Part shown: in pieces, positions 1-64,000 of the stretch
How positions within the stretch are numbered: position 1 is the first letter of the stretch
Layout: every line of letters begins with the position of its first letter
Assembly: GCA_964455675.1 (NCBI GenBank)
Contig: CAYVYK010000003.1
Coordinates: 62,001 to 126,000 of the forward strand
Reading direction: 5' to 3'
Length of the DNA: 64,000 nucleotides
Source: an uncultured Methanosarcinales archaeon
GTDB taxonomy: Archaea; Nanobdellota; Nanobdellia; Woesearchaeales; CAYVYK01
Translations under genes and position numbers: made by a program
Notes under the pieces: generated by a model
What the model was told of the DNA's origin: nothing
What the model saw: the letters and a program-made list of their open reading frames with translations, nothing else
The model's database searches: none

Positions 1-227
1 TTCACTAGAAAAGATTCCTCCTCGCCAATAATCGAATGCGACGGAAATCCTTCTCGAATACTCTGGATTACCATACCGTTAATAGCCTTGTCAGTTTTTG
101 TGACGATCGTTCTATCAGCCTTGGTTTCAGAATCAACACGTTCACTAAACCCAGAAATCATCATCTTACCTGCAAGCTTCGCGATATCCTTCGCGGTATG
201 CAGTTCCTTATGGTACTCCGCTAACAT
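1..227 (-). CDS. Inositol monophosphatase family protein (SuhB-like), N-terminal part, runs off the window edge
   Basis: Manual translation from ATG at 227: MLAEYHKELHTAKDIAKLAGKMMISGFSERVDSETKADRTIVTKTDKAINGMVIQSIREGFPSHSIIGEEES. It has the K.D...VT..D and FP.H.IIGEE signatures of the IMPase family. Not in the ORF track. Confidence 0.85.
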   Translation of the reverse strand, partial: MLAEYHKELHTAKDIAKLAGKMMISGFSERVDSETKADRTIVTKTDKAINGMVIQSIREGFPSHSIIGEEESFLV

Positions 228-299
228 TCCTTTACCCTTATCACTTGGCTTTGTGCCATTTTACTACATCATCAAAATTCATTCAATACTTCAGCCCAA

Positions 300-372
300 A
301 GCCTCCGGCGGGAGTTGCACCCGCGACCTCAGCCTTACCAAGGCTGCGCAATAGCTACTATGCTACGGAGGC
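300..372 (-). tRNA. tRNA-Thr(GGT)
   Basis: Reverse complement folds as a cloverleaf: acceptor GCCTCCG/CGGAGGC, anticodon arm CAGCC-TT-GGT-AA-GGCTG, T arm GCGGG-TGCAACT-CCCGC. CCA not encoded. TTTAAATA box upstream beyond the gap. Confidence 0.92.
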
Positions 373-376
373 GAAT

Positions 377-476
377 NNNNNNNNNNNNNNNNNNNNNNNN
401 NNNNNNNNNNNNNNNNNNNNNNNNNNNNNNNNNNNNNNNNNNNNNNNNNNNNNNNNNNNNNNNNNNNNNNNNNNNN
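377..476. other. Scaffold gap (100 N) with 18 nt duplicated on both sides
   Basis: TATGCTACGGAGGCGAAT occurs at 359-376 and again at 477-494. Confidence 0.95.
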
Positions 477-530
477 TATGCTACGGAGGCGAATGCCGTT
501 TGAGGGTTCCGAGCATTATTTAAAGGTTAC

Positions 531-1016
531 TTAGGGCAGAACTTGGATGAAGAGCTTATCTGTCATCACTACACCCTCGGCCGAAGCCATAACCTCACAG
601 GGATATATTTCGTTCTTTGCGATTGGACCGGGTATCACTGGAATTGCAGCATGAGACACACCGTTTGCCGCTAGCTTGATATTTGAAACAGGAACATGGA
701 AATCCTCCTCGATACCCTGCGCATCCAGACATCGCACTGTGACAGTATAGAGAGCCTCGTGGTCAAATACATTTCTGACTGCAACAAGAAACTCAGTGCT
801 CTCTCCTTTTTTTGCCTTAACAACATACGGAAATAATTTGATCGTCAGAGTCTGTGCCTTAAGTTGGGCTATCAATCCGTCCTGATCACCAATCGGTTTT
901 TGCGAAACCGCAACCGTGCTGCCATCATCTTTTCTTCGAATCTTGTAATCGTCAGCAGGTTCACAGGAGCAAAGCAGAATCAATAAGGTGATCAGCATTA
1001 TAACTTTCAAACGCAT
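531..1016 (-). CDS. Hypothetical lipoprotein, possible Ig-like beta-sandwich
   Basis: Signal peptide ending in LLCSC lipobox; beta-strand-rich C-terminal part. Confidence 0.65.
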   Translation of the reverse strand: MRLKVIMLITLLILLCSCEPADDYKIRRKDDGSTVAVSQKPIGDQDGLIAQLKAQTLTIKLFPYVVKAKKGESTEFLVAVRNVFDHEALYTVTVRCLDAQGIEEDFHVPVSNIKLAANGVSHAAIPVIPGPIAKNEIYPCEVMASAEGVVMTDKLFIQVLP

Positions 1017-1095
1017 ATCCTGCCACTGGCTTTTTAACCATATAAAGATACCGGTCAGTACGAAGATTTATTAACTCTCAAAAGGACCCCTCCGC

Positions 1096-2292
1096 ATGCG
1101 CTTGCTGCTTGCCTTGCTCATTTTTCTCGTCGTCATGACTGGATGTTTCTCGCGAGAGTATACCCTGCCAAACCTACGAACACCAACCCCCGAACCATCG
1201 GTACAAGAGCACACGCCTTACGCACTACTTGTAGGCTCGCACTTTGGATGGGTGCAACTCGAACAGCTCAACAACAGCAATTTTACGATAAACAACGGAG
1301 GATATCTTCGGCAGTATCCGGGAAATTTTCTATGGCAGAAAATCGAACTTGTTAAGGGATCGTACGAATTCTCGCAAAGCGATGATGCGGTAAGGCGAGC
1401 CCAGGATATGAACAAAATAATTATCCCACAGATCTGGCCACTCAACCGCATCGATCAAACAGTATGCAGACCAAAAGCAGTACCAGCTTGCGAAGCGTCT
1501 GAATACGATATCTTCATCAAGCGCCAGAAAGACTATTACCTGCCGACGGACCGATGCGCTCCATGCAACCTCACTCAATACACAGAATTCGTCATGACGA
1601 CAGTTGAGAGGTATGATGGGGATGGCAGAGAGGACATGCCAGGACTCATATATCCCCTCAAGCAATGGGAGTTCTACGATAGACCAGAGATCCACAGCGA
1701 GGTTGTCACTTTCTTTGCCGGAAGCAGGGAAGAATACCGAGAAATGATCAAAGCCACCCATGACGGCATGAAACGTGCGTGCGCAGATTGCGAGCTTTTG
1801 CACTCAGCAATACCTGGCATCACCGACGATATCATCACCTACTGGAAGGATGTCTACAACGACAGAACATTCGATATATCCAATCTTCAGTCATATGATT
1901 CAGCAGGAGACCTTGGCGTATCATCATTCCGCGCAGCCTTTCCCGGTCATGATATCATATGGATAACCCGTACACTTCCCAGCAGCGGAGACACAGAATC
2001 TCTTATCATACCCTATGCTGAGGCGTTCTCAGCCGGCGCGGACGTAATCTTTCTTGGCGAGGAGCAGAATGCGCATGCTAGGCAGGATATCATCAGCACA
2101 ATGATCACAACACTTGATCACTTCACTCACGCGAGAAAAGTCGAGGCTGGTTTGTACGAATTTACCTTCGATGATCGAAAAGTCTACGTGACCACACAAG
2201 CGTCGAAAGCACCATCTGGAACCATGATGGATGTCCATGGAAGGGAAATCACGCAAGCAGGAAACCAAGTTGTCTATATCACAGTGAAATAA
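1096..2292 (+). CDS. Glycoside hydrolase clan A-like (GH5/GH39-like) lipoprotein, probably non-catalytic
   Basis: Lipobox MTGC; W..IE...G.YEF...D..V; VERYDGDG..DMPGL..P...WE motif. The expected NEP and WITE motifs read DRP and WITR. Confidence 0.75.
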   Translation: MRLLLALLIFLVVMTGCFSREYTLPNLRTPTPEPSVQEHTPYALLVGSHFGWVQLEQLNNSNFTINNGGYLRQYPGNFLWQKIELVKGSYEFSQSDDAVRRAQDMNKIIIPQIWPLNRIDQTVCRPKAVPACEASEYDIFIKRQKDYYLPTDRCAPCNLTQYTEFVMTTVERYDGDGREDMPGLIYPLKQWEFYDRPEIHSEVVTFFAGSREEYREMIKATHDGMKRACADCELLHSAIPGITDDIITYWKDVYNDRTFDISNLQSYDSAGDLGVSSFRAAFPGHDIIWITRTLPSSGDTESLIIPYAEAFSAGADVIFLGEEQNAHARQDIISTMITTLDHFTHARKVEAGLYEFTFDDRKVYVTTQASKAPSGTMMDVHGREITQAGNQVVYITVK

Positions 2293-2869
2293 TCTTGCCC
2301 TCTGGTCCTGGATTAATCACGAACGCACTACCCAGCTTGTCTTCCGTACCAAAATTGTCATGAAGATGACCGCACACCACAACGTCAGGATTCAGCTTGG
2401 AAATCAGCCACCGTAGGGACTTACTTCCAGCAGGTTCCCCACATACCGGATCAAGTTTTGTCTTATACGGGGGAGCATGAGAGAGAAACACGAGCTTTGC
2501 ACCCTGTGGTCGATCGCGGAGGAATTTTGGGAGAAGATCCTCAAGTTCCTGATCCTTGAATGAGAAACCACCGCCGCCGTACCCCTGGAAATATAGCCCG
2601 TTGATAAAAAGTGTCTTCCGATGGACATTATATATATTTGCGTGCTTTGCACACGCATGATCAAAATCCTTGAACTCCTCATGGTTACCTGGAATGATCA
2701 CGACGGGCTTCTTTAGGGCGGACAGGTTTTTCAGCATCGGCTTCATCCCATGACCAAACATTGAGATGTCACCGCCGCACACGACCACATCCACGTGGGA
2801 GGCTTTCTCGCGAACCTTGTCAAACGCCTTAGCGCTATTGTGGATATCCGTAAAGAGGAGGAGTTTCAT
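2279..2869 (-). CDS. Metallophosphoesterase (Icc-related)
   Basis: DIH, GGD, GNHE, HAPP and CGHLH metallophosphoesterase motifs. Confidence 0.9.
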   Translation of the reverse strand: MKLLLFTDIHNSAKAFDKVREKASHVDVVVCGGDISMFGHGMKPMLKNLSALKKPVVIIPGNHEEFKDFDHACAKHANIYNVHRKTLFINGLYFQGYGGGGFSFKDQELEDLLPKFLRDRPQGAKLVFLSHAPPYKTKLDPVCGEPAGSKSLRWLISKLNPDVVVCGHLHDNFGTEDKLGSAFVINPGPEGKIISL

Positions 2870-2941
2870 ACATCACCATGAGTCTCAACATGTTTTAATT
2901 CTTTCGCTTGAACTGAGGAAAGCTTTTTATACGAACAAACC

Positions 2942-3682
2942 ATGGAAGGCCTCATGCGGAGCTACTGGTACAATGTTAAAAAGTACTTCCCCTTCACACG
3001 ACCGGAGCAAAAGGCTCTGCTTATCACAATCGCTGTGCTTACATTCATAACAGCGTTCAATGACCGATCAGAGAGTTTTCAATTTGCCCACTGGTTCTCC
3101 AATATGCTGCTTGTTCTTATCATGGTTGTCTCAACTGTGCTCGTCCACCAACTCGGATACCGGCTCCTTGCGATCAAGGTGGGTTTTCAAGTTGAGTACC
3201 AAATCTGGTGGTTTGGGCTTGGAGCTGCCGTCATCGCATGCCTTATCACGAACGGAAATGTTCTGCTCCTCATCCCAGGAGGATTCATCGTCCATCACTT
3301 GGAGGTCGGAAGGCTTTTCTACTTCCGCTATGGCATCAACACATTTCCTGTTGCCATGATAGCACTCATGGGATGCCTTGCGAACATCTTCTTTGGTACG
3401 TTCCTCAAGCAGATAAACATCTGGTTCTTTGCAAACTCCAACCTTTGGCTTGACAGATATTTTGTCTACAACCTCCTCTTTGCGGCACTCAACCTCCTTC
3501 CCATACCTCCACTCGACGGAAGCAGGGTACTCTTCAACTCTAGACTCATCTACGCATTCCTCTTCGGAGCATTTGCAGGCTACGCCGTGCTTGCATGGCT
3601 TGGGCTTTACTCATACGTGCTTGCCATCCTTATCGGCGGACTTGCGTGGCTTCTCTTCTATGTCCGCGTGGAGGTCAAGTAA
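2942..3682 (+). CDS. Site-2 protease (M50)-like membrane protein with degenerate HExxH
   Basis: Multiple TM helices; NLLPIPPLDG motif; the HExxH position reads HQLGY. Confidence 0.8.
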   Translation: MEGLMRSYWYNVKKYFPFTRPEQKALLITIAVLTFITAFNDRSESFQFAHWFSNMLLVLIMVVSTVLVHQLGYRLLAIKVGFQVEYQIWWFGLGAAVIACLITNGNVLLLIPGGFIVHHLEVGRLFYFRYGINTFPVAMIALMGCLANIFFGTFLKQINIWFFANSNLWLDRYFVYNLLFAALNLLPIPPLDGSRVLFNSRLIYAFLFGAFAGYAVLAWLGLYSYVLAILIGGLAWLLFYVRVEVK

Positions 3683-4024
3683 ATGGTCAATCTGCCAGAA
3701 CTAGATCTTGCCAAAAATTGGGTGGAATATTTCGCAATCCTTCTTGCCCTCCTTGGTTTTTTGATCGCAGTACTCAGCTACCCATCGCCATTCCTCACGT
3801 ACAGTATATTCTTCATCTGCGGAATGCTCGGTGGAAAACTCTGGTGGCGCACAAGGCACAACCTTCGGTTCTCATGGGCAATCGTGCTCATTGGGTTCAT
3901 CATTGGATACCTCCTTGGGTCACCACGGGGGAAGTGGTGGATCATGCTCATCATCTTCTTCGCCGGAATGGCATCGGTGTACTATCTCCATGACAAAAAA
4001 ATTATCAAAAGTTTTTCGTATTAG
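3683..4024 (+). CDS. Small membrane protein (about 4 TM)
   Basis: Abuts the upstream stop (TAAATG); hydrophobic segments. Confidence 0.75.
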   Translation: MVNLPELDLAKNWVEYFAILLALLGFLIAVLSYPSPFLTYSIFFICGMLGGKLWWRTRHNLRFSWAIVLIGFIIGYLLGSPRGKWWIMLIIFFAGMASVYYLHDKKIIKSFSY

Positions 4025-4577
4025 TCCCCATGTTCGCAAAGTGATCGCAGGGAGCAACATCTACGCAATCCTCGAAGATCCAGTAATCATTATCGACACT
4101 GGAGAACGCGCGGAACGCAGGACTGTTAGCACCTTTCTTGGGGGAATCGTAGACCTTTCCACCGTCGGAAAAGTCATATTTACACATCTCCATTACGACC
4201 ACATTGGCAATTTTGACCTCTTCCCAAACGCAACATTTTTCGCATCAAGAGAAGAAATTGAGTCCTTTGCTAGGACACCTGAGGATACCGTTCTTCGGCC
4301 TGACATTGCGGGTATGTTCAATGTACCACTCAATCCCATAGCGAGCGATGATCTCTTTGATGTGATCCTTACACCAGGGCATACTAAAGGATCAATTTGC
4401 CTCTTCTATAAGAAGGAAGGCGTTCTCTTCTCAGGGGATACTATCTTCAATGCCAAACTTATCGGAAGAACTGATCTTCCAACATCAGTCCCGGGCAGCA
4501 TGAATACTAGCCTCATGCATCTTGCCGAGCTAAAATACAGAATACTCTGCCCAGGGCATGACTACTATGATGAATAG
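3990..4577 (+). CDS. MBL-fold metallo-hydrolase (glyoxalase II-like)
   Basis: IIDTG, THLHYDHIG, TPGHT.GS, FSGD and PGH motifs; start re-assigned to ATG 3990. Confidence 0.9.
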   Translation: MTKKLSKVFRISPHVRKVIAGSNIYAILEDPVIIIDTGERAERRTVSTFLGGIVDLSTVGKVIFTHLHYDHIGNFDLFPNATFFASREEIESFARTPEDTVLRPDIAGMFNVPLNPIASDDLFDVILTPGHTKGSICLFYKKEGVLFSGDTIFNAKLIGRTDLPTSVPGSMNTSLMHLAELKYRILCPGHDYYDE

Positions 4578-4585
4578 AAATATAA

Positions 4586-6541
4586 ATGCCCTCCCCATCA
4601 CCTAGGAGCATGGGGCCAAGCGCGAGCATCTTCACCATCATTCTCTTCTTCCTCTACCTCTGGGGACTTGGATACAGTATCACACGCTGGTCAAAGAAGG
4701 AGGAATCTGGACTTGACCGCTTTTTCATCAATCTCATGATTGGATTTGCGACGATGCCCATACTCTTCGTCATTCTTGAGATTATCCAATACCCTTTTCA
4801 CAACGGATTTCTGATCGACTGGCGCGTCCTCGCTCTCCTTTGTATCGTGATCCCGGTCTACGATCTCATCAGAGATCTACGGAAAAAAACATTCAAAGTA
4901 ACGCTACCTAAGTTTGCCATGACGAAGAGAAACATCATACATCTTACGCTCATCTCCCTCGTGCTCCTCACCTTTTTCATGTATCATCACGGCGCATTCA
5001 AGTATGACTGGCTTGAAGACAGCGATCCCTGGAAGCACGCAACGAGCGCGAGTTACATACGGTACGAACGCACGATTCTGCACAATCCGGACGCACGATT
5101 CCCCTCATACTTTGATCCATACCCCGCAACCTATGATGCAATCCTTGGCATTCTTCACCAGACAAGTCCAAGCCTTAATTGGACCCTCAAGTTCTTCAAT
5201 GCTTTGATTGTGACCCTCCCCGTTCTTTTTATTTTCTACTTGGCACAACTCATCTTTCATAACTCAACAAAGGCACTCTTTGCCGCATTTGCGTACGCAA
5301 TGATACCTGCAACATTAAGCCACTTCATCTGGAGTCACGCGCTCGTGCCAGGCATGCTCATAGCGGGACTCTACGCGTATGAAAAATACTTCGACGAATC
5401 CAGCTGGCTTATACCAGCAGTTGTGGCAATCTCATCGTTCATGTTGACAACTCCTACCGGGGGAGTCAAGATTGTCTTGCTGCTTTTCGTCTACTGGCTT
5501 GGAAAAACACTCGCAGCGAAAAAAATACTTTGGAAAACACTTGGCGTTGCCATCATCGGTGTTCTCCTCTCGATGAGCTGGTGGGGATTTGAGTTCGCAA
5601 GGTATGGAGGTGTCGAGGGTGCATGGGACGTGGGATTCTCCACATCCATCGATGTAGTTGCTGAACCACCACAGGACGCCGCAGAAGTATCATTCATACA
5701 AAAGGCATACCACGCATTCCGATCGTTCTTTGATCCACAGACGGGATCGGGATCCCGTCCCTACACCTTCGCAGATTTCTTCATCGCAACACCAGATAAC
5801 CTCATCAATAATCCGATAGGCATAGGAATTGTCCTAAGCATTCTTGGTATTCTTGGCATCTCTTTATGTCTCTGGTACTGCATCTCATGGAAGTACACAT
5901 ACGCATGGCCGCTTCTCCTCGTCTTTGTTGTCAGTTTTCTTGGAGTCAACGTCCAGACATTTCATCTACCAATCGGCTTATTCGCATTCCGGTGGTGGAT
6001 GATCCTCGCCGTACCTGCAGCGCTCCTTGCAGCAGAAGGATACTCCTACCTTCATGAGCGGATTTCTAAGACGAGCATCAGCCCGCTCTTCCTTCTCATC
6101 GCGGTTGTCATCGGAGCATTTTTCACATCTGGCCTGGTCAAATATGAAGTCAACACCTCATACTGGATGGCATCACAGGGATTCCACGACGTAACGGAGC
6201 TTGAAGATTATTCCTGGCTCTACAATCTTCCGCGCGATTCCAAGATACTCACCCCCACGCGATTCAACTTCCGTGTCATCGGATACGATAAGTACAGCTG
6301 CGAATGGTGCCCAGAAATCCAGCAGTACCGCGCAACCATACGCGATAGAACACCTATGGAGATTGCAACATTCATGAAAACGCAAGGCATCCCCTACTTC
6401 ATGGTTGATGCGACACTGCTTCCACCGACGGGCAACATGACTGGAGAAGAAATCACCTCATATCTCCAATCTATCGGTACGAGCGGCCACTTCATGATGA
6501 CACGCGCAGCACAAACCTACTACGTCTTTGAAGTCATCTAG
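4586..6541 (+). CDS. Polytopic GT-C-like membrane glycosyltransferase
   Basis: More than 10 TM helices; EDSDPW.H acidic motif in the first external loop, then YP; C-terminal soluble domain. Confidence 0.65.
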   Translation: MPSPSPRSMGPSASIFTIILFFLYLWGLGYSITRWSKKEESGLDRFFINLMIGFATMPILFVILEIIQYPFHNGFLIDWRVLALLCIVIPVYDLIRDLRKKTFKVTLPKFAMTKRNIIHLTLISLVLLTFFMYHHGAFKYDWLEDSDPWKHATSASYIRYERTILHNPDARFPSYFDPYPATYDAILGILHQTSPSLNWTLKFFNALIVTLPVLFIFYLAQLIFHNSTKALFAAFAYAMIPATLSHFIWSHALVPGMLIAGLYAYEKYFDESSWLIPAVVAISSFMLTTPTGGVKIVLLLFVYWLGKTLAAKKILWKTLGVAIIGVLLSMSWWGFEFARYGGVEGAWDVGFSTSIDVVAEPPQDAAEVSFIQKAYHAFRSFFDPQTGSGSRPYTFADFFIATPDNLINNPIGIGIVLSILGILGISLCLWYCISWKYTYAWPLLLVFVVSFLGVNVQTFHLPIGLFAFRWWMILAVPAALLAAEGYSYLHERISKTSISPLFLLIAVVIGAFFTSGLVKYEVNTSYWMASQGFHDVTELEDYSWLYNLPRDSKILTPTRFNFRVIGYDKYSCEWCPEIQQYRATIRDRTPMEIATFMKTQGIPYFMVDATLLPPTGNMTGEEITSYLQSIGTSGHFMMTRAAQTYYVFEVI

Positions 6542-6579
6542 ACTCCTTGGCCATGCTCCATCGATTCTTCCTCAGAACC

Positions 6580-7527
6580 TTACAATCCAAGAATACCACG
6601 CAGCTTCTGCAGTCCAAGCAGAAACGGGTCAAGAACACGGGCATACATCCCAAAGTCGTCAGACCACTTCAGCCATCTCTTATGGGCAGATAACAGGAAT
6701 TCCCTGCCGGTGATCTCGTATAAAATTTTTGCCTGGGGAACATGCACTTCACCATGATAATGCCATCCGGCATACCCTAACTTTCTTGAGTCGTATCTTG
6801 TCCATCTCATCGGCCCAAGCGACGTCTCAAATCGCTGAATCTGCTTTTCCAGCGTACGGATTCCCTCATTAAAAAATCGCTTCGCGTCCATACTCTTTGA
6901 ATACGACGCGTACTCATATAACCCCATCAGGGCGTACATAAATCCGTTCAGCACGTGCGCGCGCTCCACAGCGCCAAACTCCTCAAACCAGACGCCATCA
7001 GATTCGTCACGAACCCCGCCGTGCTCAACCGTACGGCCAAACGTGTTTACAATCCCTTTCATCATGCTGGCAATGCGCGCTTTCTTCTTCTTATCCGTCT
7101 GTAGGGAGTGGTATCTCAGGAGGACAGACAGTGCAAAACCCTGATCCATACATCCAATCCAGGATCCGGAGAATCTGTATCCTGCGAGCTTCATGGGACG
7201 CTTATGCGGCCAGCACGCCCTCCAATCCGACACGACAGCATGATGGATTAGCCACTCTGCATACTTTTCAAACTGGACACGCTTCTTTGCATCATGGGTG
7301 CTCATCCACTCATTATAGAAACGAAGCGCATGCTGCATGATCCGAATGGGTACATACTCTTTTCCCCCGCCCTCGAGAAACCTATATCTCACGAATATGA
7401 TTCCATCACTGTCAAATTCGGTATCGTGAAGCAGCAGCCTTCGTAAACTTTGCTTTTTTGGCAATGTCCAGACTCTCTCATGCGCCGACCAGAACTCTGG
7501 AAAGAATGCTTTGTACGGTTTAGGCAT
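6580..7527 (-). CDS. D-glucuronyl C5-epimerase family protein
   Basis: W...M.QG...S, GGV, WFEE, HVLNGFMYALMGLYEY, RYD and YH..H..Q motifs; start at ATG 7527 after a GAGGAG SD. Confidence 0.85.
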   Translation of the reverse strand: MPKPYKAFFPEFWSAHERVWTLPKKQSLRRLLLHDTEFDSDGIIFVRYRFLEGGGKEYVPIRIMQHALRFYNEWMSTHDAKKRVQFEKYAEWLIHHAVVSDWRACWPHKRPMKLAGYRFSGSWIGCMDQGFALSVLLRYHSLQTDKKKKARIASMMKGIVNTFGRTVEHGGVRDESDGVWFEEFGAVERAHVLNGFMYALMGLYEYASYSKSMDAKRFFNEGIRTLEKQIQRFETSLGPMRWTRYDSRKLGYAGWHYHGEVHVPQAKILYEITGREFLLSAHKRWLKWSDDFGMYARVLDPFLLGLQKLRGILGL

Positions 7528-8641
7528 AGAACTCCTCGACAGCGGCAGCGACACGATTCATCTGCTCAACCGTGAGTTCAGGAAACATAGGAATTGAAAG
7601 GATCTCCTCAGCAGAACGCTCCGCGACGGGAAACATGCCCTTCCTTAGGTTGAGATGGGCGAATGCTGGCTGCATATGCAGTGGAATAGGATAATGGATC
7701 TGAGCTTCAACACCCCTTTCCCTCAAATGAGCAAGGAGTTTATCACGGTTCTTTGCTCTCAGGACCTCGACGTAATACACATGCTTATTCCCCAGAGACT
7801 CCACCGGAAGAGTGATCCCTGATATTTCACCAAGCAATTTTCTGTACTCTTCAGCATGACGCCTGCGTTTCTCTGTCCACTCATTCAGATGACGAAGCTT
7901 CACACGAAGGATCGCTGCCTGCAGCGCGTCCATGCGATGATTGAATCCCTCCCTGTGGTGCAAATATTTCTCCCCTTCTCCGCGGCCATGATTTGCAAGC
8001 TGGCGAATAGTAAGAGCAATCTTTTCGTCGTCACACACCACGCAACCAGCATCGCCGTATGCACCAAGATTCTTTCCAGGATAAAAACTGAATGCAGCAA
8101 TCCCTGCGTAGGGAATCCTTTTCCCATGATGCTCAGCAAGGTGCGCCTGCGCTGCGTCCTCAAGAATCACCAGACCATGCTTGCGCGCAATCTCAGAGAG
8201 TTCCTTGACATTTGCAGCTTGGCCATAGAGGTGAACAGGAAGAATCGCTTTCGTCCTCTTTGTGATCGCAGACTCCAATTTCCCTGGATCCATGTTCATG
8301 GAATCATACTCAACATCCACAAAGACAGGCTTTGCTCCAATCTCTGTTATGGCCTCAACAGTCGCGATGAATGTGTTTGGAACCGTGATCACTTCATCAC
8401 CTGTCTTGACACCAAGAGCCTGCAGGGCAAGTTTCAACGCCGAGGTTCCTGAGCTAACACCAATGCAATATTTCCTATTGCATGATGCAGCAAAATCCTT
8501 CTCAAAGTCCTTCAGGAACGGTCCGTTGATAAACGCAGAACTATCAATGACATCATGGATCGCCTTGTCTACCTCATCCTTAATCGAGAGGTATTGCGCG
8601 CGCAAATCCACGAGAGGAATCTTCTGCTCCATCGCGCTCAT
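7520..8641 (-). CDS. DegT/DnrJ/EryC1/StrS family sugar aminotransferase
   Basis: SSGTSAL, TFIAT, PVHLYGQ, EDAAQAH and FSFYPGKNLGAYGDAG (PLP lysine). Confidence 0.95.
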   Translation of the reverse strand: MSAMEQKIPLVDLRAQYLSIKDEVDKAIHDVIDSSAFINGPFLKDFEKDFAASCNRKYCIGVSSGTSALKLALQALGVKTGDEVITVPNTFIATVEAITEIGAKPVFVDVEYDSMNMDPGKLESAITKRTKAILPVHLYGQAANVKELSEIARKHGLVILEDAAQAHLAEHHGKRIPYAGIAAFSFYPGKNLGAYGDAGCVVCDDEKIALTIRQLANHGRGEGEKYLHHREGFNHRMDALQAAILRVKLRHLNEWTEKRRRHAEEYRKLLGEISGITLPVESLGNKHVYYVEVLRAKNRDKLLAHLRERGVEAQIHYPIPLHMQPAFAHLNLRKGMFPVAERSAEEILSIPMFPELTVEQMNRVAAAVEEFYA

Positions 8642-8691
8642 GATGCCAGAACATTTTATAAATCTATTGAAGGAGAAGTCACTCCCCTATA

Positions 8692-9789
8692 CTAGGACAT
8701 TATCTTCTCCAGAAAGCTTTTCTTCGGATGCTTATCAAGCTCCTTATAGATCTCTTTCTCGCGTTTACTCAGTTTTGTTGGAATATCAACAGTCACGCGG
8801 ACATTCAAGTTACCCGAGCTATCACTATGCAGGCTTGGAAGACCTTTCCCACGCAGCTTGAACACTGTTCCGGGCTGAGTTCCCGCAGGAATACTAATCT
8901 TTGTCTTACCCTTGAGGAGGGGGATTTCCATGTCACACCCAAGCACAGCTTCTGAAACTGAGAGAGGAACCGTGATCCACAGGTCGTTTCCATTCCGCTC
9001 AAATACTTTATGCGCCTTCAAGTGCACGACGATATACAAGTCCCCGGTTGGGCCGCCATGCTCGCCCGCGTCGCCTTGACCTGCGATCCGCAGTCTCGTG
9101 CCCTGCTCGACACCAGCAGGAATCCTTATCTCGATCTTTGAATTGTCCTGCACGGCGCCGGCACCCGCGCATGTTCCGCACCTATGCGCGATCACCCGAC
9201 CAGTACCCTTGCACTGCGAGCATGTGGCAGTTGTCGCAAAAACACCAAAAGGAGTCCTTCTCGTCCGTCGTTCAATTCCTTGGCCTCCACACTGCGAGCA
9301 TGTCACAACATCAGAAGACTTCTCAGCACCGGTGCCATCACACGTCTTGCACGGGACTTCCCGCGGGAGTACGATCGTTTTTGTCACACCTTCCGATGCC
9401 TCCTCAAGAGAAATCTCAATATCGAAGCGGAGGTCAGAGCCTGCCGTTTGAAAAGACGAGCGCGGCTGGCGACCAAACCCCTGAGAGAAGAACGTATCAA
9501 AGATGTCATCAAAATCAAAATTGCCAAAGTTTGCAAAGTCGCGGAAGTCAAAACCTCCGCCGAGATTCACCCCCTCAGAACCATACTGGTCATACTGCTT
9601 GCGTTTTTCGTCGTCAGCAAGGATCGCAGCCGCCTCATTAACCTCTTTAAACTTCTTTTCGGCATTCGGATCCTCCTTATTTAGGTCGGGGTGGTACTTC
9701 TTCGCGAGCCTCTTGTACGCTTTTTTTATCTCATCACGCGACGCATTTCTGTCCACACCAAGAGTCTGGTAATAATCCTTGTCAGCCAT
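8692..9789 (-). CDS. dnaJ: Chaperone DnaJ
   Basis: J domain with HPD, G/F region, four CxxCxGxG repeats. Confidence 0.98.
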
Positions 9790-10624
9790 TGTTCATCCCA
9801 AGCTCCATTTCAATTTTTTTCACGAACTCGTACTCAGCCTTGCGCTCACTCGCTCTGGTCTTTGGGTATCTCTTCGCAAGCTCCTCAAATCGCTTCTCCA
9901 CACTCACGATCTGGTCCCAATCAACGCGCTTATCGGAATACAAAATAATCTTCTGCTCCCACGTTACAGGTGGGTGCTTTTTAAAACCATGCAATCCGTG
10001 AGTCTTCACGGCTTCCGCTATGAGGGGGAAACCGCACCTTCTGAGCACCAATGCCCCGGCGATCTCGTGATCGTGCGCGTGCATCTTCATGATGTCATGA
10101 AGCAGGGCGCTTGCCTCAAGCAACCGACGGTTGACCCTCATCTTTTTTTTACGCTGCAAAGCACCAGCGACCTTGAGGGCAACACGGCACACCTGCTTAC
10201 TATGAGCGATCACCTCAGCGGATATGTGGTTTTGCTGAAGGATGTCGAGACACTGCTCCCTCGACGGATGCAAACCTTTCATGCGCTCATATTTTATTAA
10301 TGCCCTCGCAAATCCCTTGTTCACGTTAACGCTTGGATTCTTCCTTATTTGACTTAACTCCCGCTGTGAGATCCACAATTGGCCACTTCTCGGCTCACCA
10401 TGCCCGGCATACACCGCTTCCCTTCCATTATGGAAAAGAAAAAAAAGTTCCTTTGGATCGCAATCTTCACGAGCGAGGAGGTTTTCAGCCACAGTTGCAG
10501 GCTCTACGCCGAAAGGTATCGTCGCTGAAAGCGAACAGCCAAAATCTTTCGGATCTTGACTCATCACTCGCATCCTGCCATCATCAGACAGGATGAATAT
10601 CCGCACGCTTTCAGTCTTTCTCAT
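9782..10624 (-). CDS. HD-domain protein with a degenerate Nudix-like N-terminal domain
   Basis: HS..V, ALLHDI.K, H...GA..L, H and YSDKR HD motifs; start re-assigned to ATG 10624, overlapping the dnaK 3' end. Confidence 0.8.
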
Positions 10625-12485
10625 CCTGGCCTTCTTCGTTATCCACAACCTCAGCATCAACGACTTTCTCGCCTTTCTCTCCTTTCTTCTTTGAGCCCTT
10701 CGCTTGCGAGGATTGATGCTCTTCTGCAGCTTTGCGATAGAGTTCAGTGGACAAATCCTGGATCTTTTTGCTTACCTTATCTTTAAGGTCCCTGATCCTT
10801 GAAACGTCCTTCTTCTCTTCAGCCAAAAGCTTCTTGAGCTCGTCAAGATCAGACTGCACATCCTTCATCTTTCCGTCGTCCACTTTATCCTTCATGTCCT
10901 TGAAGAGCTGCTCAGTTGTATACACGAGCGTGTCTGCCTGGTTCACAACCTCAACTTCCTCAAGGCGCCTCTTATCTTCATCGGCGTGGGACTCAGCGTC
11001 CTTTCGCATGCGTTCAATATCATCCTTCGTGAGATTGCTTGAACCAGTCACCGTTATCCGCTGCTCCCTGCTTGTCGCGAGGTCCTTTGCCGAAACACTC
11101 ACGATACCATTCGCATCAATGTCAAACGTCACTTCGATCTGCGGTATACCCCTCGGCGCTGGAGGAATACCCACAAGGTCAAAGCGGCCAAGACTTTTGT
11201 TGTCCGCGGCCATGGGTCGTTCGCCCTGCAACACATTGATCGTTACCGCAGGCTGATTGTCAGTTGCCGTGCTGAATATCTGGCTCTTCTTCGTCGGAAT
11301 CGTGGTATTCCTCTGGATCAGGGTTGTTGAGACTCCGCCAAGTGTCTCGATACCGAGCGACAATGGAGTTACGTCAAGCAGGAGCACGTCTTTCACTTCA
11401 CCAGCAAGTATTCCTCCTTGGATCGCTGCGCCCATTGCGACACATTCCATCGGATCAACGCCGCCCTCAGGATCCTTGCCGATAACGTCCTTGACAAATT
11501 TCTGGACCATCGGCATTCTCGTCGGACCTCCGACCATGATTACCTTATCAATTCCTTTCATACTGATCTTTGCATCCTTCACCGCCTGCTCAACAGGGGC
11601 ACGGCAGCGCTCAATGATCGGCGTTACGATTTGCTCGAGCTTCGCGCGCGAAAGCTTCATCTGCAGGTGCTTGGGACCTTTACTTGTCGCGCTAATAAAC
11701 GGAAGGTTGATCTCGGACTCAAGCACTGTCGATAGCTCAATCTTCGCGCGCTCAACAGCTTCACGCACACGCTGCATAGCCGTATCATCCTCGGAAAGAT
11801 CAATCCCTTCCTTGTCCTTGAAGTCCTTGATCACGAACTTGATGAGCGCATTGTCCATGTCAGTACCACCTAGCTGTGTATCTCCCGACGTTGACTTCAC
11901 CTCAAAGACACCTTCACCAAACTCCATGATGGTAACATCAAGCGTACCGCCACCAAAGTCAAACACCAGAATCTTATGCTCCTGATGGGACTTATCCAGC
12001 CCATATGCGAGCGACGCCGCTGTCGGCTCATTGATAATACGCACGACCTCAAGACCTGCGATAGTTCCCGCATCCTTCGTTGCCTGGCGCTGACTGTCAT
12101 CAAAGTATGCTGGGACAGTAATCACCGCTTTCGTAATATTCTCCCCGATGAACTTCTCAGCGTCACGCTTGATCTTTTGTAGGATGAATGCCGAGATCTG
12201 CTGAGGAGTGTATTCCTTACCGTGGGCTTTGTACTTAAAGTTCTGGCCCATCTTGCGCTTTGCCGCAAGAATGGTTCCCTCCGTATTTGACACTGCCTGA
12301 CGACGGGCTGGTTCACCGACGAGCATCTGCCCATCTTTTGAGAATGCCACAACACTTGGGAAAGCCTTCCCATAGAGTGACGTTCCTTCTGCGCTGGGAA
12401 TAATCACCGGTTTACCTGCCTGCAATACTGCCGCAGCACTGTTACTTGTTCCAAGATCGATACCAATTATTTTTTCTTTTGCCAT
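10611..12485 (-). CDS. dnaK: Chaperone DnaK (Hsp70)
   Basis: [40 protein letters not shown]. Confidence 0.99.
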
Positions 12486-12499
12486 AGTTATACCTCCAT

Positions 12500-12853
12500 T
12501 TAGCCGAAATATTCAGGCCGGCTCTGAGCCTCAAGCTCGGGTTTCTTCTTCGAGCGCTTCTCAGCAACGGCGATCGCCTTCGGCTTCTGAATTTTTCCAA
12601 ACTCCTGCTCATAATTCTTGAGCACTTTCTCCAAAAGCTCCAGCGCTTGCTTAGCGTGGAACGGATCAACCATCACCACATTATGTTTCACATGGATGAC
12701 TGGCGCCTTATGGCTCCTTGGATCCACACGAGGCGTAATACACTTGAAATCGAGAATGATCTGCGTGGGATTGAAGTTAATACTCATTTCGTGGGCGAAA
12801 AAAGGCTCGCCTTCATTAATGCTCATCTGGATCTTTTCAGCTTGTTCTGCCAT
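12500..12853 (-). CDS. Conserved small protein, DUF3467-like
   Basis: FFA.E.SI.F.P...ILDF and V...P.HAK pattern; lies within the operon. Confidence 0.65.
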
Positions 12854-12871
12854 TCTTGTTCACCTGGTTTG

Positions 12872-13342
12872 CTATCCTAAATGTTTTCCAAGGACAATTG
12901 CCCCCACGCCTTTTGCATAATGGTCCGTGAGGAATCCTTCTCTCTTGTACCCCAAGGTCTTGAAAAACTCTTCATCATTCTTATCCTTCGTCCCACAGAA
13001 CACCTTTTGGTTGTCTGCAATAACGATCTCAACCTTACCTTCGCCGATCCAATTCTCCGCCGAAAGCAACATCTCCGCCTCGGTTCCTTTCCATTGCGCG
13101 TCCTTTTGGACGAAAAAGCATTTTATCCGCGCATGGCAGTTCTTTCCGACACATGTCTTGTATGCAAGCAAGCCCCCAACAATCTTCGCATCCTGCGCGA
13201 CAACGACGAGAGCGTTCTCCCTCTTGATATCCGCAACTATCTCCTCTTTACTCTTCAGGAGAAGAGGCTCGAAAGGAAAGAGATTCTTTGCGGTGTCGAC
13301 TACTAACAACCATTCGTCGGGCTTGGCTTTTCGGATTGGCAT
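12872..13342 (-). CDS. GNAT family acetyltransferase (RimI-like)
   Basis: IRKA start, IVG, FV....Q.KG....LL, FFK.LGY..EG....Y; start re-assigned to ATG 13342. Confidence 0.8.
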   Translation of the reverse strand: MPIRKAKPDEWLLVVDTAKNLFPFEPLLLKSKEEIVADIKRENALVVVAQDAKIVGGLLAYKTCVGKNCHARIKCFFVQKDAQWKGTEAEMLLSAENWIGEGKVEIVIADNQKVFCGTKDKNDEEFFKTLGYKREGFLTDHYAKGVGAIVLGKHLG

Positions 13343-13818
13343 ATTTTCTTCCTCAGTATCTTGACTTTCGCATGTCTTACCACTTTTTCCTTGAACATGT
13401 ACCCCTTCTGGAGGCATTCTACAATCCTTCCTTCATCAGTTCCCTCAACGATGAGCAGAACCTCGTGAAAATACGGATCGAACTTACGGTTTTCCGTGGG
13501 AATCGGGCGCAAACCCTCCTTTTCAAGGATACCCCAAAGCTGGGCATAAATCATCTCGAGACCTCGAGCGAGATCTACGCTCGCTTCTTGCCGTTCGATT
13601 GCCATCTCGAAACTGTCAAGGACCGGGAGGAGCTTTTCCAGCAACCGCGCATTCGCATATTCGGCATGGGCGCTTACTTCTTGCTGTGATCGCTTAACAT
13701 AATTTTCAAAATCTGCCTGAAGCCGCTGCAGAGTATCTGTGAGCTCGCGCACCCGTTCATCACTTGTTGTGCTGTTTTCCCTATTTTTTTCTTGGTCTTC
13801 TGTCATGTTCTGGAACAC
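13303..13818 (-). CDS. grpE: Nucleotide exchange factor GrpE
   Basis: RLQADFENY.KR, LLPVLDSFE.A, FDP..HE, QKGY....V.R.AKV. Confidence 0.97.
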   Translation of the reverse strand: MFQNMTEDQEKNRENSTTSDERVRELTDTLQRLQADFENYVKRSQQEVSAHAEYANARLLEKLLPVLDSFEMAIERQEASVDLARGLEMIYAQLWGILEKEGLRPIPTENRKFDPYFHEVLLIVEGTDEGRIVECLQKGYMFKEKVVRHAKVKILRKKICQSEKPSPTNGC

Positions 13819-13911
13819 ATTTGAGAATTCTCGCCCGTATATTAAGCTTGCGAATTTCGTTGATTTGAGATTAATGTAGACGATCTAAGATAAACTATTC
13901 CGCCTCGTACC

Positions 13912-14319
13912 CTACATCTCAAGCCATCCGTCAATTTCTCGAGCGACTACTTTAACATCCTGAAGTGTCCGACCAAGATCCTTCTCGACCTCATCAACGA
14001 CGGAACGCAAGCTGCTCTCCCTCAAGTGATAGCTGTTTCCCGAGCGCAGGACAAGCCCGCATTCCATCAGCTTATTTAAGTGGTGAATAACCGTGCCTCT
14101 TGTCAGCTTGAGCTGGGAAGCGAGTTCATCGGATGACAATCCCTTATCGCGCCGAGCGACCTTCAGAAGCTCAATGAATATCCTGAACATGGAACGATCC
14201 TTGTCGCGGGAGTTAAATAATCCAAGCGATGATCCTAGAAACTGAAGCTGGTCATTTAGGTCTTTACGCTTTGGATGACGGACCTTTACGATCGTAATCT
14301 TGTTCTGAATTTCTAGCAT
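13912..14319 (-). CDS. Winged-helix transcriptional regulator (ArsR/TrmB-like), upstream of the chaperone operon
   Basis: LSSDELA..L.LTRGTVIHHLNKL...GLV HTH plus wing. Confidence 0.85.
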   Translation of the reverse strand: MLEIQNKITIVKVRHPKRKDLNDQLQFLGSSLGLFNSRDKDRSMFRIFIELLKVARRDKGLSSDELASQLKLTRGTVIHHLNKLMECGLVLRSGNSYHLRESSLRSVVDEVEKDLGRTLQDVKVVAREIDGWLEM

Positions 14320-14382
14320 TCCCTACCCCGCCAGTATCCCACTCGGTGAAGTATAAAAATTTTCACATGAAAGAATCTACAA

Positions 14383-14538
14383 TCACTCGCCGTCATCATA
14401 CGAATCGGGGGATTCCTCGTTGACCTCATCCACTTCATCGTCTTCCAGGAAAAAGTCTTCTGTATAATCCGACTCCTGATCTGGAGCAATACTCTCATAG
14501 AACTCATCCATATCTTCTTCTACGCCCGGATCCTCCAT
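14383..14538 (-). CDS. Hyperacidic 51-aa microprotein
   Basis: Manual translation MEDPGVEEDMDEFYESIAPDQESDYTEDFFLEDDEVDEVNEESPDSYDDGE; GGGGTGA SD upstream; an ATAAATA box further upstream. Confidence 0.7.
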   Translation of the reverse strand: MEDPGVEEDMDEFYESIAPDQESDYTEDFFLEDDEVDEVNEESPDSYDDGE

Positions 14539-14617
14539 TCCTCAATCACCCCACGAGAGGCCGGACTAACTTCTATTTATAATTTTGTGAAGTGCAATCC
14601 GTATGTCCTGGATGACT

Positions 14618-15229
14618 CTACCGCACAAATCGTCGGGATTCCCTCTCAAGATACGAGGTATTGCGGCGCTTCCAGTTCGCAGTCTTGCTCGGCCGAAGCT
14701 TATCAGCACCCTTGCCCTTACTTAAGAGTCCCCTGCTGCGACGGTCTGCCATGGTAAGGCCACGTAGTGCACGACCACGCTGTGCAGATTTCGCGAACGC
14801 ACCAAGAGTCTGGTCTGCCATAACTGACGGGTTCCTTGGATCCACGAGGATCACTTCAAACCATATGAGCTGACCATCCTCTCCTACCTTGTAAGAATTC
14901 AGCACTACGAGATTGGCAAATTTTTCCGCAGCTCTACGCTGGGCAATGCTTTGATAGTTCAAGTTTAGGTTCATCCGCTCGCTTGCATGCTTGCTTCGAC
15001 GACCACCAAGATCATGAGCTCGCACGTGCATTCCCTTAGTCACACGCTGCCTTAAGAGAACAATACCTGCTTTTGCCTTATACCCAAGAGATCTTGCTCG
15101 ATCCAGCCTTGTCGGCCGCTCGATGCGGACTGTCGCTGCTTCACGGCGCCATGAAATCAAGCGTTGACGCTGCAGTTTTTGAGCATCCTCAGAATCATAA
15201 TTCTTTCGAACATATTTGTATAATACCAT
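14618..15229 (-). CDS. rpl15e: 50S ribosomal protein L15e (eL15)
   Basis: RIERPTRLDRARSLGYKAK.G, VLNSY.VGEDG, FEVILVDP, GRA.RGLT. Confidence 0.97.
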   Translation of the reverse strand: MVLYKYVRKNYDSEDAQKLQRQRLISWRREAATVRIERPTRLDRARSLGYKAKAGIVLLRQRVTKGMHVRAHDLGGRRSKHASERMNLNLNYQSIAQRRAAEKFANLVVLNSYKVGEDGQLIWFEVILVDPRNPSVMADQTLGAFAKSAQRGRALRGLTMADRRSRGLLSKGKGADKLRPSKTANWKRRNTSYLERESRRFVR

Positions 15230-15281
15230 TGTGAGCCTCCATTACACTATTAATCATCAAATATCAATTCACCAAATATTT

Positions 15282-15311
15282 GGATTCAGGTGAGCTACTA
15301 CCTACATCTCC
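15282..15311 (-). promoter_or_regulatory. Probable eL15 ribosomal-protein leader RNA in the rpl15e 5' UTR
   Basis: GGA-GAUGU-AGGU-AGUAGCUC-ACCU-GAA-UCC stem with a GAUGU/GAA internal loop, just downstream of a TTTTAAAG TATA box (15333-15340). Confidence 0.6.
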
Positions 15312-15461
15312 ACATGTGAGGGATCGGGGGTGCTTTAAAAAGATTTGGATTCGTGAGAAGACTCTAAGCCATATAGAAACCAAGAAATATTTTCATTTCT
15401 ACGAAAAATATCCTATTTTCCGTCGAAAACACATAATAAGGACGATGACTCCGCATACCTT

Positions 15462-16763
15462 ATGCAAAAATTCCTCGCGTATGCAACGATCTTTGTCCTC
15501 ATCTGCTTCCCTGCTTTTGCCAGCGACCTCCTCATTTACGAAGTTCTGTACGATCCTGTCGGATCGGATACGGGGAAGGAATGGGTTGTGCTCTACAACT
15601 CTAGATCCTTCCCCGTCATGCTCACAAACTACACACTCGAATCAGGAAACGGCGCGGAAGAAGGCGATTGGACCGTTGAGTGGTCTGGCAATGCAACGAT
15701 CATGCAACCCCACTCTTTTTTCCTGATCGGGGAAGAAAGCGTTATACCTGCACCTGATTTTATCACATCGCTCGATCTTCAACAAGGGCCTGACAGCGTC
15801 AGAATAAGGAGGAATGACGAAGTCATCGATACACTCGGATGGGGAGAACACACTTTTCCCGAGTATTATGAAGGAACGAGTGCAAATCTCACACTGCAAG
15901 GACAAAGTCTGCAACGTCTGCGGCTTACTGACACGAACAACAACGCCCTTGACTTTCATGCCGTCGATGATCCAATCCCCCTTAGCCAAGAGAGCGGCAC
16001 CGATCCTTCACTTATCACTGTCTCAGTGAACGTGCTCGACACAACCCCATCCATCCTTGCCTGGACAATGGAGGACGATTTGCCCGCAGCGGGCCACCAA
16101 ATATTTCCAGAACCGGGTGATGAGAAACTTCTCCACTACTCTGCACGCCTGGGCCATCCCTACCCCATAACAGGAATCGCACTGTACCTTGAACATGAAG
16201 GATCAGAAGCACTTTCGTTTGATGAAACCGAGATCAGCGAGTACGAGACAAACATCAGCTCGGTTTTCCCACTAGAATTCTATGACGACCCGGGAAACTA
16301 TTCCATCATTCTCTCGTTTGAAGATACCTTTGGCGACAGTTTCGAATACACATTCGAATTCGAAGTGCAAGAACTCCTTGCATACTCACTTGACGCCTAT
16401 GAAGTCACATTTGAATCGATGCAACCTGGAAGCGCAAGCATCGTGCTTGGTGATGGGGATTTTAACAATTCACGACCGACTCTTCGCAATCTCGGAAACT
16501 CTCCCCTCGATGTCAAAATATCCGGACTCGACCTCATATCCAACAACTCCCGAATAAACGTCAGCAATATCGAGTACTCCTTCTCAGGGGAATTCACCGG
16601 CCCACTGTACGGCACACTCACCTCGGCACTCCAACACGTTCCCCTCAACCTCGCCCCAGGAATACTGAGCGTCAATCCGCTCAGCATTAAACTCACCATT
16701 CCAGGGGATGTCCAAGCTGGATTCTACCAGAGTAACATCACTATTCTTGGCAGCAGCGGATAG
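15462..16763 (+). CDS. Secreted lamin-tail-domain surface protein
   Basis: Signal peptide; LLIYEVLYDP.G.D...EWV.LYN LTD motif; DTNNNA.DF; further Ig-like domains. Confidence 0.85.
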   Translation: MQKFLAYATIFVLICFPAFASDLLIYEVLYDPVGSDTGKEWVVLYNSRSFPVMLTNYTLESGNGAEEGDWTVEWSGNATIMQPHSFFLIGEESVIPAPDFITSLDLQQGPDSVRIRRNDEVIDTLGWGEHTFPEYYEGTSANLTLQGQSLQRLRLTDTNNNALDFHAVDDPIPLSQESGTDPSLITVSVNVLDTTPSILAWTMEDDLPAAGHQIFPEPGDEKLLHYSARLGHPYPITGIALYLEHEGSEALSFDETEISEYETNISSVFPLEFYDDPGNYSIILSFEDTFGDSFEYTFEFEVQELLAYSLDAYEVTFESMQPGSASIVLGDGDFNNSRPTLRNLGNSPLDVKISGLDLISNNSRINVSNIEYSFSGEFTGPLYGTLTSALQHVPLNLAPGILSVNPLSIKLTIPGDVQAGFYQSNITILGSSG

Positions 16764-16764
16764 T

Positions 16765-17316
16765 ATGAAACGGATGATTCTCCTACACATGCTCATCGGT
16801 CTATTTATGATTCTGCCAAACACTACTGGCGCGATCGAGGTTGGAGTCTCACCTCCAGTACTCACGATCACGCAGCTTGAGAAGAATTACACCCTCACCC
16901 TCTTCAATCCAAATGATCATCCACTGGATTACATGATTGTGTATAACAACTCCCTACTCGCAGTTGAACCGACCGATGGACGGTTACCTCCGCTTGTGCG
17001 AGAAACGATCACCATAGAGGGAAAGGTTCGGGATACCAGGAACAGTACACTTCGAATCGATCTCATCGGAGCAAGGAGTGGTCTCATCCATCCAGGACTC
17101 GAGGTAGGTATAACATTCATTGATCCAAACTCAAGACCCAGATATGCCTACAATCCTGACGAGAAATTACGTACAATTCTCTCAGACTCCGATGATGATA
17201 ACACGGTCACACGATCGAGCATCTGGCAAAAACCTGCCGAACTTGCGGTACTCTCTACCCTCATCGCACTATCTGTCGTCATGTATTTCCGCGCTGGAAA
17301 AACAAAGGCTATTTAA
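16765..17316 (+). CDS. Secreted/membrane-anchored beta-sandwich protein
   Basis: Signal peptide, GVSPP, LFNPN, C-terminal TM helix; ATG immediately after the upstream stop. Confidence 0.7.
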   Translation: MKRMILLHMLIGLFMILPNTTGAIEVGVSPPVLTITQLEKNYTLTLFNPNDHPLDYMIVYNNSLLAVEPTDGRLPPLVRETITIEGKVRDTRNSTLRIDLIGARSGLIHPGLEVGITFIDPNSRPRYAYNPDEKLRTILSDSDDDNTVTRSSIWQKPAELAVLSTLIALSVVMYFRAGKTKAI

Positions 17317-17340
17317 GACAAAGAACTATCATCTCATACG

Positions 17341-18189
17341 ATGCTTGACTATCTCCTTGGAATCCTCGCCGTCCTGTTCGTCTATCGAGGAATTCGGATC
17401 ATGCTCCTGAAACGGAGGAGCTACAAAGGCGTTCCCGTGATGAAAGGAGCAGAGCCAATCAGGATCCGCAAAGGACCAACTGGAGTACTTTTCATCCATG
17501 GATTCTCAGGAACAGCATGGGATTATCGCTTCCTCTCAACGTATCTCACAAGGCGAAACATCACATTCGTTGCACCGCTCCTCGAGGGGCATGGAACGAC
17601 TCCCGAGCATCTCACAACGGTAACCGACATTACCTGGAAGCGACAGCTTGACAAAGAGCTCGCTACCCTCAAGCGCCAATGCAGCAGGGTCATCGTGGGA
17701 GGAGACTCATTTGGTGGAAACCTCGCGATACATCTTGCCGCACGGCACAAGGTTGATGGGCTCGTGCTCCTCGGGACACCGATCTATTTCCGGCATCAGA
17801 TCCTCTACACGATCGTATTTCACGTGCTTCGACCCTTTCTTGTTTTCAAAAAGAAGTGGTATCAGCGAAAACTCGGTAAAAGTGTCATGCGTCACCGTGT
17901 GACTTATGACCGTATACCCATCCAGTCCGTCAAATACGTCGGAAAGGTCATGCGCGAATCACGCAATCTCCTCAAGAACATAACATGTCCCATACTCATC
18001 ATGCAGTCAACCACTGACCATGGCGTTGATGCTCGAAGCGTAGAATATATCGTAACGCACGCACGATCCGTTCAGAAAAAAACTATCTGGGTTCCAGACA
18101 AGTACCATGTGTTCATTGTAGATAGCGGGAGAGAAAAAGTATTCAAGGACATCTATCACTTCCTTAAGGAAATCGAAGACGCTGCTTGA
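17341..18189 (+). CDS. Alpha/beta hydrolase (carboxylesterase-like)
   Basis: IHGFSG, GHG, GDSFGG nucleophile elbow, Asp (TDHGV) and His (KYH). Confidence 0.9.
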   Translation: MLDYLLGILAVLFVYRGIRIMLLKRRSYKGVPVMKGAEPIRIRKGPTGVLFIHGFSGTAWDYRFLSTYLTRRNITFVAPLLEGHGTTPEHLTTVTDITWKRQLDKELATLKRQCSRVIVGGDSFGGNLAIHLAARHKVDGLVLLGTPIYFRHQILYTIVFHVLRPFLVFKKKWYQRKLGKSVMRHRVTYDRIPIQSVKYVGKVMRESRNLLKNITCPILIMQSTTDHGVDARSVEYIVTHARSVQKKTIWVPDKYHVFIVDSGREKVFKDIYHFLKEIEDAA

Positions 18190-18232
18190 TCTAAAACCTA
18201 ACTTTATAAAAGGGGCTTCACCACCCTGACCA

Positions 18233-20044
18233 ATGAAAACAGGGGTCGTACGAGGCAGGAACCTTGCACTTTTTGTCGTGTTTCTCCTATCCATCCTCAC
18301 ACAAGTTGCCGCCGTTTCTGCAAAGAGCGGGCACATGCTGCTTCTTGCCGTAAAAGAAACGCCCGAAGGCCTTGAAGGAAGCACAGCAGATCTGTACCTT
18401 GATATCAGGCCAGGAAGCGGAAAGGTCTATCTTGATACCCTCCCACTTACGAAATACGACACCCAGCTCTCCACACGATTTGCACAGCAAGTGGCATGCA
18501 ATTTCCTCTCCATCAACTGCAATAATCTCGATTTCTTCTACACAATCAGATCAGACTCCGCAATCGTTGGAGGACCTAGCGCTGGAGCCGCAACGACCAT
18601 CCTTACCATCAGCATCCTTGACGGAACACCTATTGATGAACATGTTGTCATCACGGGAACGATTGATTCCGGCGGAATGATCGGGATTGTTGACGGTATC
18701 AAAGAGAAAATTGAGGCGGCAGCAGATGCGGGAGCAACAAAAGTCCTCTTCAGCAGCCTCGTTGTCGCAAGCCAAGCGGACGAGCCAACATTCAACGGAA
18801 CACTCCGCGACTGCAATACCACGGAGTGCCCAGAAGACATCGACCTTCTACTGCATGGAAAGAACCTCGGCGTCACTGTCATACCAGTCACCACGCTTTA
18901 TGACGCCATGTATGAATTTACTGGCAAACGGTATTCGCAGCCCGCTGGGGACATTGTAGTACCCAAAGACTACCTCGCGACGATGAACATGCTTGCAACT
19001 ATGCTCTGCAACAAGTCACATGAGTATGATAAGGCCATCGCCCGATACACCGAATCCAATGATACTCTTGACGATGAGACGGAAGATCTCCTCGAAATCG
19101 CGGACAACCTCACAATGAGAGCAGAGCAATCGCTCGAAGCAGGAAACCCCTATAGCGCGGCATCCTACTGCTTTGGCAGCAACACATACAAGAGCACTGT
19201 ATACCTGCAGCTTCAGAATCTGAGTGAGGAGGAATTGTCCGAGAAGTGGCTTATACTTGAGCGTACAATCGATGAATTTGATGAGAAAGTGAAGTCGCGG
19301 GAGCTGCGCACCCTCCAAGATCTCCAAGCATACATCATCGTGAAGGAACGAATCGACGAATCACGCAATCTTGCGAAAGACAACTCTTCGGACAGTCCAA
19401 ACGGGTATGCGTACGCAACTGAGCGACTCTACAGCGCATTCGCATGGAGCCACTTCTTCAACGGACGAGGAGATGTCGTGCGTTTTGATACATCCATCCT
19501 TAAGGAGTCATGCCTCATGAAACTTGCTGAGGCTGAGGAGCGGTACCAATACATCACACTTATTTTCCCAGGTGCCCTGCAGGACACGCGCAGAGTCATT
19601 GCAGAAGCAAGAGAAGATTACGAACAGTCTGATTATGCACTGTGCCTTTTCAAAGCAAGCAAAGCAAAAGCAGAAGCGAATAGCATCATCAACATTCTTG
19701 GTCTTGACAATGAGCGCCTTGAATCCTACCTTGCGGACAAAGCGGAAGTCACAAGGCAGGAGATCATCAGGGAAATCAACAAAGGAATCTTCCCCATCAT
19801 CGCGTATAGCTATTACCAGTACGCAAATGATCTCCAAACCGACGATCCATTCTCCTCACTACTCTACTACGACTATGCGCTTGAAATGAGCAACTTTGAC
19901 TGGTACCTTCACAGACCCGAGCATGTCTGGGGATTCTCCTTTGACAGCGAGAAAATCGCTCTCTTCATCATTGGCCTGCTCGCAGGCGCAGTGCTTAGCG
20001 TCATCCTCACCGTTAAAAAATTCAGACCACAGAAAAAACGTTGA
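18233..20044 (+). CDS. Archaeal Lon-like (S16) serine protease, secreted with a C-terminal anchor
   Basis: GGPSAG catalytic Ser, TGTI...G.IG.V.GI.EK catalytic Lys, YSAASYCF; no ATPase domain. Confidence 0.9.
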   Translation: MKTGVVRGRNLALFVVFLLSILTQVAAVSAKSGHMLLLAVKETPEGLEGSTADLYLDIRPGSGKVYLDTLPLTKYDTQLSTRFAQQVACNFLSINCNNLDFFYTIRSDSAIVGGPSAGAATTILTISILDGTPIDEHVVITGTIDSGGMIGIVDGIKEKIEAAADAGATKVLFSSLVVASQADEPTFNGTLRDCNTTECPEDIDLLLHGKNLGVTVIPVTTLYDAMYEFTGKRYSQPAGDIVVPKDYLATMNMLATMLCNKSHEYDKAIARYTESNDTLDDETEDLLEIADNLTMRAEQSLEAGNPYSAASYCFGSNTYKSTVYLQLQNLSEEELSEKWLILERTIDEFDEKVKSRELRTLQDLQAYIIVKERIDESRNLAKDNSSDSPNGYAYATERLYSAFAWSHFFNGRGDVVRFDTSILKESCLMKLAEAEERYQYITLIFPGALQDTRRVIAEAREDYEQSDYALCLFKASKAKAEANSIINILGLDNERLESYLADKAEVTRQEIIREINKGIFPIIAYSYYQYANDLQTDDPFSSLLYYDYALEMSNFDWYLHRPEHVWGFSFDSEKIALFIIGLLAGAVLSVILTVKKFRPQKKR

Positions 20045-20060
20045 TAACCCTCGGCAATCA

Positions 20061-20522
20061 TTATTCACGAACTTCGTGCGGAGCAACATAGGAGGCAATC
20101 CTCGCCGCAACGCCTCTCAACTCCTCAGGGGAGGTTGGACGCGGAACACAGTCTTCCACTCCATACATCCTTCGCATGAAGGTGTCCATCCGGTCATTTG
20201 TTCTGTCCGTGAACACAATCGGACGAACCTGCCGCTGCTGAATACGCTCTTTCATCAGTTCCAACAGGCGGTACCCTCCACCGTAATGATCTGTTGTGGA
20301 GTCAGCGTCCAGGGGAAGAGGGATATCCATCACCACGATATGGGGATTGTGTGTGGCAAGCAATTGCTCGGCAGCCGCGACAGAAGATGCCTCATATACT
20401 TTACACCCATCACCGCACGCTTCGCGGACTAACCTCCCTAGTTCCTCATGGGGACGGGGTCTACCTTGAACCAGCAGCACCCCATTCGTTCCACCCTTGA
20501 AGTTGTTACCCTCACAATACAT
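20061..20522 (-). CDS. Stand-alone atypical response-regulator receiver domain
   Basis: VLLV..., A.S...A, PHIVVMDI.LP, G..LL, IVFT, G....V.RP..PEEL. Confidence 0.7.
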   Translation of the reverse strand: MYCEGNNFKGGTNGVLLVQGRPRPHEELGRLVREACGDGCKVYEASSVAAAEQLLATHNPHIVVMDIPLPLDADSTTDHYGGGYRLLELMKERIQQRQVRPIVFTDRTNDRMDTFMRRMYGVEDCVPRPTSPEELRGVAARIASYVAPHEVRE

Positions 20523-20627
20523 AGGAGAGCGGATTCTTTGAACATTTAAAAACGTTGTGCAGAGGATTTCTGTATTTTCCCAGCATTCAAAACAAAGTAT
20601 AAAAAGAACTCACGCGTACCACTCCGT

Positions 20628-21206
20628 ATGATGCTCTCACTATCACGTTTTGAGGTTAAGGAACTCCTCAAAGCCTGGATTGCGCTGTCGCTTGCCTTCG
20701 CAATAGCCATGCGAACGAGCTGGAACATCCTTCCACTCCTTGGAATCACTCTCTTTACGGTTGGAGCAGGTTTTGTTGTGCACGAGCTCGCGCACAAGTT
20801 CGTCGCTGGCCACTTTCGTCTTAAAACGGAGTTTAGGGCAAACACCATGATGCTTCTCTTCGCCCTCGCGACTTCACTAGTAGGATTCATCTTTGCGGCT
20901 CCAGGAGGAGTATACTTCTCTGGCATGACAACCAAAGACCGATATGGCAAGATATCCCTTTCAGGACCTGCAGCAAATATCGTGCTCGCATTCGTCTTTC
21001 TTGCTGTGCACTTTCTTTCCACTGGGGGGCTTTCGCTCATCGGGCTCTATGGGTATCACATTAACGCATTCCTTGCGCTCTTTAATCTCCTGCCGCTCCC
21101 AGGGTTTGACGGAGCAAAAGTGTACTCTTGGAACAAGGCCTGGTTCTTTGTAGCGATCGTGCTCGCAGGAGCGATGACCTTTGCCGCGTACCTCCTCGGT
21201 GCGTGA
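20628..21206 (+). CDS. Site-2 protease (M50) Zn-dependent membrane protease
   Basis: HELAH, GP..N, NLLP...FDG. Confidence 0.92.
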   Translation: MMLSLSRFEVKELLKAWIALSLAFAIAMRTSWNILPLLGITLFTVGAGFVVHELAHKFVAGHFRLKTEFRANTMMLLFALATSLVGFIFAAPGGVYFSGMTTKDRYGKISLSGPAANIVLAFVFLAVHFLSTGGLSLIGLYGYHINAFLALFNLLPLPGFDGAKVYSWNKAWFFVAIVLAGAMTFAAYLLGA

Positions 21207-21210
21207 ACCG

Positions 21211-24090
21211 ATGATCACTCGCAAGCAGCAACCGGATGCTGAAACAATCCTCCGGGGAATACTACACCCTATTGTTGAACGGTGGTTTTTCTCTCGATTC
21301 ACAGAGTTCAGCCTACCGCAAAGGTACGGAGTACTTGAGATCCACAGCAGGAAGAACATTCTTGTCAGCGCACCGACCGGCGCAACCAAAACACTCACCG
21401 GGTTTCTTGCGATCCTGAATGAACTTATCGACTGCGACGAGAAAGGAATTCTCCAGGACAAGGTCTACTGTGTGTATATCAGTCCTCTCAAGGCTCTAAA
21501 CGAAGACATCAGAGTGAACCTAACTGAGCCACTAAAGCAAATGGAAGAACTCTCAGGGAAAAAACTCAACATCCGCGTGGCAGTAAGGACCGGCGACACA
21601 ACTGCTACAGAAAAGGCGAAGATGCTCAAGCATGTTCCGCACATTCTCATCACGACGCCAGAGAGCCTTGCAATCATGCTCTCAGCGCCAAAATTCCGGA
21701 CACACCTCCAGAATATTGAATGGTGCATCATCGACGAGATCCATGCGCTCGCCGACAGCAAGCGCGGAGTACACCTCTCAATCAGCCTTGAGCGGCTGCA
21801 CTACCTTGCAGCCCACATGTGCCGCGTCGGGCTCAGCGCAACTGTCGCGCCCCTCGATGAGGTCGCGAAATTTCTCGTGGGCAGCGGGCGTGACTGCACG
21901 GTCATCGATGTCCAGTTCATCAAACAACTCGACCTTAAAGTACAAAGTCCCGTGAAAGATTTGATCAACAGCTCACACGAAGAACAGAGGAACGCCCTTT
22001 ATACACTCATGGATGAACTTATTCAGCAGCATAAGACAACACTCATCTTCACAAACACCAGGTCAGCAACGGAGCGTGTCGTTCACCACCTCAAGGAACG
22101 ATTCCCAAAAAATTACACTGACAATATCGGAGCGCATCATGGCAGCCTCTCAAAAACATTACGGCACCACATTGAAGACCGGCTGAGGCAGGGAACCCTT
22201 AAAGCCGTCGTATGCTCAACAAGCCTGGAACTTGGCATTGATATTGGATACATCGACCTTGTCATATGCCTTGGAAGCCCCAAGTCCGTCGCGCGGACGC
22301 TCCAGCGCATTGGAAGAAGCGGGCACCGTTTGCACGATACAACAAAAGGCCGAATCATCGTCATGGACCGCGACGACCTCATCGAATGCTCCGTCCTCCT
22401 GAAGCTTGCGATCGAAAGGAAGATTGACGAGATCCACATTCCGAAGCTCGCTCTCGATGTTCTTGCGCAACAAATTGCTGGCATGGCAGTCGAACAAGTA
22501 TGGGAAGAGACACAACTTTATGATATCGTCAGAAAAAGTTATTGCTACGAACACCTTCCCTTAAAGGACTATGAGGACATACTCGCGTATCTTGCCGGAG
22601 AACACACGAGCCTTGAGGAACGGCATATCTATGCCAAGATATGGAGGAAGGACGGAAGGATTGGTCGTCGCGGCAAGATGGCGCGCGTCATCTACATGAC
22701 TAATGTAGGAACAATCCCTGATACCACTGGTGTCCTCGTCAAAGTTGGAGAGCAAACCGTCGGCAGCATTGATGAGGCGTTCCTTGAGCGTCTACGACCA
22801 GGAGACGTTTTTGTCCTCGGCGGAGAAGTATATGAATTCAAATTCAGCAGGGGAATGGTTGCACAAGTGAAGGCATCAGTGAACAGACCTCCGACAGTGC
22901 CCTCATGGATTTCCGAGATGCTACCGCTATCATACCATCTGGCTCTCGAGATCGGTCGCTTCCGGAGGCTCATGCTTGAACGGATCAACCACGATGAGAA
23001 AGAAACGCTCGCGTTCATCCATAGCTATCTCTACGTCGACCAAAAAGCAGCTAGCGCAATTTATGCCTACTTCAAGGACCAGTATGACTACACACATGAA
23101 CTACCACACGACAAGCAAATCATCGTTGAGAACATCGAGGATGAGGGGACGAGGAGAGTCGTGTTTCACAGCCTCTTTGGACGGCGTGTCAATGACTGCC
23201 TCAGCAGGGCTGTTGCGTTTGCCATCGCACGAACACAGCATCGAGATGTCGATATTAGCATGAATGATAACGGATTTGTTATAAGCTGCCAAAAAAAGGT
23301 TGATGTGCTGCGTGCACTCCAGATGCTCCGATCAGACAAATTTGCCTCGGTCATGGAAACTGCGATCGATTCCTCAGAAGTGTACAAGCGCAGGTTTCGG
23401 CATTGCGCAGAGCGGTCCATGATGATTCTTAAAAGTTACCGTGGAAGACAGAGGAAGACAGGCAGACAGCAGGTGTCATCAGGGATTCTCATGAGCCATC
23501 TTCGAAGAATCGATGAAAAATTCTTCATCCTGCGGGAAGCGAAACGGGAAGTACTTGAAGATCTGATGGACATCGGAAATGCCACTTCAGTCCTTGCCGG
23601 CATCGAGGAGAAGAAGATCAAAATCAAAGAAATAACAACCGGTATCCCAAGCCCATTTGCGTTCAACCTTGCACTGATGGGAATCGTGGATGTGCTCAAG
23701 ATCGAAGACAAAGTTGAATTCTTACGAAGAATGCACGAGCAGATCATGGCCAAAATCGCGCTCAAGCAGGGACGTAAAACGCCCAAGGCAATTGCTACAC
23801 CTTCCACCATCGACTATGAATCTCTCTGGAGAAGAGAGGACGAAGCACAGGAACAAGCAGCACGCGACCATCGGGACACTCTGCATGAGGAACTGCACGC
23901 TATGGCACGAAAGCATACGCTCCCAGACCGGACAGTTGTCTCGCTCCTCGCGCTCATCTCCGGATCAGACGAGATCAGCCCTCCAGTGCTCCGTGAGATC
24001 AAGACACACATCAAGGAGATTGAGGAACACTGGCCTGAAGGACTCAAAGAATTTATCCTTCGCCGCATTAAAGAGCTTGAAGATACCTAG
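21211..24090 (+). CDS. lhr: Lhr-like ATP-dependent SF2 helicase
   Basis: SPLKAL, TGDT, TTPESL, DEIH, SAT, HHGSL, SLELGID, QRIGRSGH; start re-assigned to ATG 21211. Confidence 0.93.
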   Translation: MITRKQQPDAETILRGILHPIVERWFFSRFTEFSLPQRYGVLEIHSRKNILVSAPTGATKTLTGFLAILNELIDCDEKGILQDKVYCVYISPLKALNEDIRVNLTEPLKQMEELSGKKLNIRVAVRTGDTTATEKAKMLKHVPHILITTPESLAIMLSAPKFRTHLQNIEWCIIDEIHALADSKRGVHLSISLERLHYLAAHMCRVGLSATVAPLDEVAKFLVGSGRDCTVIDVQFIKQLDLKVQSPVKDLINSSHEEQRNALYTLMDELIQQHKTTLIFTNTRSATERVVHHLKERFPKNYTDNIGAHHGSLSKTLRHHIEDRLRQGTLKAVVCSTSLELGIDIGYIDLVICLGSPKSVARTLQRIGRSGHRLHDTTKGRIIVMDRDDLIECSVLLKLAIERKIDEIHIPKLALDVLAQQIAGMAVEQVWEETQLYDIVRKSYCYEHLPLKDYEDILAYLAGEHTSLEERHIYAKIWRKDGRIGRRGKMARVIYMTNVGTIPDTTGVLVKVGEQTVGSIDEAFLERLRPGDVFVLGGEVYEFKFSRGMVAQVKASVNRPPTVPSWISEMLPLSYHLALEIGRFRRLMLERINHDEKETLAFIHSYLYVDQKAASAIYAYFKDQYDYTHELPHDKQIIVENIEDEGTRRVVFHSLFGRRVNDCLSRAVAFAIARTQHRDVDISMNDNGFVISCQKKVDVLRALQMLRSDKFASVMETAIDSSEVYKRRFRHCAERSMMILKSYRGRQRKTGRQQVSSGILMSHLRRIDEKFFILREAKREVLEDLMDIGNATSVLAGIEEKKIKIKEITTGIPSPFAFNLALMGIVDVLKIEDKVEFLRRMHEQIMAKIALKQGRKTPKAIATPSTIDYESLWRREDEAQEQAARDHRDTLHEELHAMARKHTLPDRTVVSLLALISGSDEISPPVLREIKTHIKEIEEHWPEGLKEFILRRIKELEDT

Positions 24091-24134
24091 GAATCCCCGA
24101 AAGATTTAACTAATAGGTCGCTTGAGGCTATCAC

Positions 24135-24557
24135 ATGGTCGCCGAGGTATTCATTGCGTTCGTTACGCACCCGATTGTACTCTCATGCTTTTTTGGATGG
24201 TTCATTGCGCAGTTCGCCAAATTCGTGATAGGCATCATCAAGCATCGCAAATTCATCCCGCAACTATGGGTTCAGCTCGGGGGAATGCCGAGCGCACACA
24301 GCGCTGTCGTTGCGGGCCTTGCAGCATCAGTCTATTTTCTTGAAGGCATCAGTACCGCGTTTCTCGTTAGCCTTATCCTAGCCGTCATCGTGATTCGGGA
24401 TGCCATGGGTGTTCGGATGGTTGTGGAAGAACTATCAAAGAAAGTCGACGCGCTCTCCTCACACCCCATGCACAGGAGAGTAGGACACACTCCCATGCAG
24501 GTTACCGTTGGCGTCATCATCGGAATACTCGTTGCAGCATTTGTACACTACATCTAA
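24135..24557 (+). CDS. Divergent PAP2 family (DUF212) membrane protein
   Basis: AQ..K, GGMPSAHSA, VIRDA.GVR, GHTP.QV..G. Confidence 0.92.
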   Translation: MVAEVFIAFVTHPIVLSCFFGWFIAQFAKFVIGIIKHRKFIPQLWVQLGGMPSAHSAVVAGLAASVYFLEGISTAFLVSLILAVIVIRDAMGVRMVVEELSKKVDALSSHPMHRRVGHTPMQVTVGVIIGILVAAFVHYI

Positions 24558-24659
24558 TCCGATATCTAATCCATCTGGATCCATTTCCCGAGAGACACGG
24601 GGGGGTCCTTGCACACGTCATAAGCATAGTGTGCTCTGTCTAACCACAATTCACCGTAT

Positions 24660-24968
24660 TCAGACAAGCGAGAGCAGCAAGGCTGCAACGGCAACAATCA
24701 CCGACCCAATCAGGGCATGTTTCATATCCTTTTGCTCGATACCCCACGCAAGAGAAGTCAAGAACAACGCTGAAAGCGCGACGATCTGGAATCGCTTGTC
24801 AAATGCAAGGACAGAAGCTATGCAGCATATTCCACCAAAGATTCCCATCGCCAATCTTGTGTACTTCCTTCCTGGAATGACCTCGGTGTGCGCAACCCTT
24901 GCCGCGACAAATCCCGCGAAGGATGAAATTCCGATGACAATCGCCGCTACCACATTTATAAGTATCAT
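24660..24968 (-). CDS. Small membrane protein
   Basis: Hydrophobic helices; ATGA overlap with the upstream gene; E...G.KY motif. Confidence 0.7.
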   Translation of the reverse strand: MILINVVAAIVIGISSFAGFVAARVAHTEVIPGRKYTRLAMGIFGGICCIASVLAFDKRFQIVALSALFLTSLAWGIEQKDMKHALIGSVIVAVAALLLSLV

Positions 24969-26023
24969 TTTGACCCCCTTGTCAATTCTTGGATCACATT
25001 CCGTAATGTACTCAATAACACACCGTTTCCATCTTGAGTATAGGACGCAAGGTTCCTTCGGTATTCACTTTCTTTACTCAAGAACTCACCTATCACCTCA
25101 CGTGATAAGTGCTGTGACACCATACCATACCCTCTCCTGTCAACTTCGTGGGCATTTAGTATCTGCTCGTACTGTAAGTGCAATGGGATTGCAAGAACTG
25201 GCTTCTTCAGATACACCGCTTCGCTGATCAAACTCAAGCCACCATTCGTGATTACCGCTTTGCATGACGCAAGATCATCAAAGTAGTCTTTGCCAAACAG
25301 GGGCTTCATAGTCACATTGTTGTCTATCCATTCTGGCCCCGGATGGTACACAATAAAATCCTGATCCTTCATGGATTTTAGCACGGGAAGAATAGAGGTG
25401 TACGAGTGACTTGTCTGATAGACGAACACACGATCCCCTTTCCTCTGTTTTGCATTCACAATTTCTGGCTGCACACAGGGAGGAACAAGGAACGTGCCGG
25501 GCTTCTTTGGCTCTCCAGAGAAAAAACCAGTGATAATATAACGGTCGGCCCTCGGAACATACCCTTTCGTCACGATCGTAGCCATCGCTTTGGTCACTGC
25601 ATAGCCCTTCGGCGACGATGATCTCACATTCGTAAGGATATGATGATTACCAAACGCGATCAATGGCACATGCAAGTCATATGCCACCTGAGCAACGATC
25701 GGCTCAAGATCGGTTATAACCACATCTGGTTTCCAGTCCTTCGCAAATTCTCTGATCGCACGGATTGATGATCGAAGAGCCGGATACTGCTTAATGTAAT
25801 CAAGAACCGACTTAACTGGGCGTATGCATAGGTCACCATAACTTAACTCGACACAGCTCACTCTTGTGATATCATTTGGATAGTGTCTACGCAACAAGTC
25901 ATAAGCTTTTAGACCTGCGCAGACATGCACCTCATGATCTCTTTTCAGTTCGTTAATCAATGTGATACCGCGCGTGGCATGTCCAAGCCCCCCGCCCTGT
26001 ACGCCATACAGAATCCTCGCCAT
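24965..26023 (-). CDS. GT-B glycosyltransferase (MJ1255/VC2487-like)
   Basis: ILYGVQG.G.GHATR, PDVVITD.EP, NGG.SLISEA, EQ..NA. Confidence 0.9.
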   Translation of the reverse strand: MARILYGVQGGGLGHATRGITLINELKRDHEVHVCAGLKAYDLLRRHYPNDITRVSCVELSYGDLCIRPVKSVLDYIKQYPALRSSIRAIREFAKDWKPDVVITDLEPIVAQVAYDLHVPLIAFGNHHILTNVRSSSPKGYAVTKAMATIVTKGYVPRADRYIITGFFSGEPKKPGTFLVPPCVQPEIVNAKQRKGDRVFVYQTSHSYTSILPVLKSMKDQDFIVYHPGPEWIDNNVTMKPLFGKDYFDDLASCKAVITNGGLSLISEAVYLKKPVLAIPLHLQYEQILNAHEVDRRGYGMVSQHLSREVIGEFLSKESEYRRNLASYTQDGNGVLLSTLRNVIQELTRGSK

Positions 26024-26206
26024 ACCTTCCGATGGTATTTGACTTGTTTAAAAATTTATGCAGCTCTCATGACTGACACGATCCATAAGCATCCCGAGTA
26101 TTTTATGGTACCATACTAGACAGATGACATGGTAGATAACCAGATAGATAAAGAGTATTCGTAAGCTCAAGATAGATCATCGAGATAGACCATCGCGAGC
26201 ATTCCT

Positions 26207-26647
26207 CTACCACAAGAATATCCACGAAAGAATTGCCAACAGCAGAGAACCCACATAATACAATGGAACTTGCATGCGTCCAATTCCGATCCACGGATAC
26301 CACGCTGCGTCTTTTGGATTCCAACACTTCAGTCCCATCAGAGGATTCGCGAGAAACCACACAACATCTTCTACGACTAATCCAGAGAGGTACGCACTCA
26401 GCAAAATACCTAGTAGCTTGACGTTAAAACCTGACAGCGCCCAAGGAAGTACAAAAAGAAGTGGGTATGAAACAAAGAACAGCCAGAAATGATATGCGGT
26501 GAGAAGCGTATATTTTCCGACCTCAACTTTCCAACCCCTCTTTCCTTTATCCCAGGGACGATTCTCTTCAATTGTTGCTTCCCATATTCCGGTAGCTATC
26601 ATCGCAGCGTATATCACGAGAAATATTTGATAGACTTCCATGAACAA
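26207..26647 (-). CDS. Conserved membrane protein
   Basis: WE..IE....W, TAYH, EDVVWF..NP; several TM helices. Confidence 0.75.
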   Translation of the reverse strand: MFMEVYQIFLVIYAAMIATGIWEATIEENRPWDKGKRGWKVEVGKYTLLTAYHFWLFFVSYPLLFVLPWALSGFNVKLLGILLSAYLSGLVVEDVVWFLANPLMGLKCWNPKDAAWYPWIGIGRMQVPLYYVGSLLLAILSWIFLW

Positions 26648-26694
26648 CTCTGATCGGGAGGAGTATATATCTCTATTGATAGTATCTCACTAGC

Positions 26695-26856
26695 TCAGTA
26701 GAAGTCACAGAACATATTGTCCATCTCCCACTTGCTGAGCTTCTTCTTGTTCAAGTTGCTCAGGACGGACTTTTTGCCCTTTGACCCTGTCACTTCATCA
26801 AAGATGTACTCTTCTTCATTGTTGTCTTCGAGGGTGATGTCCAGCTCATCCGGCAT
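26695..26856 (-). CDS. Unannotated 53-aa small protein
   Basis: Manual translation MPDELDITLEDNNEEEYIFDEVTGSKGKKSVLSNLNKKKLSKWEMDNMFCDFY. Its initiation region GAGGTATAACTATG is identical to that of dnaK (12483-12496). Confidence 0.75.
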   Translation of the reverse strand: MPDELDITLEDNNEEEYIFDEVTGSKGKKSVLSNLNKKKLSKWEMDNMFCDFY

Positions 26857-26870
26857 AGTTATACCTCAAT

Positions 26871-26972
26871 GCAAATAAATTCCTGGGAGTATAACCAAAG
26901 GCCGTGGGGCCCTCGGTCAGCATCGGGGGGATGTTCTCGAGGAATGAGAATACACTACCCAGGAACATTTGC
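26871..26972 (-). ncRNA. Structured four-way-junction RNA (5' leader of the 53-aa ORF)
   Basis: Closing stem GCAAAU/AUUUGC + UUCCUGGG/CCCAGGAA + AGUGUA/UAUACU encloses three hairpins; G-U pairs favour the minus strand; TATA box upstream at about 26993-27003. Confidence 0.7.
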
Positions 26973-27037
26973 TACTGTCTAGTAGAAATAACTTATATAT
27001 AAATTTTTCTTTTTGTTAGTACTCTTGAGTAGTGTTT

Positions 27038-27631
27038 TCAGACTTTCAGAGTGCCGATGCTCCTCTGCAACCGATGGAGGAACTCATCCTTTCTTTCCAT
27101 CTTTTTAGTCGCTTCAGCAGCGAGTATGACAAGCCCTTTGTGATCCACAGCCCATTCATTGTCCTTCTTCACCACAGCCTCAATGGACTCATTACCAATT
27201 ATCTCGACAACTATTTTTCCGTGAAGTGCCATAATACCTGCTCGTTTCACGCCACCCCTTGCACACCACAAAAGAAGGGCGTCAGCATGACGCAAGCTCC
27301 TGCAGCACACATGAACAATAAATGACTCCATCTTGAACCATACCACGCCCTTTGACTCTTTTGCGATAACCTTTTTCAACGCTGAAACGCTTGGCCGTCC
27401 GTGCGTGACATACAACCAGTGCGTCTCGTTCTTACGCGCTGGATTCCTCGTTAAAAGAAGTACTCGACCCGAGCATGATGACGTCGTGAAATAATCTGGC
27501 AAGGCGTTGAGATTGCGAATTAATGGAGCAATCTTTAGGTCTATGCCACCCTTCTTACTCCTATCGGTCCGAAGTTGCAATCCGGCCTTTTGCTGATCAA
27601 AGCGGTCCATACACTCAGAAGAACTACGCAT
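27038..27631 (-). CDS. taw3: tRNA wybutosine-synthesizing protein 3 (TYW3/Taw3)
   Basis: D.SKKG.ID..I, YFTTSSCSGR, WL...H, I.HV.C. Confidence 0.92.
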   Translation of the reverse strand: MRSSSECMDRFDQQKAGLQLRTDRSKKGGIDLKIAPLIRNLNALPDYFTTSSCSGRVLLLTRNPARKNETHWLYVTHGRPSVSALKKVIAKESKGVVWFKMESFIVHVCCRSLRHADALLLWCARGGVKRAGIMALHGKIVVEIIGNESIEAVVKKDNEWAVDHKGLVILAAEATKKMERKDEFLHRLQRSIGTLKV

Positions 27632-28445
27632 GCTTAAATGATTTTTCCTGTATGAACACCCGCATACGCCTCACAAACTCTGTGGCTTCCTTATGATATG
27701 CATCAAACTGACTGCCAGAAATTTCCTTCAGCTGTCGATGAGTAATCAGCTTGGAAAGATTGTAGAACTTCCTCATCGTCACCGCATACCTATGCTCAAG
27801 AAGACCTTTTCTCACAAGGGTTGCCTCAAGCATGTCAGCAACATGATCAGGCGAAGGCGGAATCTCATTCATGCACATCAAGGACGCGTGAGCAGCATCG
27901 ATCACTGCCCAATACAAATCCAGCGTTCCCTGCAACAAATGCCATTTCGCATTATGCAGTGTTGCAGGAGCCCTGCCAAAATACACCCAGACACTCTCCA
28001 TTGTCGGACGAATTCTGCCCTGCTCTAGAAGCATCTGCATCGGCTCAAAAAAACCGGTATCAATGAGCGCAATACCATCACGCATGACATTGATCGCGAT
28101 AGGATCTCCACTCCTCAGCATCTCCCAGAATGTGCTCAGCTTCAACGTCGTGATGTGAAGCTTCTCGGAAACCTTGTGAATCAAACCTTGGATCACAATG
28201 CGATACGCCTCAACAGCCTCAGGAGTCATGATAATCTTTACATCATCCACGATCAAGAGGATATCAATATCGTCTGGAGGTGTATCAGTCTGCACCCTTG
28301 CGCGGCTCCCAAACAGCACTGCAGCACGCAAAAAGTTACCGAGTTCCTTGTGCGCAAGTTTCACAAACTGATACGCTGTATCCACGTGAGTCTTGTGATA
28401 CTTATGCGCGTTCGTCAGCTTACGCTCTTCTATTTTAAAGTCCAT
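27624..28445 (-). CDS. Minimal nucleotidyltransferase fused to a HEPN-like domain
   Basis: LFGS.AR....DDIDILLIVDD; C-terminal helical domain with LY.A....AHA.L and PPSP.H. Confidence 0.85.
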   Translation of the reverse strand: MDFKIEERKLTNAHKYHKTHVDTAYQFVKLAHKELGNFLRAAVLFGSRARVQTDTPPDDIDILLIVDDVKIIMTPEAVEAYRIVIQGLIHKVSEKLHITTLKLSTFWEMLRSGDPIAINVMRDGIALIDTGFFEPMQMLLEQGRIRPTMESVWVYFGRAPATLHNAKWHLLQGTLDLYWAVIDAAHASLMCMNEIPPSPDHVADMLEATLVRKGLLEHRYAVTMRKFYNLSKLITHRQLKEISGSQFDAYHKEATEFVRRMRVFIQEKSFKHA

Positions 28446-28562
28446 TGTCCCCGACAGATTCGTGCCAGCACGTTATATTAAGTTTTATCATCATTCGGGG
28501 ATGACAACTCATTGACTTCAAAGGTACGGAAATTTTATATGCTATTCTCACCTGGATAGTCC

Positions 28563-29261
28563 ATGATGACCTCATATTCGTTCATTGAACTCATCAAACT
28601 CTTTGTGGACTCAGGTCTCTATGACACTCTCCTTCCTTTCCTCCTCATTTTTGCGATCATGTTCGCCATTTTGATGAACACAAAAGTGCTGTCGAAGGAG
28701 AAAAACATTAATGCAGTCATCGCGTTTGTCCTTGGAATTTTTTTTGTCGCACCTCACATCTATGGATGGTATCCCTCGCAATATGATCCCGTCGCAATGA
28801 TTCACAAAGCAATACCCGGCGCAGCGGGATTCATGATGCTATTCCTTGGCTTTCTCATACTCCTCGGGCTATTTGGGGCGAAGACACCTGCATTTGCAGC
28901 GAACTTTGCATTTCCGGTCATTGGCCTAGGAGTCCTCATATTCCTCAACTGGGTGTTCGACGACGCGGGCATTGGACTCCTTCTCGTCTCGATTTCCCTT
29001 GTGCTCTTCGCGTTGTTCCGCGGGGGAAGCACAACAACCGGGGAGCAAAAGATCGCGGGCGGAATCAGTATCATCTCTTTCATGATCATCCTATACTACT
29101 TCGGAACCACCGTCGGATGGATTCATGGTACTCCCGAATGGATGAAAAATGACGAGATTCTCACATTCGCGGTTCTCTTCGCGATCTTTGGAGCAATCGT
29201 CGGCCTTGTTACTGGGGGAAGCGAAGAGGAACCATCACCAGCGCGCCCAGTACGCAGGTAA
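28563..29261 (+). CDS. Conserved multi-pass membrane protein
   Basis: D.LLPFLLIFAI.FAIL...K....KNIN.VIA pattern; many TM helices. Confidence 0.75.
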   Translation: MMTSYSFIELIKLFVDSGLYDTLLPFLLIFAIMFAILMNTKVLSKEKNINAVIAFVLGIFFVAPHIYGWYPSQYDPVAMIHKAIPGAAGFMMLFLGFLILLGLFGAKTPAFAANFAFPVIGLGVLIFLNWVFDDAGIGLLLVSISLVLFALFRGGSTTTGEQKIAGGISIISFMIILYYFGTTVGWIHGTPEWMKNDEILTFAVLFAIFGAIVGLVTGGSEEEPSPARPVRR

Positions 29262-29353
29262 CTTCTCTTCCACAAAAGTCCATCAATACTCCCAACCGTT
29301 GATTTTGCCCATTTCCGCAAAAATCGGGGTCTTAAGGCTATAGCACCCAAAGA

Positions 29354-29361
29354 TTTATAAA
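29354..29361 (+). promoter_or_regulatory. TATA box of the tRNA/RNA polymerase operon
   Basis: AAAGA-TTTATAAA about 25-30 nt before the hairpin RNA. Confidence 0.7.
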
Positions 29362-29384
29362 GCACTTCCAAAACCCTTGCACAA

Positions 29385-29454
29385 TGCCGACTTAATGTTC
29401 TCAGTAGACCCCACTCGACGATAGAGGGGGCTCTCTGTGATTATTAGGTTAGCA
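29385..29454 (+). ncRNA. Unassigned ~70-nt extended hairpin RNA upstream of tRNA-Asp
   Basis: UGCCGACUUAAUG pairs with UAUUAGGUUAGCA (12 of 13 positions); inner CAG/CUG, CCCC/GGGG, CUC/GAG; no ORF. Confidence 0.5.
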
Positions 29455-29464
29455 AGGGCATGAT

Positions 29465-29576
29465 GCCCTGGTAGTGTAGCGGCCTATCATGAAGCCCTGT
29501 CGAGGCATCACCGAAAGGCTTCGACCCGGGTTCAAATGTCATTCCCACGGAATGATTGAAAGTCCCGGCCAGGGCG
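29465..29576 (+). tRNA. tRNA-Asp(GTC) with two introns (29503-29515 at 37/38; 29537-29562 at 59/60)
   Basis: Acceptor GCCCTGG/CCAGGGC; AAGCC-CT-GTC-G^A-GGCTT; T-loop intron with a strict BHB; the spliced product is a 73-nt cloverleaf. Confidence 0.92.
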
Positions 29577-29581
29577 TCACA

Positions 29582-29602
29582 CATGGGCAGGATCTGCCCA
29601 TG
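29582..29602 (+). repeat. Perfect 9-bp inverted repeat in the tRNA spacer
   Basis: CATGGGCAG-GAT-CTGCCCATG. Confidence 0.85.
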
Positions 29603-29610
29603 GCCTTTAT

Positions 29611-29707
29611 GGGCCGGTAGCTCAGCCTGGAAGGTGCTACGACACTTGGGCAACAGAGCATCTGCCTTTTAAGCAGATGGTCGCGAGTTCGAATCTCGTC
29701 CGGCCCG
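29611..29707 (+). tRNA. tRNA-Lys(TTT) with a D-loop intron (29631-29653, position 19/20)
   Basis: Acceptor GGGCCGG/CCGGCCC; TCTGC-CT-TTT-AA-GCAGA; TTCGAAT T loop; BHB GCCT/GGGC with GG^A and AA^C bulges; spliced length 74 nt. Confidence 0.92.
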
Positions 29708-29730
29708 TACAATCATGCGAGGGGTATCAC

Positions 29731-29973
29731 TTGGGCAAAAAGTTTGAGGTCACGCAAAACTTCCTTGTACCTCCCCACGAGAAAATCTCGGAAAAGGAGA
29801 AGAAGGAAGTACTGGAAAAATTCAACATCGTGGCAGCACAGCTGCCAAAAATCTCCGCAAAAGACCCAGCGATCAAGAGCTTGGAACTCAAGCCTGGCGA
29901 TGTTGTGCGAATAAAACGGAAAAGCCATACAGCAGGCGAAGCCGTTTATTATCGGGTGGTCGTCGATGGATAG
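29731..29973 (+). CDS. rpoH: RNA polymerase subunit H (Rpo5)
   Basis: LVP.H, QLPKI...DP, GDVV.I.R.S.TAG...YYR.V; TTG start after a GAGGGGT SD. Confidence 0.95.
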   Translation: MGKKFEVTQNFLVPPHEKISEKEKKEVLEKFNIVAAQLPKISAKDPAIKSLELKPGDVVRIKRKSHTAGEAVYYRVVVDG

Positions 29974-31453
29974 TGCGCACAAAACCTTAATGAAACGCTA
30001 CTTTGAGCAGCAGAGTCTCATACGGAGTGATATCGAGAGTTTCAACAACTTCATCGAGAACGAGCTCAACGCAATCATCGAGGAAAATAAGGAGATTGAG
30101 CCCACCATCATTCCACAGAACATCGACAGTTTCAAGATCCGACTTGACAAAATCTGGGTGACAAAACCGGTTATCACAGAAGCAGACGGGTCACGGCGCA
30201 GCATTTACCCAATCGAAGCACGCCTACGCAAAATCACCTATTCTGCACCAGTGTTCATCGAAGTTTCCGCCCACATCAACGATGTTCAACGAGAAAGTTT
30301 TGTGACACAAGTCGGAAACATACCAATCATGCTCAAGAGCAACTACTGCCACCTCGCGAAGATGAGCCGAGAAGAGCTCATCGAGCACGGCGAAGATCCC
30401 GACGAACTTGGCGGGTACTTCATCATCAACGGCACGGAAAAAGTGCTCATCGACGTTGAAGACCTAGCAGCAAACCAATTCCTCGTCGAAAAAGAATCCG
30501 TCGGAGTGAGCGACTACAGCGGCAAAATATTCTCCGAGCACGGAAGCTTCAAGATTCCCCACACACTCCAGCGCATGAAGGATGGCATCTTCTACCTCTC
30601 ATTCACGCGCGTCAAACGCATCCCAGTTATTCTCGTCGTTAAAGCCCTTGGGCTCCTGAAGGATGAGGATATCATGCGATTCATCTCAAGCGAAAAACAG
30701 TACGATGAGGTCTTCATCAACCTGTATGAGTTTGTCGACGTCAAAAATACTGAAGATGCCCTTGACAAGATCGCGCGCATGATCGGCATTACACAGAGCC
30801 GCGACATCAGACTCGAGCGCATGCAAGAAATCCTCGATAAGTACCTACTTCCGCACCTTGGCATCCGCCAAGAAGATCGCATCTTCAAAGCATACAACAT
30901 CTGCAAATACATCAAGAAATACATCCAGACATCAAACGGAGAACTACCTGTCGACGATAAGGATCACTACATCAACAAAAGACTCAAGATGAGCGGCGAT
31001 CTTCTCGCAGACTTGTTCCGCGTCAACATCAAGATGCTCATCGGTGACCTCCTCTACAACTTCCAGAGGATCGTGAAACGAGGAAAATTCCCAAGTATCA
31101 GAGTCATTATCCGAGAGAAACTCCTGACACAGCGCATCTACAGCGCGATGGCCACTGGAACATGGGTTGGAGGACGAAAGGGTATCAGCCAACGCATCCA
31201 GCGGCTCAACTACAATGAGATGGTAAGTCACCTCCAGCGCGTCGTCAGTCCCTTATCAGCTTCACAAGAGAACTTTGAGGCAAGGGAGCTCCACAGCACG
31301 CACCTTGGACGGCTCTGCCCCATCGAAACACCCGAAGGAACAAACATCGGCCTTCGTAAGAACCTCGCGCTTCTCTCGACAGTCAGCACTACCATTCCTG
31401 AGGCAGAGCTCGTGAAATCCATGCGAAACCTCGGACTCAAACCAGTACTCTAA
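29966..31453 (+). CDS. rpoB2: RNA polymerase subunit B'' (Rpo2N)
   Basis: SFN.F, EARLR..TY, GGYFIINGTEK, ARELH....G.LCP.ETPEG.N.GL.KNLA. Confidence 0.97.
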   Translation: MDSAHKTLMKRYFEQQSLIRSDIESFNNFIENELNAIIEENKEIEPTIIPQNIDSFKIRLDKIWVTKPVITEADGSRRSIYPIEARLRKITYSAPVFIEVSAHINDVQRESFVTQVGNIPIMLKSNYCHLAKMSREELIEHGEDPDELGGYFIINGTEKVLIDVEDLAANQFLVEKESVGVSDYSGKIFSEHGSFKIPHTLQRMKDGIFYLSFTRVKRIPVILVVKALGLLKDEDIMRFISSEKQYDEVFINLYEFVDVKNTEDALDKIARMIGITQSRDIRLERMQEILDKYLLPHLGIRQEDRIFKAYNICKYIKKYIQTSNGELPVDDKDHYINKRLKMSGDLLADLFRVNIKMLIGDLLYNFQRIVKRGKFPSIRVIIREKLLTQRIYSAMATGTWVGGRKGISQRIQRLNYNEMVSHLQRVVSPLSASQENFEARELHSTHLGRLCPIETPEGTNIGLRKNLALLSTVSTTIPEAELVKSMRNLGLKPVL

Positions 31454-31463
31454 CGGTGAAACA

Positions 31464-33266
31464 ATGAGCGAAGTCTACCTCAACGGAAAATTTGTCGGCA
31501 CGGTTGAAAACGGGCAGGACTTCGTCCACCAGTTCCGGAGCGACCGAAGAAAAAGCATCATCAGCCCATTCGTCAGCATACGCTATGATGAAATGATAAA
31601 CACGATCCATGTGGAATGCGGACGGGGACGAATCATGCGACCGGTCATCATTGTCCGGGACGGACAGCCCCTCTTCACCGAAAAGCATCTCAAACAGCTC
31701 AGTAAAAAAGAGCTCACATGGACAGACCTTCTCGAGCAGGGAATCATCGAATACCTTGACGCATCCGAGGAAGAAAATGCCCTGATCGCCTTCATGGAAA
31801 AGGATCTCACACCCGACCATACACATATGGAGCTCACACCGCTCGCACTTCTCGGCCTTACCACATCACTAGTTCCTTACGGCAATTACAACCAATCAAC
31901 ACGACTTAATGCAGGAAGCAAGAACCAGAAACAAGCAGTAGGGTTTTACGCAGCAAACTTTCCTGTGCGGATTGACATGGATGTCAACCTCCTGCATTAT
32001 CCACAAGTTCCAATTGTGAACACCGCGATGCACGAAATCAGCGGATACGAGAAACATCCCGCAGGACAGAATGTCGTCGTTGCAGTCCTCTCCTACCGCG
32101 GATACAATATGGAAGATGCGGTCGTGATCAATCGCGCATCCATCGACCGAGGATTCGGACGAAGCACCTATTTCCGGCCAGCAGTCGCAGAAGAGCTCCG
32201 CTACAGCGGAGGCCTCATGGATACTATCAGCATTCCTGATAAAGATGTTAAAGGATACAAATCAGAGAAGGACTACAAGTTCCTCGAAGACGACGGCATC
32301 GTGTTTCCCGAAGCTGATGTAAAGGAAGAAGATGTTGTCATCGGCAAGACATCACCACCACGATTCCTCTCCGGAATGGACGAGTACAGCCTCGCATCAA
32401 ACACGAGAAGAGAAAGCTCAGTTGCGCTACGGCATGGAGAACTTGGGACTGTTGACTTTGTACTTATCACAGAGAATGAAGAAGGAAACAGACTTGTCAG
32501 CGTACGCCTGCGAGAACAAAAAATACCAGAGATCGGAGACAAATTCACATCACGACACGGACAGAAAGGAGTCATCGGGCTCATCGTCGAACCAGCAGAC
32601 ATGCCGTTTGCTGCCAGCGGAATGGTGCCAGACATCCTGTTCTCGCCGCACGGAATCCCAAGCCGTATGACAATTGCACACCTCCTTGACCTCATCGGAG
32701 GAAAAGTAGGATGCCTTGCAGGAAGACACATCGATGGAACAACGTTCCACGTCGAAAAGGAAGAAGACATTCGCAAAGAACTTCAGGAACTAGGCTTTCG
32801 AGAAAGCGGACTTGAAACTCTCTACAACGGAGCAACTGGAGAAAAATACGAAGCACGCATCTACATTGGAGACGCGTACTATCTCAAGCTCAAACACATG
32901 GTCAGCAACAAGATGCACTCCCGCGCGCGAGGACCCATCCAGCTCCTCACAAGACAGCCTACAGAAGGACGCGCAAAAGAAGGAGGCCTGCGCCTTGGAG
33001 AAATGGAGAAGGATACATTCGTCGCGCACGGCGCGTCACTCCTCCTCAAAGAGCGATTCGACGCGGACAAGACCATCGTGCCTATCAGCGAAACAACCCA
33101 CAATATCGCAATCTACGACACATACAAAGGAAAGGCATACGATCCCCTAGGTGGGGAGACCGAGGAAATAAGCTTCGTGGAAATGAGCTATGCGTTCAAG
33201 CTCCTCTTAGAAGAGCTGCGTGCGCTAGGCATCTATCCCAAGATAATCCTTGAGGACAAGTATTGA
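31464..33266 (+). CDS. rpoB1: RNA polymerase subunit B' (Rpo2C)
   Basis: GYNMEDA, GDKF.SRHGQKG, PSRMT, KLKHMV, LTRQPTEGR, GGLRLGEME. Confidence 0.98.
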   Translation: MSEVYLNGKFVGTVENGQDFVHQFRSDRRKSIISPFVSIRYDEMINTIHVECGRGRIMRPVIIVRDGQPLFTEKHLKQLSKKELTWTDLLEQGIIEYLDASEEENALIAFMEKDLTPDHTHMELTPLALLGLTTSLVPYGNYNQSTRLNAGSKNQKQAVGFYAANFPVRIDMDVNLLHYPQVPIVNTAMHEISGYEKHPAGQNVVVAVLSYRGYNMEDAVVINRASIDRGFGRSTYFRPAVAEELRYSGGLMDTISIPDKDVKGYKSEKDYKFLEDDGIVFPEADVKEEDVVIGKTSPPRFLSGMDEYSLASNTRRESSVALRHGELGTVDFVLITENEEGNRLVSVRLREQKIPEIGDKFTSRHGQKGVIGLIVEPADMPFAASGMVPDILFSPHGIPSRMTIAHLLDLIGGKVGCLAGRHIDGTTFHVEKEEDIRKELQELGFRESGLETLYNGATGEKYEARIYIGDAYYLKLKHMVSNKMHSRARGPIQLLTRQPTEGRAKEGGLRLGEMEKDTFVAHGASLLLKERFDADKTIVPISETTHNIAIYDTYKGKAYDPLGGETEEISFVEMSYAFKLLLEELRALGIYPKIILEDKY

Positions 33267-33269
33267 GGA

Positions 33270-35861
33270 ATGACCATGGACGAAAACATACACGTTTACA
33301 AGAAGATCAAGGCAATCTCCTTTGGACTGTACAGTCCGCACATGATCAAGAAAATGGCCTCTGTCAAGATCGTCACGCCAGAGCTCTACGACAAAGAAGG
33401 ATACCCAGTCGACGGCGGCCTCATGGACATACGGCTTGGAGTCATCGACCCAGGCCTCAAGTGCAAGACATGCGGCAGCAAGATCAAAGAATGCCTTGGG
33501 CACTTTGGATACATCGAACTCGCTCGGCCGATCATCCACGTCAAATTCGTCGGAGTCATATACAACCTCTTGCGCAGCACATGCCGCGACTGCGGACGCG
33601 TGCTTATCCCTGATAACCGCATCACTAAAGTTGAGAAAGAACTTGAACGAGCGGAAACAGAAAGGCCTGTCGAGAGCAGACGGTCAGCGCTCCAAGGATT
33701 CATCAGCCAGTTCAAGGGCATTGACAAATGCCCTCACTGCAAGGCGAAACAATTCAAGATCACCCTCGAGAAACCAACGACATTCCTCGAGAACGAAAAG
33801 CGCATCAGCCCGATCGAGATCCGGACAAGGCTCGAAAAGATCACGGACTCAGACTGCGAAGTATTTGGGCTTAACCCAACGGTCGCGCGACCCGAATGGA
33901 TGGTCCTTACCATTCTTCCCATTCCGCCAGTCACGATGAGACCAAGCATTACCCTCGAAACAGGAGAGAGGAGCGAGGATGATCTCACGCATAAGCTTGG
34001 GGACATTGTGCGCATCAACCAGCGGCTCTTTGAAAACATCAACGCAGGAGCACCAGAAATCATCATCGAAGACCTTTGGGACCTTCTGCAATACCACATC
34101 ACCACATTCTTTGACAACTCCATCACGCAGCTTCCACCGGCGCGGCACCGGAGCGGACAGCCACTCAAGACGATCACGGAACGCATCAAAAGCAAGGAAG
34201 GTCGCATCAGGCACAACCTTGCAGGAAAGCGTACGAATTTCTCAGCGCGCACCGTCATCTCACCAGACCCCTGTATCAGCATTATCGAAGTCGGTGTTCC
34301 CATGGCCATCGCCATGAAACTTACTGTTCCAGAGACTGTAAACCACTGGAATGCAGAGTACGTGCGAAAATTCGTCGAGCGTGGCCACAAAGTGTATCCA
34401 GGAGCGAACTATATCATTCGGCCAGACGGCAAGAAGAAAAAGATAACCGATGAAACCAGGGAACAGGCACTAGAAGAATTGCAGCCAGGGTACATTGTGG
34501 AACGGCACCTCCTTGATGGGGATATCGCGATCTTCAACAGACAGCCAAGCCTTCACCGCATGAGTATGATGTGCCACCGCGTGAAAGTCCTGCCCGGAAA
34601 GACACTCAGGCTCAATCCAGCAGTATGCCCTCCATACAACGCAGACTTTGACGGTGATGAAATGAACCTGCACATCCCGCAGACAGAAGAAGCGCGCGCG
34701 GAAGCAGAAATCCTCATGCAAGTCCAAACACAGCTCATCAGCCCAAGGTATGGCCTTGCCATCATCGGATGCAGCCAGGACAGTATCAGCGGCAACTACA
34801 TGCTCACAAGGTACATGCACTTTACGAGAGAAAACGCCATACAACTGCTTGCCACAATCGGAGTCCAGGACTTCTCACGCATTCCAAACAAGCAGACCGT
34901 ATCTGGCAAGGAAGTATTCTCTGTGCTTCTCCCCGAGGACTTCTCCTACGTTGGAAAGTCCAAATCCAAGGACGAGGACGGTACGAACGAGGTTATCATC
35001 GAGAACGGAAAACTCGTGAAAGGAGTCATGGATGCCGCAAACCTTGGAGAAGGCAAGGGACTCATGCTCCGCAATATCCATAAGAAGTATGGAGCTGACA
35101 AGACGCTCATCATCCTCCAGAACATCTTCAGGCTCGGCTGCGATGTTCTCCAGAACGTTGGATTCACGTCAGCACTCTCTGACACTGACCTCCCGAAAGA
35201 TGCGCGAGAAATGATCCATAAGACGCTCGACACCGCGGAAAAAGAAGTATTCGAACTCATCGAACGATACCGGCGTGGAGAACTCGAAGTATTGCCAGGA
35301 AGAACGCTAGCCGAAACGCTTGAGCTTCGCATCCTTGAGTTACTCAACAAGGCGCGTAACGAATCAGGAGAGATCGTCGGAAAATTCAGCAATAAAAACA
35401 CTCATACACTCATCATGGTCACGTCAGGAGCGCGTGGAAACCCAACAAGCTTGGCACAGATGGCAGCATGCGTTGGGCAGCAAGCCATGCGCGGACGAAG
35501 GATCGAAAAAGGATTCCGCGGACGCACGCTCTCCCACTTCAAGAGAGGAGACCTTGGGCCCAAAGCGCACGGATTCATCAAAGACGGATTCAAAAGCGGC
35601 CTTGACCCATCCGAATTCTTCTTTGCAGCCATGACGGGACGCGACAGCTTGATGGACACTGCGCTACGCACGCCTAAATCAGGATATCTCTACAGAAGGC
35701 TCGCAAATGCCATGCAAGATCTTAAAGTCGAATATGACAGCACCGTTCGTGATTCTAGCGGAAAAATCATCCAATTCCAATATGGAGAAGACGGCATTGA
35801 CGTATCCCGCAGTGAAAAAGGAAAAGTCCAGGTCAAGAAGATCGTGGACGAAATCGTTTAG
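33270..35861 (+). CDS. rpoA1: RNA polymerase subunit A' (Rpo1N)
   Basis: CKTC...[23 protein letters not shown] catalytic motif. Confidence 0.99.
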
Positions 35862-35869
35862 GTGGAACT

Positions 35870-36997
35870 ATGAACAAGATCATCTCGGAATTCAAAGGGC
35901 AGTTGCCTATCAGCATGCTTACGGAGCTTGAGGAACTAATCCCCAAGAACGCGTCAGATGCCAAGATACGAAAGATTTGCGATCGCGTCGTCGAGGAATA
36001 TGCTATTGCGCGGGTTGATCCCGGCGAAGCGGTTGGCCTTGTCAGCGCCGAATCCATCGGAGAGCCTGGAACGCAGATGACACTCAACACATTCCACTTT
36101 GCGGGAGTTGCAGAAATGAACGTCACCATGGGACTTCCACGTATTATCGAAATCCTTGATGGAAGGAAGGAAGTATCAACACCTATGATGGAGATCTATC
36201 TTGAGGAGCCGTACAACAAAGGCAAAGACATCAGAAAAATCGCGCTCAGTATCAAGGAAACAACGTTCCAAGATGTCGTTAAAGAATTCCTCATCCATAT
36301 CGCAGACTCAGCTGTTGAGGCGACGCTTGACACTGATAAGATGAAGGAGCTTGGACTTTCCGCCGCGACCGTCACAAAACTCCTCGAGAAAGGGATGAAG
36401 GGTGTCACCGTCAAAAACAATGAGCAATCACTCCTCATCAAAGTCAAGGGCAAAGACATCAATCTCAACGAAGTATACAAAATCAAGGAACGGCTCAAGA
36501 CCGTGTTCGTCGCGGGAATCAAAGGTATCAAGCAAGTCCTTCCAGTCCGACGCGGAGAAGAATTCCTCATCATCACTGCGGGAAGCAACATGAAAAAAGT
36601 GCTCGAACTCGAATTTGTCGACTCCCACAGAACGCGAAGTAACCACGTCTTTGAGATCAGCGAAGTCCTTGGTATCGAAGCCGCACGACAGGCGATCATT
36701 GATGAAGTGTTCAAGGTCATCGAAGCGCAAGGACTCAACGTTGACATCCGGCATGTCATGCTCGTCGCAGACACCATGTGCACGAGCGGAACCGTCAAGG
36801 GAATCACACGCTACGGAGTTGTGAGCGAGAAATCAAGCGTACTTGCACGAGCATCATTTGAAACACCCATCAAGCACATCATGAGCGCCGCGCTCACAGG
36901 AGAAACGGATTTCCTCCGCAGCGTCGTCGAAAACGTCATGATCAACCAACCACTACCAATTGGTACGGGCCTCCCTGGCCTTACCATGAAACGGTAG
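35870..36997 (+). CDS. rpoA2: RNA polymerase subunit A'' (Rpo1C)
   Basis: [36 protein letters not shown]. Confidence 0.98.
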
Positions 36998-37030
36998 GCT
37001 TTTAAACGAGACGAATTTTTCGTGATAACC

Positions 37031-37303
37031 ATGGAAGACATCAGCAAAGAAATACGACAATTGCTTAAGACGGAGCGCCTTATCTTCGGAACAGAGGCAA
37101 CTCTGAAAGCACTTCGGATGGCAACAATAGGGAAAGTATTCCTCAGTTCAAACGTTCCTCAACTTGTCAGGGAAGATATTCTCCACTACACAAAGCTCCA
37201 GCAGGGCATCACCATAGTTGAAGCAGTCCAGGCGAATGACGAGCTTGGTGTACTCTGCAAGAAGCCATTCTCAATCTCAGTCATCGGTGTGAAAAAAGAA
37301 TGA
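37031..37303 (+). CDS. rpl30e: 50S ribosomal protein L30e
   Basis: G....LK.L, N.P, ELG.LC.KPF.IS; canonical operon position. Confidence 0.9.
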   Translation: MEDISKEIRQLLKTERLIFGTEATLKALRMATIGKVFLSSNVPQLVREDILHYTKLQQGITIVEAVQANDELGVLCKKPFSISVIGVKKE

Positions 37304-37713
37304 GAATAAAGCTGGACGTTTCTGCCATCACCACCATCAATCTCTTCGAACGTGTGACCGGCGCTAAAGTCAGAGACTGCATTACAGGAGAGACCCGTGT
37401 TGTCTTCGTTGTAGAAGAAGGAGAAATCGGAAGGGCAATCGGGAGAAACGGTGTCAATATCAAAAAAATCGAACAAGCGCTTAACAGAAAGATTAAAATA
37501 GTAGAATTTAACCCTGACGTGGCACGCTTTGTCGGAAATCTCGTTCTCCCGCTACGGGCGAGCAAGATAACGGTTGATGGCGACACCGTGGTTCTTCACA
37601 GCGATGACGTAACCACCAAAGGCCTCCTTATCGGCCGAAACGCTCAAAATCTCCGGCACAACGAAACCATAGTCAAACGATACTTCGATATACGCGAAAT
37701 AAAAGTGATGTAA
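37300..37713 (+). CDS. nusA: Archaeal NusA (two KH domains)
   Basis: FE..TG..V.DC, G.AIG.NG.N, IG.N..N. Confidence 0.95.
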
Positions 37714-38150
37714 TGGCAAAAAAAAGTCGAGGACTCAACGCTGGAAAGGCGCTCAAACGGCGGCGCAAATACAGCCTGTGGCTTGATCCAAGCTACAAGC
37801 GAAGAATGCTCGACCTTCGCAGAAGGTCAGATCCGCTCGAAGGCGCGAGCCAAGCGCGAGGTATTGTCCTTGAAAAAGTGCAAATCGAAGCAAAGCAGCC
37901 AAACTCAGCCATGCGCAAATGCGCACGAGTCCAACTCATCAAGAACGGACGACAGATCACTGCGTTCCTTCCAGGCGACGGCGCACAAAAAATGGTCGAT
38001 GAACACAAAGAAGTCATCGTTGAATGCATCGGCGGCCGCAAGGGACGAAGCAAAGGCGACCTCTCCGGTATTCGATGGCAAGTCATCAAAGTCAACGACC
38101 AAAGCCTTGACGCCCTCCTCAAAGGAAAGATCGAGCGAGCGCGCAAGTAA
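37713..38150 (+). CDS. rps12: 30S ribosomal protein S12 (uS12)
   Basis: [25 protein letters not shown]. Confidence 0.98.
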
Positions 38151-38153
38151 ACC

Positions 38154-38558
38154 ATGAGATACAAACCACTCATCATGTTGTTGCTTTTCGTTATGATAAG
38201 CACCAATGCATACGCATTACAACTCATCGTTGGGCACGTTCAGGATGCTGCTGACGGACAGTCAGCAAACGGATACACTGTGCGCATCTGGAAACCTACC
38301 AACCGAAGCGACTATCGCGAGGGAGTGATCGTGGACAATGTGTATGCGATCAACTGCGGAAGCCCAGGGGGCCTTCACGATCCGTGCGTCCATGGAGATA
38401 TCATGTACGCGCAAGTTGTGCACCAAAGCGGTTATGCAAGCCGCATAGGGTGGACACGCATCAATGTCAGCGATGGGAGCCCATCAACGGACACCATCAA
38501 CCTAACGCTCGTCAAGATCATGCCGATCGCGATACGAGCACACTATGTGAGACCATGA
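38154..38558 (+). CDS. Secreted hypothetical protein inserted between rps12 and rps7
   Basis: Signal peptide (AYA-LQ), IVG.V.D...G..A.G..V beta-sandwich pattern, two Cys; ATGA overlap with rps7. Confidence 0.75.
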   Translation: MRYKPLIMLLLFVMISTNAYALQLIVGHVQDAADGQSANGYTVRIWKPTNRSDYREGVIVDNVYAINCGSPGGLHDPCVHGDIMYAQVVHQSGYASRIGWTRINVSDGSPSTDTINLTLVKIMPIAIRAHYVRP

Positions 38559-39154
38559 GCGACATCAAAGCATTCAACCTATGGCCGACAGATGGCATCG
38601 AAGTAGAAGATGCAGGACTCAAGAGATACATCTCCACCGATCCACGCATCGTACCACGAAGCAGCGGAAAATATGCTGGAAACAAGTTTCACAAATCACG
38701 CATGTTCATCGTTGAGCGATTCATGAACAAGCTCATGGTTCCCGGGCACAAGTCACGCAAACACTTCAAGACGTCCAACCTCACAACCGGCAAATCAAAC
38801 ACAGTCTACCATCTCATGAAGGACGCGTTCGTCATCATCGAACAGCGCACCAAACAAAATCCCGTCAAAGTTTTCGTGCAAGCACTCGTGAATGCCGCAC
38901 CACGAGAAGAAGTTATCACGATCGAATATGGTGGCGCAAAGTACCCGAAAGCCGTTGAGTGCTCGCCACAGCGACGCCTCGATGTAGCCATGAGGCAGAT
39001 GGTCCAAGGTGCATACCAGCGCAAATTCAACGCGAAGAAAGGCGCCGTCAATGCGCTCGCAGAAGAAATCATCGCGGCATACCAGCTTTCTCCAAACTCT
39101 GCCGCGATCGCTAAGAAGCTCGAGCTCGAGCGACAAGCAGATTCCAGCAGGTAA
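38555..39154 (+). CDS. rps7: 30S ribosomal protein S7 (uS7)
   Basis: D.GLK.YI, IVER..NKLM, NP......A..NAAPREE, SPQRR.D.A, LAEEII.A; start re-assigned to ATG 38555. Confidence 0.97.
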   Translation: MSDIKAFNLWPTDGIEVEDAGLKRYISTDPRIVPRSSGKYAGNKFHKSRMFIVERFMNKLMVPGHKSRKHFKTSNLTTGKSNTVYHLMKDAFVIIEQRTKQNPVKVFVQALVNAAPREEVITIEYGGAKYPKAVECSPQRRLDVAMRQMVQGAYQRKFNAKKGAVNALAEEIIAAYQLSPNSAAIAKKLELERQADSSR

Positions 39155-39341
39155 GACCCCATGTTTGTGGTGTTATATTGACACCTTCATGGCCTCCATA
39201 CTGGCCTCAACGATTGACAGAGTATTCTGGAGCGTCCGATCGATCAGGATACACTGCACGATTGCCTCTTCACCAGCCACTACCTTATCTCAACAGGATA
39301 TCTGCAACACTAGTGTGCCCGACTGTTAAATCTATGGATAC

Positions 39342-39887
39342 CTATTCTTCAGTCAAGAACTTCTTCACCTGCTGCAATGCGCGTATGCGATGACTGTCCT
39401 CTGACTTCTCTTTTGTGCTCATCTCACCAAACGTCTTATCTGATCCCTTTGGGAGGAAAATCGCGTCCCAACCTTTCGTCCCAAAATTATTTGAGCCGCG
39501 CGGAGCGACAATTTTTCCCTCGATGGAGCCGGAGAAAATTCTGACATTGCCCGTTTTGTCGGCATAACCAATGAAGCATGTTGCGGTTGCTCCCTTCTCA
39601 TCAAAATCCAGAAGCATCCGGTGCACTCCTGAATTGCCGACATTATCCAGAAAGTGACGAATGTAGATTCCAGGCAGGTCCTTCCATGCATGAATAAAGA
39701 GACCTGTGTCATCAACCAAGACTGGTTCCTTCAGACGGTTAAAAGCCTGCCGCACCTTCCCCCGCACCACTTCCTCTGCAGTACCCTGTATCTCATCTAA
39801 TTCCAGATGTACCTGCTCAATTCGTATTGGATGCAAAAAACTCTGAAATTCCTCAAGCTTATGCTTGTTTGTCGTGACGAGCTTCAT
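39342..39887 (-). CDS. Non-canonical purine NTP pyrophosphatase (Ham1/ITPase)
   Basis: TTN.HK..E, DDTGL, PG.YI, GWD.IF, SHR.RA. Confidence 0.93.
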   Translation of the reverse strand: MKLVTTNKHKLEEFQSFLHPIRIEQVHLELDEIQGTAEEVVRGKVRQAFNRLKEPVLVDDTGLFIHAWKDLPGIYIRHFLDNVGNSGVHRMLLDFDEKGATATCFIGYADKTGNVRIFSGSIEGKIVAPRGSNNFGTKGWDAIFLPKGSDKTFGEMSTKEKSEDSHRIRALQQVKKFLTEE

Positions 39888-39941
39888 AGGCTATTGTAAG
39901 ATCACATTATATTTATATGTTCAGATGGTTTATGCATCAGC

Positions 39942-40637
39942 ATGGAGCGAGTCCAAAAAATCATTGCGCATGCTGGAATCTGCAGCAGGCGAAAGGCGGA
40001 AGACCTCATAATGGCCGGGAAAGTGCTCGTGAATGGGAAGCCGATCAAAATCGGGGACCAGGCCGAAGCTGGAAAAGACATGATAACAGTCGATGGAAAA
40101 AAACTAGCGCTCGAACGCAAACGGTACTTTGTTCTCTATAAACCAAAAGGGTGCCTCTGTACCGTCGGAGAATTCTATGGCAAGCGAACAATCTTTGACT
40201 TCATCTCCGTTCCAGAGCGCATCTATCCTGTTGGAAGGCTTGATTATGACACTGAGGGACTGCTCCTCCTCACGAATGATGGAGACTTCGCAAACCGAAT
40301 CATGCATCCCCGCCACGAAGTGCGTAAAGTGTACGCTGTGCATCTTGACAGGCCTCTCTTCAAGGAAGATTTTCTTACGCTCCGCAAGGGAATCATGGTC
40401 GATGGGCGGACAAGCGCGCCAGACAGTATCAGAACGAAAGGAACGCATGTCCTTCTCACACTGCACGAGGGGCGAAAGCACATCGTCAAGAAAATATTTC
40501 GAGAACTCGGCTATCAAGTCCTTGGACTCAAGCGTGAATCACTCGGGCCGTTCCAACTTCGCGGCCTTGCGCCAGGACAGTACTACGAAGTTCGCCCAGA
40601 ACAGTTGCATAGAATGGGCTTACTTGTGCATTCGTGA
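39942..40637 (+). CDS. RsuA/RluB-family rRNA pseudouridine synthase with S4 domain
   Basis: ERVQK.IA.AG.CSRRKAE, PVGRLDYDTEGLLLLTNDG, EGRKH.V. Confidence 0.95.
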   Translation: MERVQKIIAHAGICSRRKAEDLIMAGKVLVNGKPIKIGDQAEAGKDMITVDGKKLALERKRYFVLYKPKGCLCTVGEFYGKRTIFDFISVPERIYPVGRLDYDTEGLLLLTNDGDFANRIMHPRHEVRKVYAVHLDRPLFKEDFLTLRKGIMVDGRTSAPDSIRTKGTHVLLTLHEGRKHIVKKIFRELGYQVLGLKRESLGPFQLRGLAPGQYYEVRPEQLHRMGLLVHS

Positions 40638-40844
40638 GGCGACCTTAGGAGCAAGCTTGTCTTGCTTTCTTCGGTTGAAACGCATAAACATATCGATGCG
40701 CTTCTCGTTGTCCATCTTGAACTGGTTCTCCTCAGGAGACTTGATTCCCATGGCTTCCTTTGCGCGCTCATCAATACTTTGCGTTTTGGCCTTGTACCCT
40801 TCTGGCTTCTGCTTAACTTTCTTCTTGGATTTTTTCTTGCTCAT
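40620..40844 (-). CDS. Small basic hypothetical protein
   Basis: Lys/Arg-rich 74 aa from ATG 40844; TATA-like box upstream. Confidence 0.65.
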   Translation of the reverse strand: MSKKKSKKKVKQKPEGYKAKTQSIDERAKEAMGIKSPEENQFKMDNEKRIDMFMRFNRRKQDKLAPKVASRMHK

Positions 40845-40930
40845 ATGAATCGTTACTTTGAGGACAAGCACCGGTTTTTAAACTTTTTGAAGAAAGAGAT
40901 ATTAACTACCAATGCCTCATCTATCCCTTC

Positions 40931-41473
40931 ATGAAGACATCACCCCGGGAGGAACATAACCACCATAATCCTTTACAGACCGCATCCTACTATAATGCCA
41001 TCTCACCAGGATATGACGCCCTGTACCATGCAGAACAAACCGAGAAAGTGGATCTCCTCAAGGAAATGGTCACCCATTTTGGGCTCCTTTACCCAAACGA
41101 CACCATCCTTGACGTTGGCTGCGGAACCGCGATATCAAGCAGGGGATGGGGAAGGCGAGTTGTCGGAGTTGATGTGGCACTTGAACTGCTCCAGAAAGCT
41201 GGAGATGGAATATTCGTGAACGCAGAAGCAGAACACCTGCCATTTCGTGACAAAACCTTTGATGTTGTTATCAGTGTCACAGCACTGCAGAACTTCCATG
41301 ACATCTCGCGGGGTCTGCACGAAATACGTCGAGTAGGGAGGCGACTCTATATCCTCACATATCTCAAACGAAGCGGAAAAGCAAAGGCGATCGAAGGAAT
41401 GCTGCGCCAAATGTTCAAAGTAACACATACCGTGGAGCAGGAGAAGGACATGTTTTTTTTCTGCACGACGTAA
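40931..41473 (+). CDS. Class I SAM-dependent methyltransferase
   Basis: ILDVGCGT, VGVD, AE.LPF.D..FD. Confidence 0.92.
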   Translation: MKTSPREEHNHHNPLQTASYYNAISPGYDALYHAEQTEKVDLLKEMVTHFGLLYPNDTILDVGCGTAISSRGWGRRVVGVDVALELLQKAGDGIFVNAEAEHLPFRDKTFDVVISVTALQNFHDISRGLHEIRRVGRRLYILTYLKRSGKAKAIEGMLRQMFKVTHTVEQEKDMFFFCTT

Positions 41474-41530
41474 GTATTATATAAACAGTTGACTTCACAA
41501 CACCTGCACCACATGTGCGGGGGTGGCCGG

Positions 41531-42490
41531 ATGGACGCGGCTACGGTCAAGCGCATCAACGAGCTCGCCACATCGCTCAAGAGCAGCGGAATCTGTGCAT
41601 CCATGGCGAGCGCAGTCAAGATGGCAACAGATATCATCATGCGCACACATAAGACTACACCAAGCATGAAGGTTGCAACACGCGAGACACTTCTTGTTGT
41701 GAATGAACCCAAAGACAGCATCGTAATCCATCAGAATGACAAGCGGCCGCTTCGGGAGATTGCAGATGAGCCAGCCCACGATCCGATTGAGGACGAGCCT
41801 GATCTTGACCGATCCCTTGATGATCTCCCACCACTACCTGATGAACAACTCCGCGCGATAGAAGAATCAATACCATCATACGGTGAGGATGACTATTCAC
41901 TCATTGACATTGCTGAGGATGATACGGCTGAAGATGTCCTTCCTGATGATCAGACGGACGGACAGGCGCCTCCACTGGAATCAGATGCTGCATCCCCTAC
42001 TTTTGAACCTGCAGCGCCCGATACTCCCATGGAGGAGTCTGAATCCATCGCAGAACCTGGGGGTGACGAATCCCTGGCTGATGACACAGCTGACAAATCA
42101 TTACATACATTGATACCTGCTCAAGATTCTAGTGAGGACACCCATGAGGATGCATACGAACGGTATGCTGACTATCCTCGCTCATCTACTAACGCACCAT
42201 CGGAACCCCCCATTCTCACAGAGGACTCATCCCTGTTCATACCCCTCGATGAAGACATGGAAGGGGCAACTTTACCTCTAGAGACTCCTGCGGAAGAATT
42301 CGAGGATGACTATCCAGAAGAATTCCAAGAACCATTGGATCCACAGGCCTCCGAAAGCCAGAACGAGGAATTGGATGCACCTCTTGATACCATCACTCCT
42401 GTGGATGAGCTTGAATCAGAGGATTCCGTATCTCAAGAAGATACTTCTGAGGAATCAGCCGAAACGGACGAATCATCTGAAAACCGATAG
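41531..42490 (+). CDS. Acidic, largely disordered hypothetical protein
   Basis: Helical N-terminus (KRINELA..LK..G) then a long D/E/P/S-rich tail; GGGGTG SD before ATG 41531. Confidence 0.75.
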   Translation: MDAATVKRINELATSLKSSGICASMASAVKMATDIIMRTHKTTPSMKVATRETLLVVNEPKDSIVIHQNDKRPLREIADEPAHDPIEDEPDLDRSLDDLPPLPDEQLRAIEESIPSYGEDDYSLIDIAEDDTAEDVLPDDQTDGQAPPLESDAASPTFEPAAPDTPMEESESIAEPGGDESLADDTADKSLHTLIPAQDSSEDTHEDAYERYADYPRSSTNAPSEPPILTEDSSLFIPLDEDMEGATLPLETPAEEFEDDYPEEFQEPLDPQASESQNEELDAPLDTITPVDELESEDSVSQEDTSEESAETDESSENR

Positions 42491-42630
42491 ATAAGAGTCC
42501 AATACCCCATTTCTCCGTCGACCCATCTTCTCTATCTGTATTATGGAGTATAACAATCTTTATATATGGCCTGTGACCACTTTTGAATAACAGCTCTGTT
42601 TTACGATTGCAAAAGAGTTAGGGTGGTACC

Positions 42631-44283
42631 ATGAAAAGAATCGCAACATTATTCGTTTTTCTGTTGGCGTTGGTAGTAAGTGTGAGTTCGGCTCTTGCCG
42701 TTGACCCAACGCTGAACACACCGATCTGCAATGCGCCTCATGCGTCATGCACATTCCCAGAGAATCAGACTATTAGTCTACTCTTAACAGTGACTGATGC
42801 CCCGTCCGCACCTGCTGAAAACCTGCAGTTTCGGGTTGCGGACATATCAGAAGCGTATGGTTCCAATCCACTTGGTACATTCTCGATTGGAGTCAACGAA
42901 GCAACTTGGAGTTACTCTCCGGGTTTTGACAGCATCCATCTCAACCGCCCAGTAACCGTTACGTTTGAAATCTTCAACTCAACAGATCCAAGCATTGATC
43001 AGGTTGTGAAGATTATCACAGCTTCAGACGTCAACCAGAACCCTGTTATTAGCGATATCGCAAATCAGAATGTGTTTGCTGGCGCAACCAGAAACATCCA
43101 ATCAGTGATCACCGATGGGGATGATGGCAGTGTGCCAACATCATTCAGTTGGGGCATCAATTCCGTGCCATTCCTCAGCTCAAGTGAACTCCAGATCAGC
43201 TCAAGCGGTCTTATCACCATCAAAACAAACGCCACAGGGGTCTACACGGTCACCGTTACAGCCACTGACGGCCTTGGAGGGGTAGATGCAGAACAATTCA
43301 CACTGACGATTACCCAGGAAGAAAGACTCCGCATCAAGGACGTCACTGCCGTTTACGGCACGAAGGATGACAGCGTTGATGACGGAGACAGTTTCGAAGC
43401 CACAGCAGGTGAAGCACTCGAATTCAAGGTTGAGGTAGAGAACCTCTTCTCGGATGATGACGATATCGACATTGAGGAATGCAAGATCACAATAACCATC
43501 GAAAATTTCGATGACGGTGATGATGAAAAGGAATCCTCGGACCGGTTCACTATCAAGGCAGATGACAACAAAGAAGAAACGATTACGTTCTCCAACATTC
43601 CGCTCGACATCGATGACGGAGACCACACCATCACGATCGAAGTGCGCGGAGAGAACGAAGATGACAATTCCATAGTCTATGAGGACCGATGGGATATTAC
43701 CATGGAGATTAACAAAGAAGATGAGGACCTCAAGTTTAGCAGTCTGGACCTCAACCCCACAGAGATCGGATGCGAACGTCAAGCGACCTTGAGTTTCACG
43801 CTCGAGAACGTCGGAACCGATGACGCAGACGATGACGGGGTATGGGTAACCATATACAACAGAGATCTTGGAATCTCACTTTTGGCGCTTGAAAGCGAAG
43901 AGCTTGACGCAGGAGATGACGTCCAGAAAAACGTCGTATTGAACATTCCCGCAGATCGCAAAACGGGATCCTATCCAATCGAAATGAAGGCATTCTTCAG
44001 TGACAGCGACTATCGAAGCAACGACGACCTTGACAAGGAGACAGTCTTCCTCACTATTGGAACGTGCGGCTCAACACCAACACCGCAACCGACAGTTGCC
44101 CCAACACCCGGAGTCATTGTCGTGACGCCAACCCCAACACCAGCGTTGCCAACACCTGCAAGCAACGTACCAGTAGTCACATATGAAGAGTCAAATAGCG
44201 GACTCATCGTTGCCGGACTCATTGTTGGCATCCTGATCGTGGTCGTGCTGATCATCTTCCTGATCGTGCGGCTCGTCAAGTAA
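42631..44283 (+). CDS. Cell-surface/S-layer-like multi-Ig-domain protein
   Basis: Signal peptide, cadherin-like and CARDB-like acidic beta domains, PT-rich linker, C-terminal TM helix. Confidence 0.8.
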   Translation: MKRIATLFVFLLALVVSVSSALAVDPTLNTPICNAPHASCTFPENQTISLLLTVTDAPSAPAENLQFRVADISEAYGSNPLGTFSIGVNEATWSYSPGFDSIHLNRPVTVTFEIFNSTDPSIDQVVKIITASDVNQNPVISDIANQNVFAGATRNIQSVITDGDDGSVPTSFSWGINSVPFLSSSELQISSSGLITIKTNATGVYTVTVTATDGLGGVDAEQFTLTITQEERLRIKDVTAVYGTKDDSVDDGDSFEATAGEALEFKVEVENLFSDDDDIDIEECKITITIENFDDGDDEKESSDRFTIKADDNKEETITFSNIPLDIDDGDHTITIEVRGENEDDNSIVYEDRWDITMEINKEDEDLKFSSLDLNPTEIGCERQATLSFTLENVGTDDADDDGVWVTIYNRDLGISLLALESEELDAGDDVQKNVVLNIPADRKTGSYPIEMKAFFSDSDYRSNDDLDKETVFLTIGTCGSTPTPQPTVAPTPGVIVVTPTPTPALPTPASNVPVVTYEESNSGLIVAGLIVGILIVVVLIIFLIVRLVK

Positions 44284-44291
44284 GGGAAACA

Positions 44292-44320
44292 TTTCTTTTT
44301 TTCCTATCTTTTTCTTCTTC
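44292..44320 (+). terminator. Oligo-T terminator after the surface-protein gene
   Basis: TTTCTTTTTTTCCTATCTTTTTCTTCTTC shortly after the stop codon. Confidence 0.6.
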
Positions 44321-44493
44321 ATTTATCTCATTCTACATACAGATTCAAGGCTATCATGGCAACAGGTACCAATCCAAGTACTCATAAGAACTTGTAGTTC
44401 AGTCGGAATAATAGTCTAGTATTGGAGCAGCTTCTCGGGGAGCAATCCCTGAATACACTCAAGACATTCTCAAGGTTCAGATTTCCGAGGGAG

Positions 44494-45756
44494 TTATATT
44501 CTTCCTCGGTCACGCTCAGCCTCAACCACTCGCGTCGCGGCAATCATGTATCCGGCCGTACGGAAATCAAGCCCGTGCTTCTTCACATACTCATCATAGA
44601 TCCTATGAAACACCGCCGTCATCTTTGCATCCAGCTTCTCGAACACTTCCTTCTCATCCCAATAATACCCTTGATTGTTCTGAACCCACTCAAAATAGCT
44701 CACGGTAACGCCGCCAGCGTTCGCCAGAATATCAGGCAGGACAACAATATCATTCTTCAGCAAGATCTGCTCTCCTGTCAGACTAATTGGTCCATTGGCA
44801 AGCTCAATAATCACTTTTGCCCTCACACTCTGTGCATTCCTCTCCGTAATCGCGTTCTCAAGCGCAGCAAGCGCGAGAATACCTACATCTAAGGTAAGAA
44901 GCTCATCGTTTGTGATGCCCCTAGCGCCCTCAAAGCCTTCAACCTTTCCCGTCCTTGCCTTGTGTTCAAGAAGAGCGGGAATGTCAAGGCCTGCAGGATC
45001 AAACACTGCCGACGTTGAATCTGACACGGCAATGATCTTGTATCCCCACATCGCAAGCTTTTTTGCGAGGAGGGATCCAGCGTTACCAAAACCCTGAATT
45101 GCAACTTTCGTCGTGAACGGACTTAAGTCATACACTTCCGCGGCCTCGCGCAAGATGAACGCAGCACCAAGAGATGTTGCCACATCACGGCCGCGACTTC
45201 CACCAAGGCTCAACGGTTTACCCGTAATCATACCAGGAAGGTGCTCCCCCTTAATCTTTTCATACTCATCAACCATCCAGCCCATCACTTGGGGTGAGGT
45301 GTACACATCAGGAGCAGGCACGTCCATTGTAGGGCCAATGAACCGATGAATCTGGCGGATGTACTCACGGGAAACATTCTCCAGCTCACGACGCGAAAAT
45401 TCCTTGGGATTAATCGCAATACCTCCCTTGCCACCCCCATAGGGGAGCTCCATCAAGGAACACTTGAGCGTCATCCAGAACGCGAGCGCATTCACCTCAT
45501 CAAGATTTACATCAGGGTGAAACCTGATACCCCCTTTTGCGGGACCGAGGGCGGTGTTGTATTGCACGCGATACGCACCGATCATCCTGATCGACCCATC
45601 ATCCATCCGCAACGGAAAGTTCACAAGAACCACCCTTTGCGGCTTGTGAAGAATATCAAAATCGCGTGCGTTCTTTTGAATCTTCAAATTCACCGCGGTT
45701 GCTGCAGCACGCCTAACTCGCTCAATAGCATCTTGAAATGGACTTGTTTGTTGCAT
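44494..45756 (-). CDS. gdhA: Glu/Leu/Phe/Val dehydrogenase (glutamate dehydrogenase)
   Basis: GPAKGGIRFHP, GGGKGG, DVPAPDV, IQGFGNAG, ANAGGVTVSYFEWVQN. Confidence 0.95.
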   Translation of the reverse strand: MQQTSPFQDAIERVRRAAATAVNLKIQKNARDFDILHKPQRVVLVNFPLRMDDGSIRMIGAYRVQYNTALGPAKGGIRFHPDVNLDEVNALAFWMTLKCSLMELPYGGGKGGIAINPKEFSRRELENVSREYIRQIHRFIGPTMDVPAPDVYTSPQVMGWMVDEYEKIKGEHLPGMITGKPLSLGGSRGRDVATSLGAAFILREAAEVYDLSPFTTKVAIQGFGNAGSLLAKKLAMWGYKIIAVSDSTSAVFDPAGLDIPALLEHKARTGKVEGFEGARGITNDELLTLDVGILALAALENAITERNAQSVRAKVIIELANGPISLTGEQILLKNDIVVLPDILANAGGVTVSYFEWVQNNQGYYWDEKEVFEKLDAKMTAVFHRIYDEYVKKHGLDFRTAGYMIAATRVVEAERDRGRI

Positions 45757-45893
45757 TGGAAATCCCCCGCCCCAAAAGTCCGCCTGTTTTTATTAAACTT
45801 TTCCTTATACCATCATAAGAGCACTCCGGCCGGAAAGATTCCGGTTTTTCCGAAAAAACTATTATTAGGCACTACCGATTACTCTGTTACATA

Positions 45894-46535
45894 ATGCTCC
45901 GGACTGACAACGTCAAGCGCATATCCTCGGGGACAACGGACTATCCGTTCGTGATCGACAAGCGCATGAACACCCTTGTGTGGAATGAGTTCTCGCGACT
46001 TTCCCCAGAGGAATGTGCAACGACAATCCACGCATGGATGCGCACCACCATCCGCTACGGAGTGAGCAGACGACAGAACGAAAACTACCGAAATTCGATC
46101 GAGGTATTCTACGACGGGGAAGGGGTATGCGGCGAGCAGGCAATCCTCTACATCACACTCGCAAGAGCCGCGGGCATACCAGCCAATTACACGATCGTCA
46201 AACGGAACTGCAATGGATCACGCACACTCCACGCGTGCTCAGCAGTCGACCTTGAAGGAGAACTCTTCCTTGTAGACACTGTCTATACCCACCCATTCAT
46301 CAACCACGCGAAGTATTATGTTCTTACGGACCAGCAGTTTTTTGAGCGATTCTACACCTATCGAGGAAGCGGACCGCGAGGGCGAAGCTATGGGCGGTAT
46401 GATCCACAAACCGGCGAGCGAATCGCGCGAAGTCCGCATAATCATGCATTCACGAAAGGATTTACGCGGGAAGCGGAGGATCTCATACGAAACCTTGAGG
46501 CAACCGTGGACCGAACATTCCGGGTGCGACGATGA
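45894..46535 (+). CDS. Transglutaminase-like domain protein
   Basis: G.CGEQA.L...LAR.AGI, HA, LVD (Cys-His-Asp triad). Confidence 0.85.
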   Translation: MLRTDNVKRISSGTTDYPFVIDKRMNTLVWNEFSRLSPEECATTIHAWMRTTIRYGVSRRQNENYRNSIEVFYDGEGVCGEQAILYITLARAAGIPANYTIVKRNCNGSRTLHACSAVDLEGELFLVDTVYTHPFINHAKYYVLTDQQFFERFYTYRGSGPRGRSYGRYDPQTGERIARSPHNHAFTKGFTREAEDLIRNLEATVDRTFRVRR

Positions 46536-47254
46536 GGAAAAGATGGTTTTCTACGCGAGACGCAAAGGCCGTCGTTGAACGAGTCACGACAGGCCTAGGC
46601 AACCTCACCGACAGGATCGAGGAACTCGAAAGCAACGAGCAACGCCGAGTGCGGAAAATACGACGAGCGATCGGGTACGGACTCGTGGTTGCAGCAATCA
46701 CCATACCTCTTGCCTGGTACTTTCGAACACACACAAACGAGATCACAAGCACACCACAGGCTCAAGCAGAACTCAAGGAAGCCCTTCATGAGCGCGAAGA
46801 GCTTCAGGCGTACCGCTATGAGGGAGGAAGGCCTGATGCTGACTATTACCGACTATACCACAGGTCCCTTCGGCACAATGAGCAGACCGAAAGACTGGAA
46901 GCGTGGGCCCGCAATGCGGTCGGAGCGCCCGAAGATCTTGTCAACCAATGCGTTTGGCTTGATCGCGACACGGACTCGCGAATCCTCAGATTATTCAGCA
47001 ACGAGATCTACGTACGACTGAACAAGACGAGCGAGAGGAACCGAGCTCACCAATCACAACACTCTGCAGACACCATCATGGGCATGCTACGGACGGCGCA
47101 GGATGACTTCGGACAGGATAGTGACCTGCACCGGGGGGCGATCAATCTGCTGTACCAAGAGTATATTTCACGACTGCGAGCACGACTCATGGGTACGGAC
47201 GCCACACGAGTACGAGAAGTCTTCGAGGGACTTGGATACACCTCGAGACCTTAG
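46532..47254 (+). CDS. Hypothetical single-pass membrane protein
   Basis: ATGA overlap with the upstream gene; coiled coil, one TM helix, helical C-terminal part. Confidence 0.7.
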   Translation: MRKRWFSTRDAKAVVERVTTGLGNLTDRIEELESNEQRRVRKIRRAIGYGLVVAAITIPLAWYFRTHTNEITSTPQAQAELKEALHEREELQAYRYEGGRPDADYYRLYHRSLRHNEQTERLEAWARNAVGAPEDLVNQCVWLDRDTDSRILRLFSNEIYVRLNKTSERNRAHQSQHSADTIMGMLRTAQDDFGQDSDLHRGAINLLYQEYISRLRARLMGTDATRVREVFEGLGYTSRP

Positions 47255-47901
47255 TATTCTATTCTACGCTCCCATGCGTCAAGCCGCTCAAGCACAGGAG
47301 CACGATCTGATTCACTCATGATCTCTTTCCACTCTTTATACTGGACCTTCTGACGAACCCGGTCGACGATCATCTGGCATACCTTCTTGTTGTAACCGAA
47401 CTTGTCCTCGAGAAAGCGAACCGTCGCGCACAATTCTCCCGAGGCACTGCGACTGAACGATGCCTTTGCTCCCTCTCGGTCTTTACTTGGAATCCTGTTC
47501 ATCGTGTACTTATACTCCATGAGAAAGGTACTGTATACACGATCCAGCTTTGCATCCACGAGCTTTCTCGTCGTGGCGAACAGCTTCTCCTCCTCATGCG
47601 AAGAATTCCATTCATACGTCTTACCCGTTGATTTACAGAAATCAAGAATGCACTGGTACCTCTCTGCCGTAACCGACATGACTCTGAGACGACTGTCAAT
47701 ACTCATCTGCTGCCATTCCCCAGGAGAACTGATCCGCTCATCCAATTTCCTACACAGATCATCAAAAACTTCCCGATCACTCTTTGTGCGCTCATACGCA
47801 ACAGGAACATCGGCCTGCTGCCAGTCTATATGGTCCCAGGCAGTCCAGACTCCATACCCAACAACAGCCGTTGTCAGAAGCGCTGCAAGCCCCTTCCTCA
47901 T
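47251..47901 (-). CDS. Hypothetical protein with an N-terminal signal/anchor
   Basis: MRK plus hydrophobic stretch; helical remainder. Confidence 0.7.
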   Translation of the reverse strand: MRKGLAALLTTAVVGYGVWTAWDHIDWQQADVPVAYERTKSDREVFDDLCRKLDERISSPGEWQQMSIDSRLRVMSVTAERYQCILDFCKSTGKTYEWNSSHEEEKLFATTRKLVDAKLDRVYSTFLMEYKYTMNRIPSKDREGAKASFSRSASGELCATVRFLEDKFGYNKKVCQMIVDRVRQKVQYKEWKEIMSESDRAPVLERLDAWERRIEY

Positions 47902-48006
47902 ATCATCTGTTAAGTAATTTCTGTTAATAATTCTTCCCTGATTGGCATCGCAAGATTTGCAACCGTCTGCAACATGTTTATAAACAAGTACTACCTAGAC
48001 GGATCC

Positions 48007-48654
48007 ATGGCCATCGAGGTCGCACTCTCCGTCATCCAATGGGTAGGAGGAATCATTCTCACATGGCTCAAGCTCTTTGCGGCCCCCATCCTTTACCCAG
48101 GAATGCTCTGGATCATCGTTCCAATATATCTCTCATGGATCGTTACTGAGTTCTATCAAGAAAAGCGAGGTACCAACTTTGGAAACGCTATCACGAACGG
48201 CGTCGTCATCCTTTGGGTCAGCATTGACTGGACACGCACGATGATTAACGGGAATCTTGCTTGGACTGGATCGACCATCCTTAAAATCGTCGTCATCACA
48301 TTCGTCTTCTTCTATGGCTTTGTGGTCGTATGGCATGGCATCCAAACACGCACATATGTTCATTACCTTGGCAAAATACGGAATGTCAGCTACGTCATGA
48401 TCATGCTCACGCCGCTCATGTACGGTGTCATACCCTTTACCTGGAAGCTCGTCCTAGGCATCATTGTCTTCTACCCCGTGTTCTACTACCTTGTGGAACT
48501 TGCGGACTATATCATACCAGACCCGAAAGCGGTAAAACTTGACGTCCAGGACATGAGGCCACGGCCTTACATGCCTCCGTACTCCCAAAGAACGCCCCTC
48601 CAGTTCGTCCAAAGGCCTATGGGACAGCCGCCGTATGCACGGAAAGCTTTTTAA
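48007..48654 (+). CDS. Conserved membrane protein
   Basis: WII.PIY..W...EFYQEK.GT.FGNAI.NG; several TM helices; start re-assigned to ATG 48007. Confidence 0.8.
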   Translation: MAIEVALSVIQWVGGIILTWLKLFAAPILYPGMLWIIVPIYLSWIVTEFYQEKRGTNFGNAITNGVVILWVSIDWTRTMINGNLAWTGSTILKIVVITFVFFYGFVVVWHGIQTRTYVHYLGKIRNVSYVMIMLTPLMYGVIPFTWKLVLGIIVFYPVFYYLVELADYIIPDPKAVKLDVQDMRPRPYMPPYSQRTPLQFVQRPMGQPPYARKAF

Positions 48655-48677
48655 ATGGACCCCATTTCCTTTAAACC

Positions 48678-48968
48678 ATGGTCGTACGCTTAGGAGGATC
48701 ACGACGGAAGTCACGGCATATCATGCTGAAGACTGCCCGTGAAAAGGGAAAAATCAGCATAGCACGATACTTCCAGACATTCAAGGAAGGAGAGAAAGTG
48801 CTTTTAAAGCTGGATTCTGCAGTACCAAAAGGCACATTCATCCCCCGCAGGTTCCAAGGAAAGATCGGGACAGTGAATGGCATGCAGGGAAAATGCTATA
48901 TGATACTTCTCTCTAGCGGGAAATCCGTCATTGTGCACCCCGCGCATCTTCGCAAGGTGGTAGCATGA
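48678..48968 (+). CDS. rpl21e: 50S ribosomal protein L21e
   Basis: G.RRKSR, F..GEKV, P.RFQGK.G.V, HPAHL. Confidence 0.95.
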   Translation: MVVRLGGSRRKSRHIMLKTAREKGKISIARYFQTFKEGEKVLLKLDSAVPKGTFIPRRFQGKIGTVNGMQGKCYMILLSSGKSVIVHPAHLRKVVA

Positions 48969-49318
48969 GCAAGGCAAAAGTCATCAGCGAAACATCCATC
49001 AACATCGTCCAACTCAAGGCAGAACTTGAGAAGATCCAGAAACGCGACGGGGAACTCAACTTCCGCTCGCAGCGAACAGACGAATACCTTTCGCAGTTCG
49101 TCAAAATCACCCCAAAGCAAGCATCTGAGCTCTACAAACAGATCGAAGAACTCAACATCCCAAGACTCAAGGATTTTCACATCCACAAAATCATCGACGT
49201 TATGCCAACAACCGTTGACGACCTGAAAGTTCTTCTGCAAGGGTACACGATCACCGTGAAGCAGGAAAACCTCAAGAAAATCACTGACCTTGTTGGAGAA
49301 GCTCTCGGGAAGAAATAA
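48965..49318 (+). CDS. rpoF: RNA polymerase subunit F (Rpo4)
   Basis: EL......T.EYL..F, KI.D.MP.T..DL; canonical position after rpl21e. Confidence 0.9.
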   Translation: MSKAKVISETSINIVQLKAELEKIQKRDGELNFRSQRTDEYLSQFVKITPKQASELYKQIEELNIPRLKDFHIHKIIDVMPTTVDDLKVLLQGYTITVKQENLKKITDLVGEALGKK

Positions 49319-49393
49319 ACTAACATATTCTCTCTCAGTTCTCCCCACATTTGCTCCCGAACATTTAAATAACTCCTGCGGTTTGCAGAATCC

Positions 49394-51463
49394 ATGAAGA
49401 AAGTACCTGCAATCATCGTCACGAGCGCACTGCCCTACTCAAACGGCCCCATCCACATCGGACATCTTGTCGAATATATCCAGACAGACATCTTTGTTCG
49501 ATTCTTAAGACTCATCGGGAAAGACGTGATCTACGCCTGCGCGGATGATACACATGGCACAGCAATCGAGATCAAAGCGGCCGAACTCAAGATCACTCCC
49601 GAACAGCTCATTGCGCGCGTAAGTAAGGAACACCAGGAGGACTTTGCCAGATATCACATCCAGTTTGATTCCTACTACTCCACAAACTCGCCGGAAAACA
49701 AGAAACTCGCGGACCATATCTTCTCGAAATGCAAAGAGAAAGGCTACATCTACCAAAAGGAAGTCGAGCTCCTGTATGACGAGAAAGTAGGACGATTCCT
49801 TCCGGATAGATATGTCCGCGGCGAATGCCCCAAGTGCGGAGCAAAAGACCAATATGGAGATGTGTGCGAGTCTTGCGGAAGCACTCACTCGCCGCGAGAA
49901 CTCATCAATCCAAGAAGCACGCTGTCAGGCAGTGTTCCGGTCATAAGGACAAGCAGCCATTACTTCTTCCGGCTTAGTGCGCTATCGGGCACGCTCAAGC
50001 AATGGCTCGAAGGGAATAACAATCTGCAATCCGAAATCAAGAACTACATCCTGAACTGGATAAAGGACGGGCTCCAAGACTGGGACATCACACGAGACGG
50101 ACCGTACTTTGGATTCAAAATCGCAGGAGAAGAGGACAAATATTACTATGTCTGGCTTGATGCGCCAATCGGTTATCTCTCAAGCGTTGCGCATTACCTC
50201 GGCGATACTGAGAAAGCGCTCCACGCATGGAATGGGGCGGACGTTATCCACTTCATCGGGAAAGACATCATTTATTTCCACTTTCTATTCTGGCCGGCAA
50301 TGCTCCTCGCAGCAGATATCAGGCTACCTTCAACTATTGTCGTACACGGTTTTCTCACGGTGAACGGAGAAAAAATGTCAAAGAGCAGAGGAACATACTA
50401 TACTGCCCGCGAGTTTGCAGAGCAGCACAGGCCTGAATACTTGCGGTATTTCTATGCAGGATTCCTCTCAAGAAAGCTTGGCGATGTCGACCTCTCCTTT
50501 ACTGAACTTGAGCGCGTCATCAATGGAGAACTCATCGGAAACATCGCAAACTACTGCTACCGGGTCCTTGATTTCTCAGCGAAAAACTACAAAGGACAAA
50601 TCAAGCGATGTGATACACTCCCTGAAATTGAGCAGTCACTCATGAAAAACTTTACAGACATCCACGATGCTTACGAAACTTACGATTTCAAACGCGTGAT
50701 CACTATATTAAACGAGGTAGCCGCGGTCGGAAACAAACATTTCCAGGAACACGAGCCATGGAAGCGAATAACGACGGAACGAGAAAAAGTCGAAGCAGTG
50801 CTCGGATTTAATCTCCAACTCATCCGCAATATGAGCATCCTCATCTCCCCAATCCTTCCTGAATACAGCAAAGCGATCCAAAGACAACTCGGATTGGATC
50901 AGCTCTCGTGGAATAACCTTGACTTCCAAACTCGGCACTTCACACTTGATCAGCCATCGATAATACTCAAAAAGATTGAAGTGAATAAGCAGCAAAAAAA
51001 ATTCAGGCTGAACCTACGCGTTGGAAAAGTCCTTGAAGCACGAGCGCATCCTGACGCGGAAAAACTCATCATCATGCAGGTTGACCTGGGGACAGAAAAA
51101 CGACAAATCGTCGCCGGAATCAGAAAGCATTACAGTCCGGAATCCATGATCGGTAAACACATCGTAGTCGTCGCAAACCTTAAGAGCGCAAAACTCCGCG
51201 GAGAACTCAGCCAAGGAATGCTCCTTGCAGGATGCACACCTGACGAAAGCAAGGTCGTCATCGTGGAAGCGCCAAACTCAAGCCCAGGCGACAATGTATC
51301 CTACGAAAACCTCGAAGCATCACCAGAGCTAATCTCCTTTGATGAGTTTGGCACGTTCTCAATCACTGTGAAAGATCACCGAGTACATATTGACGGACAT
51401 AAGCTTGCCACAAAGCGCGAAGAAATAATCTGCCCAGTTGATGATGGGGCACGCGTTCGCTAA
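49394..51463 (+). CDS. metG: Methionine--tRNA ligase with C-terminal tRNA-binding OB domain
   Basis: ALPY.NG..HIGH, CPKC/CESC, YVWLDAPIGY, KMSKS, SQGMLLA. Confidence 0.98.
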   Translation: MKKVPAIIVTSALPYSNGPIHIGHLVEYIQTDIFVRFLRLIGKDVIYACADDTHGTAIEIKAAELKITPEQLIARVSKEHQEDFARYHIQFDSYYSTNSPENKKLADHIFSKCKEKGYIYQKEVELLYDEKVGRFLPDRYVRGECPKCGAKDQYGDVCESCGSTHSPRELINPRSTLSGSVPVIRTSSHYFFRLSALSGTLKQWLEGNNNLQSEIKNYILNWIKDGLQDWDITRDGPYFGFKIAGEEDKYYYVWLDAPIGYLSSVAHYLGDTEKALHAWNGADVIHFIGKDIIYFHFLFWPAMLLAADIRLPSTIVVHGFLTVNGEKMSKSRGTYYTAREFAEQHRPEYLRYFYAGFLSRKLGDVDLSFTELERVINGELIGNIANYCYRVLDFSAKNYKGQIKRCDTLPEIEQSLMKNFTDIHDAYETYDFKRVITILNEVAAVGNKHFQEHEPWKRITTEREKVEAVLGFNLQLIRNMSILISPILPEYSKAIQRQLGLDQLSWNNLDFQTRHFTLDQPSIILKKIEVNKQQKKFRLNLRVGKVLEARAHPDAEKLIIMQVDLGTEKRQIVAGIRKHYSPESMIGKHIVVVANLKSAKLRGELSQGMLLAGCTPDESKVVIVEAPNSSPGDNVSYENLEASPELISFDEFGTFSITVKDHRVHIDGHKLATKREEIICPVDDGARVR

Positions 51464-52443
51464 TCCCTAATCTTTCTCTTGAATTCCTCGGTAATCTCGA
51501 TGCTTGATGGGTCAACCCCATACAATTTTCCAAGATAATACGCAGCCCAGAATCCGAGAAGGATGGTGGAAAACATCCTCGAAAGGCGATACCTCCCCGC
51601 AATCGCAATCTCAACAACGTGAGCCCTGGACTGCTTAACCACTTCCTTCGTGATGGCCATGCGCTTCTTGATACGAGCGCTATCCTCCTCAACGTGAAGC
51701 AGTATCACCTGAACATCTGACTGCGTTGCATCAAAGACCTCAATCTCATCATGATTTGCAGACGGAAGGACATTTGTCACACAAAAAGACTTTCCGAGCT
51801 GGTTGATAGCAGTCCTCCACGATGAAGCGAGCGCCTTCATCTGCTCAGATGCGTACACCACAGGTAGCTTATCCTTCAAGAGATCCGCAAGCTCCTTGCC
51901 CTTCAATTGGACAACGTTCGTCCTCAGCGCATTTGCACAATCCTCAATCTCCTGCTTATCACTTGCAAGAAGGCCTGTGTTCTGAATAATATTCAGGACT
52001 GCCATGAACTGATAGCCAACCGCCATCAGCGGCAGCAAACCTGCAGGAACACTCACAAACGGCCGATTATCCTCGCGACAGCGCTCAGCAAGCTTTCCGC
52101 CCGTGCCAACAGCTACCATGAGACATCCCTTGCGGACGGCCTCACGGTACGCCATGATCGTTTCTTCGGTATTACCAGAATACGAAACGGCAATCACCAG
52201 GGTCGACTTTGAAACCCAGGGTGGAACATCATAATCCCTCAGAACGTGAACAGGGCAAGCAAACCTACCGAGGTAATCCCTCATCATTTCACCGACGAGA
52301 GCAGAAGCGCCCATACCCACTATCATGATCGAATCAATCTTTTGGTGGAAGTGCACATTCTCACCAAGCCTTGCACCCTCACGAATCTGCTTATAGAACT
52401 CGCTCAATGATTGCTCAATCGGTTTTATGTCCCCCGCAGCCAT
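51460..52443 (-). CDS. PGI/PMI-family SIS-domain protein (catalytic motif altered)
   Basis: GMG.S, SYSGNTEET, GGKL, P..NH.EI; the NEN motif reads NQL. Confidence 0.85.
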   Translation of the reverse strand: MAAGDIKPIEQSLSEFYKQIREGARLGENVHFHQKIDSIMIVGMGASALVGEMMRDYLGRFACPVHVLRDYDVPPWVSKSTLVIAVSYSGNTEETIMAYREAVRKGCLMVAVGTGGKLAERCREDNRPFVSVPAGLLPLMAVGYQFMAVLNIIQNTGLLASDKQEIEDCANALRTNVVQLKGKELADLLKDKLPVVYASEQMKALASSWRTAINQLGKSFCVTNVLPSANHDEIEVFDATQSDVQVILLHVEEDSARIKKRMAITKEVVKQSRAHVVEIAIAGRYRLSRMFSTILLGFWAAYYLGKLYGVDPSSIEITEEFKRKIRD

Positions 52444-52486
52444 TATTACCGAGAACCAATTGCACTATAAAAAAGTTCTGAATGAG

Positions 52487-53935
52487 TCAATAGCTTCGTG
52501 CAAACCAGCAGAAACATTTGGCTTCCTTTCCGCATCGCACACAGGGAACCTTTGGCTTATCCTTCTCCCATTCAAACGGAATTACCCGAGATGTGGCTCC
52601 CTTCGACGCTACCTGGATATCTTCCTCGCATTCCACTCTTCCACAGAAGGGCGCCTTCACGAGCTTTCTCCCATCCGCTGCCTTCATAAACTCGTCCCAG
52701 GAATTAGCCTCCACCTTGTGCGATTCCATAATCACCTTTGCCCTCTCGAACAGATTATTTTGAATACTCTCGAGTATCTCTTTGCTCTTCCTCGCAATTT
52801 CGTTCCATGGGACTACCGTCTTCTCGCCAGTATCACGCCGAACCATGACAACCTGCTGCCTGTCAAGATCCTTTGGACCAAGCTCAATCCTCAAAGGAAC
52901 ACCTTTCATCTCCCAGTCATTGAACTTCCAGCCAGCACTGTAACCCTCACGATCGTCAATACGGACATCTGTGCGAATCATCTTCATGAGATCCTTTGCC
53001 TTTGAGAGAATCTTCTTATTCATTTCTCCGTCTGAAACAAGGATCGGGACGATCACTGCCTTTATCGGGGCAGCTCGCGGAGGGAGCACGAGACCCTTGT
53101 CGTCGCCATGGAGCATCACCATCGCACCGATCAATCTCGTCGAAAATCCCCAGGACGTTTGGAAGGGGTACTCAAACAGCTCATTCTTACCAAGATAGCG
53201 AATGTTAAACGCATGCGCAAAGCCTTGTCCAAGATTATGGGAAGTCCCCATCTGGAGCGCTTTACCATCCGGCATGAACGCCTCGATTGTCGTCGTGAAA
53301 GCTGCACCCGCAAACTTCTCACGTTCAGTCTTCTTCCCGGCAATTACAGGTACCCCGAGGAGGAATTCGCACAGTCTCTTATACTCCTTGAGCATCATTA
53401 TGGCTTCCTTTGTTGCCTCGCCCTCGGTTTCGTACACACAGTGACCTTCCTGCCACAAGAACTCCCGTGACCTGAGGAATGGCTTTACATCCTTTACCTC
53501 CCATCGTACCACGTTGCACCACTGATTAATCTTCAAGGGAAGATCACGCCAGCTCCGGATCCATCGAGAATAGGAATCATACATGATCGTTTCCGAAGTA
53601 GGGCGCAGCGCGAGGCGCTCCTGGGAGTCCTCATCCTTATTCTCAACCCACGCGACTTCAGGTGAGAATCCCTTTGCATGCTCAGCCTCTTTCTTAAAGA
53701 AAGATTCAGGAATGAAGATGGGGAAGTACGCGTTCTCCACGCCACGCTTCTTGAGTACCTTATTGAATTCGTCCTGTATCGTCTGCCATATCGCGTAACC
53801 GTACGGACGGATGACCAAACAGCCACGGATGGAGGAGTAATCAGCAAGGCCTGACTTGATCACTACCTGAGAATACCATTCGGGCATATCCTCAGACTTT
53901 TTTACCCGAACCCCAAGCGATTTCTCCGTCTCCAT
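52487..53935 (-). CDS. proS: Proline--tRNA ligase (archaeal/eukaryotic type)
   Basis: RPTSET, NQW.NVVRWE, REFLWQEGH, GTSH.LGQ.F, FARSY C-terminus; start re-assigned to ATG 53935. Confidence 0.98.
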   Translation of the reverse strand: METEKSLGVRVKKSEDMPEWYSQVVIKSGLADYSSIRGCLVIRPYGYAIWQTIQDEFNKVLKKRGVENAYFPIFIPESFFKKEAEHAKGFSPEVAWVENKDEDSQERLALRPTSETIMYDSYSRWIRSWRDLPLKINQWCNVVRWEVKDVKPFLRSREFLWQEGHCVYETEGEATKEAIMMLKEYKRLCEFLLGVPVIAGKKTEREKFAGAAFTTTIEAFMPDGKALQMGTSHNLGQGFAHAFNIRYLGKNELFEYPFQTSWGFSTRLIGAMVMLHGDDKGLVLPPRAAPIKAVIVPILVSDGEMNKKILSKAKDLMKMIRTDVRIDDREGYSAGWKFNDWEMKGVPLRIELGPKDLDRQQVVMVRRDTGEKTVVPWNEIARKSKEILESIQNNLFERAKVIMESHKVEANSWDEFMKAADGRKLVKAPFCGRVECEEDIQVASKGATSRVIPFEWEKDKPKVPCVRCGKEAKCFCWFARSY

Positions 53936-54071
53936 ACGTTTTAGGGAATCCAACCCCTTTAAAAATCTTGTTGAAATTGACAACACACCTTTCGAGAATT
54001 CTGAAATCCAGGTCAGGTTGGGCGGTTTCCTTCATTATCTTTATATACCAATATGCGCTTTTCGTCATTCT

Positions 54072-54476
54072 ATGGACGAAATCGATACATACATCATGAG
54101 TTCGCTTGAGAAAAATGGCCGAATGGCGTTTCTCGAAATCGCACGAAAACTGCACGTCAGCGAGGGTACCGTGAGGAAACGAGTTGCAAAACTCGTCAAG
54201 GACGGTACCATCCAGCGGTTCACCATCGACTACTCAAGGCCCGCGCAAGCTGTCATTGGCATCACGATTTCTGCGCACCATGAAATCAAGCGCGTGGCAC
54301 AATCAATGCGTTCACTTGGTGTCCCCCACACGTACACCGTCACGGGACGCTACGATATCCTTGCCATTGTGCAAGCACAAAACCGAGAAGACCTCTACAG
54401 TATGGTTGAACGCATCAGGGCATCGGAAGGAGTTGCGCATACCGAGACATTCATGGTGCTCAAAGAAACCGTCTAG
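54072..54476 (+). CDS. Lrp/AsnC family transcriptional regulator
   Basis: MDEID..I...L..NGR....EIA..L.VSEGTVR.R; VTG.YD. Confidence 0.95.
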   Translation: MDEIDTYIMSSLEKNGRMAFLEIARKLHVSEGTVRKRVAKLVKDGTIQRFTIDYSRPAQAVIGITISAHHEIKRVAQSMRSLGVPHTYTVTGRYDILAIVQAQNREDLYSMVERIRASEGVAHTETFMVLKETV

Positions 54477-55672
54477 ACTGGAACCTGCAGTTCCCGGTAC
54501 GCATGAGCAAGAAGATAAATGCTTCCGCCAATAACCAGGAGATCACGACTGTGTGTTTTCTGCAAAGCCTTTCGCACCGCAAAAGCAGGATCAGCGATGA
54601 TCGAGTGCGGTTTTTTAACCACATTACCAAATAACACCGGATCTTGAGCCCGAGTAGTCGTTGGTTTCGTAAAGATGAACTCATCAATTACAGGCTCCAG
54701 ATCCTTCAGCATGAGTGCCGGGTCCTTCTCGTGCGTGGCCCCCATGACCATCCGTACGTGTTTGTACCTTTTACGAAGAATTTTCAACTCACATCCCAAC
54801 ACCCTCACACCTTGAGGATTATGAGCAGCATCAACGAGAACATTCTGACGAAGGAATTGCATTCTCCCAGGCCATGACGTATTCTGCAGACCACGCACTA
54901 TCATATCGTCGCTAATGTGGAAACCGTTCCTTGCGAGCAGCCTGCACGCCTTCTCTGCAATCGCTGCATTCTCGTACTGATGAACCCCTCGCAAGCTGAG
55001 CTCCAGCTTTCTCATACGCATGATATCATTGTCTCTTACCGTGTGTACTTTCGCATGGCAGGAGCTAGCAACACGTCGAATGGTCTGATAGGCGATGCCA
55101 TTAGCAATCGTAACCACCGGGACACCTGGCTTGATAATACCTGCCTTCTCCTGAGCAATGTCTGTGATCGATGAACCAAGCAGGTTCATATGGTCATAAT
55201 CAATCGTGGTAATGATCGAGCAGTGAGGAACAATCACGTTTGTCGCATCAAGCCTTCCACCAAGGCCAACTTCACACACAACCACATCCACTTTTTCCTC
55301 ATGAAAATACTGGAATGCGAGTGCAGTGGTAAACTCAAAAAACGTCTGGCCAGAATACTTCCGCTTCAATCGCCTGATGAGACTTACAGTGCTCTTGCGG
55401 CTAATCTTGCTTCCATTCACCCGAATGCGTTCCTCAAAATCCATGATGTGCGGACTCGTATACAATCCAACCTTGTAGCCTGCATGCTGCATGACTGAAG
55501 AAATCATTGCAGCGGTCGATCCCTTACCGTTTGTTCCCGCAACATGAATAAACTTTAACGAATTCTCGGGATTACCAATTCGGCCAAGCAATGCTTCTGT
55601 ACGCTCAAGACCAAAACGCCAAGGCCGCGCCTCAAGCGAGTACAGCCAATCAATATAGTACTTATAATTCAT
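54473..55672 (-). CDS. folC: Folylpolyglutamate synthase / dihydrofolate synthase
   Basis: HVAGTNGKGS, YTSPH, EVGLGGRLDATN, DH...LG, WPGR, D.AHNP. Confidence 0.95.
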   Translation of the reverse strand: MNYKYYIDWLYSLEARPWRFGLERTEALLGRIGNPENSLKFIHVAGTNGKGSTAAMISSVMQHAGYKVGLYTSPHIMDFEERIRVNGSKISRKSTVSLIRRLKRKYSGQTFFEFTTALAFQYFHEEKVDVVVCEVGLGGRLDATNVIVPHCSIITTIDYDHMNLLGSSITDIAQEKAGIIKPGVPVVTIANGIAYQTIRRVASSCHAKVHTVRDNDIMRMRKLELSLRGVHQYENAAIAEKACRLLARNGFHISDDMIVRGLQNTSWPGRMQFLRQNVLVDAAHNPQGVRVLGCELKILRKRYKHVRMVMGATHEKDPALMLKDLEPVIDEFIFTKPTTTRAQDPVLFGNVVKKPHSIIADPAFAVRKALQKTHSRDLLVIGGSIYLLAHAYRELQVPV

Positions 55673-55873
55673 TGGAGCCCTTCGTTGGTTCGGGCTCGTT
55701 TATAAAACCTTATGATTACGGCCCGTCCATCCCCGTCTTCACCGTCGAAAAATTTCATCCATTAATTTCATCCTTTATATACTGAGCGAATGCGGAAGGC
55801 ATGCAGACAGAATATTCATACAGATAGATATTTAAAGCCGCGAATCCAGTTAGACGGGTAAAGAGGTGAACGC

Positions 55874-56875
55874 TTGCTCGACATCATCGCGGTAGGATCA
55901 GCAACGCATGATATATTTCTCTTTATGAAAAAGCTCAACGTTGTCCACAGCAGCAGCTCGATCACTGGAGAGCGCATCTGCTTTCCCTTCGGATCAAAAA
56001 TCGAAGTACACGACGTCTACCACGAAACAGGCGGGGGAGGGACGAATACTGCCGTTGGATTTGCACGGCTGGGACTTGCCGTCGGATACTTCGGAAAAAT
56101 CGGGACGGACGTCACTGCGCGCACCGTCCTTGCTGAGCTACGAAGCGAAAACGTCGACGTAAGCCATGTCGTAGTTGATAAAAGCAAAGGAACCGGACAG
56201 AGCATCATCATGACGGGACCTGCGGGTGAACGAACCGTTTGGGTCTACCGGGGTTCAAACAATAACATTACCCGACGGGATATTCCCTATCACTACCTCT
56301 CACAAACGCGCTGGTTATACCTTGCACCTCTCTCTGGAGAGAGCATGCGGATCATCGAACCGATCCTCTCATACTCAGAGAAGAATCACATCCTTGTAGC
56401 GCTCAATCCGAATAAGGACTTGCTTTCGCTTGGCCTCAAAAAAATATCGCCTTTACTAGCTAGGATCCATTTTTTCCTTCTCAATCTCGAAGAAGCAAGC
56501 ACACTCACCGGAATTCCAACACATCAGAAACACCACATCATTCGCGAGGTCTGCCAGCACGTCAGAGGTGTTGTGGTCATTACCGATGGAGCATACGAAA
56601 TCATGGCATCGGATGGATCATCGGTCTTTTCCGTCATGCCTCCGCGCATGCGCGCGGTTAGCGCCCTTGGAGCAGGAGATGCATTCGCTTCAGGTTTCCT
56701 TGCATACTACATCAAGCAACATCACTTAGATGACTGCCTACGCGCTGGCGTCATAAACTCACAGAACGTTGTCATGCACATCGGAGCAAAAAAAGGACTA
56801 CTCACCAAGCTTGGTATGCGAAGATGGCAGAACAAGTTCAGAAGCATCAGAGTAAAAAAACTGTCAAATCCTTAG
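55874..56875 (+). CDS. PfkB family carbohydrate kinase
   Basis: GGGGTN.A...ARLG, N.EEA, GAGDAF.SGF; GAGGTGA SD before the TTG start. Confidence 0.92.
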   Translation: MLDIIAVGSATHDIFLFMKKLNVVHSSSSITGERICFPFGSKIEVHDVYHETGGGGTNTAVGFARLGLAVGYFGKIGTDVTARTVLAELRSENVDVSHVVVDKSKGTGQSIIMTGPAGERTVWVYRGSNNNITRRDIPYHYLSQTRWLYLAPLSGESMRIIEPILSYSEKNHILVALNPNKDLLSLGLKKISPLLARIHFFLLNLEEASTLTGIPTHQKHHIIREVCQHVRGVVVITDGAYEIMASDGSSVFSVMPPRMRAVSALGAGDAFASGFLAYYIKQHHLDDCLRAGVINSQNVVMHIGAKKGLLTKLGMRRWQNKFRSIRVKKLSNP

Positions 56876-57778
56876 TTCGTCACATCGAATCATCTTGCGA
56901 ACAGCCTCGGTGCGCGCAGGATTTAGGTCCTCCTTACTAAAATATACCTTGAGCGGTTTCTTGAGTGCCTGAAGCTTCGAGAGGAGTTTAAGCTGCTGCT
57001 CGAGCGGATAGCTGCTCTCACTAGCGTCAATGACGCATACGATCTCATGAGCCACATGCTTCAGGATAAGATCCGCCTGAACCTCAATCGGATTCTGCTT
57101 GACTCGATTCAAGGCACCCGGTGTGTCGATCCACTGAATATCATGCGCGTATGAAATATTGATGCCTGTTGTGGTAAAAGCATAATTGCTTATCTTCGCC
57201 TTAGAGCCGGTAATTTTCATCAGCAACGTCGTCTTTCCGACATTTGGAAATCCAACGATGGCAACCGACTTCATGTCAACTTTTATATCGGGGAATCCTT
57301 TCATCACCCTTCTGCACCATTCTAAATACTTCAGCTGTGGATTAATCTGCTTGAGATAGGACGAGATCCGTCCATAATACTCCTTCCTCAGTCGATGAAG
57401 GAGATTTGTGTTGCGAGCGCCATACACCTTTCGCGTATATGACTGCCTGATCATACGGCACTGGCTAATGCACCACTGAAGAGCGCCAAGACTCTTCCTA
57501 AACTCCCCAACATCAATGAGATTCTTCATCAAGTCCTGATAGAACGGAGACATGCGCGAAACGTTCGGATAATCCGTTATGACCTTTGTGAATGCGCTCT
57601 CAATATAATCAACAATAATCCCAAGACGCAGTGCCTCAGTCTGACGGAGCTGAACAATCTTCTCGGACTTCAATCTTACGGGTTTTCGAACCGAGAGCAC
57701 CCGGTGCTTCGCTTTTCCAAAGGAAACGTCAAGATAATGGTCCGCAGGCTGAACTGTTGGAAGGTTTTGGAAGTTCAT
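56864..57778 (-). CDS. NOG1-family GTPase
   Basis: FY..L, GR.SS, G.PNVGKT, YAFTT, DTPG, SKED. Confidence 0.9.
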   Translation of the reverse strand: MNFQNLPTVQPADHYLDVSFGKAKHRVLSVRKPVRLKSEKIVQLRQTEALRLGIIVDYIESAFTKVITDYPNVSRMSPFYQDLMKNLIDVGEFRKSLGALQWCISQCRMIRQSYTRKVYGARNTNLLHRLRKEYYGRISSYLKQINPQLKYLEWCRRVMKGFPDIKVDMKSVAIVGFPNVGKTTLLMKITGSKAKISNYAFTTTGINISYAHDIQWIDTPGALNRVKQNPIEVQADLILKHVAHEIVCVIDASESSYPLEQQLKLLSKLQALKKPLKVYFSKEDLNPARTEAVRKMIRCDELRI

Positions 57779-57827
57779 GCAGGGTGAAAGGAAAACCGGC
57801 TATTTAAATGCGGTGGTTTGGATGCTA

Positions 57828-59642
57828 TTATCTTGCCTGATACTCCTCTACCATCCTTGTGACGAGCTCCCTATGACGGGTAAACTCGTCAGGCTCAAGC
57901 GCAGAACCACAGATCTCGCCAATCGTCGTCGTGCCGTCGAACGCTGATTCCATCGCCTGGACTATGAGAGGCTTCATCCCGGACGCCATCGCGGCTTTGA
58001 GGAATGCCTGGTACGATCTCTCACCCTGATAGATCATCTCACGGACATCATCCGTGAGTACCCAGAGTTCCGGAATAACCGTTCTCCCAAAGTATCCTGT
58101 GCCATCGCAATTGCGACAGACTGCACCCTCTTTTCTGCCCGTGCCTCGATGGAGCATTACAGGATCTGTCACAATCTGTGACCCAAGCGCTTCGTTCAAC
58201 TCATTTGAAGCATCATACTCCTCAGTGCAATAGCCGCACACTTTACGCACTAGCCGCTGCGAGAGGACTGCCTTGAGATTCGTCTGAATCACTGAGCGAT
58301 CAATACCAAGCTCGAGAAGCCGCTCGAGCGCGCTTACCGCATCATTCGTATGCATCGTGCTCAGCACAAGGTGCCCGGTATTTGAAGCATACATCGCCAC
58401 GTTTGCCGTCTCGGCATCACGCATTTCCCCAACGAAAATAATGTCAGGATCCTGGCGGAGGTATGTACGGAGCACGTTCGGAAACGTCCACCCAATCTTT
58501 GGAATCACCTGGCTTTGATTAATCCCTGGAAGATTCACTTCCACAGGATCCTCAATCGTCACAATATTCACGTCAGGAGTGTTCAACTCCATAAGAATTG
58601 AGTACAGTGTCGTTGTCTTTCCTGACCCTGTGGGACCAACGACAAGCATAAGACCCTTTGGAGCGTGCACAACCCTTCGAATCTGGCCATGAACTGCATC
58701 GTTGTAGCCAAGGGTTGCAAGTTTGAATTCACGACGGCCTTGCTCAAGCACACGGAGCTCCACTTTTTCAACACCATGGTTTGTCGGCATGGTGGATACG
58801 CGAATACTATACCCCTTGTATGACGGATGCTGACTAACCACTCCCTCGCTAAATGAGATCCCACCATCCTGCGGTCTGCGTCTTTCGTCGATATCGAGGC
58901 CTGACTCAATCTTGATCTTATTAATGAGCCTTAGGAGCGCGGCATCCGCAAGAGCATATCTTCCCTGCTGGAGGACACCATCCACACGGAACCTCACCCT
59001 ATTTTCGTCAGAGCCTTCAGGCTCGATATGGATATCTGTTGCGCGTATCTTAATCGCGCGCGTGATCAGGGCATGATAAATATTTTCAGCAGAAGTCTCC
59101 TCATCAATCGCATTGATGAACGTCCTTCGAGCTTCTGCATCAGTGAGCAGGGGCTTGAGCTGCGCAACCTCATCATCAAGAAGCAAAAAGTAGCGTACGT
59201 GATCCCTTTGAATGCCAACTGCTTGCAGAGCCGAATTAACATAATCCTGAATGTTCATAAGCACATGGTCAGGCTCGACTACCCGCTTATCCTGGAATGC
59301 CTTAATACCCATCACGAGATGAGGTCCATCCTCCGCATTCGTGTACATCAGCGGAACCAATCCGTGGTTATCGTAAAAATTCAAATGATTCGTGATTCCG
59401 GCAGGCAGCGGAGCGCTCTGCATCGCCTCAACGAGCTGCTCCAGAGTGAAGAAATCCGTCTCGACAAGCAGCTGTGCATCAATCCCCCTTCTCTGCAGGC
59501 GTCTTTGGAGCTGTGGAAGGGGCTGATTCGTCGGCTGAGGCTTCTTTCCCCGCTGAGCCGGACGCATCCCAGTTTCTGGCAGTATCTCAACATCGTCGAT
59601 ACCGCCCGGATTTTCATCGGTAAATTTTCTTTCCTTTGCCAT
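57828..59642 (-). CDS. GspE/PilB-type secretion/pilus assembly ATPase
   Basis: ATDIHIEP, R.RVDGVL, DI.ERR.PQDG, GPTGSGKTTT, TIEDPVE, LRQDPD, TGHLV.ST.H, CxxC...CxxC. Confidence 0.95.
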   Translation of the reverse strand: MAKERKFTDENPGGIDDVEILPETGMRPAQRGKKPQPTNQPLPQLQRRLQRRGIDAQLLVETDFFTLEQLVEAMQSAPLPAGITNHLNFYDNHGLVPLMYTNAEDGPHLVMGIKAFQDKRVVEPDHVLMNIQDYVNSALQAVGIQRDHVRYFLLLDDEVAQLKPLLTDAEARRTFINAIDEETSAENIYHALITRAIKIRATDIHIEPEGSDENRVRFRVDGVLQQGRYALADAALLRLINKIKIESGLDIDERRRPQDGGISFSEGVVSQHPSYKGYSIRVSTMPTNHGVEKVELRVLEQGRREFKLATLGYNDAVHGQIRRVVHAPKGLMLVVGPTGSGKTTTLYSILMELNTPDVNIVTIEDPVEVNLPGINQSQVIPKIGWTFPNVLRTYLRQDPDIIFVGEMRDAETANVAMYASNTGHLVLSTMHTNDAVSALERLLELGIDRSVIQTNLKAVLSQRLVRKVCGYCTEEYDASNELNEALGSQIVTDPVMLHRGTGRKEGAVCRNCDGTGYFGRTVIPELWVLTDDVREMIYQGERSYQAFLKAAMASGMKPLIVQAMESAFDGTTTIGEICGSALEPDEFTRHRELVTRMVEEYQAR

Positions 59643-60065
59643 TCATATCCACCTGTCGTTCGTAATGTCATACTGCGGGTCTCTGCTTCCCCTCTTACCA
59701 TACGAGCTAAAACTTGGACCTTTATACTCCTTGTCAGGCTTCATAATACCGCTCGTGTCGATCGTCCTCGGCCAGCACGCAAGCAATCCTCCAATAACGA
59801 ATGCCGCGCCTACCGCAAGATATGTGCAGTCCCTCTTGATTGCCTCTGCCTGCACCTGCAGTTCCGAAGGATTAATTGATGAATGTCGTCCCTCATAAAC
59901 CGCGTTCATTGAATCCGTGCGATACTCGGACCAGAACTCTGCATTCTCTGCAAGATTCTTGCCTGACCATCCGGCCAGTCCCATACCTAGAATGATCGAT
60001 ACTAGCCCAGCTTTCAGCCTTGTCGGACGAATCGCATCACGCCACGCCCCTCCACCCATTTTCAT
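59643..60065 (-). CDS. Hypothetical membrane protein (2 TM)
   Basis: AGGAG SD before ATG 60065; stop abuts the ATPase ATG (TGAATG). Confidence 0.65.
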   Translation of the reverse strand: MKMGGGAWRDAIRPTRLKAGLVSIILGMGLAGWSGKNLAENAEFWSEYRTDSMNAVYEGRHSSINPSELQVQAEAIKRDCTYLAVGAAFVIGGLLACWPRTIDTSGIMKPDKEYKGPSFSSYGKRGSRDPQYDITNDRWI

Positions 60066-60160
60066 GCTCCTGCGAGAATACGTATGCGTTTTTGAATGTT
60101 TGCATGGCTTCCAACACAACGTTTATATACATTCTCGAGGTAGAAAACACTCGGGATTCC

Positions 60161-61183
60161 ATGAGGAAGCATTCAATACACGGGGGAGCATTGCAGCCAC
60201 CACAGCGCCCAAAACACATGCATAGCGGAATCTTCCTTGACCGAGTACGGACACTCTGGGCTGTCATGCTTATTCTCCTCATCGTTGCCGTATTCCTTGT
60301 AGCGAGCAATCTACAGACCATGGAACAACAAGACGAGGAACCTGCCGCGGAATCCCGGCCTGTAACCGTAGATCTCTTCGTGATGAGCAAGTGCCCGTAT
60401 GGACTATCTGCAGAACGAAGCCTCTTCTCACTTGAGCGCCAGCTCGGCGATCAACTCAAACTCAATCTCCACTACATCAGCACGGATCTACGGAACGGAA
60501 GCTTTGTCAGCCTCCATGGCGAATCAGAAACAAAGGGAAATATCATCCAGCTGTGCCTTCTTACGCATGAGAGCGCCCGCGCACACAGCATCATTGAATG
60601 CATGAACAAGGATCCGCGAAAGATTCCTGACAACTGGTTGGAATGCAGCGACGGAATATCAACGGAAAAAATCATTGCCTGCGCGAAGGGAAACGAGGGA
60701 GCGCAACTTCTGTCAAACTCCGCACGAGAAGCAGCAGAATCAGGAGCCGGATCAAGCCCAACCATCTTTGTTGACGGACAGCGCTACCAGGGGGGAAGAA
60801 ATCCAAGCGATCTATTAAGGAAAATATGTGAGCGCCTCAGTGAACAACCTGCGGTGTGCACGTCCGTTGAGGTTGCGCGAGTCAACCTCATTATCCTTAA
60901 TGATGAACAGTGCACGACATGCGTATCACTCGCTTCCAACCTCGCCCTGCAGCTCGGAGCGCGATTCCCCAACTTGGAAGTCACGTACATCGACTATCAA
61001 AGTCCCGAAGGGCGTCAACTCTATACTATGCTGAACGTAACAGAACTACCTATCCTTGTGTTCGATGAATCAATCCTTGAGAGTCCCGAGTACAGCAGCA
61101 TGGAGAGGTACCTTGACGAAACGAACGGATTCTACAAGCTCCGGACAAAATCAACCCACAATCCATCGGTTGACTCCACATGA
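60161..61183 (+). CDS. Membrane-anchored thioredoxin-fold (GILT/DsbA-like) protein
   Basis: FVMS.CPYG, SLHG..E, Q.C, SPT, second domain with CxxC and LP. Confidence 0.8.
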   Translation: MRKHSIHGGALQPPQRPKHMHSGIFLDRVRTLWAVMLILLIVAVFLVASNLQTMEQQDEEPAAESRPVTVDLFVMSKCPYGLSAERSLFSLERQLGDQLKLNLHYISTDLRNGSFVSLHGESETKGNIIQLCLLTHESARAHSIIECMNKDPRKIPDNWLECSDGISTEKIIACAKGNEGAQLLSNSAREAAESGAGSSPTIFVDGQRYQGGRNPSDLLRKICERLSEQPAVCTSVEVARVNLIILNDEQCTTCVSLASNLALQLGARFPNLEVTYIDYQSPEGRQLYTMLNVTELPILVFDESILESPEYSSMERYLDETNGFYKLRTKSTHNPSVDST

Positions 61184-61998
61184 TCTTCCAGCCATTTCGT
61201 AGACTTGTCAATTCATTCCGGTACCGAAATTTTCTTCTTATCATCATGGCCGATTTCCTCTTCTTCTTCTGCTACGGCCTTGTCGTGCAGCCGCTTCTTA
61301 ACCTGATGCTTGGTCACATCACAGCAGGACTTTTGGAACTATCACGAGCGACGGCTGAAGCCGGAAGAAGCGCATTCATGACTGGGCAGCCTCCCTACAG
61401 TCCAGAGTTCATCAGCGGAATAAAGTATGGAGCCATATTTGGCATCCTCGCATTCCTTGTCTTCTGCTTCATCTACATATTCTTCCAGTCAGTATCATGG
61501 TGGAGCGCAGCATCAGCATCCGGGATTAAAATACAGTATGTCGATTACTTAAAACGGTTTACAAAAAGTCACTTGATCCTATGGTTTCCACTATTCCTTC
61601 TCTACCAGATTCTTTCACTTGCGCTTGCGCTGAATACACAAATTCAGCGACGCATACAACCAGATTATCAGGGCATTGTGCTGCCCATCATTCTCTATAC
61701 CCTAAGTATTTTCTTTTTGCTCGCATTGTTAAATCACTACCTCATCCTTCATAAGGACAAGCCCAATAGAAACGCGTTCAGACTATTTGTTACACGAAAT
61801 ATCACGCTAGTTCCACTCTATATTATTATTGCTGGAGTCGGATACGGATGGATGACGCTTCTTGGCACTCTCCAGGGACATCTTAGCATGATTGTATGGA
61901 CTATTCTTGTGAACATTGTTACTATGGCACTCCTCGCGCTGCTGCGATTGCTCAGCGCTGTATGGCTTATTGAAAATCATTTTGAGAAAAACTGTTAA
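61180..61998 (+). CDS. Multi-pass membrane protein
   Basis: About 6 TM helices; ATGA overlap with the upstream gene. Confidence 0.75.
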   Translation: MIFQPFRRLVNSFRYRNFLLIIMADFLFFFCYGLVVQPLLNLMLGHITAGLLELSRATAEAGRSAFMTGQPPYSPEFISGIKYGAIFGILAFLVFCFIYIFFQSVSWWSAASASGIKIQYVDYLKRFTKSHLILWFPLFLLYQILSLALALNTQIQRRIQPDYQGIVLPIILYTLSIFFLLALLNHYLILHKDKPNRNAFRLFVTRNITLVPLYIIIAGVGYGWMTLLGTLQGHLSMIVWTILVNIVTMALLALLRLLSAVWLIENHFEKNC

Positions 61999-62021
61999 AC
62001 ACCGCCTGCTTCTTTCACGAC

Positions 62022-62933
62022 ATGCAGCTTATCCCCCTCGTACCCGTGCACCTCAATGATCCTCATCTCCCTTTGAAAATCCAAGCCCTGAAACGAGCAG
62101 TGAACGAGCTACGGATACCTCAGATCGGCCTTGAGCTGCAACTCCGCACGAAACGCGACGTGCAGACGATTGCCGAGAACAACTCGTTTCTCACAGGATT
62201 GTCAGAAGAACTTACTAACCTTGGACTTCAACCTCACATTCGCATCCGTATCATCGACCGCAGTTTTGATTGTGCAACATGGGGTCCACTCCTCAAGAAA
62301 ATCTCCAGGAACAATATCAAAGGCATCACCATTCCTCCCGATGCAGAGCTGTCGCTTCGTGATTACTGGACATACCGCAAAGGAATGCCATTCGACTATG
62401 AGGACAAGGTGCAGCTCCTTAGAAAAATCTCGGCTCAGCTGCGCAAACTTTCCTCGCAGGTCAATCTCTCTGTAGAGAATCGCGCGCTACGATCGACAAA
62501 ACAATTTACGTCGGTAGTTGGGCACTATCCTTATGAATTCCTCGATCACTTCATTCCAGCCGGATGCGGCGTTACCCTCAATACCTCAGCCATGGGGATA
62601 CACATCGAAGCATGCAGAAAATTTGCCGGCGGATATCGCATTGAAGGCTACTTCTCCGAAGAGCTGCCCCAAGCGCACGAGGTTGCGGACAATGCAGGAG
62701 GCGCGTTCATGGCTCTAGCTCCACATACAAAAAGCTTCATCCTCGGCGTCAACCGGGGGCTAGGAGGACAGGGACACAGCCCAGGAACGCCGGGAACACT
62801 CTCCCTTGAAGAATACAAGTATTTTCTCCGAGCATACCTTGCAGCAGGAGAAGGCGAGGCGGGAGCGACACTCATCATACGAGAAGGTGTAACCACATAC
62901 ACGATGCTCAAAACGTTGCGCGAATTCTATTAG
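62022..62933 (+). CDS. Degenerate xylose-isomerase/AP-endonuclease-2-like TIM barrel
   Basis: GLEL, LSVEN, VTLNT and G.H..G.G.L pattern; most metal ligands missing. Confidence 0.55.
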   Translation: MQLIPLVPVHLNDPHLPLKIQALKRAVNELRIPQIGLELQLRTKRDVQTIAENNSFLTGLSEELTNLGLQPHIRIRIIDRSFDCATWGPLLKKISRNNIKGITIPPDAELSLRDYWTYRKGMPFDYEDKVQLLRKISAQLRKLSSQVNLSVENRALRSTKQFTSVVGHYPYEFLDHFIPAGCGVTLNTSAMGIHIEACRKFAGGYRIEGYFSEELPQAHEVADNAGGAFMALAPHTKSFILGVNRGLGGQGHSPGTPGTLSLEEYKYFLRAYLAAGEGEAGATLIIREGVTTYTMLKTLREFY

Positions 62934-62939
62934 ATCTAT

Positions 62940-63938
62940 TCATGCTGCGGCACGACGTGCGGGCCTTGACGCCGCCCTCGCTTGGGCATACTCCAACCTC
63001 TGATAGTCCTGTGAAAGCCGTACGCGGACATTGTCCACCTTTCGGATTGACGTCCTGTCAAGCTTTGAAATAAAAATCTCGGAATAGTCAACCATATCCT
63101 TGAGCTCTTTCCAGTGCGCATCAAAGTCGCCCTTCACCTCAGGAGCAAGACCTGCCTGCACGAGCGCAGTCAGCCTGAAACTCAGAGAATTCGAGCGGGT
63201 CGTGATGCGACGAATGAGTACGGTTGAATCAACGATCTCACGGTTTATAGCGGTAATCTCGCGATTCATATCATTCTCTAATTTACCGAGCAGACTTTGA
63301 ACCCTGTGAATCATTGACCTCACATTCTGAATCCCTTTCTTTGATCTTGGGATCATGTCAAGAATAGTATCTGCGATGTCATTTCCCACTCTTCTTGTGT
63401 CGCCAGCAGTCCAGCGCTCTCTACGAGCATTGGTCAAGATAAAATTCATCAGCTGACGGTCGGACCTTGGATCACTCTCCCTCAAGGTCTGATGGCCTGC
63501 GTACACATCATAGCCCATCTGGCGATGAAGGCGCAGAACGTTGAACATATTTGTCGCTTGATCACGAATCCTTGAGATCTCCGGCCAGAGCGCAAGGGCA
63601 ATCTCAGGATCAACACTGCGTGTCATTTCATCAAAAGATTCCGCGAGCCGCTCAAGGATTGCCACAAGATTCACTTCAAGCGCGAGCGCCTTCTTCTGAA
63701 TCTGTGTGAGAAGTGCGACGACATCGCCGGCACCCTCGACGTACTGCGTCACAAGACCTGCCAGGACATCAGGATCAACATTCTCAGGAGGGCCAGCAAC
63801 CATAGAGTTCATTACGGGATACGCCTCCAGATAGGCGATGAGCGAATCCTCGGCGGCTTTCGCGTTCTTCACACTACCACGGGCAGTCCAGACCCTAGGA
63901 ACGATTCCCCGGATCTTCGCGCGCGTCCACTCAAACAT
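62940..63938 (-). CDS. Hypothetical alpha-helical/coiled-coil protein
   Basis: 332-aa ORF with heptad-like pattern; GGTGGTG SD. Confidence 0.7.
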   Translation of the reverse strand: MFEWTRAKIRGIVPRVWTARGSVKNAKAAEDSLIAYLEAYPVMNSMVAGPPENVDPDVLAGLVTQYVEGAGDVVALLTQIQKKALALEVNLVAILERLAESFDEMTRSVDPEIALALWPEISRIRDQATNMFNVLRLHRQMGYDVYAGHQTLRESDPRSDRQLMNFILTNARRERWTAGDTRRVGNDIADTILDMIPRSKKGIQNVRSMIHRVQSLLGKLENDMNREITAINREIVDSTVLIRRITTRSNSLSFRLTALVQAGLAPEVKGDFDAHWKELKDMVDYSEIFISKLDRTSIRKVDNVRVRLSQDYQRLEYAQARAASRPARRAAA

Positions 63939-64000
63939 CTACACACCACCCCTTGCGCGCCCGAGAACTTCTTTCACCTGCGCCAGATGGGCGGCGAACG

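Follow-up and report, generated by a model that had tools for sequence, protein, structure and literature searches.

On the minus strand of the window (the whole 64-kb stretch of archaeal DNA that was analysed) lies a self-contained unit in which a promoter is followed by a structured non-coding RNA and a genuine gene for a small protein. The RNA at 26871..26972 is probably an expanded variant of a two-helix motif found in homologous Woesearchaeal loci, and this motif is, by its covariation and its fixed position, a real and undescribed RNA family of the order. The explanation that best joins the observations, to which an even chance is given, is that of one transcription unit in which an enlarged, lineage-specific version of the motif leads the small-protein gene as a leader and attenuator. 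The original prediction had proposed such a stand-alone unit in a DPANN archaeon, and both the unit and the host (Woesearchaeota) are borne out. When the sequence is read, the BRE/TATA element, palindrome, RNA of ~100 nt, Shine-Dalgarno sequence (SD) and 53-aa ORF all lie where they had been placed on the minus strand. The features are as follows.

27003..26695, minus strand: whole transcription unit, promoter to ORF end (sequence read)
26993..27010, minus strand: A-rich BRE-like stretch and TATA box TTTATATA (27003-26996) (sequence read)
26972..26992, minus strand: promoter-proximal AGTTATTT and palindrome CTACT-AGAC-AGTAG (26985-26972) (sequence read and genome search)
26871..26972, minus strand: structured RNA domain, predicted four-way junction including the outer extension of the closing helix (minimum free energy, MFE, and shuffles)
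26972-26871, minus strand: closing helix of 15+5 bp, interrupted
26879..26966, minus strand: family-equivalent core
26966-26958 and 26887-26879, minus strand: P1, GUUCCUGGG paired with CCCAGGAAU; bulged U at 26957, then AGUGU/AUACU
26950-26934, minus strand: hairpin 1, UUCUC[AUUCCUC]GAGAA, equivalent to P2 of the family
26933-26921, minus strand: hairpin 2, CAUC[CCCCC]GAUG, bearing the C-run that is kept unpaired in the family
26918-26893, minus strand: hairpin 3, GACCGAGGGCC and GGCCUUUGGUU as an 11-bp stem around a CCAC loop
26857..26881, minus strand: linker with the weak U-rich tract AAUUUAUUUGC and the SD GAGGU (26867-26863) (sequence read)
26695..26856, minus strand: 53-aa ORF with its ATG at 26856, a small protein of acidic/basic character, mostly disordered by prediction (conservation)

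The fold of the RNA is highly stable, with an MFE of -48.3 kcal/mol compared to -24.9 +/- 3.4 kcal/mol for 200 dinucleotide shuffles (z -6.97), none of which is as good. The predicted structure is the four-way junction that had been proposed, with a 20-bp interrupted closing stem and three hairpins, and the same fold is predicted within the entire 5' part of the transcript from 20 to 55 C. The three hairpin loops have a predicted unpaired probability of 0.9-1.0 at 20, 37 and 55 C, and that of hairpin 2 is about 1.0. The stretch was found in two DNA sequencing runs of one study and in no RNA run listed, and the only variant in the two DNA runs is a population variant, U>C at 26957 (one contig, depth 2.7), which falls on the bulged base.

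A covariance-model search of the RNA against Rfam, whose families include 6C, RsaE, riboswitches, tRNA and the C/D and H/ACA sRNAs, gives no match, in keeping with the earlier statement that it belongs to no described family. At gathering thresholds, Rfam returns only two tRNA matches over the 64-kb window, both elsewhere, and at E<=10 the region 26500-27200 gives only two chance matches of 14-15 bits. The canonical relatives of the motif have no Rfam match at E<=1. A tRNA-like cloverleaf was rejected, as neither ARAGORN nor Rfam finds one and the hairpins lack tRNA proportions. A 40-aa ORF (26968-26846) overlaps the RNA, but the relatives have no ATG or ORF there, and a coding reading was dropped. 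The stretch is a single copy in the genome, and whole-genome searches of 151 genomes found one motif copy per genome, which rules out a dispersed repeat.

The 53-aa ORF is, by its conservation, a real gene, which supports the earlier claim of an unannotated coding sequence. Of 401 genomes of the order, 188 contain a homolog at E<=1, with many matches at 1e-8 to 1e-15, and a profile search matched 67 of 301 genomes, all 67 listed as the same order. In addition, 603 protein clusters match at E<=1e-5, with close relatives at 60-71% identity among them, and the named clusters among the 120 matches listed are all "hypothetical". Pfam gives nothing at E<=0.01 for the 53-aa protein and only nine scattered families at E 0.04-0.9. 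A PDB profile search finds no match for it, its longer fused forms give none either, and the ESM Atlas yields no credible match (best score 0.82, to clusters without a name). AlphaFold2 predicts a mostly disordered protein, with a mean pLDDT of 61 and helices only at residues 31-35 and 42-49, and the model is therefore too poor for a fold search. The protein has a Lys-rich centre, GKKxxLSxLNKKK.

The TATA promoter of the unit reads as near-consensus. The string TTTATATA-NN-AGTTATT occurs once in the 1.72-Mb genome, and the same promoter form is present upstream of homologous genes and of other genes in relatives. Leaderless genes behind this promoter type in a relative have their ATG 30 nt after the first T of TTTATATA, which would place the transcription start of the unit at ~26973. 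The palindrome lies between the TATA box and this inferred start and is therefore, by its position, a promoter element mostly upstream of the transcript. The genome has four palindromes of the CTACT-N4-AGTAG kind, all with the same spacing from a TATA-like box upstream. The three others are followed by 125-390 nt without an ORF, and the sequence downstream of them is not notably structured (z 0.24, -0.70 and 0.20).

The motif family consists of a closing stem P1 of the CCCAAGG/CCUUGGG type, an A/U-rich bulge, a hairpin P2 of the form UUCUY/RAGAA, an unpaired UCCCCC and, in most copies, a U-tract. UCCCCC is near-invariant and unpaired in 18 aligned relatives, and the emphasis that had been laid on C-rich unpaired sequence is thus upheld for this RNA type. 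In the alignment of these 18 sequences (A9), 95.3% of the cells are paired and 9 of 13 pairs show changes on both sides. None of 500 shuffles is as good, and slid controls are 30-66% paired. These statistics are overstated, because the sequences are related and the alignment was fitted to the model structure. Among the P1 and P2 pairs at least 19 are G-U/U-G on the sense strand, and the reverse-strand scores are far lower, for example 17.3 compared to 73.5 bits on the sense strand with covariance model R2. R2 recovered the motif on the gene strand upstream of the gene at 9 of 70 homolog loci (E<=0.01), 7 of which make up its training set. It was also detected at 20 of 80 additional loci from genomes and metagenomes, and about 14 of these are new. 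Four weak whole-genome covariance-model matches were judged spurious by eye: one inside a gene (G015), one antisense to a 5'-UTR hairpin (G034) and two with no promoter (G128, G026).

The position of the motif is fixed. All 23 motif copies have a TATA box 28-53 nt upstream of the model start, and the structure begins a few nt past the inferred start site in every copy. The next ORF follows 7-46 nt downstream in 19 of the 23 copies, which leaves no room for another promoter. Among those 19 ORFs, 18 are genuine genes (16 for the small protein and 2 for a coiled-coil ORF), and the +7 ORF of L154 is probably spurious. In 18 of the 23 copies a run of T4 or longer occurs no more than 15 nt from the P1 end, compared to a background of 0.13. 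The setting of the C-run varies between a hairpin loop, a junction and a hairpin of its own, and some relatives carry insertions between the C-run and the 3' strand of P1 (L033, L149 and L151 types; G007). The motif is absent from about three quarters of the homologous loci, and the gene therefore does not need it. On the other hand, two genomes of 99% and 95% completeness (G007 and G133) carry the RNA with no detectable homolog of the protein.

The assignment of the RNA at 26871..26972 to this family is probable and draws on several shared features. Its TATA box starts 37 nt before P1 (family 28-53), and its ATG, that of a small-protein family member on the same strand, lies 22 nt after P1 (family 7-46). 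P1 is GC-rich, of the CCYRRG/CYYRGG type and at least 7 bp long, and its CCUGGG/CCUAGG flavour is also found in L006, L010, L018 and L159. The UUCUC/GAGAA stem of hairpin 1 is identical to P2 of the canonical copy L090, with which the hairpin 1 region has UAUUCUCAU...CUCGAGAA in common, while its loop, AUUCCUC, has no C5 run. An unpaired C6 is instead present in a separate hairpin directly after P2, whereas in canonical copies the run lies in the P2 loop; a C-run outside the P2 loop also occurs in relatives (L033 type, G007). No T4 or longer tract is found within 15 nt after P1, only AAUUUAUUUGC (U3AU3), and attenuation may therefore not operate in this copy.

Formal searches do not recover the copy as a whole. 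In the window, neither covariance model (R2 or R3, filters off) returns a match at E<=10, and 171 nt searched alone with R2 yield only two local pieces, hairpin 1 on P2 at 4.2 bits and hairpin 2 on the loop part at 4.4 bits. The missing global score is explained, not excused, by an insertion of 48 nt and by the changes in the P2 loop. A loose descriptor that asks for a P1 of 7 bp or more with UUCUY and C5 inside matches 16 of 123 distinct upstream regions including this one, and the span between the P1 ends is 86 nt here and 40-49 nt in the other 15. A slightly stricter version (P1 of at least 8 bp) matches 6 places on both strands of the 1.72-Mb genome, about 2e-6 per position, which is no rarer than in shuffled sequence (6 compared to 4-10). 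The loose descriptor was for this reason dropped as a stand-alone membership test, and the homology rests on position and short shared strings. Hairpin 3 is an insertion absent from every relative examined. Single-protein scans of genome and metagenome contigs found no close relatives for a comparison of hairpins 2 and 3, and a DNA search of 401 genomes with the stretch matched essentially its promoter part only.

In the preferred reading, the near-consensus TATA promoter would drive a structured 5' RNA of ~100 nt followed 22 nt on by the gene, and the C-run in a hairpin of its own together with the further inserted hairpin would make the four-way junction. The mechanism proposed for the family, a leader and attenuator with a read-through-dependent gene and a C-rich docking site for a trans factor, is given somewhat less than an even chance. 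The stem and U-tract would stop part of the transcripts and release a short stable RNA, and read-through would be the sole route to expression of the gene, which lacks its own promoter. A trans factor, be it a protein or a G-rich RNA, would dock on the exposed pyrimidine/C-rich element and set the balance between stop and read-through. A further, clearly weaker possibility is that the RNA, once released, uses the C-rich element to act in trans itself. A more speculative and rather doubtful extension regards the C-loop element as the first DPANN riboregulator family, at once a small-protein leader and a released small RNA. Its invariant UUCU..UCCCCC would capture a G-rich partner and couple expression of the small protein to that partner, with the copy at 26871..26972 as a multivalent, sponge-like elaboration. 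Candidates for the partner in such a scheme are G5-type ribosome-binding sites or a protein.

The strongest rival, tentative as it is, holds that the RNA is released as a trans-acting or dual-function sRNA whose C-rich or CCUC loops pair with the G-rich ribosome-binding sites of other mRNAs. What is conserved is indeed an unpaired pyrimidine/C-rich string in varying structural settings, followed in 18 of 23 copies by a stem and U-tract, and the RNA persists without the protein gene in G007 and G133. The order has GGGGGU-type SDs and a second promoter-driven pyrimidine-rich sRNA type, and the copy at 26871..26972 displays three C-rich loops. Moreover, strong duplexes with loop 2 are commoner at start regions than inside genes (174 compared to 106). 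However, the pairing itself finds no statistical backing. The original prediction had offered anti-SD targeting as one of two options, and by the control it proposed, the complementarity of the loops is no better than that of composition-matched shuffles: at 2726 start regions, in a test that is rough because gene starts were called crudely, 8, 35 and 12 of 60 shuffles of the three loops give at least as many strong duplexes. Sites complementary to UUCUYAUCCCCC in five RNA-bearing genomes (13, 18, 36, 26 and 35) show no excess over controls (8, 22, 33, 24 and 35).

The two targets named at first are both present and are not special. UUGAGGAAUG occurs at 33263-33272, which is the junction of the rpoB stop and the rpoA' start (Rpb1 domains confirmed), and also in front of an acidic 51-aa ORF (14383-14538, minus strand). 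TTGAGGAATG has 20 occurrences in the 1.72-Mb genome, and the 20 genome occurrences of the 10-mer common to both targets count against specific pairing. In most copies, furthermore, the gene lies too close behind the RNA for the latter to be an independent unit. Mimicry of or pairing with rRNA was also considered and rejected: the rRNA operon region has no C5 run, and the strongest 16S duplexes (-12 to -16 kcal/mol) involve GGCGGGGGAGCA and other G-rich 16S stretches with no conserved logic.

An autoregulatory leader, in which the encoded small protein or its complex binds its own C-rich hairpin and limits expression, is improbable. It would account for an RNA that stands almost exclusively before this one gene family or its two-gene operon, with a patchy, lineage-specific distribution among homologous loci as known from ribosomal-protein leaders, and the Lys-rich centre of the protein could contact RNA. 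In contrast, the retention of the RNA in two genomes with no detectable protein homolog argues against feedback from the encoded protein. By prediction, this protein is also mostly disordered, and it has no known RNA-binding fold. Less probable still is a passive 5' stabiliser, a stem-loop that shields a highly expressed short mRNA from 5'-to-3' decay with no ligand or partner. The near-consensus promoter and the start of the structure a few nt after the inferred start in all copies would suit it, as would the apparent absence or shortness of the leader in most other mRNAs with this type of promoter. However, a mere stabiliser needs neither the near-invariant UUCU...UCCCCC nor a conserved U-tract.

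Least likely is a switch in cis that opens and closes the ribosome-binding site of the 53-aa ORF, be it an SD switch, an RNA thermometer or a riboswitch. This option of the original prediction finds no support. The leader domain, shut by its 20-bp helix, is self-closed and does not touch the SD: the UUGAGG SD could pair with CCUCGA of hairpin 1 and is predicted paired in the folded transcript (unpaired probability 0.00-0.05), but its predicted partner is a CCUCGA inside the ORF, not in the leader; that SD:ORF hairpin is unremarkable (z -0.92, with 35 of 200 shuffles equally good) and predicted to stay closed at 55 C; the SD region of 15 relatives is predicted 17-63% unpaired with no shared sequestering helix; and there is no Rfam riboswitch match, nor is the downstream gene a transporter or an enzyme.

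Several known systems resemble the RNA in part. 6C RNA of Actinobacteria and RsaE/RoxS of Firmicutes are short multi-hairpin RNAs in which an unpaired C-run in the hairpin loops is the most conserved part, and they have their own promoter and end with a stem and U-tract. The present RNA is likewise a multi-hairpin RNA with a conserved unpaired C-run, with C-rich sequence in all three loops of the copy at 26871..26972. It differs in its archaeal host, in its place directly before one small-protein gene that lacks its own promoter, and in having no Rfam match (E<=10; canonical relatives E<=1) and no excess of G-rich targets. Bacterial attenuators and ribosomal-protein leaders are structured 5' mRNA ends with a patchy, lineage-specific occurrence before one gene family. 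They are similar in the order of 5'-end RNA, stem and U-tract, and gene, and in their distribution. No alternative antiterminator pairing was found in the leader, and archaeal termination does not require a hairpin. Unlike ribosomal-protein leaders, the RNA shows no rRNA mimicry, and the downstream protein is not known to be RNA-binding or ribosomal.

Within the archaea, sRNA41 of Methanosarcina mazei is proposed, according to a review (PMC5867862), to repress translation by masking ribosome-binding sites, with the ACDS operons as experimentally supported targets. It is the archaeal precedent for the anti-SD idea; its targets are supported, whereas here the complementarity is no better than that of shuffled loops. 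The two RNAs are not homologous, given the lack of an Rfam match and the different phylum. A second Woesearchaeal promoter-driven small RNA, with a AUCACCUCUUUU stretch, a hairpin and a U-run, is present in genome L185. It has the same promoter class, an unpaired pyrimidine-rich stretch, a strong stem and a U-tract, and also no Rfam match. In contrast, its conserved sequence is a near-copy of the 16S 3'-end core (11/12 nt; UCACCUC exact), and it is organised as a 5' tail and terminator, sometimes in tandem, with no link to the small-protein gene.

To our knowledge, conserved structured regulatory RNAs are scarce in archaea, and we know of none described for DPANN archaea. A literature search showed no such DPANN RNA among its 15 best matches, and Rfam 15 has no match. 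The analysis yields a covariation-supported RNA motif tied to a widespread, uncharacterised small protein that is predicted to be disordered (603 clusters), a defined promoter class for the order, and a covariance model with which metagenomes and metatranscriptomes can be searched. Should the C-rich element prove to be a recognition site, it would offer a way into post-transcriptional control in organisms not yet grown alone.

The flagged unit reads, from its sequence, as a promoter-proximal structured RNA leading a predicted small-protein mRNA, and this RNA is probably an enlarged variant within an undescribed Woesearchaeota RNA family. The layout put forward in the original prediction (promoter, palindrome, RNA domain, three hairpins, SD, and ORF) is all present on the minus strand:

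Features of the flagged unit and their basis
27003-26996, minus: TATA box TTTATATA with an A-rich BRE-like run (sequence)
26985-26972, minus: palindrome CTACT-AGAC-AGTAG, following AGTTATTT (sequence)
26972-26871, minus: RNA domain with a 15+5-bp interrupted closing helix (predicted fold)
26950-26934, minus: hairpin 1, UUCUC[AUUCCUC]GAGAA (predicted fold)
26933-26921, minus: hairpin 2, CAUC[CCCCC]GAUG (predicted fold)
26918-26893, minus: hairpin 3, 11-bp stem with CCAC loop (predicted fold)
26867-26863, minus: SD GAGGU, following the linker AAUUUAUUUGCAUU (sequence)
26856-26695, minus: 53-aa ORF (ORF reading)

The fold has a predicted energy of -48.3 kcal/mol compared with -24.9 ± 3.4 kcal/mol in 200 dinucleotide shuffles (z -6.97). 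Folding the entire 5' portion of the transcript at 20, 37, and 55 °C retains this structure, and the three loops are predicted to be unpaired with a probability of 0.9-1.0 at these temperatures. The surrounding genes (24965-28445, minus) encode a GT1-family glycosyltransferase, the tRNA-wybutosine enzyme TYW3, a 146-aa membrane protein that has no Pfam match and follows the small ORF at a distance of 48 nt, and a 273-aa protein that weakly matches Pol-beta nucleotidyltransferase. Elsewhere in the window, a tRNA model matches 29648-29702 (plus strand) at 29 bits, exactly the gathering score, over 55 nt covering model positions 1-71. ARAGORN reports no tRNA there, and the match may represent a truncated, intron-bearing, or otherwise atypical tRNA.

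The 53-aa ORF holds up as a real gene of an uncharacterised family, judging by its homologs. Relatives occur in 188 of the 401 genomes of the order, 5 of them unpublished (tblastn-type search, E≤1), and dozens of the matches reach 1e-8 to 1e-15. A 50-member profile matches 67 of 301 genomes in a phylum-level sample at E≤1e-4, including 1 unpublished genome, and all 67 are of the same order. At E≤1e-5, 603 protein clusters match, and every name among the 120 clusters listed is "hypothetical protein". The window's own protein is present in the protein collection (P0010), and thus some gene caller has already called it. The family signature [FY]x[FY]D[EQ][VI]xGxxGKKxx[LM]SxLNKKKLxxxEMD[ED]LF follows an acidic N-terminal tail of variable length. 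The family has no credible Pfam match and no PDB match by profile, no longer fused forms were found, and an ESM Atlas search with the small protein returned unnamed clusters only. Its AlphaFold2 model has a mean pLDDT of 61 and two short helices, and the protein is therefore probably mostly disordered. In many relatives, a 40-60-aa coiled-coil ORF lies directly upstream and forms a conserved two-gene unit with the small-protein gene (L047, L050, L055, L058, L063, L065, L071, L074, L075, L076, and L081). Its motif is roughly SF+KV+xDxxxLKxNxxxW...L, with LE-rich heptads at the end. In several loci, an Rpp21/Rpr2-like zinc-ribbon ORF, identified by eye, ends just upstream.

Reading of the regions upstream of the homologous genes reveals a shorter RNA at the same place. 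It comprises a closing stem (P1) RCCCAAGG/CCUUGGGY, an A/U-rich bulge, a hairpin (P2) UUCUY/RAGAA, and an unpaired (A/C)UCCCCC. Covariance models of this motif were built over three rounds. The model R2 detects it on the gene's strand at 9 of 70 homolog loci (E≤0.01), 7 of the 9 being its training set, and three further copies recognised there by eye score weakly. On further genome and metagenome contig loci, R2 matches 20 of 80, of which about 14 are new; every match precedes the gene on the same strand. Among 151 genomes searched whole, R2 and a second model, R3, each match 7, with at most one match per genome. Five of the matched genomes hold true copies, and four other whole-genome matches were judged spurious from their setting: within a gene, on the antisense strand of a UTR, or lacking a promoter. 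Consistent with the earlier statement that the RNA was not recognised as a described family, Rfam yields nothing for the window RNA at gathering thresholds, only two chance matches of 14-15 bits in the flagged region at E≤10, and no match for the canonical, shorter copies. The best 15 matches of a literature search on structured or small RNAs of DPANN and Woesearchaeota contained nothing relevant, which weakly suggests that the motif is not in print. As a separate observation, GGGGGGAUAAGAA, which is exactly complementary to UUCUUAUCCCCCC of the motif, lies within a 5' UTR hairpin CUUAUUC-GGGGG-GAUAAG at locus L091 (G034:C1:264347-264394, plus-strand reading). This hairpin precedes a small basic protein carrying two copies of a GWLYFVDK..R.KM.RGG repeat, and genome G034 lacks both the RNA motif and the small protein.

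The pairing of the motif is supported by an 18-sequence alignment (A9), whose rows are related and fitted to the model structure. Standard pairs fill 95.3% of its cells, and changes on both sides occur in 9 of 13 pairs (29 cells). On all five measures the alignment exceeds each of 500 column shuffles, and sliding the 3' partners by 1-3 columns lowers pairing to 30-66%. Seven of the eight P1 pairs covary, while P2 is mostly conserved in sequence. Sense-strand G-U/U-G pairs number at least 19 in P1 and P2, and reverse-strand scores are much lower (73.5 vs 17.3 bits at L076); the structure therefore belongs to RNA of the gene's strand. The architecture is also fixed. A TATA box lies 28-53 nt ahead of the model start in 23/23 copies, placing the motif at the very 5' end of the predicted transcript. 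The next ORF begins 7-46 nt past the motif in 19 of these 23 copies, and 18 of the 19 are genuine genes: 16 are the small protein itself and 2 are the coiled-coil ORF preceding it. The remaining ORF, at +7 after the motif in L154, is probably spurious. A gap of this size is too short to hold another promoter, and transcription of the gene must therefore cross the motif. In 18/23 copies, four or more consecutive U occur no further than 15 nt from where P1 ends, against a background of 0.13 at the same loci, with a p-value that is overstated by the relatedness of the sequences. A stem and U-tract ahead of a promoterless gene is, by its sequence, the anatomy of an attenuator or a 5'-UTR-derived small RNA.

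The window copy is probably an expanded variant of this motif. Its spacing is that of the family (37 nt from TATA box to P1, 22 nt from P1 to ATG), its P1 flavour CCUGGG/CCCAGG recurs in L006, L010, L018, and L159, and its P2 UUCUC/GAGAA is the same as in the canonical L090, with which it has the strings UAUUCUCAU and CUCGAGAA in common. An unpaired C6 directly follows P2. Relatives also include forms in which an insertion separates the C-run from the 3' strand of P1 (the L033, L149, and L151 types, and genome G007). A loose descriptor matches 16 of 123 distinct upstream regions, and a stricter one (P1 of at least 8 bp, not 7) matches only 6 places in the whole host genome, which gives ~7e-4 chance matches expected per 420-nt upstream region; taken alone, the descriptor matches shuffled sequence about as often (4-10 places vs 6 in the genome). 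Neither R2 nor R3 finds the window copy, and searched alone it yields only hairpin 1 (4.2 bits, on P2) and hairpin 2 (4.4 bits, on the C-loop). It spans 86 nt between the P1 ends compared with 40-49 nt in all 15 other descriptor matches, and lacks the U4 tract. Covariation supports the family core, and the window's two extra hairpins, for which no close relative was found, are a folding prediction. The sole population variant seen, from one contig at a depth of 2.7, is U>C at 26957, where the closing helix has its bulged base.

The host genome, whose contig 3 supplies the window, measures 1.72 Mb, is 99% complete, and is the sole member of its family among the genomes compared. The loci related to the flagged unit are attributed to Candidatus Woesearchaeota or Nanoarchaeota, in agreement with the proposed DPANN placement. 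The form TTTATATA-NN-AGTTATT occurs once in the host genome. Many relatives have the same promoter form ahead of the homologous small-protein gene, and a handful of other genes per genome also lie behind it; genome G078 has 8 matches vs 0 for the reversed control. In several G078 genes of this promoter type, the ATG is located 30 nt downstream of the TATA box's first T, which would place the start site near 26973 and the palindrome at about -12 to +1. The palindrome would thus be a promoter or operator element, mostly upstream of the inferred start. The class combines TATA, AGTTAT, and a palindrome of the form TACT-N4/5-AGTA whose end coincides with the inferred start site, and a DNA search with promoter plus RNA matches essentially the promoter part alone, in 230/401 genomes of the order (10 of them unpublished). 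CTACT-N4-AGTAG has four exact copies in the host genome, each behind a TATA-like box, and may be a shared operator or initiator element:

Palindrome promoters of the host genome (sequence)
Window 26972-27010, minus: promoter of the flagged unit
G000 C2:2750: second copy
G000 C7:43170: third copy
G000 C9:19273: fourth copy

The 125-390 nt downstream of the three other copies contain no ORF of at least 40 aa and are not notably structured.

The next most likely reading after attenuation is that a released RNA acts in trans. Genome G007 (99% complete) carries a variant with P1 CCCAAGGGC/GCUCUUGGG, an inner hairpin, an unpaired C6, and U7 (z -3.05), and G133 (95% complete) carries a canonical copy; neither has a small-protein homolog by profile at E≤1. 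The pyrimidine/C-rich string is unpaired across variants although its structural setting differs, as would be expected of a recognition element read as sequence. Together, these observations weaken autoregulation and keep the small-RNA idea alive. On the other side, 12-mers complementary to UUCUYAUCCCCC are no commoner than the reversed control in five genomes with canonical copies, and a search for partners or mimics in 16S or other rRNA gave nothing convincing.

The narrower proposal that the loops target SD regions is not supported. UUGAGGAAUG is indeed found at both sites named for it, the rpoB stop/rpoA' start junction and an acidic 51-aa ORF, but it is no special pairing, as this 10-mer occurs 20 times in the host genome. 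Duplexes of -12 kcal/mol or stronger number 78, 174, and 168 for the three loops at 2726 crudely called start regions vs 45, 106, and 148 inside genes. Composition-matched loop shuffles do at least as well in 8, 35, and 12 of 60 trials, and the excess therefore reflects composition rather than sequence. A cis switch or thermometer is disfavoured, since the leader domain is predicted to close on itself, the hairpin pairing the SD UUGAGG with CCUCGA of ORF codons 8-10 (the same hexamer as in hairpin 1; 26826-26869, minus; predicted at 20-55 °C) is ordinary (z -0.92, 35/200 shuffles as good) and still closed at 55 °C, and 15 relatives share no SD sequestration, their SD region being 17-63% unpaired.

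Another type of promoter-driven small RNA occurs in this order; it lies outside the window at G000 contig 12, ~47175-47295 (plus; L185:75-195), and also in L038, L176, L179, L180, L181, and L182, the last being the only locus cited here from an unpublished genome (G205). In this type, an unpaired pyrimidine stretch is followed by a strong CCC...GGG hairpin and then a U-run, with z -5.46 in the host genome, three tandem units in G078, and no Rfam match. Its AAUCACCUCUUUU near-copies the 16S 3'-end core GGAUCACCUCCUUUU, UCACCUC being exact in both, and it is complementary to the host's common SD context. Of the two, the flagged RNA is the weaker candidate for an anti-SD sRNA.

By likeness, the closest known systems are C-rich-loop sRNAs of bacteria such as 6C and RsaE, together with sRNA41 and bacterial leader attenuators. 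One review describes archaeal sRNA41 as masking ribosome-binding sites (PMC5867862). The flagged RNA is a member of none of these systems, because it has no Rfam match and no targets could be demonstrated. Most likely, the proposed Woesearchaeota family would serve as a leader and attenuator, in which the stem and U-tract would release a short RNA and a trans factor would bind the unpaired C-rich element.
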